From: Lama guanicoe
Lineage: Eukaryota
Direction: 5' to 3'
DNA length: 64,000 bases
NCBI GenBank assembly: GCA_013239625.1
Contig: MU053873.1
Coordinates: 2,184,524 to 2,248,523, forward strand
Below are positions 1-64,000 of this stretch, piece by piece; positions within the stretch are counted from its first letter, which is position 1, and every line of letters begins with the position of its first letter. The notes below the pieces were generated by a model that did no database searches, was not told the origin of the DNA, and was given only the letters and a program-made list of their open reading frames with translations. The position numbers and the translations under genes are program-made.

Positions 1-9
1 AGCAGGACC

Positions 10-185
10 AGGGGCTGTGGAGTCCGGCAGACCTTGGAACCAGGTCTGGCAGGAGAAATACGTCTTTGCTACTCTGAGCCTCAGTTTTTCCATCTGCAAA
101 ATTGGAAATTCTAATCCCTGTTCTTGATTTCTCCCTCTTTTGTGAGATGCAAGTCCAAGAGGGCATGGAAACGTGCTGTAAGCTA
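10..185 (+). mobile_element. MIR SINE remnant
   Basis: MIR core-like ctctgagcctcagtttttccatctgcaaaattgg with flanking MIR-like head and tail. Confidence 0.75.
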
Positions 186-630
186 CCACATGCTGGAGGG
201 GGCATAAGGAGGTACCAGTGGCCGTGATGCACAACATATTACACTTATGTATAAATAGACTGAGGACAGCAATAGTCCCCTTGAATGTGCAAGACTATTA
301 CATAGACTGAGTAGCAACTAAGTACCTGTACTTCCGTTAATAATTTCTTCAGATGGTCCCAAACAAAAGGAAGAGAGTATGCTCATCTGGGTGATACTTC
401 TGAGCCTGCTCTAAGAGACAGTTCCTCAGATTCACAGCACCCCAAAATGTGATTCAGACTGTGATAACTCCGCAGGATTAAGGGAGGGGGGAGGATAAAG
501 AGAGGGTCCTAAAATCTTTTCATTATGGACTCAAATTTTATTTGTATTTATAATGAGTTATCAACCAGAAGAAAGCTGTCAATTTGTCGATGACAATGGG
601 TCCTTAAAGGGAACAGATAAGAACAGCTAA

Positions 631-1210
631 TAATTAGTACATAAATCAATTGCAAGTCAGTGTTTGGATTTGTGATTAGCATACAAGTAATTTGTTGTTT
701 GACATTTTTGAGATTAAGCGTCGGTGTAATTAGCACATAAATCATTTGCACATGAGTGCTCCTGAAGTGTCTGGTGTGTAATTAGATGTAAATCATTTGT
801 ATTTGGGGGTTTCTAAGGTATTTGGTGTGTCATTAGCACATAAATCATTTGTACATTAGTGTTTTTAAAGTGCTGTGTAATTAGCACATGGATTATCTGC
901 AAATATGCATTTCAAATTATTTGTTTGTTATTAGCATGCAAATCATTGGTGCATAGAATCTTCTAAATTATTTAGTGGTCAGTGAGTACGTATTTAATTT
1001 GTAAATAAGACATTCTAAAGTGTCTTTTGTAATTAGCACATACACCAGTTGTGTATATGTGTATGTTTGAGTTGCCTGATTTGTGATTAGTGCACAGATC
1101 ATTTTCTGAATGAGCTCTCTTAAGTGACTTATAGTTTGCATAGAAATCATTTATCAATGGGCGTTTCTAAGGCACTTGATTTATAATTGACATATACGCA
1201 ATTTGTAGAT
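631..1210. repeat. Degenerate tandem array, ~12 units of ~50 bp, core TAATTAGCACATAAATCATTTG
   Basis: Core anchors at 631, 673, 727, 779, 830, 878, 928, ~980, 1030, 1084, 1132, 1184 (spacing 42-54 bp). Confidence 0.85.
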
Positions 1211-1835
1211 GGGTCTTTAATAACTGCTTGAAAAAAGTTCTTCCTCTCTTAAGAGATACTCTTTTATCCTGTGTACATTTGCTTAGCAAGCATAATTGCA
1301 CTTGTAGAAAGAAAGATTTATCAGTTGCTGAGGTTTTCTCTCTTCTCACTCCAAGCTCAGAATGCACATCTTGCATCTCAAAACATTTCACAACACTGTG
1401 CTGTTGGCTTGTATGAGACCAAAAGCCTGGTGTCTCTCTAGAGATTCAGGTCAAATCTCAAAGTCTCTTTCAGTGAGGTGAAGGTGTCTCTTGTGTTCTA
1501 GGAGATCAGAAAGCACCGTCTGGACCTAACTGATAAGAGGGATTTGGCAAAAAATAATCAAATGGGAATCACTAATTTGTGAATAAATACAAACTTTATT
1601 CAAATAAGAAGCCCAGTGACTCCCCAAATAACTATGAAGGAAACAGGAAAGGGAATTAAATTTTTGGTCAGTTAGTGGATGCCAGGAACCGACCTAATCG
1701 TAGGGGAGAAATCTCACTTAGTTATAATAACCATCCCGACGGACACTCATTGCACCTCCAGCATGAATCAAAGCAACAGAAAGAAACATCCCAGAGTTTA
1801 AAAACTCTTGAGAATGTGTTTAAAAAGCACCCTCA

Positions 1836-1880
1836 CATATACTTATATACAACTGGTATATGTGCTAATTACAAAAGATA
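1836..1880 (-). repeat. Inverted copy of array segment 1021-1065
   Basis: Reverse complement of 1021-1065 matches 1836-1880 at 40/45 positions without gaps. Confidence 0.9.
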
Positions 1881-2059
1881 TGATAGATAAAATAATGAAA
1901 AGATGACCATGACTAGATAAATTCTGGCTTTGAATCCCAGAGGCAACTTACAAATCCTTTAAGAATCTAGACAGGAAAAATGAAACATTAAAAGAATCAT
2001 TTTATCTTTAAAAGACCATGATCTCTCCCCTGCAATAGTAAATTCTCCCAAAAAGGAAT

Positions 2060-2270
2060 ATTAAAAGGATAAAAGTTGTGGCCCAAGAATTTTATACCCA
2101 GCCAAACTGTTTTTAATGTTTGACAACAACAGAAGAAAACATTCTTATACATTTAAGGATTTGGAAAATCAAAACAGACTCTCATGTACTCTTCTTGAAA
2201 AAAAAATTCATTGCAGGAGTATCTTAGTCCACGAATGGATGAATCAAAATTCAGGACTCAAGAATGGCTA
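2060..2270 (+). mobile_element. Old L1/HAL1-type ORF1 remnant
   Basis: 2083-2115 translates to PRILYPAKLFL, close to the conserved L1 ORF1p C-terminal PRILYPAKLS motif; no intact ORF. Confidence 0.7.
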
Positions 2271-2964
2271 AATGATGATAAGAAAAGACTTGCACGTAAA
2301 CTATTTCTTAATTTGGACCCAGCAAGAGATTCTATCTGAATAATGGCGTGAACAGTAGGGTTTAGAGGTCGGTCCTGGGAAAGGGAGAGGAGAGATACAA
2401 TGGAGGGAGACTCTATGTGGCTGACTCTCTGCTGAGACAGGCACACGTAGGTAGGGATGCCCAGCCCAGCTGCATTCCTGAGGCTCGGTCCAAGCTCCGT
2501 GATGAACTTACATGACATTCCTTCCTCTTTCTATGCCCTAACTTTCTCCATCTAACAGAATGGTGGAAATGAACAAAATGTTCATTTAGGTTGTCTCTGG
2601 TCAGAAGAGACTCTCCCCCAGTATTCAGAAAGGCTTGAAGATTACACAGTGCCCAATCTTTGCCAAATCATTTATAGCAGGGTTTTCATTAACCAGCCTG
2701 TAGTATCTGCATCAGGAATGCCCTTGTGTGCTTAATACTTTCCCTTAAATAAATACATAAACTTATTTAATACACATATTTGCATAATACCTAATTTACA
2801 GCATTTTATTAAATGACTATTAAAATTAAATAATTTAAATATTTTATATAACAAACATCTTTATTTCAAGAACTTATTTATGTAAGCACTTTAAAAGGAA
2901 AACCCTCATCACCAGCCATAAATAGAAGGCAACCACAAATTTAAAAGCAATGAAAATATTACAT

Positions 2965-3193
2965 TTTGTTATTAATAAGATACACAGGGCTTTTTGTTTG
3001 TTGTTAGTTTGTATTTGTTTTATGTGTCTTTCTGTCTCTCTCTTTTTTTACATTTCAGCAACTTTGAAATTGGGATGTAACTTACAATGAACGATCTTTT
3101 ACAATTAATTGGATTGTTTTTCCTTTCTCAGAGGTATGTAAAAATCACAGTGCATCTTACAATCATGGCGCCTTCGAGTGAGTGAAATACAGT
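2965..3193. mobile_element. TcMar-Tigger-like MITE remnant (Tigger15a/MamRep434-like)
   Basis: tgaaattgggatgtaacttacaat ... gcatcttacaatcatggcgccttcgagtgagtgaaatacagt resembles this family's body and terminus. Confidence 0.5.
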
Positions 3194-4119
3194 CATTCTA
3201 GGCTATTACATGTAGCTGGTCAGAGAGCATGTCTTGCTGAAAGTTCTGTGTTTGAAAACTGCTTGTAGCTAAAAAGGAGAGATCAGCAAGCGCTCTAGAG
3301 GTGTTAAAAACAGAGTAGTCACGAGGGAGATCTTCCATATTATCAGAAAGATGGAAAGGGATTTGTGGAAGGTCTGTCTCATTCCTTGGGTCAGTACTAT
3401 TGAAATTTCGGTCCATCTGTGCCCTGAAAGCAGCTCTTTACACACCCAGTGGGGAGCAGTGATGTATAGGATTCTTAACCAAGCTCCCTCCCAACCATAG
3501 ACCTTAAAATAACAGTGCAAGGTCTAACTGGCTGTCGCCCAGCCTCACCGCCAAGCCAAATTTGTCCACAGACAAGCAGATCATCGCCAAGCCTGCAAGA
3601 GCAGAGTGTACTTGTGTACCTTCAAAATAAAACACAGTCAGGGCCCAATGACCTCTTTAACGGTGTCAGAGAAAAAGTCCAGGCTCAAGGTTTCCTGGGC
3701 GGTTGCTGGACGTGAACAGAGCACTGGATGGCTAAGTCCTGCTTCACCCCCTGCTCACCTGGACATTATCGGTAACTCTTAAAACACTTCCATTCTGCCT
3801 CAGCCCTAGCCAGCACTGGTGGGAACATTTGGACGGGGCGGGGGTGGTGGCGGGACACTCCTCGGGGTGTCAGAGAAGGTGTGAAGCCTCATGGCTTATT
3901 CTGGGGCCACAAAAGCAGAGCCTCAGAGAGTTACTTCTACTCGGGAAGCTGAGACATTTTTTTCTAAATACAAAACTGGCATTGAATGGCCTGAACCTCT
4001 GGGCTTTATTTGAATCGAGAAAGACAAATCAGTTGTCCAGTGGGAGATACTGGGTGACACCACAAGGCTAAGCCTTTTGCTTTCTGCCTGGGAGCCCCAG
4101 ACAATCCAGTGCTAATGCT

Positions 4120-4460
4120 ACTGTATCTATTTATCTATCATTACACAACATATATACATGTACTGAATATGTATTCAAATGAATCTATATTGAATACTTA
4201 AATACATATTGAATCTATATTTAATAATATAGATTGAAGAATTGAATATAAATGGAATATTGAATAAAAATAGAATTACATTCAATAAAATATACTGAAT
4301 AAAACTGAATATATAGTCAATATTACATACTGACTAGAAACTGAATACATAGAATAACTGAATATATTCCATGTAAACATTTATACATAGAGATGGAATA
4401 TATAAATACCTATATTGAATTATTCAATCCTAAATTCATATCATAATGATGTATACTATA
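4120..4460. repeat. AT-rich degenerate simple repeat built from TGAATA/TTGAAT units
   Basis: Many copies of (a/t)tgaat(a/c) in very AT-rich sequence. Confidence 0.75.
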
Positions 4461-4479
4461 CAACATAATCACAAACATG

Positions 4480-4840
4480 AAAAGATCGTGGAAAGTTAAA
4501 AAACATCCCACAAAGTTAACAGAAATGATCTCTGTTTGGTTGGATACTCATCAATTATTTCGACTCCACACTTCACTCTTTTTCCCAAATATTCGACCAT
4601 GAATGTTTATTGATTTTTGGAATCAGAAAAAAAAAAAGGCAAACATAGAAATTTACAATATTTACATACCTATCAATCTTAAAGTTTTTGTTTTGTTTTT
4701 TAAAGCTCAGCAACCAAGGGCTGGTTATTTCTGGATAACAAGTCTTGGGTGATTTTTATATTTTTTCCACTTTTTAATATATTAAAAATTTTTTCTAAAA
4801 CGACCATGGATTCATTTTGTAATGGCAATAATAAAATTAT
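4480..4840 (+). mobile_element. Two old L1ME-type 3' end remnants in tandem
   Basis: Two segments (4480-4640, 4700-4840), each ending ...gaccatg(a/g)at...tttt(g)...aat followed by an A-rich tail. Confidence 0.5.
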
Positions 4841-5974
4841 TTTAAAACAAAACAAGAACAATTGGAATCAGCTTACTTGAAAGCACCCCACCCCAGACGT
4901 CTCAGTTATACGAACAGGTTATACGTAACACGAAATATACAAATGCACTTGTACACACATACACACACATATATGTTTATTAATTTAGTTTGAATTGAAT
5001 TGGATAGTTTACAACAGAAAGAGACCTAATGAACACACTTTTGGAGCCCAGATTGAACTTTAATTTATTCCAAACTCATTGTTCATCCTTAGGCTCCTTA
5101 ATGCAAGTCATTTTTAATGGTTTTGCTTCCAAACCGGTTCTCTAAGAAAACAGCCCCAGCAGCTGGACAGAGCGCATGCAGCCTGGAGTGAGTCTGGGAG
5201 GAGAGCCCTCCAGGTTAAGCTCCCAGCTGCAGGGGGAAGTGGGCTGAGCGTGATTTCTGAATAAGCCTCGACAAAGCCTAACCGAGCATCCCTGCTTTAT
5301 TCCGCCTCCTTAGCGCTGACCTCTGGCCCCTCACCCGGCGCTCCACCACACGCTCAAACCCAGTTTGTCCAAATAAAACCCGACTGTCTGCAAGTCCAGG
5401 TGAAAGAGACATAGCAGAATACATCTTTAAAGCCAAAAGTTATATACACACACACATATATTATCGGAATGCTGTTCTTGCTTCGTGAGCCTCAATTGAA
5501 AAAGAAGAGAGAGGAGATTTTGAGGGGACTGATTCTCTGGCTTTGTGGCCTGAGGTAAATGCCTTGCCTTCCTGGAGCCTTTCAAACGGGTCACGAGGAC
5601 CTACAGCTGTTCCCTCCCAGCACTGGCATTTTTGATTATTTGTAAGAAATGAGGGGACCCACGTAGCAGCTAAATAGTCCCGCATTTGTTCACTCACCTC
5701 ATCCTACCATTTCATTCATTCATTCATTCTGGCCCTTCCGTGAACTGGCCACGTCGTGAGGTAACAGGGCATGTCTCATCAGACAGATTTGCATTCAAAT
5801 CGCTGTTCTGTGACCTTCGACAGCTCTTTCCAAGTCCTGGAATCTAGGTTGCCTGCTCTCCAAGTGATGATCCCTGCCGAGGGCAGACTGGAGGGCCTGG
5901 TACCAAATAAATGCCTAGAGGGTACCCATTTCAGAGCCCCTCTTCACGTTCTCTCCTTTATCAAAACTTGATCA

Positions 5975-7225
5975 TATGAGGACTTTTGCATCCAGCCAAG
6001 ATGGAGTAACAGGGCCCTGGATTTACCCTCCCATCTGAACACAAAATGAAAAACACAGCTATAAAGAGAGTCTAACCTTTAAAAATTGTGAATCACTATA
6101 TTGTCCACCTGTAAGTTACATAATATTGTACATCAACTAAACTTCAATTTTAAAAAAGATAGAAAAAAACACATAAAGTAAAAGTACAAGCCAAAAGAAT
6201 TTAAAAAAACATATATGAAACAATGGTTTTCAAGATATTGGACATCAGGCAACAAGGAACAGGGATCCTGGAGAGATGGCAAAGCAATGAGGAGAGCCCT
6301 GTGGTGACTCCAGCTTCTGACACAGAGAGGAGGGGACCAGACAGATCAGGTGCTCTTGAGTTGAAGAGATGGAGCTGGGTGTCCAGGGAGGCCAAGAGAG
6401 CTACAATTTGCAGAGCAAAGTACCAGAGAAGAGAGGAACCCACATAAAAAGAGCTCCGGAGATTGGCAGAGGGTTATCCTCAAGTCGTTGGCAGAGTATC
6501 TACCAGCACATGCTTGTAAGGAAATGACTCGAGGCCGGGAGAATACTACCCGAAAGGAGTAACAGAACAATATCCAGGGGCATCCCCCGTCCTCTCAGAT
6601 GGGACCCTCAGAAGGGCCTCTGTCATGGGCAATAATTAGTCTTAGACCAAACTCTTTTCTGGTCCTACCTGACAAAGCTTAAGAGCAAGACCTGAAAGAA
6701 TGAAACTGTTTCCCAGTAACTTAATGGCATCCAGGAACAAGGCTCAAACATATTTATAGAAATGCAAAAATATCCAGCAACTGAAAGGGTATAAAATTCA
6801 TAATCGCTGGCATGAGATCGAAATGTTAGCAGGCATGCAGAGAAGCAGGAACACACAGCCCATGATGAGGAGAAACAGCAACCAACTGAAAATGACCCAA
6901 AAGTAACAAGAACATTGAAAGAGCTTTTATAATTATATTTTATATGTTCAATAACCTGGAGGAAAAGATTGAGCACATTAAGTGGAGACATGGAAGATAT
7001 AAAAATGAATTCCAGAAGTGAAGACTAAAATGTCTGGGATGAAAAATATACCGATTGGCATTAACAGCAGTTTAGACCTTGCAGGAGAAAAGATTAGTGA
7101 ACTTGAAGCCATACAGATAGAAACTACTGAAGCCACACGGAGAAAAAGAGAATTTAAACACTGAGCAGAGCATCAGTGAGCTGTGGGAAAATGTCAAGCA
7201 GCCTAATATGCATGTAATTATTCCT
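5975..7225 (+). mobile_element. Old L1 (L1MC/L1MD-type) 5' UTR and degenerate ORF1 start
   Basis: Starts ...ccagccaagatggagtaacaggg...; later aaaagattagtgaacttgaag and gagcatcagtgagctgtggga...cctaatatgcatgtaatt, typical of L1M ORF1. Confidence 0.8.
6058..6164 (+). mobile_element. Short L1 3'-end insertion nested in the older L1
   Basis: tgtgaatcactatattgtccacctgtaag...ttgtacatcaactaaacttcaatt plus A tail; candidate TSD AAAAACACA at 6049-6057 and 6165-6173. Confidence 0.7.
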
Positions 7226-7399
7226 GACGCAGGGAGGCAGCCCCCTCCATTCTTTGGGAAGAGATCTCTTCTCTCCTGTGTCTGAGTCAGGGACCTGGCG
7301 AAGCATGGCAGGTGGCAGGTGTTTGGTTGTTATAAGCAAGAAATTAGAAAGTATATGGGCAGTGCTTGTAGCCGGCATTCTGTAAAGAGCTATCTCTGA

Positions 7400-7493
7400 G
7401 CACCCTAGAACCATGAGCAATACAAGCTTATCACCATGCACTACTGTAGTTGTTTGTTACGCGGCATTATTACATCAATAGATAACTGATACA
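7400..7493 (+). mobile_element. MLT1-family (MaLR) LTR 3' end fragment
   Basis: Ends gtttgttacgcggcattatt...aatagataactgataca. Confidence 0.6.
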
Positions 7494-7937
7494 CCAGGTA
7501 TGACAATGAATCACTTTGTCTAGAATCTCACGGTTCTACCAATAGTAGGTGCTTTGGACATACTCTCAGTTGGTATGGACATTTGTAAAAATTCTGACTC
7601 TGCTTATCAACTGGGGGACTTTCCACTGCTTCTAGCATGAGGCAGAGCTTAGAGTACAATTTTAAAGGGGAGAAGAGGTCAGAGGCTCTTGGAGGGACAC
7701 AAAGTGACAAATGATTTCAAGCCCATGAGCACTGAATTGTGTTCTAAAGACACTCCCATCCAGACTTACCTTGCACAGTCTGGGATTTCTGATGAGAGAA
7801 AGTGGAGAAAGTCACCTACAGAGGCAAGTGTTAACCTTGAAACAAACTTGCCTGGGAATGGACCGTGAGAGTTACCGGCGTGAAAGACACGGCATAACAA
7901 AGAGGGTGGATTCACTGACCACAGTTTTGCAAAAAGC

Positions 7938-8070
7938 TGCAGTGATGTGGTAAAGTGTACAGGTTCTGAGATTTAAAAATCTGTGTGAATCCCAGGTCTA
8001 CTGATTTCCAGCAAGGTTTAAGGGCTGCCCTTCCTTTTCTTGTTGAACAGTGGGGATTGCAGCATTCAGC
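7938..8070 (+). mobile_element. MIR remnant
   Basis: gtggtaaagtgtacaggttctgag...tgaatcccaggtctact resembles the MIR head. Confidence 0.5.
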
Positions 8071-8299
8071 CCCAACCTGGGTTTCAGTTCCTGGGATTCT
8101 CGCCTCTGCACCCACTGGCTTGCTGGGCTCCCTGGCAAACCTCTTCCTGGTGAGGGGCTCCGTTTGCTTCATGTTCCCTTGGAGCAAGACCCCAGATTGG
8201 TCCACTCTGGCTCGTGGATGAGACTCCGAGGGATCAGACAGAGAAATCAGCTTTGGGGGAAGCTGAACGCTCTCCATTAGTCAAAAACAAAACATTCAT

Positions 8300-8497
8300 A
8301 GTATGAGCTACCATTACGTGAGCACTTACTTGGATCATCACAGCGGCTGCTATGGTGGAGATACTGCCGGTACCACTCCCGTTCTCCAGGTGAGGAGTTT
8401 GAGCCTTGGAGAGGTTGAGTCACCTGCCCAAGGTCATACAGTCTGTAATGGGACTCAGGTCTGTCCATTCTAAGTCTGAGCGCTTTTAGCCACTACT
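8300..8497 (-). mobile_element. MIR SINE
   Basis: ggagaggttgagtcacctgcccaaggtcatacag, antisense MIR core. Confidence 0.8.
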
Positions 8498-8684
8498 TAC
8501 ACCGACATAGGAAAGACTGAGTAAGGAATGTGGCTGCTCTTGGGGTAAGTCCCTCCCAAGCAAATCTCATCCAGAGCTTGGCAATCAGGTAGGGCGTGCT
8601 CATGCTCACACACAACTTAGTTCTCTCCCTTCCAGGCTCCTTCCTCTCCTTTCCAGAAGCCCTGGACCTTGAGATTGCCTCTGG

Positions 8685-9130
8685 GAGCAGTCAGGAGAGA
8701 CTGAGCTATGGTGTAGTAACAAAATAACCCCCAGATCGCAGTGGATCAAGACAGACGTTTGTCACTTATATAGATGTTCCCCATGGGTTGGCTGAGGCAG
8801 TGATCAGGGCTGTCCTCACTCAGAGGCAGGACCAGTTATGAAATTTTCAGGGCTCAGTGCAAAATGAAAATTCAGGACCCCGCCTTTTTGGAAAATTACT
8901 AAGAATTTGAGGATGGCAATAATAGAGCATTAAGCCAAGTGCGGGGTCCTTCTAAGTGTGGAATCCCAGGTGTCTGTGCAGGTCACATGCAGGTGAGGCT
9001 GGACCTGCTCAGGGATCACGACTGGGACTTCACTGGCATCATAACAGAGGATACGGGGCCCCAGCAAATCCCATACTGCCCTGAAAACTCCAACCGGAAG
9101 TGATGTGTGTCACCTCCACTGGCTTTGGCC
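8685..9130 (-). mobile_element. MLT1K/L-like LTR remnant interrupted by MER45A
   Basis: cagtcaggagagactgagctatggtgtagtaacaaa start and ggaagtgatgtgtgtcacctccact later. Confidence 0.6.
8827..9007. mobile_element. MER45A-like hAT-Tip100 MITE, near full length
   Basis: Termini caggacc...ggacctg; internal cagtgcaaaatgaaaatt and agagcattaagccaagtgcggggtccttct; imperfect 8-bp TSD ctcagagg/ctcaggga. Confidence 0.85.
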
Positions 9131-9514
9131 ACCCTCTGTACTTCTGTTCCTCTGAAAGGAGAAGAGATGCCCACCCCCCCCCCACCTCATGCCTCTTCCT
9201 GCTGTTATGTCCCTCCATCCGCAGGCCGTCTCCCCAGATCCTGAGACATTAGGTCGCAGCAGGAGACACCGCTGCCCATCCTTCCCAAAGAATGCACCCA
9301 CCCCCAGTGCCCCTGCGCCCGCTCAGAAACACCCTTCCATGCCATTGCTCCCACTCTTGACCGGGTGTCTTCATTGCAGTCTGGGTGGTCACCACGCCCT
9401 CCAGTCCTAACTGCTCTTCATACTTGAGTCTTGCCCTCAACATGTAGTTTCCAGACTATTAGCAGAAGGCTCTTTACAAAGGGCCACTGTTCTGTTTGAA
9501 ACCCCCTAACACCT

Positions 9515-9827
9515 GCCTTTTGTGGATTGAATTTTGTCCCAAAAGATAACGTGGAAGCCCTTAACTCTGGTCCCTGGACTGCAACCTCATTTGGAAACAT
9601 GGTCTTGGAAGATGTAATTAAGATGTATGTTATGATGAGGTCACGCAGGAGCAAGGGGGTCCTTCCACCCAACATGACTGATGTCCTTACAAGAAGAAGA
9701 GAAGGGACACAGTTACACATGCAGGGAGAGAGGACACCCTGTGATGACAGAGACAGAGGCTGGAGTGATGTGTCTACAGGCTAAGGAACACCAAGTGTTC
9801 CTGGCAACACCAGAAGCTGGCAGAGGT
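9515..9827 (+). mobile_element. MLT1C-like LTR, 5' portion
   Basis: ggattgaattttgtcccaaaagat..., gatgtccttacaagaagaagaga, ggaacaccaag...caccagaagctgg. Confidence 0.8.
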
Positions 9828-10208
9828 ATGTCACCCCTGTGATTATGGTGCGTAAGCCCATGATGTCCATCTCACTGAGACAGTCTCTCCCTTGCTGGCT
9901 TTGGTGAAGCAAGTGATCATGTTGTAGGCTGTCCTATGGAGAGACCCAGACAGCAGGGAACTGAGGACAGCCTCCAGCCAATAGCCAGCAGGAAACTGGA
10001 GCCATTCACTCCCCAGCCTTGAAGGAACAAGATTCTGCTAACAAGTAGGTGAGTCTGGAGGAAGGTTCTTCCCCATTTGAGCCTCGAGACACCTTAACTG
10101 CAGCCTTACGATAGATCCTGAAACAGAGGACCCAGCCAAGCTGTCCCTGGACACCTGACCCACAGTAACTGTGAGATACTTGTTACGAGGCAGTAGCTAG
10201 CTAGTACA
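9828..10208 (+). mobile_element. MLT1F/E-like LTR, 3' portion
   Basis: cttgctggctttggtgaagcaag, ggaactgaggacagcctccagccaatagccagcagg, acccagccaagctgtccctggac...gctagtaca. Confidence 0.75.
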
Positions 10209-10209
10209 G

Positions 10210-10312
10210 GAAATGATCTATTCTGTCTTGTTTGCTGTTCCTGCTCAGAGCCCCTAGCACAGCATCTCCCTGGTTGTAGGTGCTTAGTGGACACCTGTTG
10301 GCTGATCAAATG
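10210..10312 (+). mobile_element. L2 3' end
   Basis: cccctagcacag...gtaggtgcttagt...tgttggctga. Confidence 0.6.
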
Positions 10313-11194
10313 CACAGTGCTCATCCCTGGACCTGTAGCTCATTGCCAAGGGGTGTGTGTGTGCATGTGTGTGTGCGTAAATATGAATTAGACTTTCCAG
10401 TCTACATGAAAAAAATCAGAGCTAGCTTCAAGGCTGCTTTTTAGTCATAATTTCTTGGCCTTCATTTTTTATTTATTTTCTAGCACCTGTAAAGTGATGG
10501 GTTGAATCAGACCGTTTCTAAGGTCTCTTACAGTGTCACTTTTTATTTTAGTCTTTGAAGGAGGGTCATGGAAATGGGTAGTTTTCCATATATTAATTTC
10601 CCTTTTTGGCTGGCTTCAAAAAAAAATAAGATTGTTTAACTTATTATAATTAAGAGAAGGAGAGAGAGAGAGGAGCCAAGCAGGACGACTTGGCTGAAGT
10701 CTAGCAGGGTGCTTATTTAATATTATGAGAAGGGTGAACAATTAGGGCATCTTCTCCTTGTATCTGCAGACTCCATCTCGGAGACTAATAGATATTTACT
10801 TAGTCTTGTCGGTCATGCTGTGTTTAATATTTATCCATCACTGGAAGCTGCCGCATGTTAAATGTCAGCCTCTTGATTTCGACAGCTCGGCGCAGCCGGG
10901 ATTTCACAAACAGCCCCAGAGGCCCCTGGCCTCGAATCTGCCCGCTTCCTGGAGAAGCCATGCCCTGTGTCTGTGCAGAGCCCAGCATTGGCCACTTGGT
11001 GGGTCCCCCCCAGCCCTGAAGGGTATGACCTAAGGTGCCTCCAGCCAGGTATTCTGTCGGGGGGTGTTGGTCAATGCCAAGGGCAGCGAAGGTGGGAAAG
11101 CAGGAGAGACCTCCCTTCAGTGGCTGCCATATGCACTGGGGACCATGCCAGCTTCTGTGATCCACTCTCTCATTAAATCCTCAGCACAGATGTG

Positions 11195-11691
11195 CTCTGC
11201 ATTGTTATCTGCCCCTTCAGGTCCTCTGTGCACCCTCTCCCTTCTGTACAGACCCTAGGAAGTTGTCTTCCATGGGCTGCATCGGCAGTCTCCCCTGCCC
11301 TCCAGACGCTGGCTGGGTCAGCCAGTAGGGAGCTTCGGCAGGAGACCCGAGGGCGGGACAAGAGAGAGGCAGGGGTATTTACTCCCTGGCCCCATCTTTC
11401 CTCCCGGCAGTGTTGCTACAGACCTCTTCACTTGTCTGAAGGTCTTATCTCCTTCTGCTGGGCAGCCCTGTCTGCCTAGCGCTCTCTCTCTCCCTAGGTA
11501 CCTGGACACCCTATCCAGGTCTCCTTTTCACATCTCAGAGTGGGAATAGCATCCTGCGCTTAGCGACCCTGGGACGTTGTACCATTCCTAGTGGTTTCCC
11601 TACACTCTGCCCTATCTTGGTGAATAAGTTCCCTTATTAAACGGTCCCATTGAAACATGCCATCTCTTTTCAGCAAAGATTCAGTCTATAC
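11195..11691 (+). mobile_element. LTR33-like ERVL solo LTR
   Basis: atctgccccttcagg..., caggagacccgagggcgggacaagagagaggcaggggtatttactccctggc, ends ...ctataca. Confidence 0.75.
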
Positions 11692-11704
11692 ATCCTGGAG
11701 AAGT

Positions 11705-11830
11705 AGTTATAATTTGCCACCTTATACAGAAGAGGGAACTGAGACTCAGAGAGTCTGAGCAAATCACACAAGGCTACAGGGAAATTATGGGCAGAGCTGG
11801 AATCTCCTGACCATCTGATGAACTATGCCT
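11705..11830 (-). mobile_element. MIR remnant
   Basis: acagaagagggaactgagactcagagag...ggcagagctggaat. Confidence 0.7.
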
Positions 11831-12069
11831 GACACCAGTTAATCCACTGGTCACACATGCACATATAGCAATGCCCAACTGCCATTCCGTCACCTGAATG
11901 ATAATTTCCAAATGCATTAGAGTATGGCCCCAGTCACCTCTCCAACCCGTCACACACATCCACACTCACCTGATCTGCCTCTGATCAAATTAACCTCCTC
12001 AGGAGCAACTGCTCCTTCTGCAAGGCTCCAGAGAGCAGCACTGGTTTCATCAAGTTCAGGTTTAGGCTG

Positions 12070-12200
12070 AGTAGTTATGAGAGTGAGTGAGCTCCCTGTC
12101 ACTGGAGGTATGCAAGCAAAAATGGACCAAACATCTCTCTGACAAGGAGGCTGAATAGAAGATTCCTACAAGAGGTGGAGGCAGAGGTGATTAAGCTCCA
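12070..12200 (+). mobile_element. CR1/L3 LINE 3' remnant
   Basis: gtgagctccctgtcactggaggtatgcaagca...gattcct, characteristic of the L3 3' region. Confidence 0.65.
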
Positions 12201-12214
12201 GAATGCCCACCCAG

Positions 12215-12390
12215 GATCTGAGTTGCTCATTACCGGATCACAAAGAAGTGAATATTCAAAATGCAGATTCCTGGGCCACATCCTGGGAGATTCTGACTCC
12301 ACAGGTCAGAATCTGGGACTCAGACAATTACATTTTATGTGAAACCCCCCACCAAGGTCTGAATTATAGATTCCATAACATTTGAGCTCC
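12215..12390. mobile_element. MER5-like hAT-Charlie MITE
   Basis: aaaatgcagattcctgggccacatcctgggagattctgactc. Confidence 0.7.
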
Positions 12391-12639
12391 CCTCCAGCTC
12401 AGTGACTAGATAACTCAAAGCCCATGCCTTCAGGGCCAAGGCTGTGAGGTCCCTTAGCCAGTCAACAAACACTCTGGCCAGTAGGCTGAACAGGGACGGG
12501 GATGCAGCAATAAAGCCGAGTCCTGGGTTCTAGTCTGACTTGGAACACTCAGCCTCCTGCCAGGACTGGGGGTGGGAGGGAAGAAATATGCATGTGCAGG
12601 GCCACCAGGGCCACTACTTTGAACAGTGTAACAGGAAGG

Positions 12640-13098
12640 TGTAGGTTCAAATCCATGAGTTGCTTGACGTGGGGGTGAGTGATTTCACAGCCCAACCTGT
12701 TTCCTCATCTGCCAAACAGGAAGAACAGAAACACGGGTCCCCAGTCCCTCATCCAAATCTCTGGGGGCCAGATCTCTTTCAGATTTCAGAGATGTCACCT
12801 GTGGGCTGGACCAGTGCCCAGGAGCATCACACGAGCATTGGGGCAGCAGGACCTGTGGGCTCCCACTAGGCAGGATTTGTAAAGACCCTGGAAAGCCTCG
12901 CATCAGGTTAGGTCAGGACTGCTGCCAAATGCATTACTGAAATACTTGAATTTTCCAGAGCTTTTTGGATTACAGAACTGAGACCGAGGCATTGAATCTA
13001 CCTAAAAAAGTTTCTTGTGAGGATTAAAACAAATCCTGCATACAAAGTGCCTGGCATATTGCAACAACTCAATAAACCTTAGCTGATTATGATCATTA
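12640..13098 (+). mobile_element. MIR split by a Tigger-type DNA element (12731-13000)
   Basis: MIR core tttcctcatctg before the insert and tail ttgtgaggattaaa...aaagtgcctggcat...ctcaataaa after; insert has cagagctttttggatt...Tigger12/13-like sequence. Confidence 0.65.
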
Positions 13099-13769
13099 GC
13101 AGTGGCGTCTCTAGCAGTAGAATGCTTAGCGTAAGTGCCTTAGAAATAGTAAACGCTAAAAAAAATTTTTTTTGAATTTTCCGTGATGATTATTATAAGT
13201 TTTGACCAGCGTCCAATTCTGCATCCTCTCCATGGCTTCTTGGATGACCTGAGGAGGTGCTGGCCCCAAAGCTGGGGGTGGGGGCTTTCTGCTCCCCACA
13301 GAGACCCAGACCCTTCCCTGGGTCATGTGACAGACCCAGCGACACCCCCACCCTTTCTTCATTCATCACAGTGAGGTCTTTCTGTTCAGTAAACTGGATA
13401 TTAAAAACAAATGTACCTAATTAGAAATAAAATGTTTCCAACCAGCTCGAAATAAAATAAAATGTAATTACTAATGATATTTAAATGTTGTAGATATTTC
13501 ATTTTTTTTAAATCCCCTTAATTTAAAATGAGGTATGACTTTAATTTAGTCCAGAATGCATTAAGTGAGGAGGAGAGTGGCCCGGCTCTCGGTTCAAGGT
13601 CTCGTCCTGCTGAGTGAGAAGGAAGGCCAAGACTTCCCAGAGCATCCTCTGGCCTGGCAAACTGGCATGAAGGATTTTTTTAAGAGGGGTTGGGAGGTGT
13701 CTCCCAAGGAACCCTGTGTTTTCTTTAAGGATCTTAGATGCACCCCTTGACTGGGGAGAAAGTTTTCAC

Positions 13770-13960
13770 CCAGACTTTAGCAAATCCAGGTTTCTGTATT
13801 GACTCCACCCTCAACACACTATTTGCGCAAGTCCCTGCACCTTCTGTGCCTCAGTGTCTTTTCTGTAAAGGGAGCGTGCCAAGCCCTTCTTGAAGAGAGA
13901 TTGATGAAGTTAAAAGAGGTGCATGTCTCTGGGCCACCAGCAACACTTTTGATAAGATAG
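13770..13960 (+). mobile_element. MIR remnant
   Basis: ttctgtgcctcagtgtcttttctgtaaaggga. Confidence 0.6.
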
Positions 13961-14042
13961 TGCTTATGAGAACGGAAAAGGGGCAACTTCAAGTTGCAAA
14001 TATTTCAGAGTTGATTGTCATGGTCACATCACTGACACCATC

Positions 14043-14225
14043 TTTTTTTTTTTTTTTTTGACAGTCAGTTCACAATGTTGTGTCAGTTTCTGGTGTACAG
14101 TGTAATGTTTCAGCCATCCATGGATGTACGCATATTCCCTTTCATATTCTTTTTCATTATAGGTTACTGTAAGATACTGAATATAGTTCCCTATGCTCTA
14201 CAAAAGAAACCTGTTTATTTTCTAG
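14043..14225 (-). mobile_element. Young 5'-truncated L1 3' end (camelid-type)
   Basis: Uninterrupted T17 tail; cattataggttactgtaagatactgaatatagttccctatgct; TSD accatc at 14037-14042 and 14226-14231; homologous to 23729-23900. Confidence 0.85.
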
Positions 14226-14909
14226 ACCATCCTAAGTTTTTAGAGTAAATTCCCTTTTTCTTTCTCCTTGAAATGGGCAAAGTGGAAATGGCCTTTCTTT
14301 GCTTGATAATTAAAGCTCTCTGTTGTCGTTGCGTGATGGTTAGTTAATGCAGCCTATGTAACAAAGCAGAAAACAAAATTATCCTGCCGCTTAGGGAAAG
14401 CCACAAGAAATGCCTTGACGTGTTTTCCTATGTCTTTTTTTTTTTAAGAAAAAAACACAAACATTGGTGATTTCATATTGCATACCTACTTTCATACACT
14501 AATTATTTTATTTTGCCCTTATTTTCCATCCTAAACATTTTCTCATTAACAAGGCTTTCCCCCTGTCACACGGAGAGCTACGTAATTCCTGTGTGTCTAC
14601 ATCCAAGACCCCTACTGTTACCTTTTGGAGGATGCCGCCTAAACTTTGCCATTATAAAGAAAGCCACGATGAACACCTTGCCCTGAGGGCTTCCCTGCAT
14701 CCCTGATTATTCTGTAGGCTGGATCTGAGCAGGTAGATCTTCAGACTAAAAGAATCTCAAAATGTTTCAGATCCTTGCTTCTTTCCTTGCTATCAGCCAA
14801 GCTAGAGACACCAGAACATATCAGATTCATTTACTTTTTCATTCAACATCTAATTCGACATTTACCATGTGTAAGGCAGTTTTCACTCTCAAAGAATAAA
14901 ATATGATCC

Positions 14910-14975
14910 CAACCATCCATCCATCCATCCAACCACCCGTCCGTCCGTCCGTACGTCCATCCACCCATCCATCCA
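14910..14975. repeat. (TCCA)n/(TCCG)n tetranucleotide repeat
   Basis: Directly visible. Confidence 0.85.
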
Positions 14976-15327
14976 CTTCTATTTTTCATATATCTTTCTG
15001 CTCAGGCTTCTGCTTTCAGTCTGTGTCCCTTTTTTTATCCCGTTCTGCCCATCTGATGCTCTTGGCAAATATTTTCCCTCTCGCCTCATCCAGCCCCTCC
15101 CTTTTTTCCGACCGCGGGCCTCCTGTTGTTTTGCTGTGATGCCTGCCTGTGTGCACCTGTCTCCCGGCCTGACTGAGTTCTTCGGAGGAAAAGGCTGGGA
15201 CTGGTTTGTCTCCAGGCCCTGAAACAGCACAAAGCCCCGCTCACACCACCAAGTGTCCATAAATATCCACTGAATGAGCGTCTGTCCTTTGTCCATCCAT
15301 CCATCCAGTTTCTGTCCTATTATCTAC

Positions 15328-15690
15328 TTTTTAAAATGACTGAGCTGTAAAATTTACATACAGGAAAGTGTATACCAAAGTACACCAATCTTCACGTTAC
15401 AGCGTATGGACTTTTACATACGCGGATGCTCATGGGACCATCAGCTAGATCAAGACTGAGAATATTTCCAACACCCCCCGTCCCCCGGTTAATGTCCCCC
15501 CCCCAGGTAACCATTCTTCTGACCCCTCCTGCATAGCTTGCTTTTGCCTGGCTTGAAACTCATGCAGATGGAATGGTACAGTTTCTCCTCTTTTGTGTCT
15601 GGCTGTTTGCTAATGTGTAGTCTGTGAGATCCGTGCATGGATGTAACAGTAGATGGTTCTTTATTGTGTGAGATGTCATGTTTATAGAGA
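15328..15690 (-). mobile_element. L1ME-type 3' remnant
   Basis: agatcaagactgagaatatttccaac, ggtaaccattcttctgac, gcttttgcctggcttgaaactcat...ggaat. Confidence 0.75.
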
Positions 15691-16099
15691 GACCAAACTT
15701 CCCTCCTTTCACCCCCCCTTCCTTCCTTCTCCTCTCCCATCTCCCTCCCTCCTCCCTCGACTCTGATGTGGGTCCGTGTCAGACCCTGTGCTCAGCCCCA
15801 GCCGCACAGAGCTCGGCAAGGCTCAGCCCTTAGGAGACAGACGGGGACAGAGGTCTTCATCGTCCAGGGAGGTGAGTGTGATGACAAGGGCACAGGGGCC
15901 CCGTGACAGAGGGAACGATGGGTCCTGGTCCCGTCCTGTCCGGACTGCCTGCTCGCTGCCTGTTTGTCAGTGCCTCCATCCATCTGTCCATCCATCCGCC
16001 TGCCCATCCTGCACCAATGACCCTTCCTGAGGTTGGCGACCTGGACAGTCAGCCTCCCTCGCCTCCTCCTCCTCCCACCAGACTTCCCCTCCCTTGTCC

Positions 16100-16640
16100 C
16101 CCCCTCCCCACCGTGTGAGCAGCCATCCCGCACAACCGCCAACTGCACCCCAGTGGGCGCCAGGAGCCCACGTTGGAGCCCGATTTGCTTTGGGGTAAGG
16201 GAGGGAAAAAAAAAACATGGCCAAATGTTGGGAATTGGGCGTTTGGAGTTCGCACTCCAGGACGCCGAGCCGGGGGAGATCACACCTCCCTTGGCCAGGC
16301 GCCCCTCAGTCTGCCCTGCAGGCTGCTGAGCCCAAGCGGCAACTGCGGCGCGACCCTCCCCCTGGGCCCCCAGAGGGAGGGCGGGGGCGGCTGCGGCGCC
16401 TCAGCTGCGGGAGCTGACACCCCGCGTGGGGACCTTCTGTCTGGGGGGTGGGCGTCGCTCCCACCCTGTCCGCCCTCCCCTTGCAGGGCTGGCCTCCCAG
16501 GGGTGCCAGGAGGGGAGGGGAGGATGGGGATGGGGGAGAAGGCGGGGCCCCTGCTTCCTTCCCGAGCCCGGGGAGCCTCACACCTGCCTGAAGTCCAGCC
16601 CGGCAGCACAGCCCACGGCCTGAAGCACGTGGACGTGTCG
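16100..16640. promoter_or_regulatory. GC/CpG-rich island-like segment (orphan CpG island or enhancer candidate)
   Basis: Visibly high CpG density (gcggcgcg, ggcggctgcggcgcc), GC boxes and G-runs; repeat-free. Confidence 0.5.
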
Positions 16641-17070
16641 GGTGACCTCAGACAAGTCATTTCCCCGCTGAGCCCCTGTTTCCTCTTCTCCGATGTGGGA
16701 ATTAAGGAGGGAATGATCCTTTGAGGACTAGGCAAGATAACGCATGGGCCTCCAGTAAGGCCCTGACAAACAGCATTACGGTTGCTCTGAATAGAAAGCC
16801 TCATGCTGGTGGCTCCATGATAAGCCTTTCCCCTGCTCTGAGCCTCGGTTCCCCCATCGGCCACATCTCCCACCCATTGCTGCCTCTCTCTGCCGCCTCT
16901 GACCTCCAGGAAGAAATGCTGCAGGAGCAGGGAGAAAACCTGAATCACAGTGGGCTGTGTGACCTGAGGAAGGTGTCTTCCCCTCTCTGGGCTTCCATTT
17001 TTCTAATTGCAAAATGGAGATTATTTGGTCTGTTGACTCTGAAGGGCATTCCAACCACGGCAATCAGATT
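16620..17070. mobile_element. Cluster of MIR fragments in both orientations
   Basis: gtgacctcagacaagtcatttcccc; ctctgagcctcggttcccc; tgtgtgacctgaggaagg...ctctctgggcttccatttt. Confidence 0.6.
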
Positions 17071-17388
17071 TTTGTTCGTTTAAAATTCATGATAACAAAT
17101 GGTCTTTTTTTATGAGTCTCAGATACAGATATCTTTTGTGTGTGGAAACTCCACCTTTTGCCAACACAAAACAACTCCTAGCTGTTCTGGAGGTCCCAGA
17201 CAAGCAATTTCTGGTGGCTGTGTGTCCCCAGCAAGCGATGATGTGTTCCAGGCGTTATCCAAGTCCTCACTCCAGGCTGGCCCACCCTTCCTCTTTTTCA
17301 TCATCATCTTTGGCTTCCTCTCTTATTTTCTTCATTTCTGCTGTGGTCTCTCTTTCTTTCCTCTCTTTCATTCCTGTTTCATTCTCTC

Positions 17389-17764
17389 TGCCTAAAGGAC
17401 TGAATTGTGTCTCTCCCCAGATTCACAGGTTGAAGCCATAACTCCCCTCCAGTGTGACTGTATTTGGAGATGGGGCCTTTGGGGAGGTTAATTAAGGTCA
17501 AGTGAGGTCATAAGGGTGGGGCCCTGATCCGATAGGACTGGTGTCCTCATAAGAAGAGACACTGGAGACCTCTCCCTCCGAGCACTCACAGAAGGAAGGC
17601 CATGCGAGGACGCAGTGAGAAGGTGGCCGTCTGTAAGCCAGGAAGAGAGCTCCCACCAGAAACTGAATTGGAACTTGGACTTTCGGCCTCTAGAAAATAA
17701 ATTTCTTCCATTTAAACCACCCAGTCTGTGGTATTTGGTTATGGCAGCCCAAGCTGATAATACA
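17389..17764 (+). mobile_element. MLT1A-type MaLR solo LTR, near complete
   Basis: tg...ggactgaattgtgtc through acccagtctgtggtatttggttatggcagcccaagctgataataca. Confidence 0.9.
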
Positions 17765-17869
17765 GTCTGTATGAAAAGATTTCCATGAATTGTCTTTGCT
17801 TGGAGTACTCTTGCTATGACTCTCTTGGTGGGTCTACACTAGGCCTGGGGCGTGGGTGGGTTCGCAGGA

Positions 17870-18230
17870 CTGAGATGCCCGTGGATGGGGCTTCAGACCC
17901 CAGCCCACCTGTGACTGTCCTGGGAGCATGAACGCACCATTGCTAAGCCTCTACTTCCTCATCTGTGAAATGGGCGTGATGGCTCCTGTTGTGTCCACCC
18001 CACCGTGGTAGAGGGACAGCCTTCCAGGTGTCATCCTCATCATCCCCACAACCTCTGCACTTATTTCCACCACAGCCCTTTCACACGATGTCCCATAATA
18101 TGTTGACCTGGCCATTCTCTTTCCAGGTGTGAGCTCCTTGAAGACACTGTGGTTCCCCAGGGCCTGCCATGATTCCTGCCACAGAGTGTGTGCTCAGAAA
18201 ATACGTACTGAATGGATGAATAAGTAAAGA
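17870..18230 (+). mobile_element. MIR followed by L2 3' end
   Basis: cttcctcatctgtgaaatggg; tgtgagctccttgaagac...tgaatggatgaa. Confidence 0.65.
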
Positions 18231-18254
18231 GATCACTGGAAAACTTTTTTTGGA

Positions 18255-18440
18255 GTCTTTCTTAACAGTGTCTTTTGTAAAGCAAAATTATTTAATTTTG
18301 ATGAAGTCCAATATATTGATTTTTTTTCTTTTATAGTTCATGTATTTCTGTTCTTTTCATATCTAATTTTAGAAATCTACCAAACTCAAGGCCACTAAGA
18401 ATTTTACCCTATGTTTCCTTCTAGGAATTTCATATTTCTT
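18255..18440 (-). mobile_element. L1 ORF2 3' fragment
   Basis: tttaattttgatgaagtccaat...cctatgtttccttctagga. Confidence 0.75.
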
Positions 18441-18724
18441 GAGGTCATGTGTCTGTCACATTCATCTGCGTGACTCAAGTTCTTAGAAGCATGGTGCCTG
18501 GCACATGTCTCAATAAATGAAAAAATGGATGGATGGATGAAAAGTGAATGAACAATTTGCTCTAATCTTTACCTACTGAATCCATGTCCATCAAGTTGAG
18601 AAGTGTGGCCAAACAGGTGGGCAAAAAAGCCCCACAAAAGTGCCCAACCAACTTGTTCTCCTGGAAACTTAACTAAAACCTATCTCGAGCAGATTCCCCT
18701 CTTTGAAAGATGATCGAAATTCTG

Positions 18725-19713
18725 TACTGTGCAGAAAAACCACTAACAGTAAAAGCAAATGTTTGCAAATTGGGGCTGTATTGAAATTTGAAAACAGCTC
18801 TTTACCAAAAGACAATAAGAGAGTGAAAAGGCAGGAGGCAGAGAAGAGCGAGGGAAGATTTGTAACCCCTCCAACGGACAAAGACAAGTATCCAGAGTAA
18901 AAAAAGGGACAGACAACCCAACAGAAGGATGGACAAAATGTTAGAATGAGCCCTTCCCCACAGAAGACGTACAAATGGCCAACAAACATGTATAAATTGT
19001 GCAACCTCACCAGTCACTAGGAAAATGCAAATGAAGAGACACTGAGATCCCACTACACACCCACCTGAATGATGAAAACCAGTGAGACAGATACTGTCAC
19101 GTGCTGGCGAGGATGTGGAGCACCTGGAATGCTCCTAGACTGCTGCTGGGAATGCAGAATGGGACAGCCACTGTGGAGAGCTACTGGGAGCAGCTAGTAA
19201 AAGTGAACAAGCACCTGCCCTACAGACGAGCTCTTCCTCCCAGGTACACACCCCGGAGAATCATCTATGCGTGTTCACCAAAGATCTGCACAAGAATGTC
19301 TGCAGCAGCAGGATCTGTAAAAGCCCCAAACTGGAAACTCTCCACACGTCCACCAACTACAGAACGGCAGGGATGAAACTCACAAAATAACATTGAACGA
19401 AAGAAGCCAGACACAAGAGGATGCACTGTACGATTCTGTTTACTTAAAAGTTCAGAACTGAGCAAAAATAATCTATGGAGGTGGAAATCGGGACAGTGGG
19501 GATCTTGGCTGTGCCAGGAGAGGGGAACGTTGGCAGAGGAGCACGAGGGAGCTTCCGGGGAAAGGGGCAGCGGGTCATTCCTATTCGTTTACCCAGGTGC
19601 TAATCCTTGGGTGTGTCCACTTTCTAGAAAGCCACCAAGCTGCACACTCACGAGCCATTCACTTTTCTGTGTACTTGTCACCCATCAAACATTTTTTTTT
19701 TAATTTAAAAAAA
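18725..19713 (+). mobile_element. L1ME-type ORF2 end and 3' UTR
   Basis: acaaatggccaacaaacatg, ggaaaatgcaaat, ggcgaggatgtggagc, aagccccaaactggaaac, aagaagccagacacaag; degenerate. Confidence 0.85.
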
Positions 19714-19859
19714 CATACTGCCCTGCCAAGTTAAGTTTAGGACAATTTTGCCAGCCACCCTGCTGGGCCTTGGCGCCCTCTGGGCTGGGGTGGGGGTGGG
19801 GGGGGCAGTGCATTGCCTCTGCTTGCCACCCTCAGAGCCCGAACCAGAGAGAAAAAATC

Positions 19860-20560
19860 TTTTTTCCTTTCCCTACTTATTCTTTTCTCTGCCTTGGCCC
19901 GGAGCTATTGTACGTATGCAAATGAGGCGATGTCAGCATTGAGGCAAGCTCAACTATTTATAGCTGGAGTCTTGCAACACTTATCACAGCCGCTGCAGAC
20001 TTCAGAAAGCCGAAACACACACACACACACACATGCACACGCACGCACGCACACGCACACACGCTACACAGAGTATATTTTTTTCCCCGGGATATAAATT
20101 TCCCATCCCATTGCAGTCTGGGCCGTCGCATGCAACATTGATTGTCTGTTATATTACATTTATTAAGAAGTGATAACTTGTAATAATTGGATGTTAAATT
20201 AAAGAACTCTCTCCTAGTTATTGCCGTCTCAATTATAACTGTCGTTGGCTGGCAGTTATAATGATATATGAGGGTTGTATTTTATGCAGCCGACCATGAC
20301 CTGGTGAGTAATATTCCCCCAGCTATGGGGGCACTCATGCACTCCTTGGCTCCTGATGCCTTGCTTGGGTGCTGATTGGAATATTAAGTTTCTGCAAGAC
20401 TGCGGCGCCGAAATCCACACAGGGAACCGCGACTCGGCAGCTGAGAGCCCCCTCCCCCAATTTCCATCCCCACCCCCCATTGTCCATCTCCTTTCTGCTT
20501 TGTTTTATGGTTATAGGAATCAGGTTTATTTGGTGAGTTATAAAGTCATAAAACGTGGGT
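19860..20560. promoter_or_regulatory. Repeat-free enhancer-like block (SOX-octamer, MEF2, homeodomain sites)
   Basis: TATTGTA-cgt-ATGCAAAT 19906-19923, CTATTTATAG 19954-19963, several TAAT and TTTATG motifs. Confidence 0.5.
20015..20063. repeat. (CA)n/(CACG)n microsatellite
   Basis: Directly visible alternating purine-pyrimidine tract. Confidence 0.9.
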
Positions 20561-21099
20561 GAGAGCGTGTTTGTGGTTTCCTTTTAGATGAAGCCGCGGC
20601 AATTAGCTCTGGGGTCCTAATGTCAGTGGACGGGGGGCAGCTGGAGGCGGGATGCGGTTGGGGTGGCTGGGTGGGTGGATGGACTGGATTTATTTAGAAG
20701 AATCCATCCGATGGAGAATTTGGCTGTGTTTCCGCAGGGATGTCAGGGAGAAGGAGTGGCTCCCGGGGCCCAGAGCAGAGATTTTGGTGGGGATTTGAGA
20801 GCTCACAGTGGTTGCTACTTGTGGAGACTTCTGGCCTCTCCGCAGGTGAGAGGGGCTGACTGCCAGGCTCTGTGGGTCCCCTTGCGTGCCCAGATCTTGG
20901 GGACAAGGCAGACTCTAGCCAGACAGCAGCGTCGGCCGGTTACTGAGGCATCTTTCTCATCTACCCCCTTCCTTTCATCAGAGCTGGCTTTTGGCATATC
21001 AGAGGGGCTGCTGGACATTCAGGGAGGGACTATTATGACCCTGGCCCTTGGGAGCCTCCTGCACACCGTGCAGACTTTCGCCGGCAGGAGTTACCCTTC

Positions 21100-21546
21100 T
21101 GTGTTAATGTCCTACGGCTGTTGTAGCAAAATCCCACAAACTGGGTGGCTTCAAACAACAGAAATGTATTTTCTCAAGGTTCTGCAGGCTAGAAGTCCAA
21201 CATCACGGTGCCTGGAGGGCCATACTCCCTCTGCAGTTACCGGGGGAGAGCTCTTCCTCGCCTCCTCCAGTTTCTGGTGGCCTCAGGTGTCCCGTGGTTT
21301 GTGGCGGCCTCCCTCCCATCACTGCCTCTCGTTCCCAGTGCTGCCCCCTCTCCGTGTCTGTGTGCGACCAAATTTCCCTCTTCTCACGGCAGTAACAGTC
21401 ATTGGGTTTAGGGTGCACCCTAAGCCAGTATGATTTTGTTTTAGTTAATTATATCCGCCAAGACCTTATTTCCAAATAAGGTCACATTCCCAGGGGTTGG
21501 GACTTCAGCATACCTCTTGGCGGTGGGGCACGTTCAACCCATGACA
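21100..21546 (-). mobile_element. MLT1C-like solo LTR, near complete
   Basis: cacaaactgggtggcttcaaacaacagaaatgtatt...ttatttccaaataaggtcacattc...ttcaacccatgaca. Confidence 0.9.
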
Positions 21547-21569
21547 TGCTCAAATTTTGGGGGGTGAGA

Positions 21570-21670
21570 ATACTATTAGGTACCTGGAGGGAGTCCCCAA
21601 GGTCACACAGCCAGCAAATGGCAGAGCTGGGATTCAAGTGAGTTCTGTCTGAAGCATGATTTTTCACTGC
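21570..21670 (-). mobile_element. MIR fragment
   Basis: cccaaggtcacacagccagcaaatggcagagctgggattcaa. Confidence 0.75.
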
Positions 21671-21829
21671 CTCTTTCTGCCTGGTCAGCCTCTAGATATC
21701 TCGGTCAGGCTCAGGGGAAGTCAGACTCCTTGTGGATGGGATGCTCTGGGTCTCACTAGAAGGTGCCCCTTGGTGTCTTTCTAAAATCAAAAGGGCCAGT
21801 GAATTAATCATTGCTTAAGTCACAGGCAT

Positions 21830-22830
21830 CATCCACTCAACAAATATTTACTCAGTACCCCTCTTCCCGAACAAACCTCAAGCCTTCCAGTGCAGAGAGG
21901 AAAAGAGATCATGCATGAATGAAAAGATAGCAGATATAGAAGGAAAGAAGGAGCCAGGTGCCAGGGAGAAACATAAAGCAGGAATTGGGGCTGGGGAGTA
22001 TTTCAATTTTGTTACCCTCCCTGAGGTGACAGCCCAGAGAGACCTGGAATTGGCGAGGGAGTGGCCACGATGGAGAGAAGCATTCCAACTAGTGCAAAGG
22101 CCCTGCGGCCACCATGCCAGTGAGGCTGTGGCGGGCGGAATGGCGAGGATGTCGGCTTTTCCTCCAAGGGAGCTGGGATGCACTGTGGGGTCTGCAGTGG
22201 AGGAGTAATGGACCTGACATCCATGTCAGCCTTTAGTTAGACTGTGGGGGGGTCATGCAGAAAGCATGAAGTTATCTGGAGTTTGCTGCAATAATCGTGC
22301 CAAGAGGTGACGGTGGCCTGGGCTTGGGTAGCAGCTGTGGAGGTGGTGAGACGTGTTCGGACCCTGGAACAGTTAGGGAGTTAGAGCCAACAGCATTAGC
22401 CGTATGTGGAGCATGAGCTGCAGAGAGGCTTCCAGAATGAGTCCAAGATTATTCCCTGAAATGGGGACAGAAGAAGGTCGGCGCTGTCCTTCACTGACAT
22501 GGGGACACTGTGTGGTGGGACGGGTTGGGGGAATCAGGGCCAGCTGTTTTTAGAATTACCCAGATTCTACTTTTATTTCCCAGGAATTGTTAATGGGCTT
22601 TGCAGGTGACAAAAACTAGCCAAGACATTCTTTTTAAAAATGTTATAAATACAAATATAGGGTTTAAATTAATCATCTTAAAAAATTTTGTCTCTTTTTA
22701 TATTTAAATAGCTATTAGGGTCGGCTTTGATCATGTTAAGTTTGGTGTCATTTCAATATCAAACTGGAGGTGAGAAGGAGGCAGCTGGGCGTGCAAGGCT
22801 GGACTTCAGGAGAAATTCCAGGCTGGAGAA
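21830..22830 (-). mobile_element. L2 (L2a-like) with an AT-rich insert at ~22536-22720
   Basis: actcaacaaatatttact tail, gtgcaaaggccctg, and gatcatgttaagtttg...ggaggcagctgg resuming after the insert. Confidence 0.75.
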
Positions 22831-22959
22831 AGGAAAGGACCACGGGATGTCCCTGGAGTCAGGAGGAGAGAGCTAGATGCTGGGAATCTTGACCACTGCC
22901 CAGAGCCCGTCCCATCCCTAGATCTGATCATTCCGCAAGAAATCAACCTTGGTTCAGGA

Positions 22960-23160
22960 CTTCACTCTGCTCAACACTCCCCTTGCTCAAGTCCTCCCAA
23001 CAGCCAGGTGGAGCCTCAGTGAGGCCACTTTACGGGTGAGGACGTTGAGGCTCAGAGAGCCTAGGTTACCTGCCCAAGGTCACACAGCTGGGAGGTAGTG
23101 GGGCAGGGATTTGAACGTGGGTCTGTCTGACTGCGAGCCTGTGTGATTCGCTTCTGCACT
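22960..23160 (-). mobile_element. MIR SINE
   Basis: tgaggctcagagag...cctgcccaaggtcacacagct...ggatttgaac. Confidence 0.85.
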
Positions 23161-23490
23161 GGCCTGGCCCACGCACATGCTGCTTCTTCCATCAGGGATG
23201 CTCTCCCTGCTGTCTCCCTCCCATCACCTCCCAACCTCCTACTTATTTTTCCAGGTTCAGCTCCACTGTCACTCCAGGCTGCAGGTCCCAGAGCTCACTG
23301 CTTCTTCCTCGCGGCACCTGCCGGAGTTTGTGATGAAATCATGGCTGTGTCTGTGTTAGTTAATATGTGAACCCCAGCCCTGCTAGACGCTAAGTGCCGG
23401 GAGGTAGGAGCCACATCTGGTATCCTCATGGTTGTATCCCCACTACTGAGCACAGCACTTGGCACATAGTAGGTGCTCAAAATATTTTGG
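23160..23490 (+). mobile_element. L2 3' region
   Basis: gcacagcacttggcacatagtaggtgctcaaaatatt. Confidence 0.75.
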
Positions 23491-23728
23491 GGAGGGGGGA
23501 GAAAACATTCACTGACTGTGTCCTGACCTTTGTTTTCACAGCTCTCAGAACATGTCCCAGTTACTCATGCTCTCCTCTGCCCTTCGAGAGCTTGTTAAAC
23601 ATGTCTTTTAGCAAAGATGAGGGGTTGAGAAAGATACCAACAAAATCCACCCTTCACCCAACTCGATCTCTGCTCGAGTCACCTGCTGTCCCCACCACCA
23701 TCCAACACTGCCCATCAGGACATCTTTT

Positions 23729-24535
23729 TTTTGACATTTATTTTTATTGTAGTATAGTCAGTTTATAATGTGTCAATTTCTAGTGTACAGCATAATGTTT
23801 CAGTCATATATATATATTCATTTTTATATTCTTTTTCATTATAGGTTACTACAAGATGTTGAATATAGTTCCCTATGCTATACAGAAGAAACTTGTTTTA
23901 TATCTGTTTTATATACAGTAGTTATTATTTGCAGCTCTCAGACTCCCAGTTTATCTCTTCCCACTTCTTATCCCCTCTAGTAACCATAAGTTTGTTTACT
24001 TAGGTCTACGAGTCTGTTTCTGTTTTGTAGATAAGTTCATTAGCGTCTTCTTTTTTCTTTTCCTTTTATTTCTTATTTTTTAATTAAAAAAATCTGGGGG
24101 GGGGAGGTAATTAGGTTTACTTATTTTTTTTTTTAATGGAGGGACTGGGATCGAACCCAAGACCTTGTGCATGCTAGGCATGCACTCTACCACTGGGCTA
24201 TACCCTCCCTCAATTTTTAAACTTTTTTTTTCTTTTTTCTTTGTTTTAGATTCCATTTATGAATGATATCATGTGGATTTTTCTTTCTCTTTCTGGCTTA
24301 CTTCACTTAGCATGATGATCTCCAGCTCCGTTCATGTTGCTGCAAATGGCATGATTTTATTATTTTTTATGGCTGAGTAGTATTCCATTGCATAAATATA
24401 CCACAACTTCTTTATCCAGTCATCAGTCAGTGGACATTTAGGCTGCTTCCATGTCTTGGCTACTGTATGTAGTGCTGCTATGAACACTGAGGTACACGTA
24501 TCTTTTTGAATTAGAGTTCCCTCTGGATATATGTC
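23729..24535 (-). mobile_element. Young 5'-truncated L1 (camelid-type) carrying a nested SINE
   Basis: L1 3' UTR and ORF2 end (catgttgctgcaaatggc, ggctgagtagtattccattg); perfect 13-bp TSD caggacatctttt at 23716-23728 and 24536-24548. Confidence 0.9.
24080..24210 (-). mobile_element. tRNA-derived SINE of camelid type (Vic-1-like)
   Basis: Reverse strand reads gggagggtatagcccagtggtagagtgcatgcctagcatgcacaaggtcttgggttcgatcccagtccctccattaaaa...aaacctaattacctcccccc; A box 24190-24200, B box 24147-24157. Confidence 0.85.
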
Positions 24536-24769
24536 CAGGACATCTTTTATCCTCTTACTCTGTTTTCACTATAAACATTTGTCACTATAGGACATGCCTC
24601 AGCTCTGTAGTTTCTGATTCCCACTCTTTGATCATCACCTCAACCCAGGCAGGGATGTGGACATCCTCCTCATCTCTGTACCCTCAGAACCCAGCCCGCA
24701 GCCTGACCCAGAGGAGGCAGTCCACTGACGCACAAGTGAGTGGGGAACTAGACCGTTCTCGTATGCCAA

Positions 24770-24920
24770 TGTGCCAGGCTCCAAACAAAGCCCTTGACAG
24801 ACATTTTCTTCTTGAATTATCACTGCCATCCTGGGGGGAGATTCAGTCTCCTATTTTGCAGATGAGTAAACTGAGGTTCAGAGGCAGTTGGTGACTTTTG
24901 CAGAGAAGGAATTCATGTCC
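24770..24920 (-). mobile_element. MIR SINE
   Basis: cctattttgcagatgagtaaactgaggttcagag. Confidence 0.8.
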
Positions 24921-25149
24921 CAGCTAGAACATCCACCTCACCCACACTCTGGACTCCCCTGTGACCAACCCAGAATCCACCTTATTGTAAGGGGTTGACA
25001 CACGGCCTTTCAATAACCAAATATCTTCAGGCTAGCATCTTCCCAGTGGTTTGCAGGCAACACTACGTTCTGTAAGGACATCTCTGAGAAATATCTGTTT
25101 TCTTTCTTGCTTTTCTGTAAACAGAGCATCCATTCTCTCCCACTCTCTT

Positions 25150-25420
25150 GCGTTTTTTTTTAAGAATTAATTGCCCTTTTTATGGTTTTGGTGTGCTTGT
25201 ACTCGCGAGAACCCTGGCACCCTTAATCACAACAACAACATTTTCTCTGAACAGAGAAAATCTGAACAGTCATTAAGCACCAGCGAATGTGGAGCGTATT
25301 AATGGGCAAACAGTAAGTCGGGGAAGAGGAAAATGTTTTTCTCTCGCAAAGTACATACGAAAAGTTGATCCAAACCAACGCGCTGCCATAAATCTGTTAA
25401 TTTTGGCAAATTAGGGGGAG
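25150..25420. promoter_or_regulatory. Repeat-free CNE-like block with HOX/PBX motifs and a candidate exon
   Basis: TTTATGG 25179-25185, CCATAAATC 25386-25394, AATTAATT, CTCGCGAG 25202-25209. Confidence 0.4.
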
Positions 25421-27289
25421 GTGGCAGGGGCAGTGCGAGGGAGCGAGGCAAAAGGTTGGCCGGAAGCTGCCCACTCCCTTCAGAAGGGAGAGGCTGGGCC
25501 TCCGAGGGAGCCGGCAGCTCAGCTCCAGGCCCAGAACCAGCCACGTTTTGCAGGGCTGCCTCCCTTCTTGAAGCTGGTGCCCTGTGGTCTCTAGGTAGCT
25601 GAGGACCGTGGCTCATTAATATTGGACCCAGATGCTGGGATGAAGGGGAGGTGGACTCCGGGGCCTGGGGTGGGTGGGGGGCTACAGCCCTTCCACGGGC
25701 ACCAGGATTCTTTCTCATTCCAGCTGCATTTCTGTCCTCTCTGGGCCCCTGGCCTGGGCTGCCTCCTCCTCCCTCCCCTCCCCCACGCCCAGCCCCAGTC
25801 TGGTTTTGGCCTGTTTCCTTTGGTGAGGACCACTTACTGCTCTCCCTGTTCTGGGACTGAACTGAGTTCAGGGCTGGGGAGAGGGGGAGGGGACTTAGCG
25901 TGGGCTGTCTGTCCGTGTGTGTGCGTGAGTGTGTGTGCATGCTCGTGCTAGTCTGGGTGCTGGTGTGCTGGAGAGGGGGTTCGGAGGTCTGCTGGTGTCA
26001 TTCAGGGCTTTTGATAACAAAGAACGATTTTCCTTCTTGGTGCAAACAAAACCCAGCCTTCCGGAGGCAGGCTGCCCATCTCCATCTCTCTCTCCCTCCA
26101 TCCTCCCCTCCTCCTGTCTCCTTCAGAATGTTTTCTTTCTGTACCGTTTTCTCTGCATCATTCTTTCAGTCTTCAAATTACCATTTTCATTTTTTTAGTC
26201 TGTATCTCATTCATATTTCTGCCTCTCCCCATCACTCTTCCCTCCCCCCATCCTCTGTCTTTCTCTTTTTTTCTCCTTTCCTCCCTCACTCCCCTGCACT
26301 CTCCTGCAGTGGAGTTTGGAGTCGCCACACCACTGATTTCCCTGCAAGCAGGACGACACCCAGACGCCTCTCTCTGAGATCCAGTCTTAATTCACAGATT
26401 CCGTGGGGCACTGTGTGATGTGCGATGCAGATCATCAAGTGCCCCTGTAGCCACATCTCCCCCGGGGGAGTCTGCAGGACTAGTGGCGGGTTCATCTGTC
26501 CTGGGAGCCTTTGCTCACCTCTTCCTCGTCCTGGCTGACGAAATCCTCCCACGGGCTGCCTGGGATTTGCTCTTTGCTGCCTGCGCGAGCTCCTGGGCCA
26601 TGTGCTGCAGCACGAATAAGTTAACGTATTTACGGTAACTGCGTTCCTGGGTATGCTGGAGGAAGGGGCTGCTTTGGTTAACCATTTATTACGGAGGTGG
26701 CTATTTTCAATGTGTTCCACGTGATTATTCGGCAAAGCTGCAATTTGGCACTTGTTCTGGGCTTGAAGGAATCACTTCCCCAGAGGTGACCCTCGGCGGG
26801 AGATTGCATGTCACCGCGTGAGGAATGGCCACGGCGGGCGTGATGGGTAGGCTGTCTGCCTCCCCTGACCTCAATCACTTTCCCTCGGTGCGGCTGCCAG
26901 AGCAGATGGGGGTTGACACAAAGTGCTTATAATTTCCCTTGGAAGGCAGTGGAATGATAATGGGGTGCCGGGTGCCCACTGGTTGGCCAAGGTGCAGGCC
27001 CAGAACTCCTGTTGGGAGTGGCCATCCTAACGGGAGAGGGCAAGGTGGTGGTTAAGAGATGCCCTGCGGAGGAGGGGCGGAGGGGGCTGTGGGTTCAGAA
27101 GGCTGGCTCTTAGGGGACTGAAGCAAGCAGGCCAGGCAAGGAGCGAGTGTGTACTAAGCACCTACTGTGTGCTCAGCACTGTGCCAGGCTCTCGGGCAAG
27201 CATCCTCCGTTCGGCTGCCAGTGTGGCCCCATCGGTGGGCTGCCTGGTGGGAGAGCAGAAGTGGGGTGGCCTCGGGGCCACAAGCCCCA

Positions 27290-27480
27290 ACCCTGTGCTC
27301 ACGTTCCAGCACTGCTGCTCCCTAGCCCTGTAGCCCTGCAACCCTGCAAAAATGACTTGACCACACTCGTGCCTCAGTTTCCCCATCTGTAAAAGGAGAT
27401 ACAATCAGTGCTCTCTCCTCTTGAGACTCCAGTGAGCCAAGATCTCAAAGCACCCAGGACAGGGCCAGGCATGGAGCAAG
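27290..27480 (+). mobile_element. MIR SINE
   Basis: gtgcctcagtttccccatctgtaaaagg plus tail. Confidence 0.8.
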
Positions 27481-27999
27481 CTGACAGAAGGGCTGCTGTG
27501 GTCATCCGTGTCGCTGCTACTGCTGTTTGAGAAAGGATTAAGCAGACTGCCACTGGATGAGTGAGAAAACCCGGGGCACTGAGACATCTAGAAGGCTGCT
27601 GCTGGATGCAGCACTCTCAGGAGCGGGAATCAGGGGTAGAAATCAGCTCCTTCACATTCTGAGTCACCTCCCTGGGGCTTGGCCCTTCTGAGGTTTGTCT
27701 CCCTTGCTCTTTCCTTCCTTCCATCCCCTCTTCCTTCTTCGTTTTGGTTAACTGTCAGTTCTTCATTTCAAATTATGAGACATACTGGAGACCAGGCCGT
27801 GTGAAGGACGCCTAATGGAGAACAGAGCAGACAAGGATGTCCAGTGGCCCCTTGGCATGGCTGTGTGATAGAACAGGTGCTCAGTGCTGACAGGCTCTGG
27901 GTAGTCTTGGGGCCTGGAGTCTCTTTGAGTAGATCACCCACCTCTGTAGGCTTCAGTTCCCTCCTCAAAATATGCCAGTCCAGCTGCCTAGGAGCTGGG

Positions 28000-28190
28000 T
28001 CTTTCTGGCCCTAGTCTCACCTCTACCCCATGACAGCAGAGTGACCATGGGCAAGTCACATGCCCAGTCCCTACCCCAGACCTCCGGCTTTCCATCTGCA
28101 GAAATTACCTTGTGGGGGTTGTGAGGCTTAAGGGAGGAGAGGAATGCTGCCTGGTATACACAGAGGAACATTCTTAGCTTTTCCAGGTCT
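28000..28190 (+). mobile_element. MIR SINE
   Basis: gtgaccatgggcaagtcac...tccatctgcagaaa...ggttgtgaggcttaa. Confidence 0.7.
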
Positions 28191-28359
28191 GGAAGGTGGG
28201 GCTGCATCCTAGTGTTCGGGCAGATCATAACTGCTGTCTTGTCTCACCTGACAGCTCTGAGACATGAAAGTCCAACTCTGAGACTCGTCTCAGCCACATG
28301 GATAGAAAGAGCAGCCCTTCTCAGAAACCCAGACCTGACCACACTGCTCTCCTCCTCAT

Positions 28360-28775
28360 AACTTAGTTTGAATTTCCCCAGAAGGCAACTTGGAGATAAG
28401 GATTTAAGGGCAAGTAGTATTCTGGGGAGCGGAACCCAGGATGCTCCCATAGGGGAGTGGAGACGAGAGGCAGGTAATAAAGGCCAGTTATCACAGAGGG
28501 TGACTGAAGCTTAATCCTGCAGAGAAATTCTAGAAAACACCATAAAACATAACTTTCAGTGTCATCCCACTTGAGGAGTGAGGGAGCTGGGGTATTGATA
28601 TACCATCTCCCAAGAGTCACACTGGGCGAGGGCTGCTCTGTGTTGGGGCTGGTGAGTTCCCTAGCACTTGTAGCCTACCTTGTGGATCTCTAGAACCATC
28701 CCTGGACTATAAGATACCTGTAGCTGAGTGCACTGAATTGACAAGGTCTGGGGGATGCAGGCGGATTCTGATAGA
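28360..28775 (-). mobile_element. ERVL solo LTR (LTR16/40/41-type; family uncertain)
   Basis: ccccagaaggcaac...ataaggattt...gcaagtagtatt, gagggagctggggtatt, gagggctgctc. Confidence 0.65.
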
Positions 28776-28879
28776 GACTGTACCCAAACCCCCCTCAGAC
28801 TGGAGTCCTTTGCCCATGGAACCTTCCCTAGTGCCTCTTCCCATACGTCAGTGCACCCTTTCCTCCAGTGCCATGCTTT

Positions 28880-29030
28880 CCACCACTGGGTTTAACTGCC
28901 TGCTTACTTGTTCACTTGCCCCCATCCTGTGTCCCAGCTGTGAGCTCCATGAGACAGGGCTGTGTCTCATCCAACTCTGCATTCCCAGAATAAATGTTCA
29001 ACATTAAAAAATAAATAAATAAATGAGTCC
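28880..29030 (+). mobile_element. L2 3' end
   Basis: ctgtgagctccatgagacagggctgtgtc. Confidence 0.65.
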
Positions 29031-29546
29031 ATGGAGATGGGGGCAGGCAGAGGCTCTCAGAGGAGAGCTAATTGTGCAAGAGCAGAGCTGTAAGGAGAGA
29101 CGCCAAAACCCTTGTACGTAGCAGACATCACCAGCTGCCAACATGAGGACGCTTTTCTCTGGGTTTGCCCCAGTTCTGACCATCAGAGTCCCCATCCAGC
29201 CCAACTTCAGGAACAGGAGAAGGGAAATGGAGCCACACCCTTATTAAAATCAAGGCCTTTGCTTGCTAGGAATGGGAACAGATGAATCTGAGATCATCCT
29301 TGGCAAGAAATGCCGGGAAGCAGAATGCTCCTTTTTCTGCAGAATCTCAGCACAGCTTCTGCCTTTACTTCCATCCTGTTGACACCTGTAATAACTGTGA
29401 AACCTTGAGATCAGCTTCTGGGCTGTGACGCTCATAGGTGGTCCTGGGTGTGGGTCAGTGACGGGCAGCCCCTGCCCAGGACTCTGCTGAGGTGGGTGTT
29501 TACAGTCAGGGCACCTTGGCTAAGATGCCCAGAAGATGGGAGGTGA

Positions 29547-29607
29547 CCACTTCCTGTTTCAACACTTCCTGTGGAACAGGAAGTGGGGGGAAATGTACAG
29601 GAAGTGG
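29547..29607. promoter_or_regulatory. Homotypic cluster of four perfect ETS sites (ACAGGAAGTG)
   Basis: CACTTCCTGT at 29548-29557 and 29563-29572; ACAGGAAGTG at 29576-29585 and 29597-29606. Confidence 0.7.
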
Positions 29608-30094
29608 AAGGAAATATACGGGGAAGCCATTTTTCAGAGCAGGGGTGGCTTGTGGATTCATAAAAGTTTTTAATATTTTCTAGTCTGAGATGTTAAGAAA
29701 GCAGGACATGTTGTCCCTTACTAACTCTCAGTTAAAACAGCACCTTGTCTGTCAGGGTTGGAAGAACTTTGGGGGCAAAGGAAGGAAAAAAAAGACAGAC
29801 TAGCATGGAGGCAAAATTAGGGAGTTCAAAGGACTTCTAGATCCTTCTGAGATGAGTGTTTCACAATAATCGTGCCACACTTCCCGGCAAAGTTCCCTTC
29901 CCGTCACTGTCAGAAGCCAGCAGCATGCCTCCTTCACTTAAAGCAAATTCAACACATGGCTACCCAAGTTATCCCCTTTACAAATTGAATTCCCAGTGGC
30001 AATCATGGACCAAGCAATCTGGTTTTGAAATGGAGTTTATTTTCGAGCAAGTTTTTCAAAGCAGTGTTTGTGACTTAGCTAACCAAGATTTAAT

Positions 30095-30310
30095 AGTTCT
30101 TGTGTGCCAGGCCTTGTTCTAAGTACTTTGCCGATTCTTATTTAATTCTTGTAACCAACGAGGCAAGACATACTATTTTTATCCCCATTTTACAGACCAA
30201 GAAACTGAGGCATGCAGAAATAAGGTAACTTACTCAAGGTCAACCAGCGAGTAGGTCTAAAAGCCAGATGCAAACCCAGGCTGCTCGAGACAGAGTCCAT
30301 TGTCTTGACT
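30095..30310 (-). mobile_element. MIR SINE
   Basis: atccccattttacagaccaagaaactgaggc...ctcaaggtca. Confidence 0.85.
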
Positions 30311-30769
30311 GATGCATTTTTCTTCCTCTGTGAGTGAGGAAAGAAACTGGCTGGTACCTGGGTCTGGCCAGGCTGGGAAGAACCATGCTGCCACTTGTCA
30401 CCAAGTGAGCTTCCAACAAGAATGGTCTGCTCTGGGCCTCCCCTCTTCTGGAGTTTATAATTTGGGAGACTTGGGCCTCTCTGGACCTCTAGCCTCTAGC
30501 ATGGAGCGTAGTATCCTGTAGATGTTCAAGGAAGCATTGTGGAATGAGTGTTGGGTCAATAAGAGAATGCACATGTGGATCGCTTAGTAGGGATGCTAGC
30601 TACTCAAACTGGATGCACACAGGCAGAGGAAAGAGGGAAGCAGGCTGTTCTTAGAAGGCTCAGGTCAAATCTTTCCTTAACTTTAATAACCTTCCCCTTC
30701 GCCTCTAATATTGGGAAACTCCATAAGGTGACTGCAAGCAACTTGGGTGCAAAATCCACATCTGACTTA

Positions 30770-31110
30770 TCACTGGATGCCTAACACCTGGCACGGTGTC
30801 AGGCTCCTTGGAGGGACACTCTGCGTGGTGAATACATGAGCGAGTGAATGAATGAATGAACGAATGAGCGATTGAAAGACCAAGAGAATGAATACACATT
30901 TCCCAACCCTGAGAAGGACCAGATTAGTGGCCCCCAAATACGTATGAACATGGAATCTCTTGGAGAGCCGACGGATTGCTGGGCCCACACCAGAGCTGTG
31001 TGATGCAGCGGGCCTTGGGTGGGGCCCAGGAGCCTGCATTTCTAACCAAGTTCCCTGCAATTGATCGGGGGCACGGCAGTTTTTGAAAGCTCTCTGTATC
31101 CTTTGAAGGT
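30770..31110. mobile_element. L2 3' end followed by MER5A-like MITE
   Basis: gcctaacacctggcac...tgaatgaatgaa; ggattgctgggcccacaccagag...gggtggggcccaggagcctgcatttctaaccaagttccc. Confidence 0.75.
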
Positions 31111-32659
31111 GCGGCACAGTAGGAAAACCTTTCTTTGGGGCTTAGTGGGTTGTTTGAGGGGTTCCCGTATGGCTTGGCTCACCTGGGGGCCTCCACTTCT
31201 GTGTCCCAGGGGGTCCCCCAAATCCAGCCCCCCTGCTATGTCCTGCGGCCATTCTAGGCAACAGCTTCTCTGCCGCTTGCCCAAGATCTGATATTTGTTC
31301 CCTAACGCTGTGAGTCCCCATCCCAGCCTTCGCCCGCCCCGTTTGCTGTGGTGTCTATTAAGAGCAGATGCTAAACCATTTCCAACAGGCCTTGAAGCTA
31401 ATGCACTGCAGAATGGATTCGGAAGGGCCTATTTCTTTGTGCGCTGAGAAAGAGTGAATTAATGCTCGATGAAAACCTCCCGAGAACCGGAGTCAGGGCT
31501 GGGGGTGGGGGCACTTGGTGGCTAAATCAACAGTTATAAACTCGCTCAGTCATTTTTCATTATTTGGTACATTGGAAGGATATTTTCCTTTTCAAATGCA
31601 GTTGGAAATCTGTTTGGTCAAAAGTCAGTTGGAAACCTCATCACCATTGCCCCTGAAAACTCACAGCCTCTGTCAGGGGGTGGAAGAAAAATGGCCCAGG
31701 TCCCCAGCTGAAGTCGAGGCGACAGGGCCATGATGGGGTGTCATGGGGCCCCCACTGGGCAGAGGCTGTGTGATTTTTCAAAAATGTTGCCCGTAAGTCC
31801 AAACTTTTACAAGGACCTGCATATATGGCGGCTTAAGCTATGGATTTGGAAGGCAAAGCCATGTATCTCCTCTGGTTACGAGAAGAGAACCAATCCGGGT
31901 TCCGACTGCCCTGGCTCCAGCCTCATGGGGACATTTTCTTAGCTGCAGTGTGAACAGACCTGAGCTAAAGCATGCACACTGCGGAGCAAATAGAAGCCAA
32001 GGTGGGGACGCCCTCTCTTTGCATGGCTGGAGGGAACCGATTGCTCTAGGACGTGCTTCCAGGGGTGGCATTTGAATGGGCAGTTCTTCCTGACAGCCGC
32101 CTTGAGAGGGAAACCCTGGACCAGGCGACAGACTCCAGTCTGAGCCATGGTTCTGCCCTCTCTGGGCTTTGTGACCCTCAGGAGAGGGAGGAAATGATGG
32201 CTTTTAGGACCAGCATCCTTATCCTCTTTGAAACCTGGGATGCTCCAGGGGCAAAGCTCTGGGTTATCCAAAAGGTTGGTTCAGAGGAGATTCTAAAAGG
32301 GAGCTTCCTTCCCTGTAAGCTGGGCTGGGTCAGCTTCCCCAGGTGGGGTTGGAACTAGGTGCCATGGGTCCACAGGGTGGAGAGAGGGGAGACCATCTCA
32401 GAGTCCAGAACCGATGGGCACAACTTATCTGTATAACTGGGTACTGCATAGAGTTCAGGACTAGGGGGACTGGAACATGGGCTGTTTCCTTTCGTGGCAG
32501 ACATAGCCCATACAGCACTTCTGGAAAAAGGAACCTCTTCTTCAAGTGGACCTAGCCCTGCCCCAAGGCCTGTGGCTGTGCAAGGCCCTTGTGCAGTCAA
32601 CAACCTGCACAGCTATACTTGGCATCCCTTGCTTCCTCCATCCTTTTATTTATTTCTTC

Positions 32660-33250
32660 TGGGCTATGAATGAAACTGCCGCCTCGGTCACCTTTTTGCT
32701 TGCATGCATATCCCCCTCCAGCCCTTTCCTTACATTCATTTGCTCAGGCTGTGCTCCCTTCTCCAAATTAAACTCCCCATCACTGTTGAGAAGAAGACCC
32801 AACCACTCCCCAGGGACTATGGGCTCCTGTGTGGCCCAGTCCCTGCCCACTGCTCCCACCTTGCCCCACCTCAGCTCCCCCTTTATGTCTGGGATCCAGC
32901 CACACTGGCCTTTGATTGTGCTCCCCCTGCCCCAGGGCCTTTGCATGTGTCCAACCTACTGCCTGGAGCATTCTTTCTGCCCCATATCCCCTGGCCTCTT
33001 CATCCTCCTTTAGGTCTTAGTTCCAGTGTCACCTCCTTGAGTAGGCATTTTCTGATCCCCAGTTACATCAAGTCCCTTCTCATGACACGGTGTTCCTGTC
33101 ACCTGATCTGTTTTCATAGGTAAAATTTAACATTTACCCAGAAATGAGCAGAATCAGGTCATGTCCATCTCCCCACCAGACTGCAAGCCTTAAGGCAGAG
33201 GCTATGTTCTAGTGCCCAACAAGTGCTCAATAAACACACGTTTAATTATT
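32660..33250 (+). mobile_element. L2 remnant
   Basis: ccagccacactggcctt, cagggcctttgcatgtg...tgcctggagcattctt, gtgctcaataaac. Confidence 0.75.
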
Positions 33251-33349
33251 TAATTTGTGGACCAGCTAGGTTCTTGCCATCCTTGATGCACCAAGCAAGT
33301 CACTGGAAGTGGCTGATAAATCCCTGTTGGGTATCAGCTCTTTTCATTT

Positions 33350-34090
33350 AATCTTTGTCAGAACTGTACGATTCACCATTTATGTTCATCCCCTCTACTA
33401 ATGGAAACAGAGACCCAGAGAAGGCAAGGGGCTTGCCTGAGGTCACACAGCAGTGGCCAGAAGCAGAGCTGGGACTAGAATGTTCCATCCATGCCCCATC
33501 TGGATGAGCTCCAGCTTGAGGGCAGAGCTTGGAGCTCAGCCACAGGAGCCTTAGGACTCCTGGAAGGTCGGCTTGGGTGTGGGGCTGGGTTCAGATGTCA
33601 CTGAATTGGGCACTGGAAAGACTTGGAGTGGACGTCAAAGCTGGGCAGCATCGAACCAGACTGAGGAGGCAGTAGCGCACTGGGCTGGCTCAAGTGGAGT
33701 GGCCAGCAGGCCTGGGCAACTGTGGACAAGCCCCTGGACCTCTCCGTGCCTCAGTTTCCTCATGTAGAGTATGGGAACAACCCTGTCCTCCTTGAGGGGT
33801 GGAGCCTGGGGTCTGCCTCAAGCCCAGCTCCAGTTGGAGAGTTGAGGGGGTGCAAAGGAGTCTGGAGAGGGATGAGGGTGGGAGGAGAGACAGGTGGCCA
33901 GGTGGAGGTCAGGAACCAGATCACTAAGAATGACAATAATTATAAGAGCGTGGCAGGGGTAGCTTCTGTTGGTCGCACACAACGCAGCACCAAGCGACGC
34001 ACGCAGCATGTTCTGTCAATGCCTCTCCACCGGGCTTTAGGAGGTGCAGATCACTGTACCCAGTTTGCAGATGAGGAAGCTGAGGCTGGG
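33350..34090. mobile_element. Three MIR remnants in mixed orientation
   Basis: cttgcctgaggtcacacagc; gtgcctcagtttcctcatgtag; gcagatgaggaagctgaggct. Confidence 0.7.
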
Positions 34091-34674
34091 ACACATGAAC
34101 CGACCTGCTGGCCCTGTGTGCACTTGAGGACCTGGCCCCAACCTGTTTCTTTTCTGACTAATGCTTTCTGAGCAATCAAGACGTGATTGAAGCCTACTTC
34201 CTTGATAAGACTGCCCTGAGACCCCAGCCCCTGTCGGGGCCTCCTGGGGACTCCAAGATCCACAGACTCACCTGACCGAAGGTCCTTTCTCCTGTCTGCC
34301 TGTCACACCCGTCAGCCCGGAGCCCTGGAGGGCATGCTGGGTCTTAGCCAGACTGGCCGAGGCCACTGAGGTCCCTGGAACATGGTGAAGAATCTCTGTA
34401 AATATCCCACACAGGCCCACGGTTGAATAGTTGCTCAATGAATGTTAATTATGCACAAAATATGCTATGCTAAGCCGAGTGGACAGAGTTTCCGCCCTCA
34501 GGGAGCTGGACTGGATGTTGGAGGCGAGGCTTATGATATAGTAGAGCCCAGATCAGACCCCAGGCTCTTCCTCGACCCAAATTTCAGCCAAAGTCAAATC
34601 TCAGAAGACAGCACCTCCATCCTCCCAGGTGTTCAAGTCAAAATCTCGGCCTCATTCCTGACTCGTACGCCTCC

Positions 34675-34956
34675 CCTAGGGGAGGAGCTTTTCTGCCTCT
34701 TTTGGCTTCCGGTGGCCCCAGACACTCCTTGGCTTGTGACCGCATCTCTCCAGCCTCTCCCTCTGGTGGCCTTGTCCTCTTCTCTGTGCTTTGTGAGTTT
34801 TCTCCTCTTCTTAAAAGTGCACCAGTCATGGATGTAGGGTTCACCGTAATCTAGGATGGCCTCGTCTTTATTACACCTACAAACCCTATTTTTGAATAAG
34901 GTCACATTCTCTGGTTCCAGGTTGAAGTGGCTTTTGCTGAGATTCAATCCCCCACA
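34675..34956 (-). mobile_element. MLT1C/D-like LTR fragment
   Basis: ccttggcttgtgaccgcatc...caccagtcatggat...aataaggtcacattct. Confidence 0.8.
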
Positions 34957-35029
34957 GGAGGGGTACGTTCTAAGGGCAAGTCATTCTGTTCTGGATTTTA
35001 TTCACTAATGCCCTAATAATTATAATGAC

Positions 35030-35260
35030 CGTAATAATATGTATAAAGCATCTACCATATGCCAGGCACTGTTCTGAGCATTTATACATGTCCCAATTCA
35101 TCCTTAAAATAGCTCCATTTGTTGACACATGAATCTGATTTTTACAGATGAGGAAACTGAGGGCAATGCAGTGATGTGCCCGAGGTCACCCACGCCTTAA
35201 GTGTTTCCCAGCATCGGTCCACACTGACCACAGGCCCTGGCATTCATGCAAAGGCCAAGT
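35030..35260 (-). mobile_element. MIR SINE
   Basis: atgccaggcactgttctgagc...ttttacagatgaggaaactgagg. Confidence 0.85.
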
Positions 35261-35479
35261 CTTCCTATCTGGAGCCTGGCGGGGGGCAGGCAGGGCTGTC
35301 GCTTGTCCCGCGGCCCCCAGGAGCCAGGCACTGCCTTTATAAAGGGAACGGGAGTCAAAGGTGTGGGTGCAGAGCCGCAGGGGTTGGGGGGGCGCTGCCA
35401 CCCGGCGGGCTCGCTGCCCACGCCAGGCCGCCCTCCCAGGCACGTCACTTCTGTCGCTGCTGCCTCGGCCAGGCGTAGG

Positions 35480-35820
35480 CAGCCCGCAAGTAAACAGTGT
35501 CTGAAACCTATTCTCATTAGGCTAATTTACGAATAAATTACCATATTCAATGGCCTTATTTTTACTGCTCGTTAACAGGCCCATGATAGGATGATAATTA
35601 CAGGATTTTAAGTGGCTAATGGCAGCTGGGGCGTCAAAAGCAGTTTTTATGAATCTGTTTATGGCTGCGAAGGTGACAGTAGGGGAGGGACATTGAAATG
35701 TTGAAATCACACTTTGGGAAAAAAAGCTTTAATTGTTGAGTATTTATTAGAGAGGAGGGAAGGGTGTAATTTAAAATATGAAACCCCGAAAAACAAAGGA
35801 AATTAATTAGTCTTCCCCTC
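35480..35820. promoter_or_regulatory. AT-rich enhancer-like block with HOX/CDX and MEIS motifs
   Basis: TTTACGA 35526-35532, TTTATGG 35658-35664, TGACAG 35674-35679, many TAAT; repeat-free. Confidence 0.5.
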
Positions 35821-36194
35821 AGCACTGTGACCTTCAGGGAGTGGGCAAGGGGCGGGCAGGATCCCAGGAGCAGGACGCCAAGTTCAGGGGCGAACCTGGG
35901 CTCGTCCTCTCGGTTTGGCTTCTGCTGCCCCTACGGAGAAGGAGTCCCGAGGCCTTGGAGCATCCTGGGGTGTCTGTCCCTCTCTGCGTGGGCCCGAGAG
36001 GTCCTGCTGATGGGGATTCAGGGAGGGGTCCCGGAGAAAGGTCAGGGCCTAGCCTCCTTGAAACAGTGGCAGCCTTAGACACTCATTCTTTCCATCCCGA
36101 CCGTCATCATCTTCATCATCAGATCTCATCTATTCCAGTCCCCCCCAACTAAATTTTCCATGCATTATTTCATCCAACCCTTGCAATAACATTA

Positions 36195-36580
36195 AGAGCT
36201 AATAATTATTTTTAACATCCATCGAGGGCTCCCTGTATGCTTGCCCTGTAATGACTTCCTTAAATGTCCAAATAGGTAACCCTCATGGGATTGGTCCTAG
36301 CGTTATCATCCTCATTTTATAAAGGAGGCAACCGAGGCACAGAGAGGTTAAGCAACTTGGGCAAAATCACACAGCCAAGGCTCAGCACTGCATCCACCTG
36401 GTATGTTCAAGTCCCACTTCTTTTATCACCTCCCTCGCATTGAATCCATGGCATGATAGTGGAGTAGGCTGTAGGGCCCCATGTGACAGAGGAGGGACCA
36501 GAAGCTCAGAGAGGGTTAGCTACTTGCCAGAGGTCACAGAGCCTGAATTTCAAGGTAGGTCTCTCTGAGTCCAAACAGGC
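36195..36580 (-). mobile_element. Two MIR remnants
   Basis: gaggcacagagaggttaagcaacttgggcaaaatcacacagc; gctcagagagggttagctacttgccagaggtcacag. Confidence 0.8.
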
Positions 36581-36819
36581 AGCTAACTTGCCGAGTGGGC
36601 ATGGGTAGGTGAAAGGCAGCTGGAGAAGGATTCCGGACTTGTTAGCCTGTATCCAGGAGGAGCCTTTTAGAGGCCTCTTCCCCTCATCCTGCGGGTGTCT
36701 TTCCTGGACCCCTCCCTCTCCTGCCCACCTGCCTGCACTCCTCCTGACCATCCCCGGCCCCTCATCCCCTGGCCACTGGCCGATCCATCTCGCTCCTCCG
36801 CTTAGTATGCAGCCCTCGG

Positions 36820-37570
36820 AAAACAAACACGCAGCAGCCTGACAGTGGGAATAAATATCGCTGCGATGTTGATTAGCATTTGATCCCAGCTGGGGCTCTG
36901 GAAGCTAAAGTACTGGAATGTCTTGGCAGTTTTTTAATGCTGAATAATTTGATTAGATCAGTGACTGAGCCTGCTGCTCCTGGTGAGATAAACCCTCCCC
37001 ACATTACAGGGGCGAGAGGCAGGGGGGACGGAGGGAGCACATCCGAAGCCCCCCCAACTCCGGCTCCTCCGCCAGCCCTCGGCTTCCTGCCCTGCCTCTC
37101 TCCCCTCCTCTCCCTCTGTCTCCTCTTTCTCCCTCTCCGCTCCTCTCTCTCTTCCCTCCTCCTCCTCTCTCTTCTGCAGCTCTCCCACTCTTCCTCTCCC
37201 CTTACCCACCCCACTTCCTCCTTTTATGAAGCCTTAAATACATCATTTAATCAACTCCACAATTTCAATTTCACACAGTTGTCAGCTCGAATGTCTGATG
37301 AGGTGGTGAAGACCCCACAGATTGCGGGCAGGGGTGACAGGGCCACCAGGCCTCTGCCCCACCCCGCTCCTTCCAGCCTCAGCCCCACCCCCGGCCAGCC
37401 CGGGAGGGATTCTGGAGGGTTCTGTTCCCTCGTGGCAACTGTCAGTCAGTCATGTAGCTGTTTCTCCTGTCATCAGCGTGAAATGACCAGAGTGGGTTTC
37501 ATTATCTGCTTACTCCAAACTGGGAGGCGATATTTCTGTATGAAGGATAATAATCTCCACTTAAAACGAG
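36820..37570. promoter_or_regulatory. Repeat-free CNE-like block around a pyrimidine tract
   Basis: Paired-class homeodomain dimer site TAATTTGATTA 36945-36955; several TGACAG/CTGTCA; CT-rich tract ~37085-37222. Confidence 0.4.
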
Positions 37571-38213
37571 AATAACTTTCCCTCAGGTGGAGGAGGAGTC
37601 GGGGAAGGAAGATGACAGCCGGGGACAATCCAAGACGGGGTGAATTATCTGGGTTTTTCGAGAGAGACTTACATCGGCGAAGTCCTTAGCTGACCTGACC
37701 TAACGCAGAGCCTACCTCTTCTGAAAACTCATCTTTCCCAGCTGGGGACGTGGCAAGGAGGACACGGGGGGCTCCATGTGACTTGAAAATATGCATCTTT
37801 TCCTCCATTCCTGTCGTCTTCATCTTGTCTGAACTCGGGGCACGGCTGCTGTAAGGAGAGAGTGATGGGCTCAGACGGACAGGAAGGAGTGGGGTGGGCT
37901 AGGTTCCTATGCAGGTTCAATCACCACCGCTTCCCCCAGGCTCGGGTGCGGTGTTGCCTGAGCCCCACCAGCCACCGGGGAGCGTTGTCTTTTCTCACTA
38001 GTCCCTGCAAAGCCAGCTGACCTTCCTTTCCATCCGCCCCTGTCATCTCATCACCCGAGAGTCGGGCCCTAGCTTTATTTATTTTTCTCAAATGGATCCA
38101 GAAGCGGTTAGGGGAGGCGCTTCCCAATAATTGAGTGCTGGCGTTGTCGGGAAAAGCCACACTTGGGGCTCCCAGTGTCCTCAGGCTGTTATGGGTGAGA
38201 TGAAGCCAAGGTG

Positions 38214-38216
<3 letters not shown>

Positions 38217-38255
<39 letters not shown>

Positions 38256-38261
38256 AGTGCA

Positions 38262-38302
<41 letters not shown>
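38217..38302. repeat. Compound (GT)18 + (GA)n microsatellite
   Basis: Directly visible. Confidence 0.95.
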
Positions 38303-38304
38303 AC

Positions 38305-38490
38305 TTTGAGTTGGAGGGGCACTGAAATCAATCCAGGAGTAGATTTTCTTACTGCTGTGTGACCTTAAGTAAACCTACAGCCTCTCTGAGCCTAGAATGC
38401 CTCATGTGCGAAACAGGGGGACAATGAGAAAACCTCCTCCATCCTCCTGGTGGGACTGTATCACTACAGTCCTTACGAGTAAAATGAGAT
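38305..38490 (+). mobile_element. MIR SINE
   Basis: gctgtgtgaccttaagtaa...cctctctgagcct. Confidence 0.7.
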
Positions 38491-39433
38491 GGCACTGGGG
38501 ACCCCATTCACATCCCCTCCCACCCTGCTGTGAGCGTACTGTAATCTTTGTGGTCCTGGCCATTTACTGACCCCTGGAAGGGCCCGTGCCCACCTTCCTG
38601 ATGCATGAGTTTGGTCCTGCCTCTTCCTCTCTCCAGGCCTCAGTTTTCCCATCGTCAAGTGCTGTAAAATGGGAATATTTGTGCCTGCTGGCCAGCTCCG
38701 GGTGAGGCCTGAATCACACATGCCCAGTGCTTCTGGCTCCTTGCTACCCACTCCCACCTCCTCCTCCAATTTTTCCCTACAGGCATTGAAACCATCCTTC
38801 GGGCAAGCATGTGCTAACTGAGCTTTCCAGCTAAAATATCAAGCGGGTTCCACACCCTCAGGTTGCAGTGTGGTCTCCTTGAAGCTGGGTTCATTGCAAC
38901 TTACGTCTGTGTTCCTGGTGCCCAGCGCACAGTGTTAGGTGCACAGTAGGAACCCAACGAATGAATGAATGAATGGAAAGCCTGCCATCTGCCAGCCAGT
39001 GCCTCGACTTGTTTTCCGTACGACCCAGCCTCGCCTTCCCCGGGTGGCATTCTGAAGTTCCAGAACACAGGAGCCTACAAGAAACTGGGAATAAAGGGGT
39101 TTGATCTGCACGCTGCAAACACCTCTTGCAAAAAGTGGACTAAAAAAAGAAATGCCAGTTCCTTCTTCGGGGGAAGAGAAGGCGTCAAGACACGTTAAAC
39201 GCTTAGGAAGAAGGCGGCTGCTTGTTTTCCTCGCCTTTTGCAGGCTGGAGGTGGGGTGGGGGGAGGATCATTATTTTGCGGGCGCTCTGAAGGCAGGTGA
39301 ACGGGAAAGGCAAGCTGCAGCCTGGCACCGTGTTGCTTTGAAAAATGTAGCGCTCTCAAGGCAAGGGAAGGGTTTGATGCAATTTACAAAAGACAGACTC
39401 CCACACCTCTCGTTTCCATATGTTCCCGTTCAG

Positions 39434-39676
39434 ATCTAGCTCCCCTCCAAAGCGGCGCGGCCGCGGGCTTTGCAGCCTCTCCCGCCCGGCTGTTCAGCTG
39501 ATGCTCCGAGGACCTGCGGCTCCCAGAGGAGGAGGCAGAAGGGCTGAGCAACCGCCCGGGTGGGTTCGAGGTGCTAACAGCAGACTCCGGGCCAGGCTGT
39601 GGCAGCTAAGTGGTGCCATGGTGCCATGTGGTGCCCAGTGTGTGTGTGCAATCGGGCTGCCGCTGTCTGAGGGAAG
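39434..39676 (+). other. Candidate 243-nt exon in CpG-rich sequence (unverified)
   Basis: Pyrimidine-rich acceptor ...gttcccgttcag|, donor AAG|GTAAGA, one stop-free frame. Confidence 0.25.
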
Positions 39677-40519
39677 GTAAGAAGCTGGAAAAAATTTTAA
39701 AGTCAACCAGTAAGATCTCTGGGGCTGTGACTGCCAGTCCCTTCCCTCTGTAACAGGGTCAGCCCTCCATCGCCAGTGAGTTCACTTTTCTGTCCCAAGT
39801 AACAGTTCTTAGGTAATAAATAGGCGTGTGGCAGAAAAAAAAATTCTGGAATCAACTGAGTTTGTAAACCATCAGTTCTTCTCATCTCCCTCCCTCCTTC
39901 CCTCCCTTCCATCCATCTTTCTAGCCTGTCTTCCATTTTCCACTTCCTCCTTCCTCCCGTCTTTCTTCCACCCTCCCTCCTTTCCATTTCTGCATGCGAC
40001 CAATAATTTTTAAATGCCCAGGAATCACGCAGTTAAGACAATGTCCCTGCCCATATGGGACTTACCTTCTAAAAGAGAAGGCATGAAACCAGCCAACAAA
40101 AGAACAAGCAAGCTAAGCTCACCTAGTGACAGTTGCTAGGAAGGAGAAAAACCCAGAGCGACAAAGCAGGGCGTGATGGGTAGAGGTGGGGAGCACCACT
40201 GTAGGCAAGGTCTGGAGAGGCCCCTAAGCAGCGGTGATAGTTCCACTACCTCCTGCACGGGCAGCTGGAACCTGCCTTGCTGTGGTAAGCTGGAACCGAT
40301 TCAGTAAGGTTCTTGGCTGCAGGACTTGTCAGAGCCTTGAGGCAAAGACAAGCCGTGTGTTTTAAATGGAAGAATGGTGGTACCTTTGGAGGCCCTGTGC
40401 TAAAGGAGCATCTGGAGGGCTATGTCTTCTATGGGATGCATGTAGGGACATACCAGACTGGGGCTGTGGTTCTTCAATGGCCTAATCTTCAGGCCCTGAG
40501 CAAAAGGGCCTCTCATGTG

Positions 40520-41210
40520 TGGCCCCATTCCTCATATCACCCCAAACTCTGACTGCCATCCAGCACCAGCCACCCACTCCGTCTGCTTCCCAGGAGCCGT
40601 TCTCATGCTCGGTGCTGATCCTCGACGTCTGTTCTCATGACACACTGATGTTGGACCCTTGTGAGCCCGTTTCACTGATAAGACAACTGAGGTGCCCTGG
40701 GTTTGTGGACAGCTGGAAGTGCATCCCATTTCTCTCTTCCAGCTCAGTGCTCGCCCACCCCCTACCCCGTGGCCCACTCCCCTTGCTCAGTAGGCTTCAC
40801 CCGTTTCCAGAAACAAAACTGACTCATTCTCACCTCTGAGCCTTTTGCCTCTGCTTCTGTCCTCACCTGAAAAAATATTGTCCCCGAAACTGAAATCGCT
40901 AGTTCTCCCCCCTGGATGTGCAGCAAATCCTTCTGGAGAGCTTTTTAAAATGCAGATGCCCCAGGCCCTGCCCCAGACAGATTACATCAGACCCCCTGGG
41001 GTGGGACCCGCGTGTAAGCATTTCTCAGCTTCCTGCTTGATACCAGTGTGTCTCAAGGCCGGAGAACGCCATCCCCTTCCGGTGCCATTTATCATGGTTC
41101 CATCTCAGACATGACGGTCTCAGAGAGACCCACATCGAGGCAGTGCCCCCACCCATGGCCATCTTCCATCACTCTGCTGGGTTTCTGTTCTTCTGAGCAC
41201 TTACCAACAC
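40520..41210 (+). mobile_element. L2 remnant interrupted by MER5A (~40897-41075)
   Basis: ggagagctttttaaaatgcagatgccccaggccctgccccagac...ggggtgggaccc in L2-like pyrimidine-rich flanks. Confidence 0.7.
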
Positions 41211-41224
41211 CAGACTCAAGTGGT

Positions 41225-41660
41225 GGGAGAAAACACGCATGAATCTGCACAACATAGATGTGGCCACAGAGGATGTTCCACACGGCATTGCTTACATTAG
41301 GAGACAGCAACTGGAAACAACCTAGTTGTCCAACACTAGGGGATTGGGCAGGTGAAATATATGCATGAATGGCAAAGCACAAAACCATTTAATGACCTGC
41401 TGTAGAAAAATGTTGACTAACATGGGTAGATAGCTCCCTGTGTTCTCTCATAATTTATGGACAAGCAGGTTGCAAATCATGAGACCATGAACTTTTTCTT
41501 TTTTCAGACAGACAATACACATTTGCCAAAAGACAGACCTCAGAGATACACGCTGAACTATTAACCATGGAAGTACTCAGGGTGGGGACTATAGAGCATG
41601 CTGATGTCTTGCTTGCCTACATTTTTACAGCATGTCTGCTTTACTTTTATAATAAAGTAA
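41225..41660 (+). mobile_element. L1ME-type 3' remnant
   Basis: aggatgttccacacggcattg...aactggaaacaaccta...tgtccaacactaggggattgg. Confidence 0.7.
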
Positions 41661-41899
41661 CACAAAAGGAAAGCTCCATGCCATCCTCATCTCACCATAT
41701 TGTTTTGATTTTGAAAATCAACTGAAAGAGATTGTATAAAAATATTGACATGAGTATGAGGCTTAACCACACTTGCCTGGAAATGGTATTGCTTATGGAT
41801 TTGAATATATATAATAACATTTTTCTCAAGATGAGAAGATGCTCATCTGGAGAAAACTGTTTAGCACAGGGGGATTTCCTAAGTGGTGAACTCCTACTC

Positions 41900-42180
41900 A
41901 TCTCACAAGGCCCAGTTCACATTGCCCTTCTTCAGGGAAGTCTCTTTACCTGGAATGCCTGGAGAGGAGGCGGTGGGCTCCTTTCTTTGTTTTCCCAAAG
42001 CATCAATCCATTTCTAATTTGGAACACTTATTTGTTTTTCTCTCTGCCTACCCCATCAGACTTTGTGGCCCTGAAGGGACAGGGCCACTCTGTTTACCTC
42101 TGAATCCCCAGCTTGTAATAGAGCACTGGTACATAGTAGGTGCTCAATAGTTGCTTATTGAAAAGCTAGATGAATGAATG
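41900..42180 (+). mobile_element. L2 3' end
   Basis: ggtacatagtaggtgctcaatag...tgaatgaatg. Confidence 0.75.
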
Positions 42181-42549
42181 ACGTTCATGCCAGATTCCAT
42201 TACTCAAGTGAGGTCTTCTGAAAGTATGTGTGTAATCCTGAGCTATAAATTGAATTGTATTTTTAAATGCACTGGAGGACATGCTATTTAAAGGATCTCT
42301 GATGTAAATCCTTTTTATAAAATGAAGACATCTTGAGTAATGTGAATAATTGCTCCCTGACATATCTGTTTAGAAGCTGAGATTTTTTTTTAAAGGATCA
42401 GGAGACTATGTTTAAAAAAATTCATTTGACAAATATTTGCAAAGTACACGGTCTGTGCTAGGCCCTGTGTTGGATGTAGGCATGAAGGCAGGGCAGCCTC
42501 CACCTTTGAAGACTCACAGCCCTGGCTACACTCACTGCTAGTGTTGTCT

Positions 42550-42780
42550 CAGGGGCACAGGGACCAGCCTCAACCTCTTAAGTCGAATCCTGCCTTCTTC
42601 CCGTTCCAGCTGTGTGTCCCTCGGCTACTTACTCAATCTCTCTGAACCTCAGCTGCCACGGATGTAAGCTGAGGGTAATAAAAGTACTCACTTCCCAGTA
42701 GTCATAAAGATACAATGAGACTGTACATATAAAGTGCTTAGAAAATTGCCTGGCAGGTTACGTAGTCGCTGCTGTCACTA
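42550..42780 (+). mobile_element. MIR SINE
   Basis: ctctctgaacctcag...taaagtgcttagaa...tgcctggca. Confidence 0.8.
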
Positions 42781-43949
42781 GAAGGCGAGGTGGAAAACGT
42801 CCGTGTGAGGTGCACAGCGTGAGAAATCCTTGCCTGTTGGAGTCTCCCGGATCTATGTGGCTCTGCTTTTTCATGACAGCTAGTTATGCCTCAAAAACCT
42901 GTGCCTTGGTTGCTCCGTCTGCAAATTGAGGGTAATGATATCTATGAAAGGAATATAGCTGAATTGTAAAAAAAAGAAAAAAGAAAAAGACAAGACAAGA
43001 AAAGAAAAAAAAAGAGGCACACAAAGTGTTTCTGAGATAATTTAACTAACAACTATCTTCCTTTATGTTTCAGGAGGACAGATTATCAATTCATGCCTGT
43101 TAACATTTGCCTCTCCACCCTCTATGCCCTGCTCACGAGGAGGATTCTAGCTTGGGAAGGTCATGTTCCTCCCCTTCCCCGTTGGTGCCCTTAGGCAAGG
43201 CTTCTTCAGATGGGCTCAGCATTGAGACTGAGCCCTGTGGATGCCTGTGCCAGTGACCTCCTATGTGCACAGACGGCATGAAGGGAAAGATGGTGGCTCA
43301 TTGGCACTAGTGCCCAAAGGAACCTAGTTTTCTATATAGGATGATAGTGTTTGATAGAGATAATCATTTTCCCCCCATTTTCCAGATGGGGGAGACTGAG
43401 GCTCGAGGTCTTATAGCTGTTCAAAAGATGCAGAGCCACACCAATCTGCGATTCAGGAAAATTCCAGTTTGGAAAATAGCTTTGACAGTGGCTGTCTTTC
43501 TTTTCAAAACTACAGCTGCCTTTGAGAGAGTTTCATCACGGGCCATGATAAAGTGTTTCTAAACACTGCCCTCCTGAGAGCAGAGCACTGGACTGGAGTT
43601 TGAAGACGGGATAGGGGTGATAGGAAGCCAGAGGTGGGAGGCAGGCTGGCGTCCCACCGTGAGTCCCATTCCAGGCAGCTTCCCAAACAGTCCTGCTGTG
43701 CATTATAAACGGCAGACGTGCCCAGGTCCTAGGCTGCTCACGGACTCTCTAGGATAGAGGCTCCCCTGAGGTCATTTAGTCCAGCTCTCCCCTCTGAAAT
43801 CCTCCTTCCCGCCCCATTTTACACATGATGGAAGAGACTGGCCAGGGACATCCATTCCATGAGATTAGATGCCCAGGGCTCACACCTCGTGCCCTCTTCC
43901 TGCATCCTTGTGATGACATATTACATGCGTGTATTTAGGTCCTATTCAT

Positions 43950-44170
43950 GTATTTATTTCATGAACATAGATAGAACATCTGTCGTTTGCTAGTTCTTAT
44001 ACTTTCCAGACATTCATTCATTTCAATCCTCGTCAGCTCAGTCCTTAAAAGTAAGTACTATTATCATCCCCATTTCATAGATGCATTAACTGAGGCCTGA
44101 CAAGTTAAGCCCTCGGTCAAGGTCACACAGGACTAATGAGCCGCAAGCAGCTAGGACCCTGAGTCTCCCT
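43950..44170 (-). mobile_element. MIR SINE
   Basis: tactattatcatccccatttcatagatg...aactgaggc...caaggtcacacag. Confidence 0.8.
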
Positions 44171-44329
44171 CCCAAGCAGCCCGCGATGCTGTGCGGCTTC
44201 TCACGAACAGAAAGGGACTCACTCCATTCCAACGTCTCTTTCCTTTCCTTCTGACTTCGCCAAGGAGAAAGTCTCAACTTGATGCCACTCTGTCTTTAAC
44301 ACCTCTCCAGTGCTTACTAATATTTTTTA

Positions 44330-45090
44330 ACAAAGGGAGTGAGCCTTGGGCTCAGTGCCTTCCCGGCAACAGTGTTTAACAGGAAGTGTCATTAAGGTGG
44401 TTAAGTCTGGGACTAAATTTGCAAAATGCTACCCTTGGTAGAAACAGATTCCAAAGGATTCAGAGTCTTGCTCAAGACCTCAGAAAAGGCAGGTCACTCA
44501 GCAAGAACGAAAAAAAAAAATTGGTCTTTTGACCCCCTGCCATCTTGAGCTTTTTCAATCCAACACGGTTCCAAAATGATTCGACAAACAGCTTGAGAAC
44601 AGCGAGCAAGAGGCACAAACAATGCGGGAACACAATGAGCATCCTAAACGTTACGCAAACAGAACGGGTCACGGTTTTACCTTATTTTTATTTGGGGAAT
44701 GACTCTTTTCTCCATCCCTCTTCTCTCTGAGACACTATCCCGAAAGGGTTACAATCCCAAGAAAAGCTTTTCCGTAAGCACAAAGAACTAATGTTAGCAG
44801 ATTGGGGTTTCTGTAAATATTCATTGTAATCTGTGACTTGGTGAGCATCGAATTCCACCCTCCCGAAAGCTGCACATTTATAACTTGTGAATTCATAAAT
44901 ATTTACGAATTCACACAATCATCACTGACAAATCATTTCATCTGACAGCTCCACACAGGCTCTGCCTGGTTTCGTGAAATTCTGATCAAATCTCGCGTAA
45001 ACTTCCCGGGTGACAAGCAGAGACCATGCACAACGAAAATCACAACCAGATCCTACAGATTCGAAGGGGTCAGTAGCTGATATTTACAAC
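44330..45090. promoter_or_regulatory. Repeat-free CNE-like block with retained CpGs
   Basis: ACAGGAAGTG ~44379, TCATAAA/TTTACGA ~44893-44908, TGACAG, CGCGTAAACT 44994-45003. Confidence 0.4.
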
Positions 45091-45092
45091 AG

Positions 45093-45160
45093 CCGCCGCC
45101 GCCACCACCACCACCGCCACCACCACCACCACCGCCACCACCACCACCACCGCCACCACC
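45093..45160. repeat. Interrupted trinucleotide repeat (CCG)3(CCA)4[CCG(CCA)5]2CCG(CCA)2
   Basis: Read directly; 22 triplets. Confidence 0.95.
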
Positions 45161-46049
45161 TGGAGGAGAGAGATTTTGTTGTAGGATGGGCGGCTAGATG
45201 TTTTCAACAACTGTACATCCATTTATAGCAACGCGTCTTTGAAGGCATCAAAAATGGGACCTTGTCAGGAGGGATAACGAAGGTGTGTCATGGAAAAACA
45301 CCAGGCTGGGAGCCGGACAAGCTGGCTTTGAATTCAGAGTTGGCTGTTGGGATCTGTGTCATCTTTAACAGGTTTCCAATCCTTGCTGAACTCAGATTCT
45401 TAGCTTTGAATTCGGGATAATAAAAACAGCAACACAACAGGGTTTTTGTAATCACTGTAGATGCTGCTGGTGAAACCCCCGGTCCAGGGTCTGCCACATA
45501 GCAGGGGATTCCATAAATCCTGGTTTTATTATTACTGTTGCAAACAGTCATTGGAATTATCACGGTTTCTGGCAGGACCACGTTTTCAGTGATTTTTGAA
45601 AGCATGCAGAAGCGGTCCTGGTTCAAAGTCCTTTACTTACGCGGTTACCTGAAGCCCCCAGAGAGAAGTCATGTGCCGGGCCCCCCCTAGACTACAGGCC
45701 ACCCTAAGTGTCCTACTCGTTGGAGATTTTCTTCCATCCACCCCCTTTTGCCAGAACAAGAAATAATTTGCTACTTCCTCTGTCCCTCTCTGATTTGGTG
45801 ACTGAACGGCATCCTGGTGAATATGAGTTTGCCTCCAGGTGGGTGGGAGGAAATCCCACGGGGCCGAGTCAGGGTGCTTCGAGCCGCGTGTGGACGAGAA
45901 AATCTGACCTTGGTGATGGGAGCTGCGCCTGCCTTCTTCTCCATTTCACACAGGCCAGGCGATGAACAGTGACGATGGGTTTTGCTGACTCAATGCCAGG
46001 CACAGGATTTCTGCGGGGGCAGCTGCAATAGCTAAATCAGACGGTGCTA

Positions 46050-46720
46050 TTTCCTGGCTTAAACTCCCGTGACACTCCCCCAAGCCCTGCCCCTCCTGCA
46101 CGGCCCTCCAGCTCCCCTGGATGCCTTCTGTTACTTGAACCCAAGCGTATTCCCACCTCAGGGCTCTTGCACTTGCTGCTCCCTCTTCCTGGATGCCCTT
46201 CCTCCGAGTCTTGAGGGAGATTTTCCTTCTTGTCACCCAGGTCTCCTGTGAACTGCCACCTCCTCAGCAAGCCCCTCCTGACCCGCTACCTAGAGTCGCC
46301 ACTCTTCACCCAATCACTCTCTTTTTATTACCCATACCTGCTTTTCTTCGTAGCATTTATAATTGAAATGAAATCCTTTTCTTTTTTCTTCATTTCCATC
46401 TCCCTCCACTCCCGATGAGGTCCACCAGGGCAGAATCTTGTCTGTTACCCATTACTGCATCCCTACATCCCTAGAGCAGCACCGGGAATACAGCAGGCGA
46501 TCAATAAATCTGTTTGACTGAACAAATAGATGACTATAGTTACAAACAGGACAGGCGCAGGACCCAAATAGATGACAGGTGAACTCTAGGCTCTACCACT
46601 TGTTTGTTCCGTGATCTTGGATGAGACTTCATTACTCCATCTGTAAAATGGGCACAGTAACTGCACATCATTCATAGCACAGTGGGACTTCCGAGGTTCC
46701 ATTCACGTAAAGGGTCTGGC
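46050..46720 (+). mobile_element. L2 3' region followed by MIR
   Basis: acctcagggctcttgcacttgctg, tcaataaatctgtttgactgaa; ccatctgtaaaatgggc. Confidence 0.8.
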
Positions 46721-46859
46721 TCTTCCCATGGGAAAGAATCATAGATGTTTGATGACTGTTTAGTGGTTAAAATGAATACTGTGTCATTGATGGAGTTCTG
46801 CAAAACTGCATTTGTTTTAGCTCCTCTGACCTTTCCTTCCAGGTCAGGCTTCCAGCACC

Positions 46860-47800
46860 TTCCAAATGTGTTTCAGGGGAAACCCTGACATTATTTTGAG
46901 AAAACAAATTTGCAACCTAATTGCAGCAGCAGGGCAGAGGGACGTCATCAGACAGAGGCTGACAGCAAGACTTGAGATACACCAACACTCCAAAGTTTTG
47001 CAACGGGAACTTTTCCAGCTGCAGACAGTCTCCCCCCCAGGTTGTGTCCCGCACTGCGTTCAAGCACACGTGCATGTGGGCGTGTAAACATGCTTGCCTG
47101 CACACATTTTTCAAAGTTGCTTTCCGCAGAAATTAAGGGGAAAAAAAAAGAGATTTGTTGCTTTCTAAACTTTCACAATTTCAACATCTGCCTGTTTGGG
47201 TAAATTTGACAAGGATGATCTCTTTCGTCTTCTCTCTCCTTTATTATCTTTCTTCTGTTCCCTCTCGAACCCAGAAATTCCGCGAGAAGCGTTTTGAGCA
47301 GTGCGAGCTGACAAGTGTACCCGGGCCGTCCGCAGCCTGGGATGGAGCGGCGCCGTCACTAACTTGCCAGACAGGAGCTAGATTACAATCATAAATAAAT
47401 GATTTGCTGTCTCTTTGCATTCAGACTTGTACCTTTTAAAGTGTGCCTGTCATCGCGGAATCAGATTTAGTCAAATGCTGTGTAACTACAAAATTATCCT
47501 CTCCTTACCTTTTTATTCTCCCTATAATGGACAGTTAAATTGGATTTTCAAATTTGAAGTGCATATGTTTTTCAAATCCCCAGAGGCTGTCTATTTTTTC
47601 ATTTCTAAAGCAACTCACTAATGTTTATCATTACCACACAGAAATATTACAATTCTTAAGGGGCGCCTTACAAAATCAGCGCGGGAGAAATGTGCTTTAT
47701 CGTCTCAAAATGAAACCAATTTCTCAGCTGATTTGCAATTTATTTACATGTTAGCATTTGATTTCCGGCTGATTTATAACTCCACACGGCTCTGTCTCGG
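46860..47800. promoter_or_regulatory. Long repeat-free CNE-like block
   Basis: ~0.9 kb without recognisable repeats, AT-rich with scattered CpGs; GACGTCA, CACGTG, TGACA, TCATAAA motifs. Confidence 0.4.
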
Positions 47801-48209
47801 GGTTTATTTAGAAAGCAGACAACGGTGGTCGGGGGTGGCTGTGGAGCTCTGCGTGGCCCGGGAGGTCCGCTTCCGCCTCGGGGAGTTGGCGATGCCAGTC
47901 CTGAAACTCTTGTTTTAGTTCCTCCTTCAGCGAATTCAACACTCCAGCCCATGAAAATACAGGGGGTCCTAGGCCCAGCCACTGCACAGAGAGGAGATGC
48001 AGAGGGACCTCCTTTCCAAAGGAGTACATCACCTCCTCTGCAGTGAGCAGGGATGCGCGTGGGAGAAGGGGAGAAGGTGGCTGGGATACAGCGGGCTTGC
48101 ACTCCTCGGCTCATTCACACAGCCCTCATGATGCGTAGTGCGGTGCCTCGATTCAGAGAAGTACTGGAATGGACGGTGGGGATTTACTGGTTTATGGCTC
48201 CATCTGTCT

Positions 48210-48515
48210 GACCATTCATCCATTGATTCATCCATCCATCCAGCTAACCCTTCATCCTTCTAACCATTTACACATCGATTCCTCCATAATCCCCACACCC
48301 TATCCATCCCTTCATCCATCCATCATCCATCTGTCTACATATCCAGCCACCCATCTACCCATCTATGTACCCACTTACCTACCAGCAATCCACCAATCCA
48401 CTCATTCATCATCCATTCATCCATCCCTCAGTCCACCTATCTATGCATCTACTTACCCACCCATTACCCATCCACCTATCCACCCATCCAACTAGCCATC
48501 CATCCATCCATCCAA
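48210..48515. repeat. Degenerate (TCCA)n/(CCAT)n tract
   Basis: Directly visible; adjoins an antisense L2 remnant. Confidence 0.9.
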
Positions 48516-48519
48516 CACA

Positions 48520-49560
48520 CCAATATACACCTTCAAGATGAGTGCAAAAGATACAAAGATGACTAAGAAACTGACAATGTCCTCCCAAAGCTCATGATTA
48601 AGTGAAGGAGACAAACATGTACGTCTCAGGGTTATCATGAAGCTCAAATTACTTAATACATGTCATGGTGCTTAATAAACTGCCGATCACCTTGGAAGTA
48701 GAACCTACCTGTGGAGAGGTCTAACAGGTTAGAGCCTGGGCTCCTGTCCACCTGCTTCCTTCTAGCTGTGGAACCACGACAGACAACTTTGTCTCAGCAA
48801 GCCACAATGTCTGTGTCTATAAAATGGCTGAAGAGGGTAATAATTATTATGATGTCTACTTGGCAGGGATGTTAGGAGAATTCGATGAGATAACACGTAT
48901 CAAATGCTTGGCATGGCGCTGGGGCCATCCTTAGCACTTCATTAGTCTTCCTCTTACTGTTATGATTGTTACCTATGATTGGATTATTAAGTATCATTGC
49001 ACAGTATTGTATATGGGAGGAAAGAATAATTATGTCTGAGAAGATGAGAACGATGTTACAGAAGACATGACTTCTGAGCTGGGTTTATGGAGGGGGGAAG
49101 TTTTTCTCAGGTGCCAAAAGGAATGGCATTTCCAACAGGGAGAACAGCATGCGCACAAGTCTTGTGCCCTGAGGGTGTGACTGAAGAGTTAACAGAAGGA
49201 GAGGGCATGTGGCTGGGGCACAACATCCGTGGGGCAGACTGGAGGAGGCGCCCTTGCATATTAGGATATGGAATGTGGATTTTGTCCTGGGGATGACAGG
49301 AAGCCATTGGGAGGGCTTAACCAATGACATGGCCCCATCCGACTGGCACGTTGGGTAGTTCTGCTGTGTGCAGAGAATGAATCTGGAGGCAGGGATTCTG
49401 GGGCAGGAACTGGAGAAACAGCTCCCTGGAGAGCAGATGAAACAGCATCCGGCTGGCGCAGGGCTGGGGAGAAGGGGCGGATTCGAATGATGGGTTTTTA
49501 AGTAGAATCAGCCAGGACTTGGGGACCAATTGGAGAAAAGAGGAGAAATAATGAGGGTTT
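48520..49560. mobile_element. Antisense L2 interrupted by MIR fragments (~48625-48960)
   Basis: ggaagccattgggagggcttaa, ggaatgtggattttgtcctgggg (L2); gttaggagaattcgatgagataacacgtatcaaatgcttggca (MIR). Confidence 0.7.
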
Positions 49561-49963
49561 CACAGGCATCGTCAGGAGCACCCTATCAGAGGCAAAATCC
49601 CTGGGACTAAGATGAATTTTCCTCCTCACTTTGCTTCTATCTGCCCATGCCATGCAGGGTTTCTCTGAATAAATTTGCATGTGTTTATGCTGCAGGCAGC
49701 CAGCGTTCACTCCTGCAAAAGGAGCATCTCTCGCTCTCTCTCTTTCACTCCCTCCCTCTCTCTCCAAATATGTGCGCACATCCAGCATGATTCCCCTTCT
49801 GGGCAGAGAGTCAGGAGCCAGGAACTTCCTGGGGCTTCCTGAGTAAACTTGGACACATCCTTTTTCTCTCCTGGCTTCGGACAGGAAGATCTCATGTCTC
49901 TGGGTTCTCTCCCTCTCGGATACCATGATACCATGATATCAGGGTACCCTGATGTATACGTGA

Positions 49964-50440
49964 TGTACCAATTAGGACCATTTATGTGGTGAGTAATAGA
50001 AAATCTGATTCAAATTAGCTTAAAAATGAAGCTAGGTGCATGAAACCGAAAAGTTAAGAGATTTCAGCAATCAGGCAAAGCTTGATCCAGCAGGTCAATG
50101 ATGTCTCCCATGAAGAACGCCATTATTTTCAGTCATCTGTCTCCCAAACTGTCAGGTTCATTCGAAGTCGGGTTGCCCCAGGGCTCTTTACAGGACTTAT
50201 AACCACATGATTTTGTGTTCCCACCCAACAGGGAGGAAAGGGCACTGCCCCCAAAGCCCCAAGATCCACCCTCATTGGACAGCTCAGGTCCCATGCCCAC
50301 CTTTGCACCAATCTCTGTGGTCAGAAGGAGCGGCGTGCTGATAGGCTTCTCCTGGGTCACATGCTCCTGCCTCTACATATGGTTACTTGTGCATCTCTAT
50401 ACAGAACCTAGGGATTTCTGGGAAAGGTGGGATGCTGAGA
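49964..50440 (-). mobile_element. MLT1J/L-like LTR remnant
   Basis: gagtaatagaaaatctgattcaaattagcttaaa, gcttgatccagcagg, ccaatctctgtggtcagaagg. Confidence 0.6.
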
Positions 50441-50829
50441 CAGAACCAGCACATGTCCAGGATACATGATGTGGAGAAAACTTGCTGCTCTCTTCATTCC
50501 CAAGGAGAGAGAGGATAGCTTCAAAAACAGACATGGTCTCTGGGAAATTTCCTGGTGATCCACACGAAGGGCATGGAAAAAGCCAAACAATAGTGCTTGA
50601 CTCAGCAGCTTGAAGTGTCCAAGGGCCAGCTGCTCATGCGGAGGTGAAGAGAGTCGGGGTCCCTCCCAAGCTATGGCCTGGGCTTTATAGCATCCACTTC
50701 ATGGCCCAGCCCGGACCACCCAGGACCCGCTACTGAGCACAAGCATCAACCATCCTATGCTGGAGATTTGGAGGGCCAGGCCGGAGCATTCTGGGGCTTA
50801 GAGAAAGATGAAGGGGATTCCAAGTTGGT

Positions 50830-51200
50830 TGTATTAGACAGGATAGGTCAGACCGCACTGCAGTAACAAACAATGCCCCAAACCTTAGCGCCCCAATGAA
50901 GCAAGTGTTTATTTCTCATTCTCGCAAAGTTCATGCTGAGTCTGGATGGCTCTCCAAGAGCTGTCCTTTACATAACCAGTCAACAGTCCCAAGTTTCAGT
51001 CTTACGGCAATGTCATAGCACAGGTGCTTGGCGGTGGGGCAAGAAAGCGTGGAGAATTATGTCCTGGCGCTTAATTTCTCCTGCCTGGAAGTCACACGCA
51101 TCCCTTCTGCTTATAGGGCCATACCCATCCTCAAATAATTTTCCCATGTTCCCTGAAGGAGACATGACTTGGAAATACAAGGGGGAAGTAAAGCTGTCTG
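50830..51200 (-). mobile_element. MLT1K/L-like LTR
   Basis: tgtattagacaggatagg...tgcagtaacaaacaa, cctggaagtcacacgcatcccttctgct. Confidence 0.7.
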
Positions 51201-52050
51201 CCTCAAAAGCAGGAAATGGTTGGCACTTCACTCAGACTCACCTTCACACTCCCCTCAAAGGTGGGAAGGAGAAACCGTTGTTATCGGCTCTCTCCCAGGT
51301 GCTCCGGATTAAGGGATGAACTGCCTTCCAGCAGTTCACATTCAACTTGGGGAGACAGGGCCAATCGTTCAAAAAAAGTGGGGGGGGGGAGGGGAGAAAG
51401 ACAGGGAGAAATGTAATTTTAGAACTTGCTTCCTGAGTTTATTGTGAGGATAAAAAAAGGAGATGAAGCATATGACATCCTTGGCACGCCGCCCGGCAGG
51501 AATAAGAGCTCTATAAATACAAGCTATTATTGCCATTTTACAGATGAGGCAATCAAGGCTCATGGTGGTTGAGTGACTCTCCTGGGGTCATCTAGTGATG
51601 GTCACCCAGTGGGTGGCTGCAGAGTCCTCTGTTAGTCATCCTGCCCTTGACCTCATTCACCCGAGAAACCTGTCTTCCTCTTGCATTGCTCATTCAAAGC
51701 TTGTTAAGGGTTTCCTGCCCAGCTCTGGGCACCACACCCTCTAATTTACAGATGGAGGCTGACCCTAGTGGGTCCGAAGATGAGATGTTCTGCCACTTAC
51801 TGGCCTCTTTATCTGGGTTTGGATCCTTCTGTGACCCCCAACCCTCCCTCAACTAGTAGGTAGTCATGGTTTAATGGTCACATTTGTCACTTCAAGGTGA
51901 TAGGAAAAGGGCTGTCCCACTGCATGACCAAGACTATCTTGGGAGCCCATGGTATGAAGATGTCAACATTCTAAGGTCATTTATCCCATCTTTCTAAGAT
52001 TCCACTGTTTCTCAGCTCTAGAGGCCTGGATTCAACTTCTAAGACTCTGG

Positions 52051-52250
52051 CCAGTACTGTGAGAACTTCCTGAACAATGGAAATATTCTACACCATTGCC
52101 GTTCAGCGTGAAAGCCACTAGTTTCATATGGCTACTGAGCATTAAAATGTGGCTAATGTAAAGGAGGAACTGAATGTTCATTTTATTTAACTTTAATTAA
52201 CTTGAATCTAAATAGTCAAGTGTGGCTGGTGGCTACTGTATTGGGAACCA
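52051..52250. mobile_element. MER3-like hAT-Charlie MITE
   Basis: aatggaaatattcta...gccactag...tggctactgagcatt...aatgtggctaatg...gtggctggtggctactgtattgg. Confidence 0.85.
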
Positions 52251-52419
52251 GAACTTGAAATCCTCTTCTTCCAATTTTCTGTGGTGTTTCGGTTCCTACT
52301 TGCCCACAGAAAGCACAGATGAAAAAGTTCTCAACAGCACCATGACCCCAGTTTGGGTCACTTAACCTGGAATTCAGTAAAAGAAACATGAGTCTTATGT
52401 ATATTATTCGGACAAAAGA

Positions 52420-52800
52420 TGGTACCTTCCAGTAGCAAGGAACCCCAGCTCTCAGTGGCTTGAAACAGCGAAGGTCTGTCTTGCTCATGCTCTGTTCATC
52501 TCAAATTGGCAAGATGTCCTGCTCATCATAGCCATTTGGGTACCCAGGCTAACGGGAAGCCACCTTTTCAAAAGTTGCTGGTCATGGCACCATGGAGGAA
52601 AATGAGCTGTGAAAGGTCTAGGGTTGATTCTTGCATCTGCCCAGAATTGACACACATGGATTCTTTCCCCCAATTCATTGGTCAGAATTATTCACACATC
52701 CCCACCCCAGTGCAGGGGTGCAGAAAATGCAATCGTACGTATTCTGGAAGGGAGGGAAAAAAACACCGGGTCATCTGTACTAATGATTACGTAGTGTGCA
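52420..52800 (-). mobile_element. MLT1K/L-like LTR remnant
   Basis: ctcagtggcttgaaacagcgaagg, ctgcccagaattgacacac...cattggtcaga. Confidence 0.6.
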
Positions 52801-53196
52801 AGGTCAAAAGCTGGGATAGAAGTGGGAGGAAAGTACCAATTCTGGAGAAAAAAACAGCCTGGGATGCTTGAAAGAGCACTGGACTTGGAGTCCAGAGACA
52901 GAGACCGAATTCAGGAGTAGGAGTTGCCACTTATTTGCTCTGTGAGCCTCAATATGCAGTTTTCCTCCCTGGACCTCTAAGGTTTACACTTTAAAATAAT
53001 AACTGAATATATATTATATATATATACATATATAATAATAATTCAATATGTAGTATCTGTGATACACACACAGTCATAGGAGTTATTGTAACTTTATAGT
53101 TACTATCCTGTTCTATGCCTACTTGAACAAGAATCCTGGATCTCTGGGTTAGTAATTTTTTTGGACTTCTATTGGTGATGCATATTCACTTCTTCT

Positions 53197-53658
53197 TGTA
53201 TATAGAGAATGCTTATGTTTCATAGGCTAAGGAATTATTTTCCCAAATAAAAAACTGAATTTCCCACCTTACTTGCATTTAGGGCAGCCACATGACAACT
53301 ACTGTTTAATAACTTGTCAGTGAAAGTTGTTGGATGCATCCTCCAGAAAAGCTGGCTTTGTAAAGGAAACAATCTGAGCCATCACTTAACCTCTTCATCA
53401 TCAGACTCTCACTTTATTCTACTCCGGATGGAGGATGTGATGGCTGGAGCTCCAGCTGTCATTTTGAGAGCATTAGGATGCAGGACACAATTTAGAGATG
53501 GTAGCATGACAGCTAGAAAGAGCCTGGATCTCTGATGGCATCACAGATCTGCCATTCCTCTGACTTATTTTTTGTAAGGGAAAAGTAATTCCCTACCATG
53601 ATAATGTCATTTATGTTTGGATTTTCGATTATGTTTGATCAATCCCTGATGATAAAAC
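53197..53658 (+). mobile_element. MLT1J-like LTR
   Basis: ggatgtgatggctggagctccagctgtcattttg, gaaagagcctggatctctgatggcatc. Confidence 0.7.
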
Positions 53659-53719
53659 ATTCCAAAAATTAACTGCTTTGTTTATGACTAAGAAGTGGTT
53701 CTCTTCCAGGGGTGATAAG

Positions 53720-54095
53720 GAGACTATGGGCAATGGAACCGCATAGACCTGAGTTCCCATTCTGCTATTCAGCAGCTGTGTGACCTCAAGCAGGAGACTC
53801 AGCCTCTCTGACTTCAAGTTTCCTCATTCATAAAATGGGGAAGACAACAAAGCACCCTTCCCCCACACGCAAAGGTGTTTATACAGATTCAGCCAGATGA
53901 CATCCACTGAGTTCTTATTGTCTGGCACATAGTAGGTGTTCAAAACACAGCAACAACAATAACACCTCACACTGTTCTGTACCGACTCTTCTGTGTGCTG
54001 TTCTGAGGGCTTTATACCAACTCGTTTAATCCTCACTAAGCCCTGGGATGGGGGAGGCTTCATGATTCCCATTTTATAGATGAGGAACCTGAAAC
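53720..54095. mobile_element. Tail-to-tail MIR pair
   Basis: gctgtgtgacctcaagc...tttcctcattcataaaatgggg (+) and cccattttatagatgaggaacctga (-). Confidence 0.8.
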
Positions 54096-54369
54096 AATAA
54101 AGTATGCGTTTGAATAACATGTTGAATAAATAAATTAGTACTCCAGGTGTCCCTGAGAATCAGTCATTTTTCATGCTGCCTCCATGGTCTTTTTCACATC
54201 TGACTGGCACCTTGTCACCAATGTATCACTGACTTAATATCTTTCTTTAATTTAATTTTAGATAGAATTATTTTTTAAAATATATTCTCACTCTAATCAA
54301 TAAAATATGCATGGGACCACTGTAGATACACACACGCACGCACGCACACACACAGATATATCTTCACGA

Positions 54370-54930
54370 AAACATATGGCGCTACCTACTTGGCTAAACA
54401 GACATCTGTTATATGCTTATATGCTATACTTTGGCCCAGCAATTCCAGTCCTGCATAGATAAACTATAGGGGAAAAAAATGGTTGGAACCACCCAAAGAT
54501 ACAAGATAGAATTTTACAGCAGCTTGGACAACTCAAATGCCCATCAGTAGTGCAATGGAGACATAAATTAAGATATAGTCATTCAATGGAATACAACTCA
54601 GCAGTAAAAAGCATAGACTACTGATTGATGAAATAACATGATGAAGACATAACATTCGGGGAAAGTTCGATACCAAGGAGTATACACTGGATAAGTCTAT
54701 TCATATGAGGTTTCAAAGTGGGATAGAAGTGAAAGAGGTTAGATGGTGGTTACATCAGGGCAGGTATTAACAGGGAGGGACATGAGGGTGCCGCCTGGGG
54801 GTCTGGAAATGGGTTACATTGTGACCCGGGAGATGGGGATGCACGTGCAAAACTTCACAGACTTCTTCACTTCACACTGATACACTCTACTATAATTAAG
54901 TTACACCTCGATAAAAAGGTCTATTAAAGT
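54370..54930 (+). mobile_element. L1MD/L1ME-type 3' remnant
   Basis: cccagcaattccagtcct, acaactcaaatgcccatcag, attcaatggaatacaactcagcagtaaaaa. Confidence 0.75.
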
Positions 54931-55914
54931 TTATTTAAAAGGATCGAGTGAGTCACAGGGCCACAGGGAGTCCTCCCACACACTGGGAAGCAGTGTTCCC
55001 CACAAAGAACAGGATGCTCTTGGTAAATGCCAACTGAACAGGAGACGGAGTGGTCCCCAGGACCTACACCTTGTAGGGGCACAAGCTGCTCGGTGCCCCA
55101 TCCCTGGTCATCCCCAGGTTCCACGGGGAGGGCTGGGTGCCCCAGCTGCCGAACCCTTTGTGCCTAAGGCTCTGCCAGTTACAGCCAAGCCCCTGAATTA
55201 TAGGCCACCAGCTTCGTTGCTGCCTTCCCCTTCAGGCTGGCTCCTGTTTGATTGCCTCTTTCTCCCTCTTTGGCTCCATAATCCCACAGCTCCCTTCTGA
55301 TGAGGGTAATTGTTTTGGCCGCATGTTAAAACTTAAGGAGATCCTGGTACTTGAGGGGACTTCTCTCCTCTCCTGAGCCCAGTGGGTGGGAGAGCAAAGG
55401 GAAGGAAAGGGAGATGATGGGAAGGTGTGATCCTCAGGCACCTGGGCCACTGTTAGGGAGCATCTGTGCCACAGGATGGAGGATGCTGTGGAGAAGGGAC
55501 AGTGTTGGGAATAAAGTCACATACATCATTCACCTCTAAAGTCTCAGTGTGTGTGTTGAGGTTGGGGGAGAGAGAGAGAGAGACTGAAATAGAAGGAGAC
55601 AGTGACAGAGAGAGGCAGAGAGAGAAGATGCAAGGAGAGACAGCACAGACATTTTCTCTAATGCAAGACCTCGTTCCTACAGCTTTTCAAGGACTCACAA
55701 AAATCTTTGAGACCACTCACCCCACCTCGCAAATTCAGAATATTAAAAGACAACTGCAGAATTAAAATCAAGAGAAGTTTAACCAACCGTCTGTAAGACC
55801 CAGCATCACATCAACCAGGCAACTTTCACTCAACCCAACTCTTCACCATCTCTAAAGTGCATGGAAGTGCAGCCTGTAGGTGGGATATTTCATATTTGAA
55901 ACGTTGCTACGGGA

Positions 55915-56080
55915 GTAGTGCTTGAAAGTTCTCATCGAAAGAAAAGTAAAGATTCTGTAACTCTGTGTGGTGATGGGTATAAACTAGACTTGTTACAATG
56001 ATCATTCTGCAATACCTGGAAATACAGTGTATACCTGAAACTAACATAGTGTTGCATGTCCATTACACCTGAATTAGACT
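55915..56080 (+). mobile_element. L1MA-type 3' end
   Basis: cttgaaagttctcatc...gtaactctgtgtggtgatgg...aactagacttg...tacctgaaactaac. Confidence 0.75.
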
Positions 56081-56295
56081 AAACTTCAGCAAGTTCAGAA
56101 CTACTGTTCTTAGCGTCTATGCTTGATGACCCTGTGGCCTCCTTCTGCACGGAGGACACAGGGATGAGCAAGAGGTGATGACAAGGTGGTTCCAGGGGGT
56201 GCTTACATCTGGGGCAGAAGGGAGCTGCTCTCCAGACAAGCCAAGAAGCCCTTCCTCCCCTTGTTTTCTCTCTGCCATAAGCCTATTTCTAGCGG

Positions 56296-56765
56296 GTGTT
56301 AGTTTCCTGTCGCTGCTGTAACAAATAGCTACCAGCTTGGGGGCTTAAAACAACAGAAATGTATTCTTTTATGCTACTGGAGGCCAGACATCTGACATTA
56401 GCATCACTGAGCCCAAATCAAGGTGTTGGCAGGTCCTCGTCGCCTCCAGAGGCATGAGGGGAGAATCTCTTCCTTGCCTTTTCCAGATTCTTATTGGTGG
56501 CTGCTGGTGTTCCTTGGCTTGTGGCTACGTCACTCCACTCTCTGCTTCCAAGGTCACATCATCTTCTCTGTGTGAGAAGTTTCCCTCTGCCTCTCTCATG
56601 AAGGCACATGTGATGGCCCACTGAGATAAGCCAGGATTATCCCCCCACCTCAAGATCCTTCACCTAATCACATCAGCAAAGACCTTTTGACTTGCAAGAT
56701 AACATTTATAGGTTGCAGGGTTTAGACTTGATATCTCTGGAGGACGTGTTTCAGCCTATACTCGA
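56296..56765 (-). mobile_element. MLT1D/C-like solo LTR
   Basis: gctgctgtaacaaat...gcttaaaacaacagaaatgtattc...atcaaggtgttggcagg...cctcaagatcctt. Confidence 0.85.
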
Positions 56766-57099
56766 CCCAAGGGCTTTTAACCGGGATCACTGGAGTGAGT
56801 TGTTGTATTCCCAACCTATTCCCAACCTGCCTGCCTTCTCCCGACCATAGACTCTGGACCTTGCTGGGCCTGTAATTCTCCTGTGTCAACTTGTCCCCAC
56901 TTTCCATCTCAGCATCAGCTTTGTGAGGCCGAGCAAGAGCTGGGGACAGAGCCAATGAGGAGGCTGACCACTGTGGCATCCCCTACCAGTGCCCCCAGGG
57001 CTATACACAGCCTGGTCACCTCTAAATCTAAGCTTGGACTGAACGCCAGACATCAGGCCCGGAGAGGAGCTGAGGCTGTCAAGAGACACACAGCAAACC

Positions 57100-57690
57100 A
57101 CTCTTTCCTTCATTCAACAGACCTTGACTGGATCCCTTCCAGGTGTCAACCTCTATGCTGACTGCTGAGGACAGAGAGGTGACAAAATCTCCCAACCTAC
57201 CCACTAAACCTCTAATCTAGTAAGGAGGATGAGAGAACAAATTAAATTGGTTATTCAATTCTGCACATGCACAGCAAATGTAAAAATATTGTAGAGAGGA
57301 TGTGCAAGTGGTGGGGGAATAATTTACCCTGCAGAGACTTGAAATGGTTAGCTTCTGAGGGCTCCAAGGGGGAGGTGGCATTTGGTCTGGGTAGGTGTTA
57401 GCACGAGGGGAGCAGGGATGCTCCAGGCTGCAGGAATGACATGTGTAGAGGAGGCCTAGTGTCTGAAAGGGGGAGGCAGGTTGGGGGAGTTCCTACAGCT
57501 CGGAGCTCTGTCTTTAACATGCCATGCTTCACTGCTTCCTTCTCAATGAGTTAGTATTATTATACCCATTTCCTAGATGTTGACACTGAGGCCCCAGCTC
57601 TGGAGAAATTTGCCTGAGATCACATAGCTACAAAGTTCCCACTGGGGTTCATACTCTCATTTTTCTGATCCATAACTCACAATATTTTAG
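57100..57690 (-). mobile_element. L2 remnant followed by MIR
   Basis: ttcattcaacag L2 tail; attatacccatttcctagatg...ttgcctgagatcacatagc. Confidence 0.6.
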
Positions 57691-59629
57691 AGCAAGCTTT
57701 CACTCCGTACCTTTTGACATTCTGCCTTCCTCCCTTAAGACTCCACCCTTTCCCATACCCAGGGGTGTTGGGAAGAGTCATTGCTCCAGTTCCAGTGGCA
57801 ACTCTGATTGCATGCTAAGTGGCTGCCTGGGAGACTTAGATGGCTGCACTGGGTTGTGTGTTCTAGGATCGTCTAGCAATGTCTGCTCTGGGCAGTGGGT
57901 AGAGGAGCAGTGGAACGTACTGCAGACTTGCTAAATTTAGACTAGTGGCTTCATGAAAGAATTGTATTTTTCCCTGGGTTTTCAGGATCAAATCTTTCAT
58001 CCCCAAGTGACCTTCATTATGCAGGAAGGAAGCCAAGTGGTTTTTATGAGGAAGAGTGACTTGTTTACCAGTTGGAAATCCTACGAGGACAAACTTGCCT
58101 CCCACTGGGTCCTGATTTTGGAAAGTTGCTCAGCACCATCTAGTCTTACGCCCCTTCTCAAGTTCTACTTCCTCCTCTGACCTCTTTCTGACTCTTCTTA
58201 TACAAAGCATTTCCCCCATTCCATTTACTTGAGTTTCACAGCAATCAGAACTGCAGAAAGCAACGATCCTACCCAAAGGTAACCAGCTCTTTTCTAAGGG
58301 GAAGCAGAGGCATGAATCAAACAAATAAATATTCTCACCCCTATTCCCCGCCCCCCCCACCACCATTTTTGCTCTTCTTCCAAGGGAGAAGGGAGGGGGA
58401 ATTCTTTAAGGAAACTAGCCTCGCCATCAACACATTTCAGATCCTCACCCGTCTGGCTCGACATTGCAAGTGGCAAACCAACCGGCACACACCACCAAAA
58501 AAAAAGAAAAGAAAAGAAAGAAAGAAAGAAATTCTAACGAGACATTAATAGATAAATAAAAATAGCTTCCACAAGAAACGATGAGGAGTCACGCAACAAA
58601 ATGATTTCTCTCTGTGCGCGTAAACTCGTGAATAATCAAATCGCACGGTCCCCAAACGAGAAGCCAAGCCCAGGTCTTGTCAACCTCATCCCAGTTTCCT
58701 CCTGGAAGGTCACCTCAAACCTTTTCAGGCCTGGGTGTCTCTGTCCCTCACTTCTCCTCCTCCCATCCCCCCAGCATCCCCACCTCCTCTTTAGAGAGGA
58801 GAAATTAATTCCCAGTGCTATGGAAACGTGCAGAAAATCTGAATGGAAGGCTAGGGCACCACTCATGAATCATCAAGCAGAAAGGGGAGCTCGATAAAAT
58901 ATTGGGGGGGGTGTCCCCAGGCCATGGCCTTTGTGAGCTGAACCAGAGCCTTTGCTTCAAGCTTCTTTGGTGTCACATTTTAACCTACCAGCTGCCTTGA
59001 GAAGCAAGATGATCTTCCCTGCCTTTTTTCTTTTCCCTTTAAACAATTTTTTATTTTTTTTATTTTTTTATTTTCCCTCATGTGCTAAGGGAGGAAACAG
59101 TGACAGGGACAAGTGACAGCTCGCTAATTATTCCCTTACTGCCACTGCTGTTCTGGCTTTGGACGCATTGCTCATTTCTCCCCGTCTTCGCACTGAATAA
59201 TGCATAGGTCCCTATCTGTATTCAAGCGGCACCTCCGGGGACCGCCAGCCTAACTAGCTGATAACTGATTCAGTTTGTAAGCAGGGCCTCTGGGAGTTGC
59301 AAGGAAAAGTAGCCAAGAACAAATTTAACACTTCTTCCTCATTGCTTCAGAACATCAAGGAGAGGCAGGTTGGGAAGCAGGTGGGGATACGTGCTGGGCC
59401 CTTGAAAGGTACTTGACCTCAAGTCAGGGGAAGAGAACCTTGGCTCCAGCTGTGAGGAGAGGATGGAATGATGAAGGTGATGAGGATGTGATGAAAGCAG
59501 CTCAGGCTAGTTGAAGGCTTACTATGTGTCTACCCATCGCACTGAACACTTTGCATGCATTCTCTCTTGTAATCATCACAAGAATCCCTTGCCTGCAGTG
59601 CGTGGGCAGATATATCAGTTAGCTCTGAC

Positions 59630-59880
59630 CGTGGTAATGCTGCATAACAAATGGCCACCTGCATTTCAGTATCTGTCAATAACACACATTTATTATTTCC
59701 TTATTCACAGGTCTGCAGGTAGGTCAGCCTCATGCTGATCTCAGCTGTGCTCAGCTGAGCTTGGCTTCGCAGACTGTGGGTCTGGCTCAGATCTGCTCTA
59801 AGTATCTCATTCTGGGGCCCAGGCTGAAGTAGGTGGTGGTGTGACTGGGTCAGGACCTCTCTTTCCCCTGCCCCAAGCAA
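59630..59880 (-). mobile_element. MLT1H/I-like LTR fragment
   Basis: atcagttagct...gtaatgctgcataacaaa...catttattatt. Confidence 0.65.
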
Positions 59881-59979
59881 ATACAACTTCTGCAAAAATA
59901 CTTCTATCCTTTGGTCTCCAGACTGGGCTCTCCATTAAATGATGCCAGAAATCTACCACTCAAATGACAATGATCATTG

Positions 59980-60215
59980 AAATGGCAAATCCTGACCCAA
60001 TGTCTACAGTACCAAGTCCTAGTCTAAGTGCTTTGCATATATCAACTCATTTTCTCCTCCTAATAACCCAATAAAGTAGATGCTATTATTATTCCTGTTT
60101 TACAAATGAAGAAACAAGCACAGAGAGGTTAGGCAATTTGCCTGAGGCCACACAGCTGGTAAAGGGTAAAGCTAGGCTTTGAATCCAGGCTGGCTGCAGA
60201 GAGCAAGCTCTGATC
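59980..60215 (-). mobile_element. MIR SINE
   Basis: ttttacaaatgaagaaacaagcacagagaggttaggcaatttgcctgaggccacacagct. Confidence 0.85.
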
Positions 60216-60829
60216 CATTGTAGGTGAAAATGGGTAGTCATGGAGAGTTTGAATTTTGGATGCTATATTTGAAATGGCAGAGTGCAGTTGGCTTTGAGAG
60301 ATATAATCAGGCAGGGTCAAGTTGGTACCTGAGCCAGGACCAATCAGTTTTCTGAGGGTCTGGACACACTTGAGAGGAGGGCAGGGCTACCTGTCTCTTT
60401 CTCTGTCTCTCTCAGTCAACTGAGTTGTCAGGACATACACTCTGGTCCCTACCAATGCATGGCACATTCAGGAACTTGCTGGTGGAACTCTGACCTTCCT
60501 CCCACAGGCCAGGTGGACCCGGGCTTCTGCAAGAACCACAGGCATCAGGACGACATCTTGCTTTCCAACATCAAATACTCTGCTTGCCTTGCTTGGACTG
60601 GTGACCACCATAATCCTTTATTCCCTCTTCCACCGTTTCCCCCTTCCCCGGCTAGATCTAGCGGTGGTAGGTGACAGAGACAGGGTTGGCTCTTGTTTTA
60701 TAAACGGTGATGAGACTGGGTACACATCCACCTGTTCTGAGGTCAAATAATCTCTAATTTGGTCCACTTTTAGAATTAGGAATTTAATCCTTAACTGGAT
60801 GAAAAGAGAACCTGTCTGGATGTCATGAG

Positions 60830-60956
60830 CCCCTCTTGTTTGTATTGTTTGCACAGCTTTGTGCTCTTAGAGCCTTACACAGTGCTCAGCACATTGTAGG
60901 AGCTCAGTGACTCTTGAGTGAATGAATGAATGGATGAATAAATGAATGAATGAATG
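60830..60956 (+). mobile_element. L2 3' end with (TGAA)n tail
   Basis: cacagtgctcagcacattgtaggagctcagt...tgaatgaatgaa. Confidence 0.8.
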
Positions 60957-61209
60957 CTCATGTGTTCCACGAATGCCTTACAGATGAGAAGCAAAGGCTT
61001 AGAGAATTGAACCTATTTAACAAGGACCATGCCTTTGGTTCAGTATCGACTCATTGAGCACCACTATGTGTCACTGTGAAGAGATGGTGGGAATCCAGTA
61101 TCTCTGTCATCATGACCCAACGAATAGCCAACCAAATATCAAGTGAGGAGGACAAAGGCAGGATAACAGGGAAGGAGAGCTATGCTGGTTAAAAGAAATG
61201 CCCTCATCT

Positions 61210-61390
61210 CCATCAGGTGCCTATCGGTGCCTTACACATCTGATCTCAAGAGCCCCACCGTCCTGTGAGGTAGGTTGATTGCTTCATCATTACACCCATT
61301 TTACAGATGAGGAACAGGGGCTTGAGAAGACAGGTGTCTTACCCATATTCGAGACCAGAGGTTAGCACCTAGGTCTGCCTGCCATGTCTG
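61210..61390 (-). mobile_element. MIR SINE
   Basis: cccattttacagatgaggaac. Confidence 0.75.
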
Positions 61391-62189
61391 AGTGGGGCGG
61401 GATGGGGGTTCCCCACAGCATTCCCTGAAGCTAATGAGTCAAGGATGCTGGGCCCTCGGTGAGGGAAGGGTGCTCGGGGTCCCCACAGCTGTCACCTGCA
61501 CGGGTGTGCATCTGCATGCAGCCACCCAGCTCTGTCTGCTGGGGTGACACCGGGTTCGCTGTCAGGAGCTGCGTGTCAAGGTAGCAGCGGAGGAGGTAGG
61601 CAGGCTGTTGGCAGGTGGCTTAAAATAGCATCGTGTCCTCACGGCTGCAGGAGCTCTGTTCTTCTGGCCGAGAACACTCAGGGAGAAGATTTCTCCTCCT
61701 GGCAGCCGCCCCCAGAGAAACTGTGTACAAATGCAAGGTGCCCCCTTGCTCCCCAGGCCCCTGGGATGAAAACCAAATTCCAGACTCCAGAACCTTCATG
61801 AGCTGCCCCTCGCCTCCAGCTCTGTTTTCCCCACACTCCTTTCTCTGCACCCCAAACTTGCACTGCATTCAAGATGCCCATTGTACCTGGCTGCCTGAAA
61901 GGCCCTCCCTGAAATCTTCGCCATCCAGAAAACTTATGGAATACAACAAGTGCTCAATATATGTCAATGGGGATCACTTATGAGATGTTGAAATCTAATC
62001 CTTCAAGCTCAGCTCACTTGCCAGTACTTCCGGGAGCCTTCTAGATGCTCCCGGGAGCAGAAGTCCCTCCTTCCTCCAAGGCATAAAGCCCATGCTTGGA
62101 TCGGGGTTGGAAAAAATCCTGTTTATGGCTCTCTCCAACCTTGCTGACTGGGTAGGCTGCCACACCCAGCAAGCAGAGCATTGCTCAAC

Positions 62190-62350
62190 CAGGAGTGGCA
62201 GGTAATTGGCACACAGGGTAGAACCCTCCTAGCCATGCACATGGCAGACATTGCTAATCAATCATAGCATCCTTTCTTTCTGAGCCCTGGAGCGTTGAGG
62301 CAGCCATGAGCAATTGACTGGAGCTGGTACCAAGATGATGCCTTAATGGC
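62190..62350. mobile_element. hAT-Charlie-like MITE (MER103-like, uncertain)
   Basis: catggcagacattgctaatcaatcatagca...ctgagccc...ggcagcca. Confidence 0.5.
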
Positions 62351-63384
62351 TTCTCACTTCCAAGTGCCATGAACTACAGCTTTAGATAAATGGCCTCCAG
62401 GAGCCTGTCTTCATGGCTGCCACAGCCATCAGACTGGGAGGCTCTTGAGGGCATGACAATGACATTTATTTCAGTATCTCCTCCTCTTGGCACAGAGCCT
62501 GGCAAACACCAGGCGTTGAAGAAATGTCTGTCAAGAGTGGGAATTTGAGAACGGTGGCTAACCCATCAGGCTGTGCTGACATATACAGAAATGCCTCACG
62601 GAGGCTACTCCAAGCCCTCAGAGCACTCCTGGACCCTGCTTCCCATTCTCTCCCCCTTGGTCTCCAGGGAGCAGAGTCTGGAACCCAGGAAACCCACACC
62701 ACAGCCTCACTGAGATCAGTTCCAGACCAAAATACAGTTTCCCATGACTCACTGCCCAGGGATACAAGGTCAAAGATCAAAGACCCTCAGATCAAGAATA
62801 GAACAGTAAGACGGAGGGAAAGCCATCTCACCAAGTCCTAGCACCTCCCCAAGCCTCAGTGCTCTTATTTTAAAAGAGGGATAATAGGAGTATCAACTGC
62901 CGGGACTGTTGTGAGATAATGAATGGAAAGAACTCATTGGTGTCTGATAAATAGGAGTTATGATTATGATGATGATTATGATAATGGTGTCACGCTGCTC
63001 ACGGAGACCATCCCCAGAGAGAGAAAACTGCCTTCAGAGAACCCTGAGCTCCAGCCTCCCTCTGGTTCCCAGCCTTCTGGGACCTCTCACCCCTGGGAGA
63101 GGTGCCAGGAAGAAGTCTGAGGAGGCAGTCTTCTCCCAATAAGAGGAGGGTTGTGAGTCTCCTGGCAGAGGGCCGGAAGGGAGCCCTTTCTCTAGAGATA
63201 GTATGTCCTGCCATTATCACTCATGGTCCAATTGTGTAGCTGGGAAAACTAAGACCCATGAAACAGTGGAACTAGCCTAGTCTAATGGAGTAACAATTCC
63301 CTGCATCTGAACTCAGGGTGTGTTGATTCCAGTGCCCGTGGCGCCTGCACAGAACCATTCTACTTTGTTGGAAAGGTATCTAGA

Positions 63385-63960
63385 CTGATCACTCATTCAC
63401 TCACACATCTACTCTCTTCCATCTTATTGAGCATGGAGGAGTTTTCAGTCAAGTTACGAGAATGTAATGTGATCTGACATGCTGTTAGATCATTTCAGTA
63501 ACATAGGAAGAGTGTCTGAGCTGAGTATGGGGAAAACCTCATAGGAGGGTTATATTGGTTGGGTTTTGAAGTGTGAATAGGAGTTCATTAGGTGGGTAAA
63601 TGGAGGAAGGATATTTCCGGCACGGGAGATGGTAGGAACAAAGGTAGGGATCCATGAAAAAGTATGATGTTTTTGAGACTATTTAGTAGAATTGAGTGTT
63701 CCCTTTTAGGGAATATGTCGGTGTAGCTGCAGCAGACAAGCCAGGAGATAGATAGAGCCACAGCCTGAAGGTCCTCTCATGACATTTGGGTCATGAGAGG
63801 TCAAAGGGAAATGTGGAATGGGGCAGAAATCAGCACAGACTTTTCTGCATGAACCATGCTGCTCTCCCTGAGAGATCATTTCTAACTTCTGCTCCAGAAA
63901 TTTAAGAGACTCAGAAGCACAGAACCCCATCGTTAAGACCTCTTCAATTCGTGGACCCAA
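63385..63960 (-). mobile_element. L2 remnant
   Basis: ttattgagca tail region; gggttttgaagtgtgaataggagttc, gaacaaagg. Confidence 0.65.
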
Positions 63961-64000
63961 TGATTTAGAGAACAGTTATCATTCATCTATTTGCTCAGTC

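What the first reader, a model, noticed from the sequence alone, without database searches (positions are those of the whole stretch)
631..1210. ~50-bp degenerate tandem array that preserves a composite homeodomain/PBX-HOX/POU-like core
Seen: about 12 units at 42-54 bp spacing. The core TGT(A/G)ATTAGCACATAAATCATTTG(C/T)A is visibly better retained than the linkers. Each good unit has TAATTA next to TAAATCA(T) (reverse strand TGATTTA), and unit 7 has a perfect octamer ATGCAAAT (936-943). Established: TAATTA is the generic homeodomain site, TGATTTAT the PBX-HOX type site and ATGCAAAT the POU site. Inference: an old minisatellite with cores held more constant than linkers, acting as a homotypic TF-site array at roughly five helical turns. 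I do not recognise it as any standard mammalian repeat family.
Basis: partly seen in the sequence, partly recalled or inferred. Interest (0 to 1): 0.75.

Follow-up and report, generated by a model that had tools for sequence, protein, structure and literature searches.

The report
Fossil 52-bp array beside LINE-1 debris
Twelve worn copies of a 52-base unit lie head-to-head with what is likely a broken LINE-1 gene in a mammalian genome; one half of each copy is better preserved, but the proposed transcription-factor sites are no better kept than the bases around them, so this is likely old mobile-element debris and not a working gene switch.

Summary
The array is real: 12 units, 52-column consensus, 629-1233, 59% mean pairwise identity. 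Cores match the consensus at 248 of 311 bases (80%), linkers at 189 of 290 (65%). After correcting for choosing the core by eye, p is about 0.004-0.12, depending on the null. The homeodomain reading gains no support: motif bases are kept no better than other core bases (136 of 168 vs 112 of 143, p 0.57), only 3 of 12 units hold both TAATTA and TAAATCA, the octamer occurs once, and helical phase drifts. First, a 13th unit lies inverted at 1835-1887 and is a specific copy of unit 9. Second, a decayed LINE-1 ORF1-like stretch follows it (weak Pfam and PDB matches), and strand skew flips at 1499/1500, between array and remnant. Best reading: a fossil array, likely the inverted arm of an old L1/HAL1-type insertion (0.45), with its core/linker pattern inherited. 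Family membership and orthologue conservation could not be tested: no genome or repeat library was available. The scan noted this same stretch in an overlapping window; no look-alike on other DNA was found.

The parts
629..1233 (-). Degenerate tandem array, 12 units, 52-column consensus (unit lengths 42-54). Strand given as the A-rich strand.
   Evidence: Mean pairwise identity 59%. A 176 vs T 238 on +, p 0.003. GC 32%.
725..875 (-). Best-preserved units 3-5 (74-81% identical to each other); the only part TRF reports
936..943 (+). Single ATGCAAAT octamer in unit 7; a derived variant, not in the consensus
1014..1081 (-). End of unit 8 plus unit 9: source of the inverted copy. Unit 9 has lost TAAATCA and forms the strongest DNA hairpin of the 12 units (-5.6 kcal/mol).
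1234..1499 (-). Unique T-rich segment with the same skew as the array; candidate rest of the inverted arm. No homology found.
   Evidence: Skew -0.15, p 0.07. No match elsewhere in the window or in Pfam.
1499..1500 (.). AT-skew change point (T-rich to the left, A-rich to the right); candidate inversion junction
   Evidence: 1.3% of 1,190 overlapping positions elsewhere in the window flip as strongly; the change point was chosen from the data
1500..1834 (+). A-rich segment; its last 70 bases resemble, by recall only, the RRM part of L1 ORF1p
   Evidence: Skew +0.28, p 8e-5. Translation. No Pfam hit and no L1 hit in the PDB.
1835..1887 (+). Solitary 13th unit, inverted relative to the array; a specific copy of 1014-1066
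   Evidence: 45 of 53 identical to unit 9's register vs 20-35 of 53 for the other 11 units; 5 derived sites shared with unit 9. E 3e-9. Flanks not homologous.
1888..2270 (+). Decayed LINE-1/HAL1-type ORF1 remnant (RRM end and C-terminal domain), with stops and apparent frameshifts
   Evidence: PF17490 is the only Pfam family hit for 3 of 3 short translations, E 0.038-0.09, below its cut-off; no hit for the 160-aa read-through. Best PDB hit is 2jrb 'ORF 1 protein', E 0.12 and 0.038. Skew +0.22.

Best explanation
This is a real, heavily decayed array of twelve 52-base units that is likely mobile-element debris, probably the inverted arm of an ancient LINE-1/HAL1-type insertion, and likely has no present regulatory role. 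Proposed history: (1, inferred) a 52-bp unit was amplified in tandem in, or from, an old L1-type element. The units already differed more in their linkers than in their cores when amplification stopped, through constraint in the parent element or exchange and slippage concentrated in the linkers. (2, inferred) The element inserted with a 5' inversion, leaving the array-bearing arm (629-1499, A-rich on the minus strand) head-to-head with the ORF1-bearing arm (1500-2300, A-rich on the plus strand). (3, shown) Units then diverged to 59% mean identity, with motif and non-motif core bases lost at the same rate. (4, copy shown, mechanism inferred) Later a roughly 50-base stretch of unit 9 was copied in inverted orientation about 770 bp away, likely as a locally templated patch during replication or break repair. 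The homeodomain-like words are present in most decayed form because they were in the ancestral AT-rich unit.
For: The skew flips at 1499/1500, between array and ORF1 remnant. L1 ORFs are A-biased on the sense strand (PMC5381506, passages). About 10% of human L1 copies, and 639 of 2,068 recent human and chimpanzee insertions, are 5'-inverted (PMC2912911, passages). Two libraries give weak, concordant L1 ORF1 C-terminal matches. There is no motif-specific retention, the composite site is intact in 3 of 12 units, and phase is not kept. At least 23% of human mini/satellites derive from transposable elements (PMC3389668, abstract). Some mammalian L1 5' UTRs carry tandemly duplicated 70-100-bp motifs (PMC5381506, passages). 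Locally templated and inverted sequence occurs at L1 insertion sites (PMC11702581 and PMC4245944, passages).
Against: No second genomic copy of the array was found, and nothing links the array's own sequence to L1: no Pfam match and no similarity to the other L1-like remnant at 5901-7300. The ORF1 matches are below curated cut-offs, and three protein-database searches returned nothing. Known L1 5' UTR repeats are GC- and CpG-rich (57% GC in mammals), whereas this array is 32% GC; CpG-decay-like columns exist but are not decisive. I recall no such repeat in HAL1/L1M consensus sequences (recall, unchecked). The core/linker contrast exceeds a uniform neutral model (p 0.004-0.04), so unequal constraint or unequal mutation acted at some time; I cannot date it. 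A skew flip is also expected from two unrelated neighbours. The inverted patch is 85-91% identical to unit 9, which looks younger than the ORF1 remnant, so it does not tie the array to the insertion event.
Confidence: 0.45

Rival explanations
1. A minisatellite born at this locus, unrelated to the neighbouring L1 remnant, now decaying neutrally; the core/linker contrast comes from slippage and unequal exchange concentrated in the linkers.
For: No other copy in the window apart from one local duplicate. No look-alike among the scan's indexed windows. Nearly all indels fall in linkers. No higher-order structure: identity is 54-61% at all lags 1-7. Earlier scan notes describe several fossil minisatellites in this genome (unchecked).
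Against: The skew continues past the array to 1499 and then flips, as if array and flank were one inserted piece. A uniform neutral model reaches the observed contrast in only 0.4-4% of runs.
Confidence: 0.22
2. One reading: a functional homotypic enhancer or silencer in which purifying selection holds homeodomain/PBX-HOX/POU sites. This could be true on top of any origin.
For: Core better kept than linker beyond neutral simulation, also within A/T columns (81-82% vs 70%). The ATTA columns are the best kept (43 of 48). Both motif types co-occur in 0.6% of shuffled consensuses. Tandem-repeat enhancers made of homotypic motif clusters exist (PMC13373173, passages).
Against: Motif bases 136/168 vs other core bases 112/143, p 0.57; the motif term is about zero in a logistic fit. 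The PBX-HOX word is the less well kept part of the core (74 of 96). Both motifs are intact in 3 of 12 units and the octamer in 1 of 12. Phase is not kept. Motifs were chosen after seeing a 71% AT consensus, in which TAATT(A/G) alone arises in 18% of shuffles.
Confidence: 0.17
3. Internal or subterminal repeat of a different old transposable element (DNA transposon or LTR element), with cores once bound by an element or host protein.
For: A conserved core with dyad-like halves and variable spacers is what protein-bound repeats in elements look like (general knowledge). An inverted unit exists at 1835-1887.
Against: The inverted copy is one 53-base patch and neither flank is homologous (scores within the shuffle range), so there are no long inverted arms. 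None of the 25 longest inverted repeats listed, of 103 found in 1-3000, stood out as termini bracketing the array. No transposase-like match.
Confidence: 0.13
4. Remnant of a protein-coding repeat exon (17-residue unit on the minus strand).
For: One minus-strand frame has 11 stops in 300 codons against 16 and 29 in the other two, with open stretches of 92 and 64 codons separated by one stop.
Against: The consensus is 52 bp and 5 of 11 spacings are not multiples of 3. The best 165-codon window has 3 stops, matched or beaten by 338 of 1,000 shuffles. No hit among 1.84 billion proteins (weak, since L1-type queries also failed in the companion database) or in Pfam.
Confidence: 0.03

Closest known systems
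5'-inverted LINE-1 insertions made by twin priming (PMC2912911, passages), and HAL1, the ORF1-only L1 derivative (PMC5753468, passages)
   Same: Two head-to-head segments with opposite A-rich strands; a plus-strand segment with a weak match to the ORF1p C-terminal domain
   Different: No L1 homology is shown for the array-bearing arm; target-site duplication, poly(A) tail and subfamily were not established; a 52-bp AT-rich internal array was not described in any paper I found
Transposon-derived and fossil minisatellites (PMC3389668, abstract)
   Same: Head-to-tail units of about 50 bp in a transposon-rich setting; local duplication of a unit
   Different: Far more decayed (59% between units) than those TRF normally reports; parent element not identified
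IFNB1-MRE, a tandem-repeat enhancer with 45 PU.1 motifs (PMC13373173, passages)
   Same: A tandem array whose unit carries transcription-factor-like words
   Different: MRE core units are over 95% identical to consensus, motif density is conserved across mammals and activity is shown. Here units match consensus at 73% overall (437 of 601), the composite motif survives in 3 of 12, and nothing functional is shown.
Locally templated insertions and template-switch events (PMC11702581, passages; PMC5453318, search listing only)
   Same: A short inverted copy of nearby DNA (1835-1887 from 1014-1066)
   Different: The source is about 770 bp away; the event is ancient and its junction signatures are eroded

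Membership tests
LINE-1/HAL1-derived sequence | ORF1p homology in the adjacent segment | tested here: inconclusive
   PF17490 E 0.038-0.09, below its cut-off of 22.2 bits; PDB 2jrb top hit, E 0.038-0.12; RRM part undetected
LINE-1/HAL1-derived sequence | A-rich sense strand | tested here: met
   Array A-rich on minus (p 0.003); 1500-1834 and 1888-2300 A-rich on plus (p 8e-5, 3e-4). Not specific to L1.
LINE-1/HAL1-derived sequence | Array matches an L1/HAL1 subfamily consensus | not testable with these tools
   No Dfam/Repbase library; the primary HAL1 paper is not held
LINE-1/HAL1-derived sequence | Dispersed copies across the genome | not testable with these tools
   No whole genome held; prokaryote, viral and metagenome collections are uninformative for a mammalian repeat
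LINE-1/HAL1-derived sequence | Target-site duplication, poly(A) tail, absence of ORF2 (HAL1) | not tested
   Element ends could not be placed
Homotypic-motif tandem-repeat enhancer (MRE type) | Tandem repeat whose unit carries the motif | tested here: met
   Consensus holds TAATTA and TAAATCA
Homotypic-motif tandem-repeat enhancer (MRE type) | Dense intact motifs, kept better than neighbouring bases | tested here: not met
   Both motifs in 3 of 12 units; motif vs non-motif core p 0.57
Homotypic-motif tandem-repeat enhancer (MRE type) | Motif cluster conserved across mammals; binding and reporter activity | not testable with these tools
   No orthologues, chromatin data or assay available
Minisatellite | Head-to-tail units of 10-60 bp | tested here: met
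Minisatellite | Near-identical units, as in an active VNTR | tested here: not met
   Mean pairwise identity 59%, maximum 81%
Minisatellite | Copy-number variation between individuals | not tested
   15 runs hold 92-96% of the sampled words of 400-2400, but no reads were laid
Foldback / long-TIR DNA transposon | Long inverted arms on both sides | tested here: not met
   Inverted homology limited to 53 bases; flanks within the shuffle range
Protein-coding repeat | Unit length a multiple of three and an open frame | tested here: not met
   52-column consensus, 5 of 11 spacings off-frame, stop scarcity not significant

The most novel reading that the evidence does not exclude
An ancient L1/HAL1 lineage carried an undescribed 52-bp monomer array whose cores bind homeodomain (including PBX-HOX and POU) factors, an AT-rich counterpart of mouse L1 promoter monomers. 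This copy was kept by the host as a developmental cis-element, with selection acting on the whole 26-bp core and not on single textbook motifs.
Probability: 0.07. Interest if true: 0.65.

Novelty: new member of a known kind. Interest (0 to 1): 0.18.

Why it matters
On the best reading it matters little: it is one more fossil tandem array in a transposon-rich mammalian interval. Two small lessons remain. A better-kept core in an old array is not by itself evidence of selection on transcription-factor sites; the motif bases must beat their neighbours, and here they do not. The inverted copy of unit 9 also gives an internal clock: copy and source differ by about 0.17-0.22 substitutions per site against about 0.60 between units, so unit divergence, including loss of the PBX-HOX-like word in unit 9, is much older than the copy. 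If orthologues did show constraint on the cores, this would be an example of a retroelement repeat kept as a homeodomain-site array, and it could be tested directly by reporter assay.

Tried and rejected
Whole-genome search: none held. Exact 22-base core scans: one contig each in the metagenome and viral collections (same length and flanks), a single isolated match with no array, taken as chance. Degenerate core in prokaryote genomes: 0. Two-unit pattern in viral contigs: 125 loci returned of about 240 estimated; a profile search of all 127 loci held showed no array, best E 0.006 for the match. ORF1 C-terminal DNA pattern: 0 in viral and genome collections. These collections are not mammalian, so the blanks carry almost no weight. 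Protein searches: no hit for the ORF1-like read-through, for a better-preserved L1-like piece at 7009-7161 or for one array frame. Pfam: no relevant family for array, flank or RRM-like frames. Read-laying produced no data (no evidence either way). RNA structure: z -0.04 to -0.97 for 4 two-unit pieces, rejected. Rfam on 700-64000: only a tRNA-like head at 24137-24207. CpG decay as the cause of the core/linker contrast: rejected, since the contrast remains after removing CpG-like columns (160/192 vs 173/268). Base composition explains only part. Inverted unit as a transposon's far arm, or as part of a second copy with the same layout: rejected, flanks unrelated. Host gene identification: not achieved (one search failed on output size; no recognisable exon). 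Literature: nine full-text searches; the core letters appear in 0 papers and no listing described this repeat. The library lacks most subscription papers, and Repbase/Dfam entries are not searched. Supplements of PMC7586669 hold none of the four sequence motifs searched.

Full report
Setting. The window is mammalian by its repeat content (my reading). Earlier scan notes on the same genome call it camelid (unchecked). Fifteen public runs, 14 of them labelled with five coded organisms' names and all carrying such a label, hold 92-96% of the sampled words of 400-2400, so the stretch is not peculiar to one assembly. No whole genome is held and there is no repeat library, which limits what can be said about family membership.

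The array. A position-weight scan and alignment give 12 units starting at 629, 671, 725, 777, 828, 876, 926, 978, 1028, 1082, 1130 and 1182, with a 52-column consensus. Self-alignment off the diagonal reaches E 2e-30, so chance is excluded. Mean pairwise identity is 59%, flat across lags 1-7 (54-61%), with units 3-5 closest (74-81%). The Jukes-Cantor distance between units is about 0.60. At ordinary mammalian neutral rates (my knowledge, not a call) that points to an origin near or before the placental radiation, or to units that were already divergent when they arrived.

Core versus linker. Columns 1-26 match the consensus at 248 of 311 bases and columns 27-52 at 189 of 290; 22 of 23 gap cells lie in the linker. 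The contrast survives a phase-free alignment (80-81% vs 66-70%), leave-one-out scoring (80% vs 59%), removal of CpG-like columns and restriction to A/T columns (81-82% vs 70%). Because the core was picked by eye, I corrected for choosing the best half. Column permutation gives p 0.04-0.12, neutral simulation without indels 0.007-0.037 (600 runs per model), and simulation with indels and re-alignment 0.004-0.024 (916 runs). So the contrast is probably real but modest. The linker also holds a second well-kept block (columns 35-44, 76%) that carries none of the proposed motifs.

The transcription-factor reading. If selection held the named sites, their bases should beat the rest of the core. They do not: 136 of 168 vs 112 of 143 (Fisher p 0.57; column permutation p 0.29), and the motif term in a logistic fit is about zero. 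The TAATTA columns are a little higher (62 of 72) and the TGATTTAT columns a little lower (74 of 96) than the other core columns. Intact copies number 5, 4 and 3 of 12 for TAATTA, TAAATCA and both, in line with the core's decay rate. The octamer at 936-943 is a one-off variant. Spacing averages about five turns, but cumulative phase drifts (p about 0.18). The power of these tests is limited: 12 units and 26 columns.

(a) A 13th unit lies inverted at 1835-1887. It matches unit 9's register at 45 of 53 bases against 20-35 for the other 11 units and shares five derived sites with unit 9, including those that break TAAATCA. Trimmed to 44 bases it is 40 of 44 identical. Its flanks are unrelated to the array's flanks, so it is a local patch and not the far arm of a foldback element. 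(b) Directly after it lies a decayed frame whose short translations hit only PF17490, the L1 ORF1 C-terminal domain (E 0.038-0.09, below cut-off), and whose best PDB hit is 2jrb, 'ORF 1 protein'. Each match is weak; they agree. By recall only, the 70 bases before the patch also resemble ORF1p's RRM, which would put the patch inside ORF1 as a later insertion; Pfam and the PDB did not confirm this. (c) AT skew is negative from 629 to 1499 and positive from 1500 to 2300, with a sharp change point; 1.3% of 1,190 overlapping positions elsewhere in the window flip as strongly (change point chosen from the data).

Mechanism. L1 ORFs are A-rich on the sense strand (PMC5381506, passages), and 5'-inverted insertions are common (PMC2912911, passages). 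The simplest single account is an old L1/HAL1-type insertion with an inverted arm that carries the array, head-to-head with the ORF1 arm. The core/linker pattern would then date from the time the units were amplified, and the array has decayed since. Shown: the array, the contrast, the lack of motif-specific retention, the patch and its source, and the skew flip. Weakly shown: ORF1 identity. Inferred: that the array belongs to the L1-type element, the inversion, the templated origin of the patch (parallels in PMC11702581 and PMC4245944, passages), and present neutrality. Against it: no L1 homology for the array arm, low GC compared with known L1 5' UTR repeats, and no second copy seen. I give this 0.45, a locus-born minisatellite 0.22, a functional site array 0.17, another transposon class 0.13 and a coding repeat 0.03. 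The three non-functional DNA-repeat readings together come to 0.80.

Comparison with known kinds. It works like a fossil or transposon-derived minisatellite (PMC3389668, abstract). It meets the structural definition of a minisatellite but not that of an active VNTR. It cannot be filed as L1/HAL1 because the defining consensus match was not testable. It fails the tested features of a homotypic tandem-repeat enhancer such as the IFNB1-MRE (PMC13373173, passages). HAL1 is described in PMC5753468 (passages) and PMC7586669 (passages and two supplementary files); neither passage set mentions such an array, and the primary HAL1 paper was not available. Nine searches found no description of this repeat. 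That is not evidence that Dfam or Repbase lack it. Supplements of the bioRxiv items were not seen and do not bear on a claim here.

What stays open. No reads were laid, so polymorphism and expression are untested. Orthologue conservation, the one test that separates inherited pattern from present selection, could not be run.

Verdict. Observation partly confirmed, interpretation partly supported, a new member of a known kind, interest 0.18.

Noticed in passing
window 1040-1056 and 1845-1861: Unit 9 and its inverted copy both form a 6-bp-stem, 5-nt-loop DNA hairpin. Two of their four internal differences are one compensatory pair (C-G in unit 9, T-A in the copy). My rough chance estimate is a few percent; template-switch correction would explain it.
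   Followed up: partly
window 972-1445 (-): Two open stretches of 92 and 64 codons in one frame, separated by a single stop and running into the array. A 165-codon window test was not significant.
   Followed up: yes
window 560-628: Just upstream of unit 1 are words resembling SOX, GATA and TGTCA sites (recalled motifs) and a fragment like the unit's linker. The profile search did not score it as a unit.
   Followed up: partly
window 4130-4400: A second degenerate AT-rich tandem region (TRF periods 18 and 35 at 4226-4347), followed by sequence that I recall as an old L1 3' end.
   Followed up: no
window 6000-7220 (+): Sequence I recall as the 5' end and ORF1 coiled-coil of an old L1M element; no Pfam or protein-database support.
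   Followed up: partly
window 24137-24207 (-): tRNA-like head (Rfam RF00005, 30.8 bits); likely a tRNA-derived SINE.
   Followed up: no
window 25290-25410, 36860-37000, 37230-37300: TAAT-rich non-repetitive blocks that look by eye like conserved non-coding elements near a developmental gene; untested.
   Followed up: no
window 45096-45160: (CCA)n tract of about 20 copies.
   Followed up: no
window 60-130: MIR-like SINE remnant (recalled).
   Followed up: no
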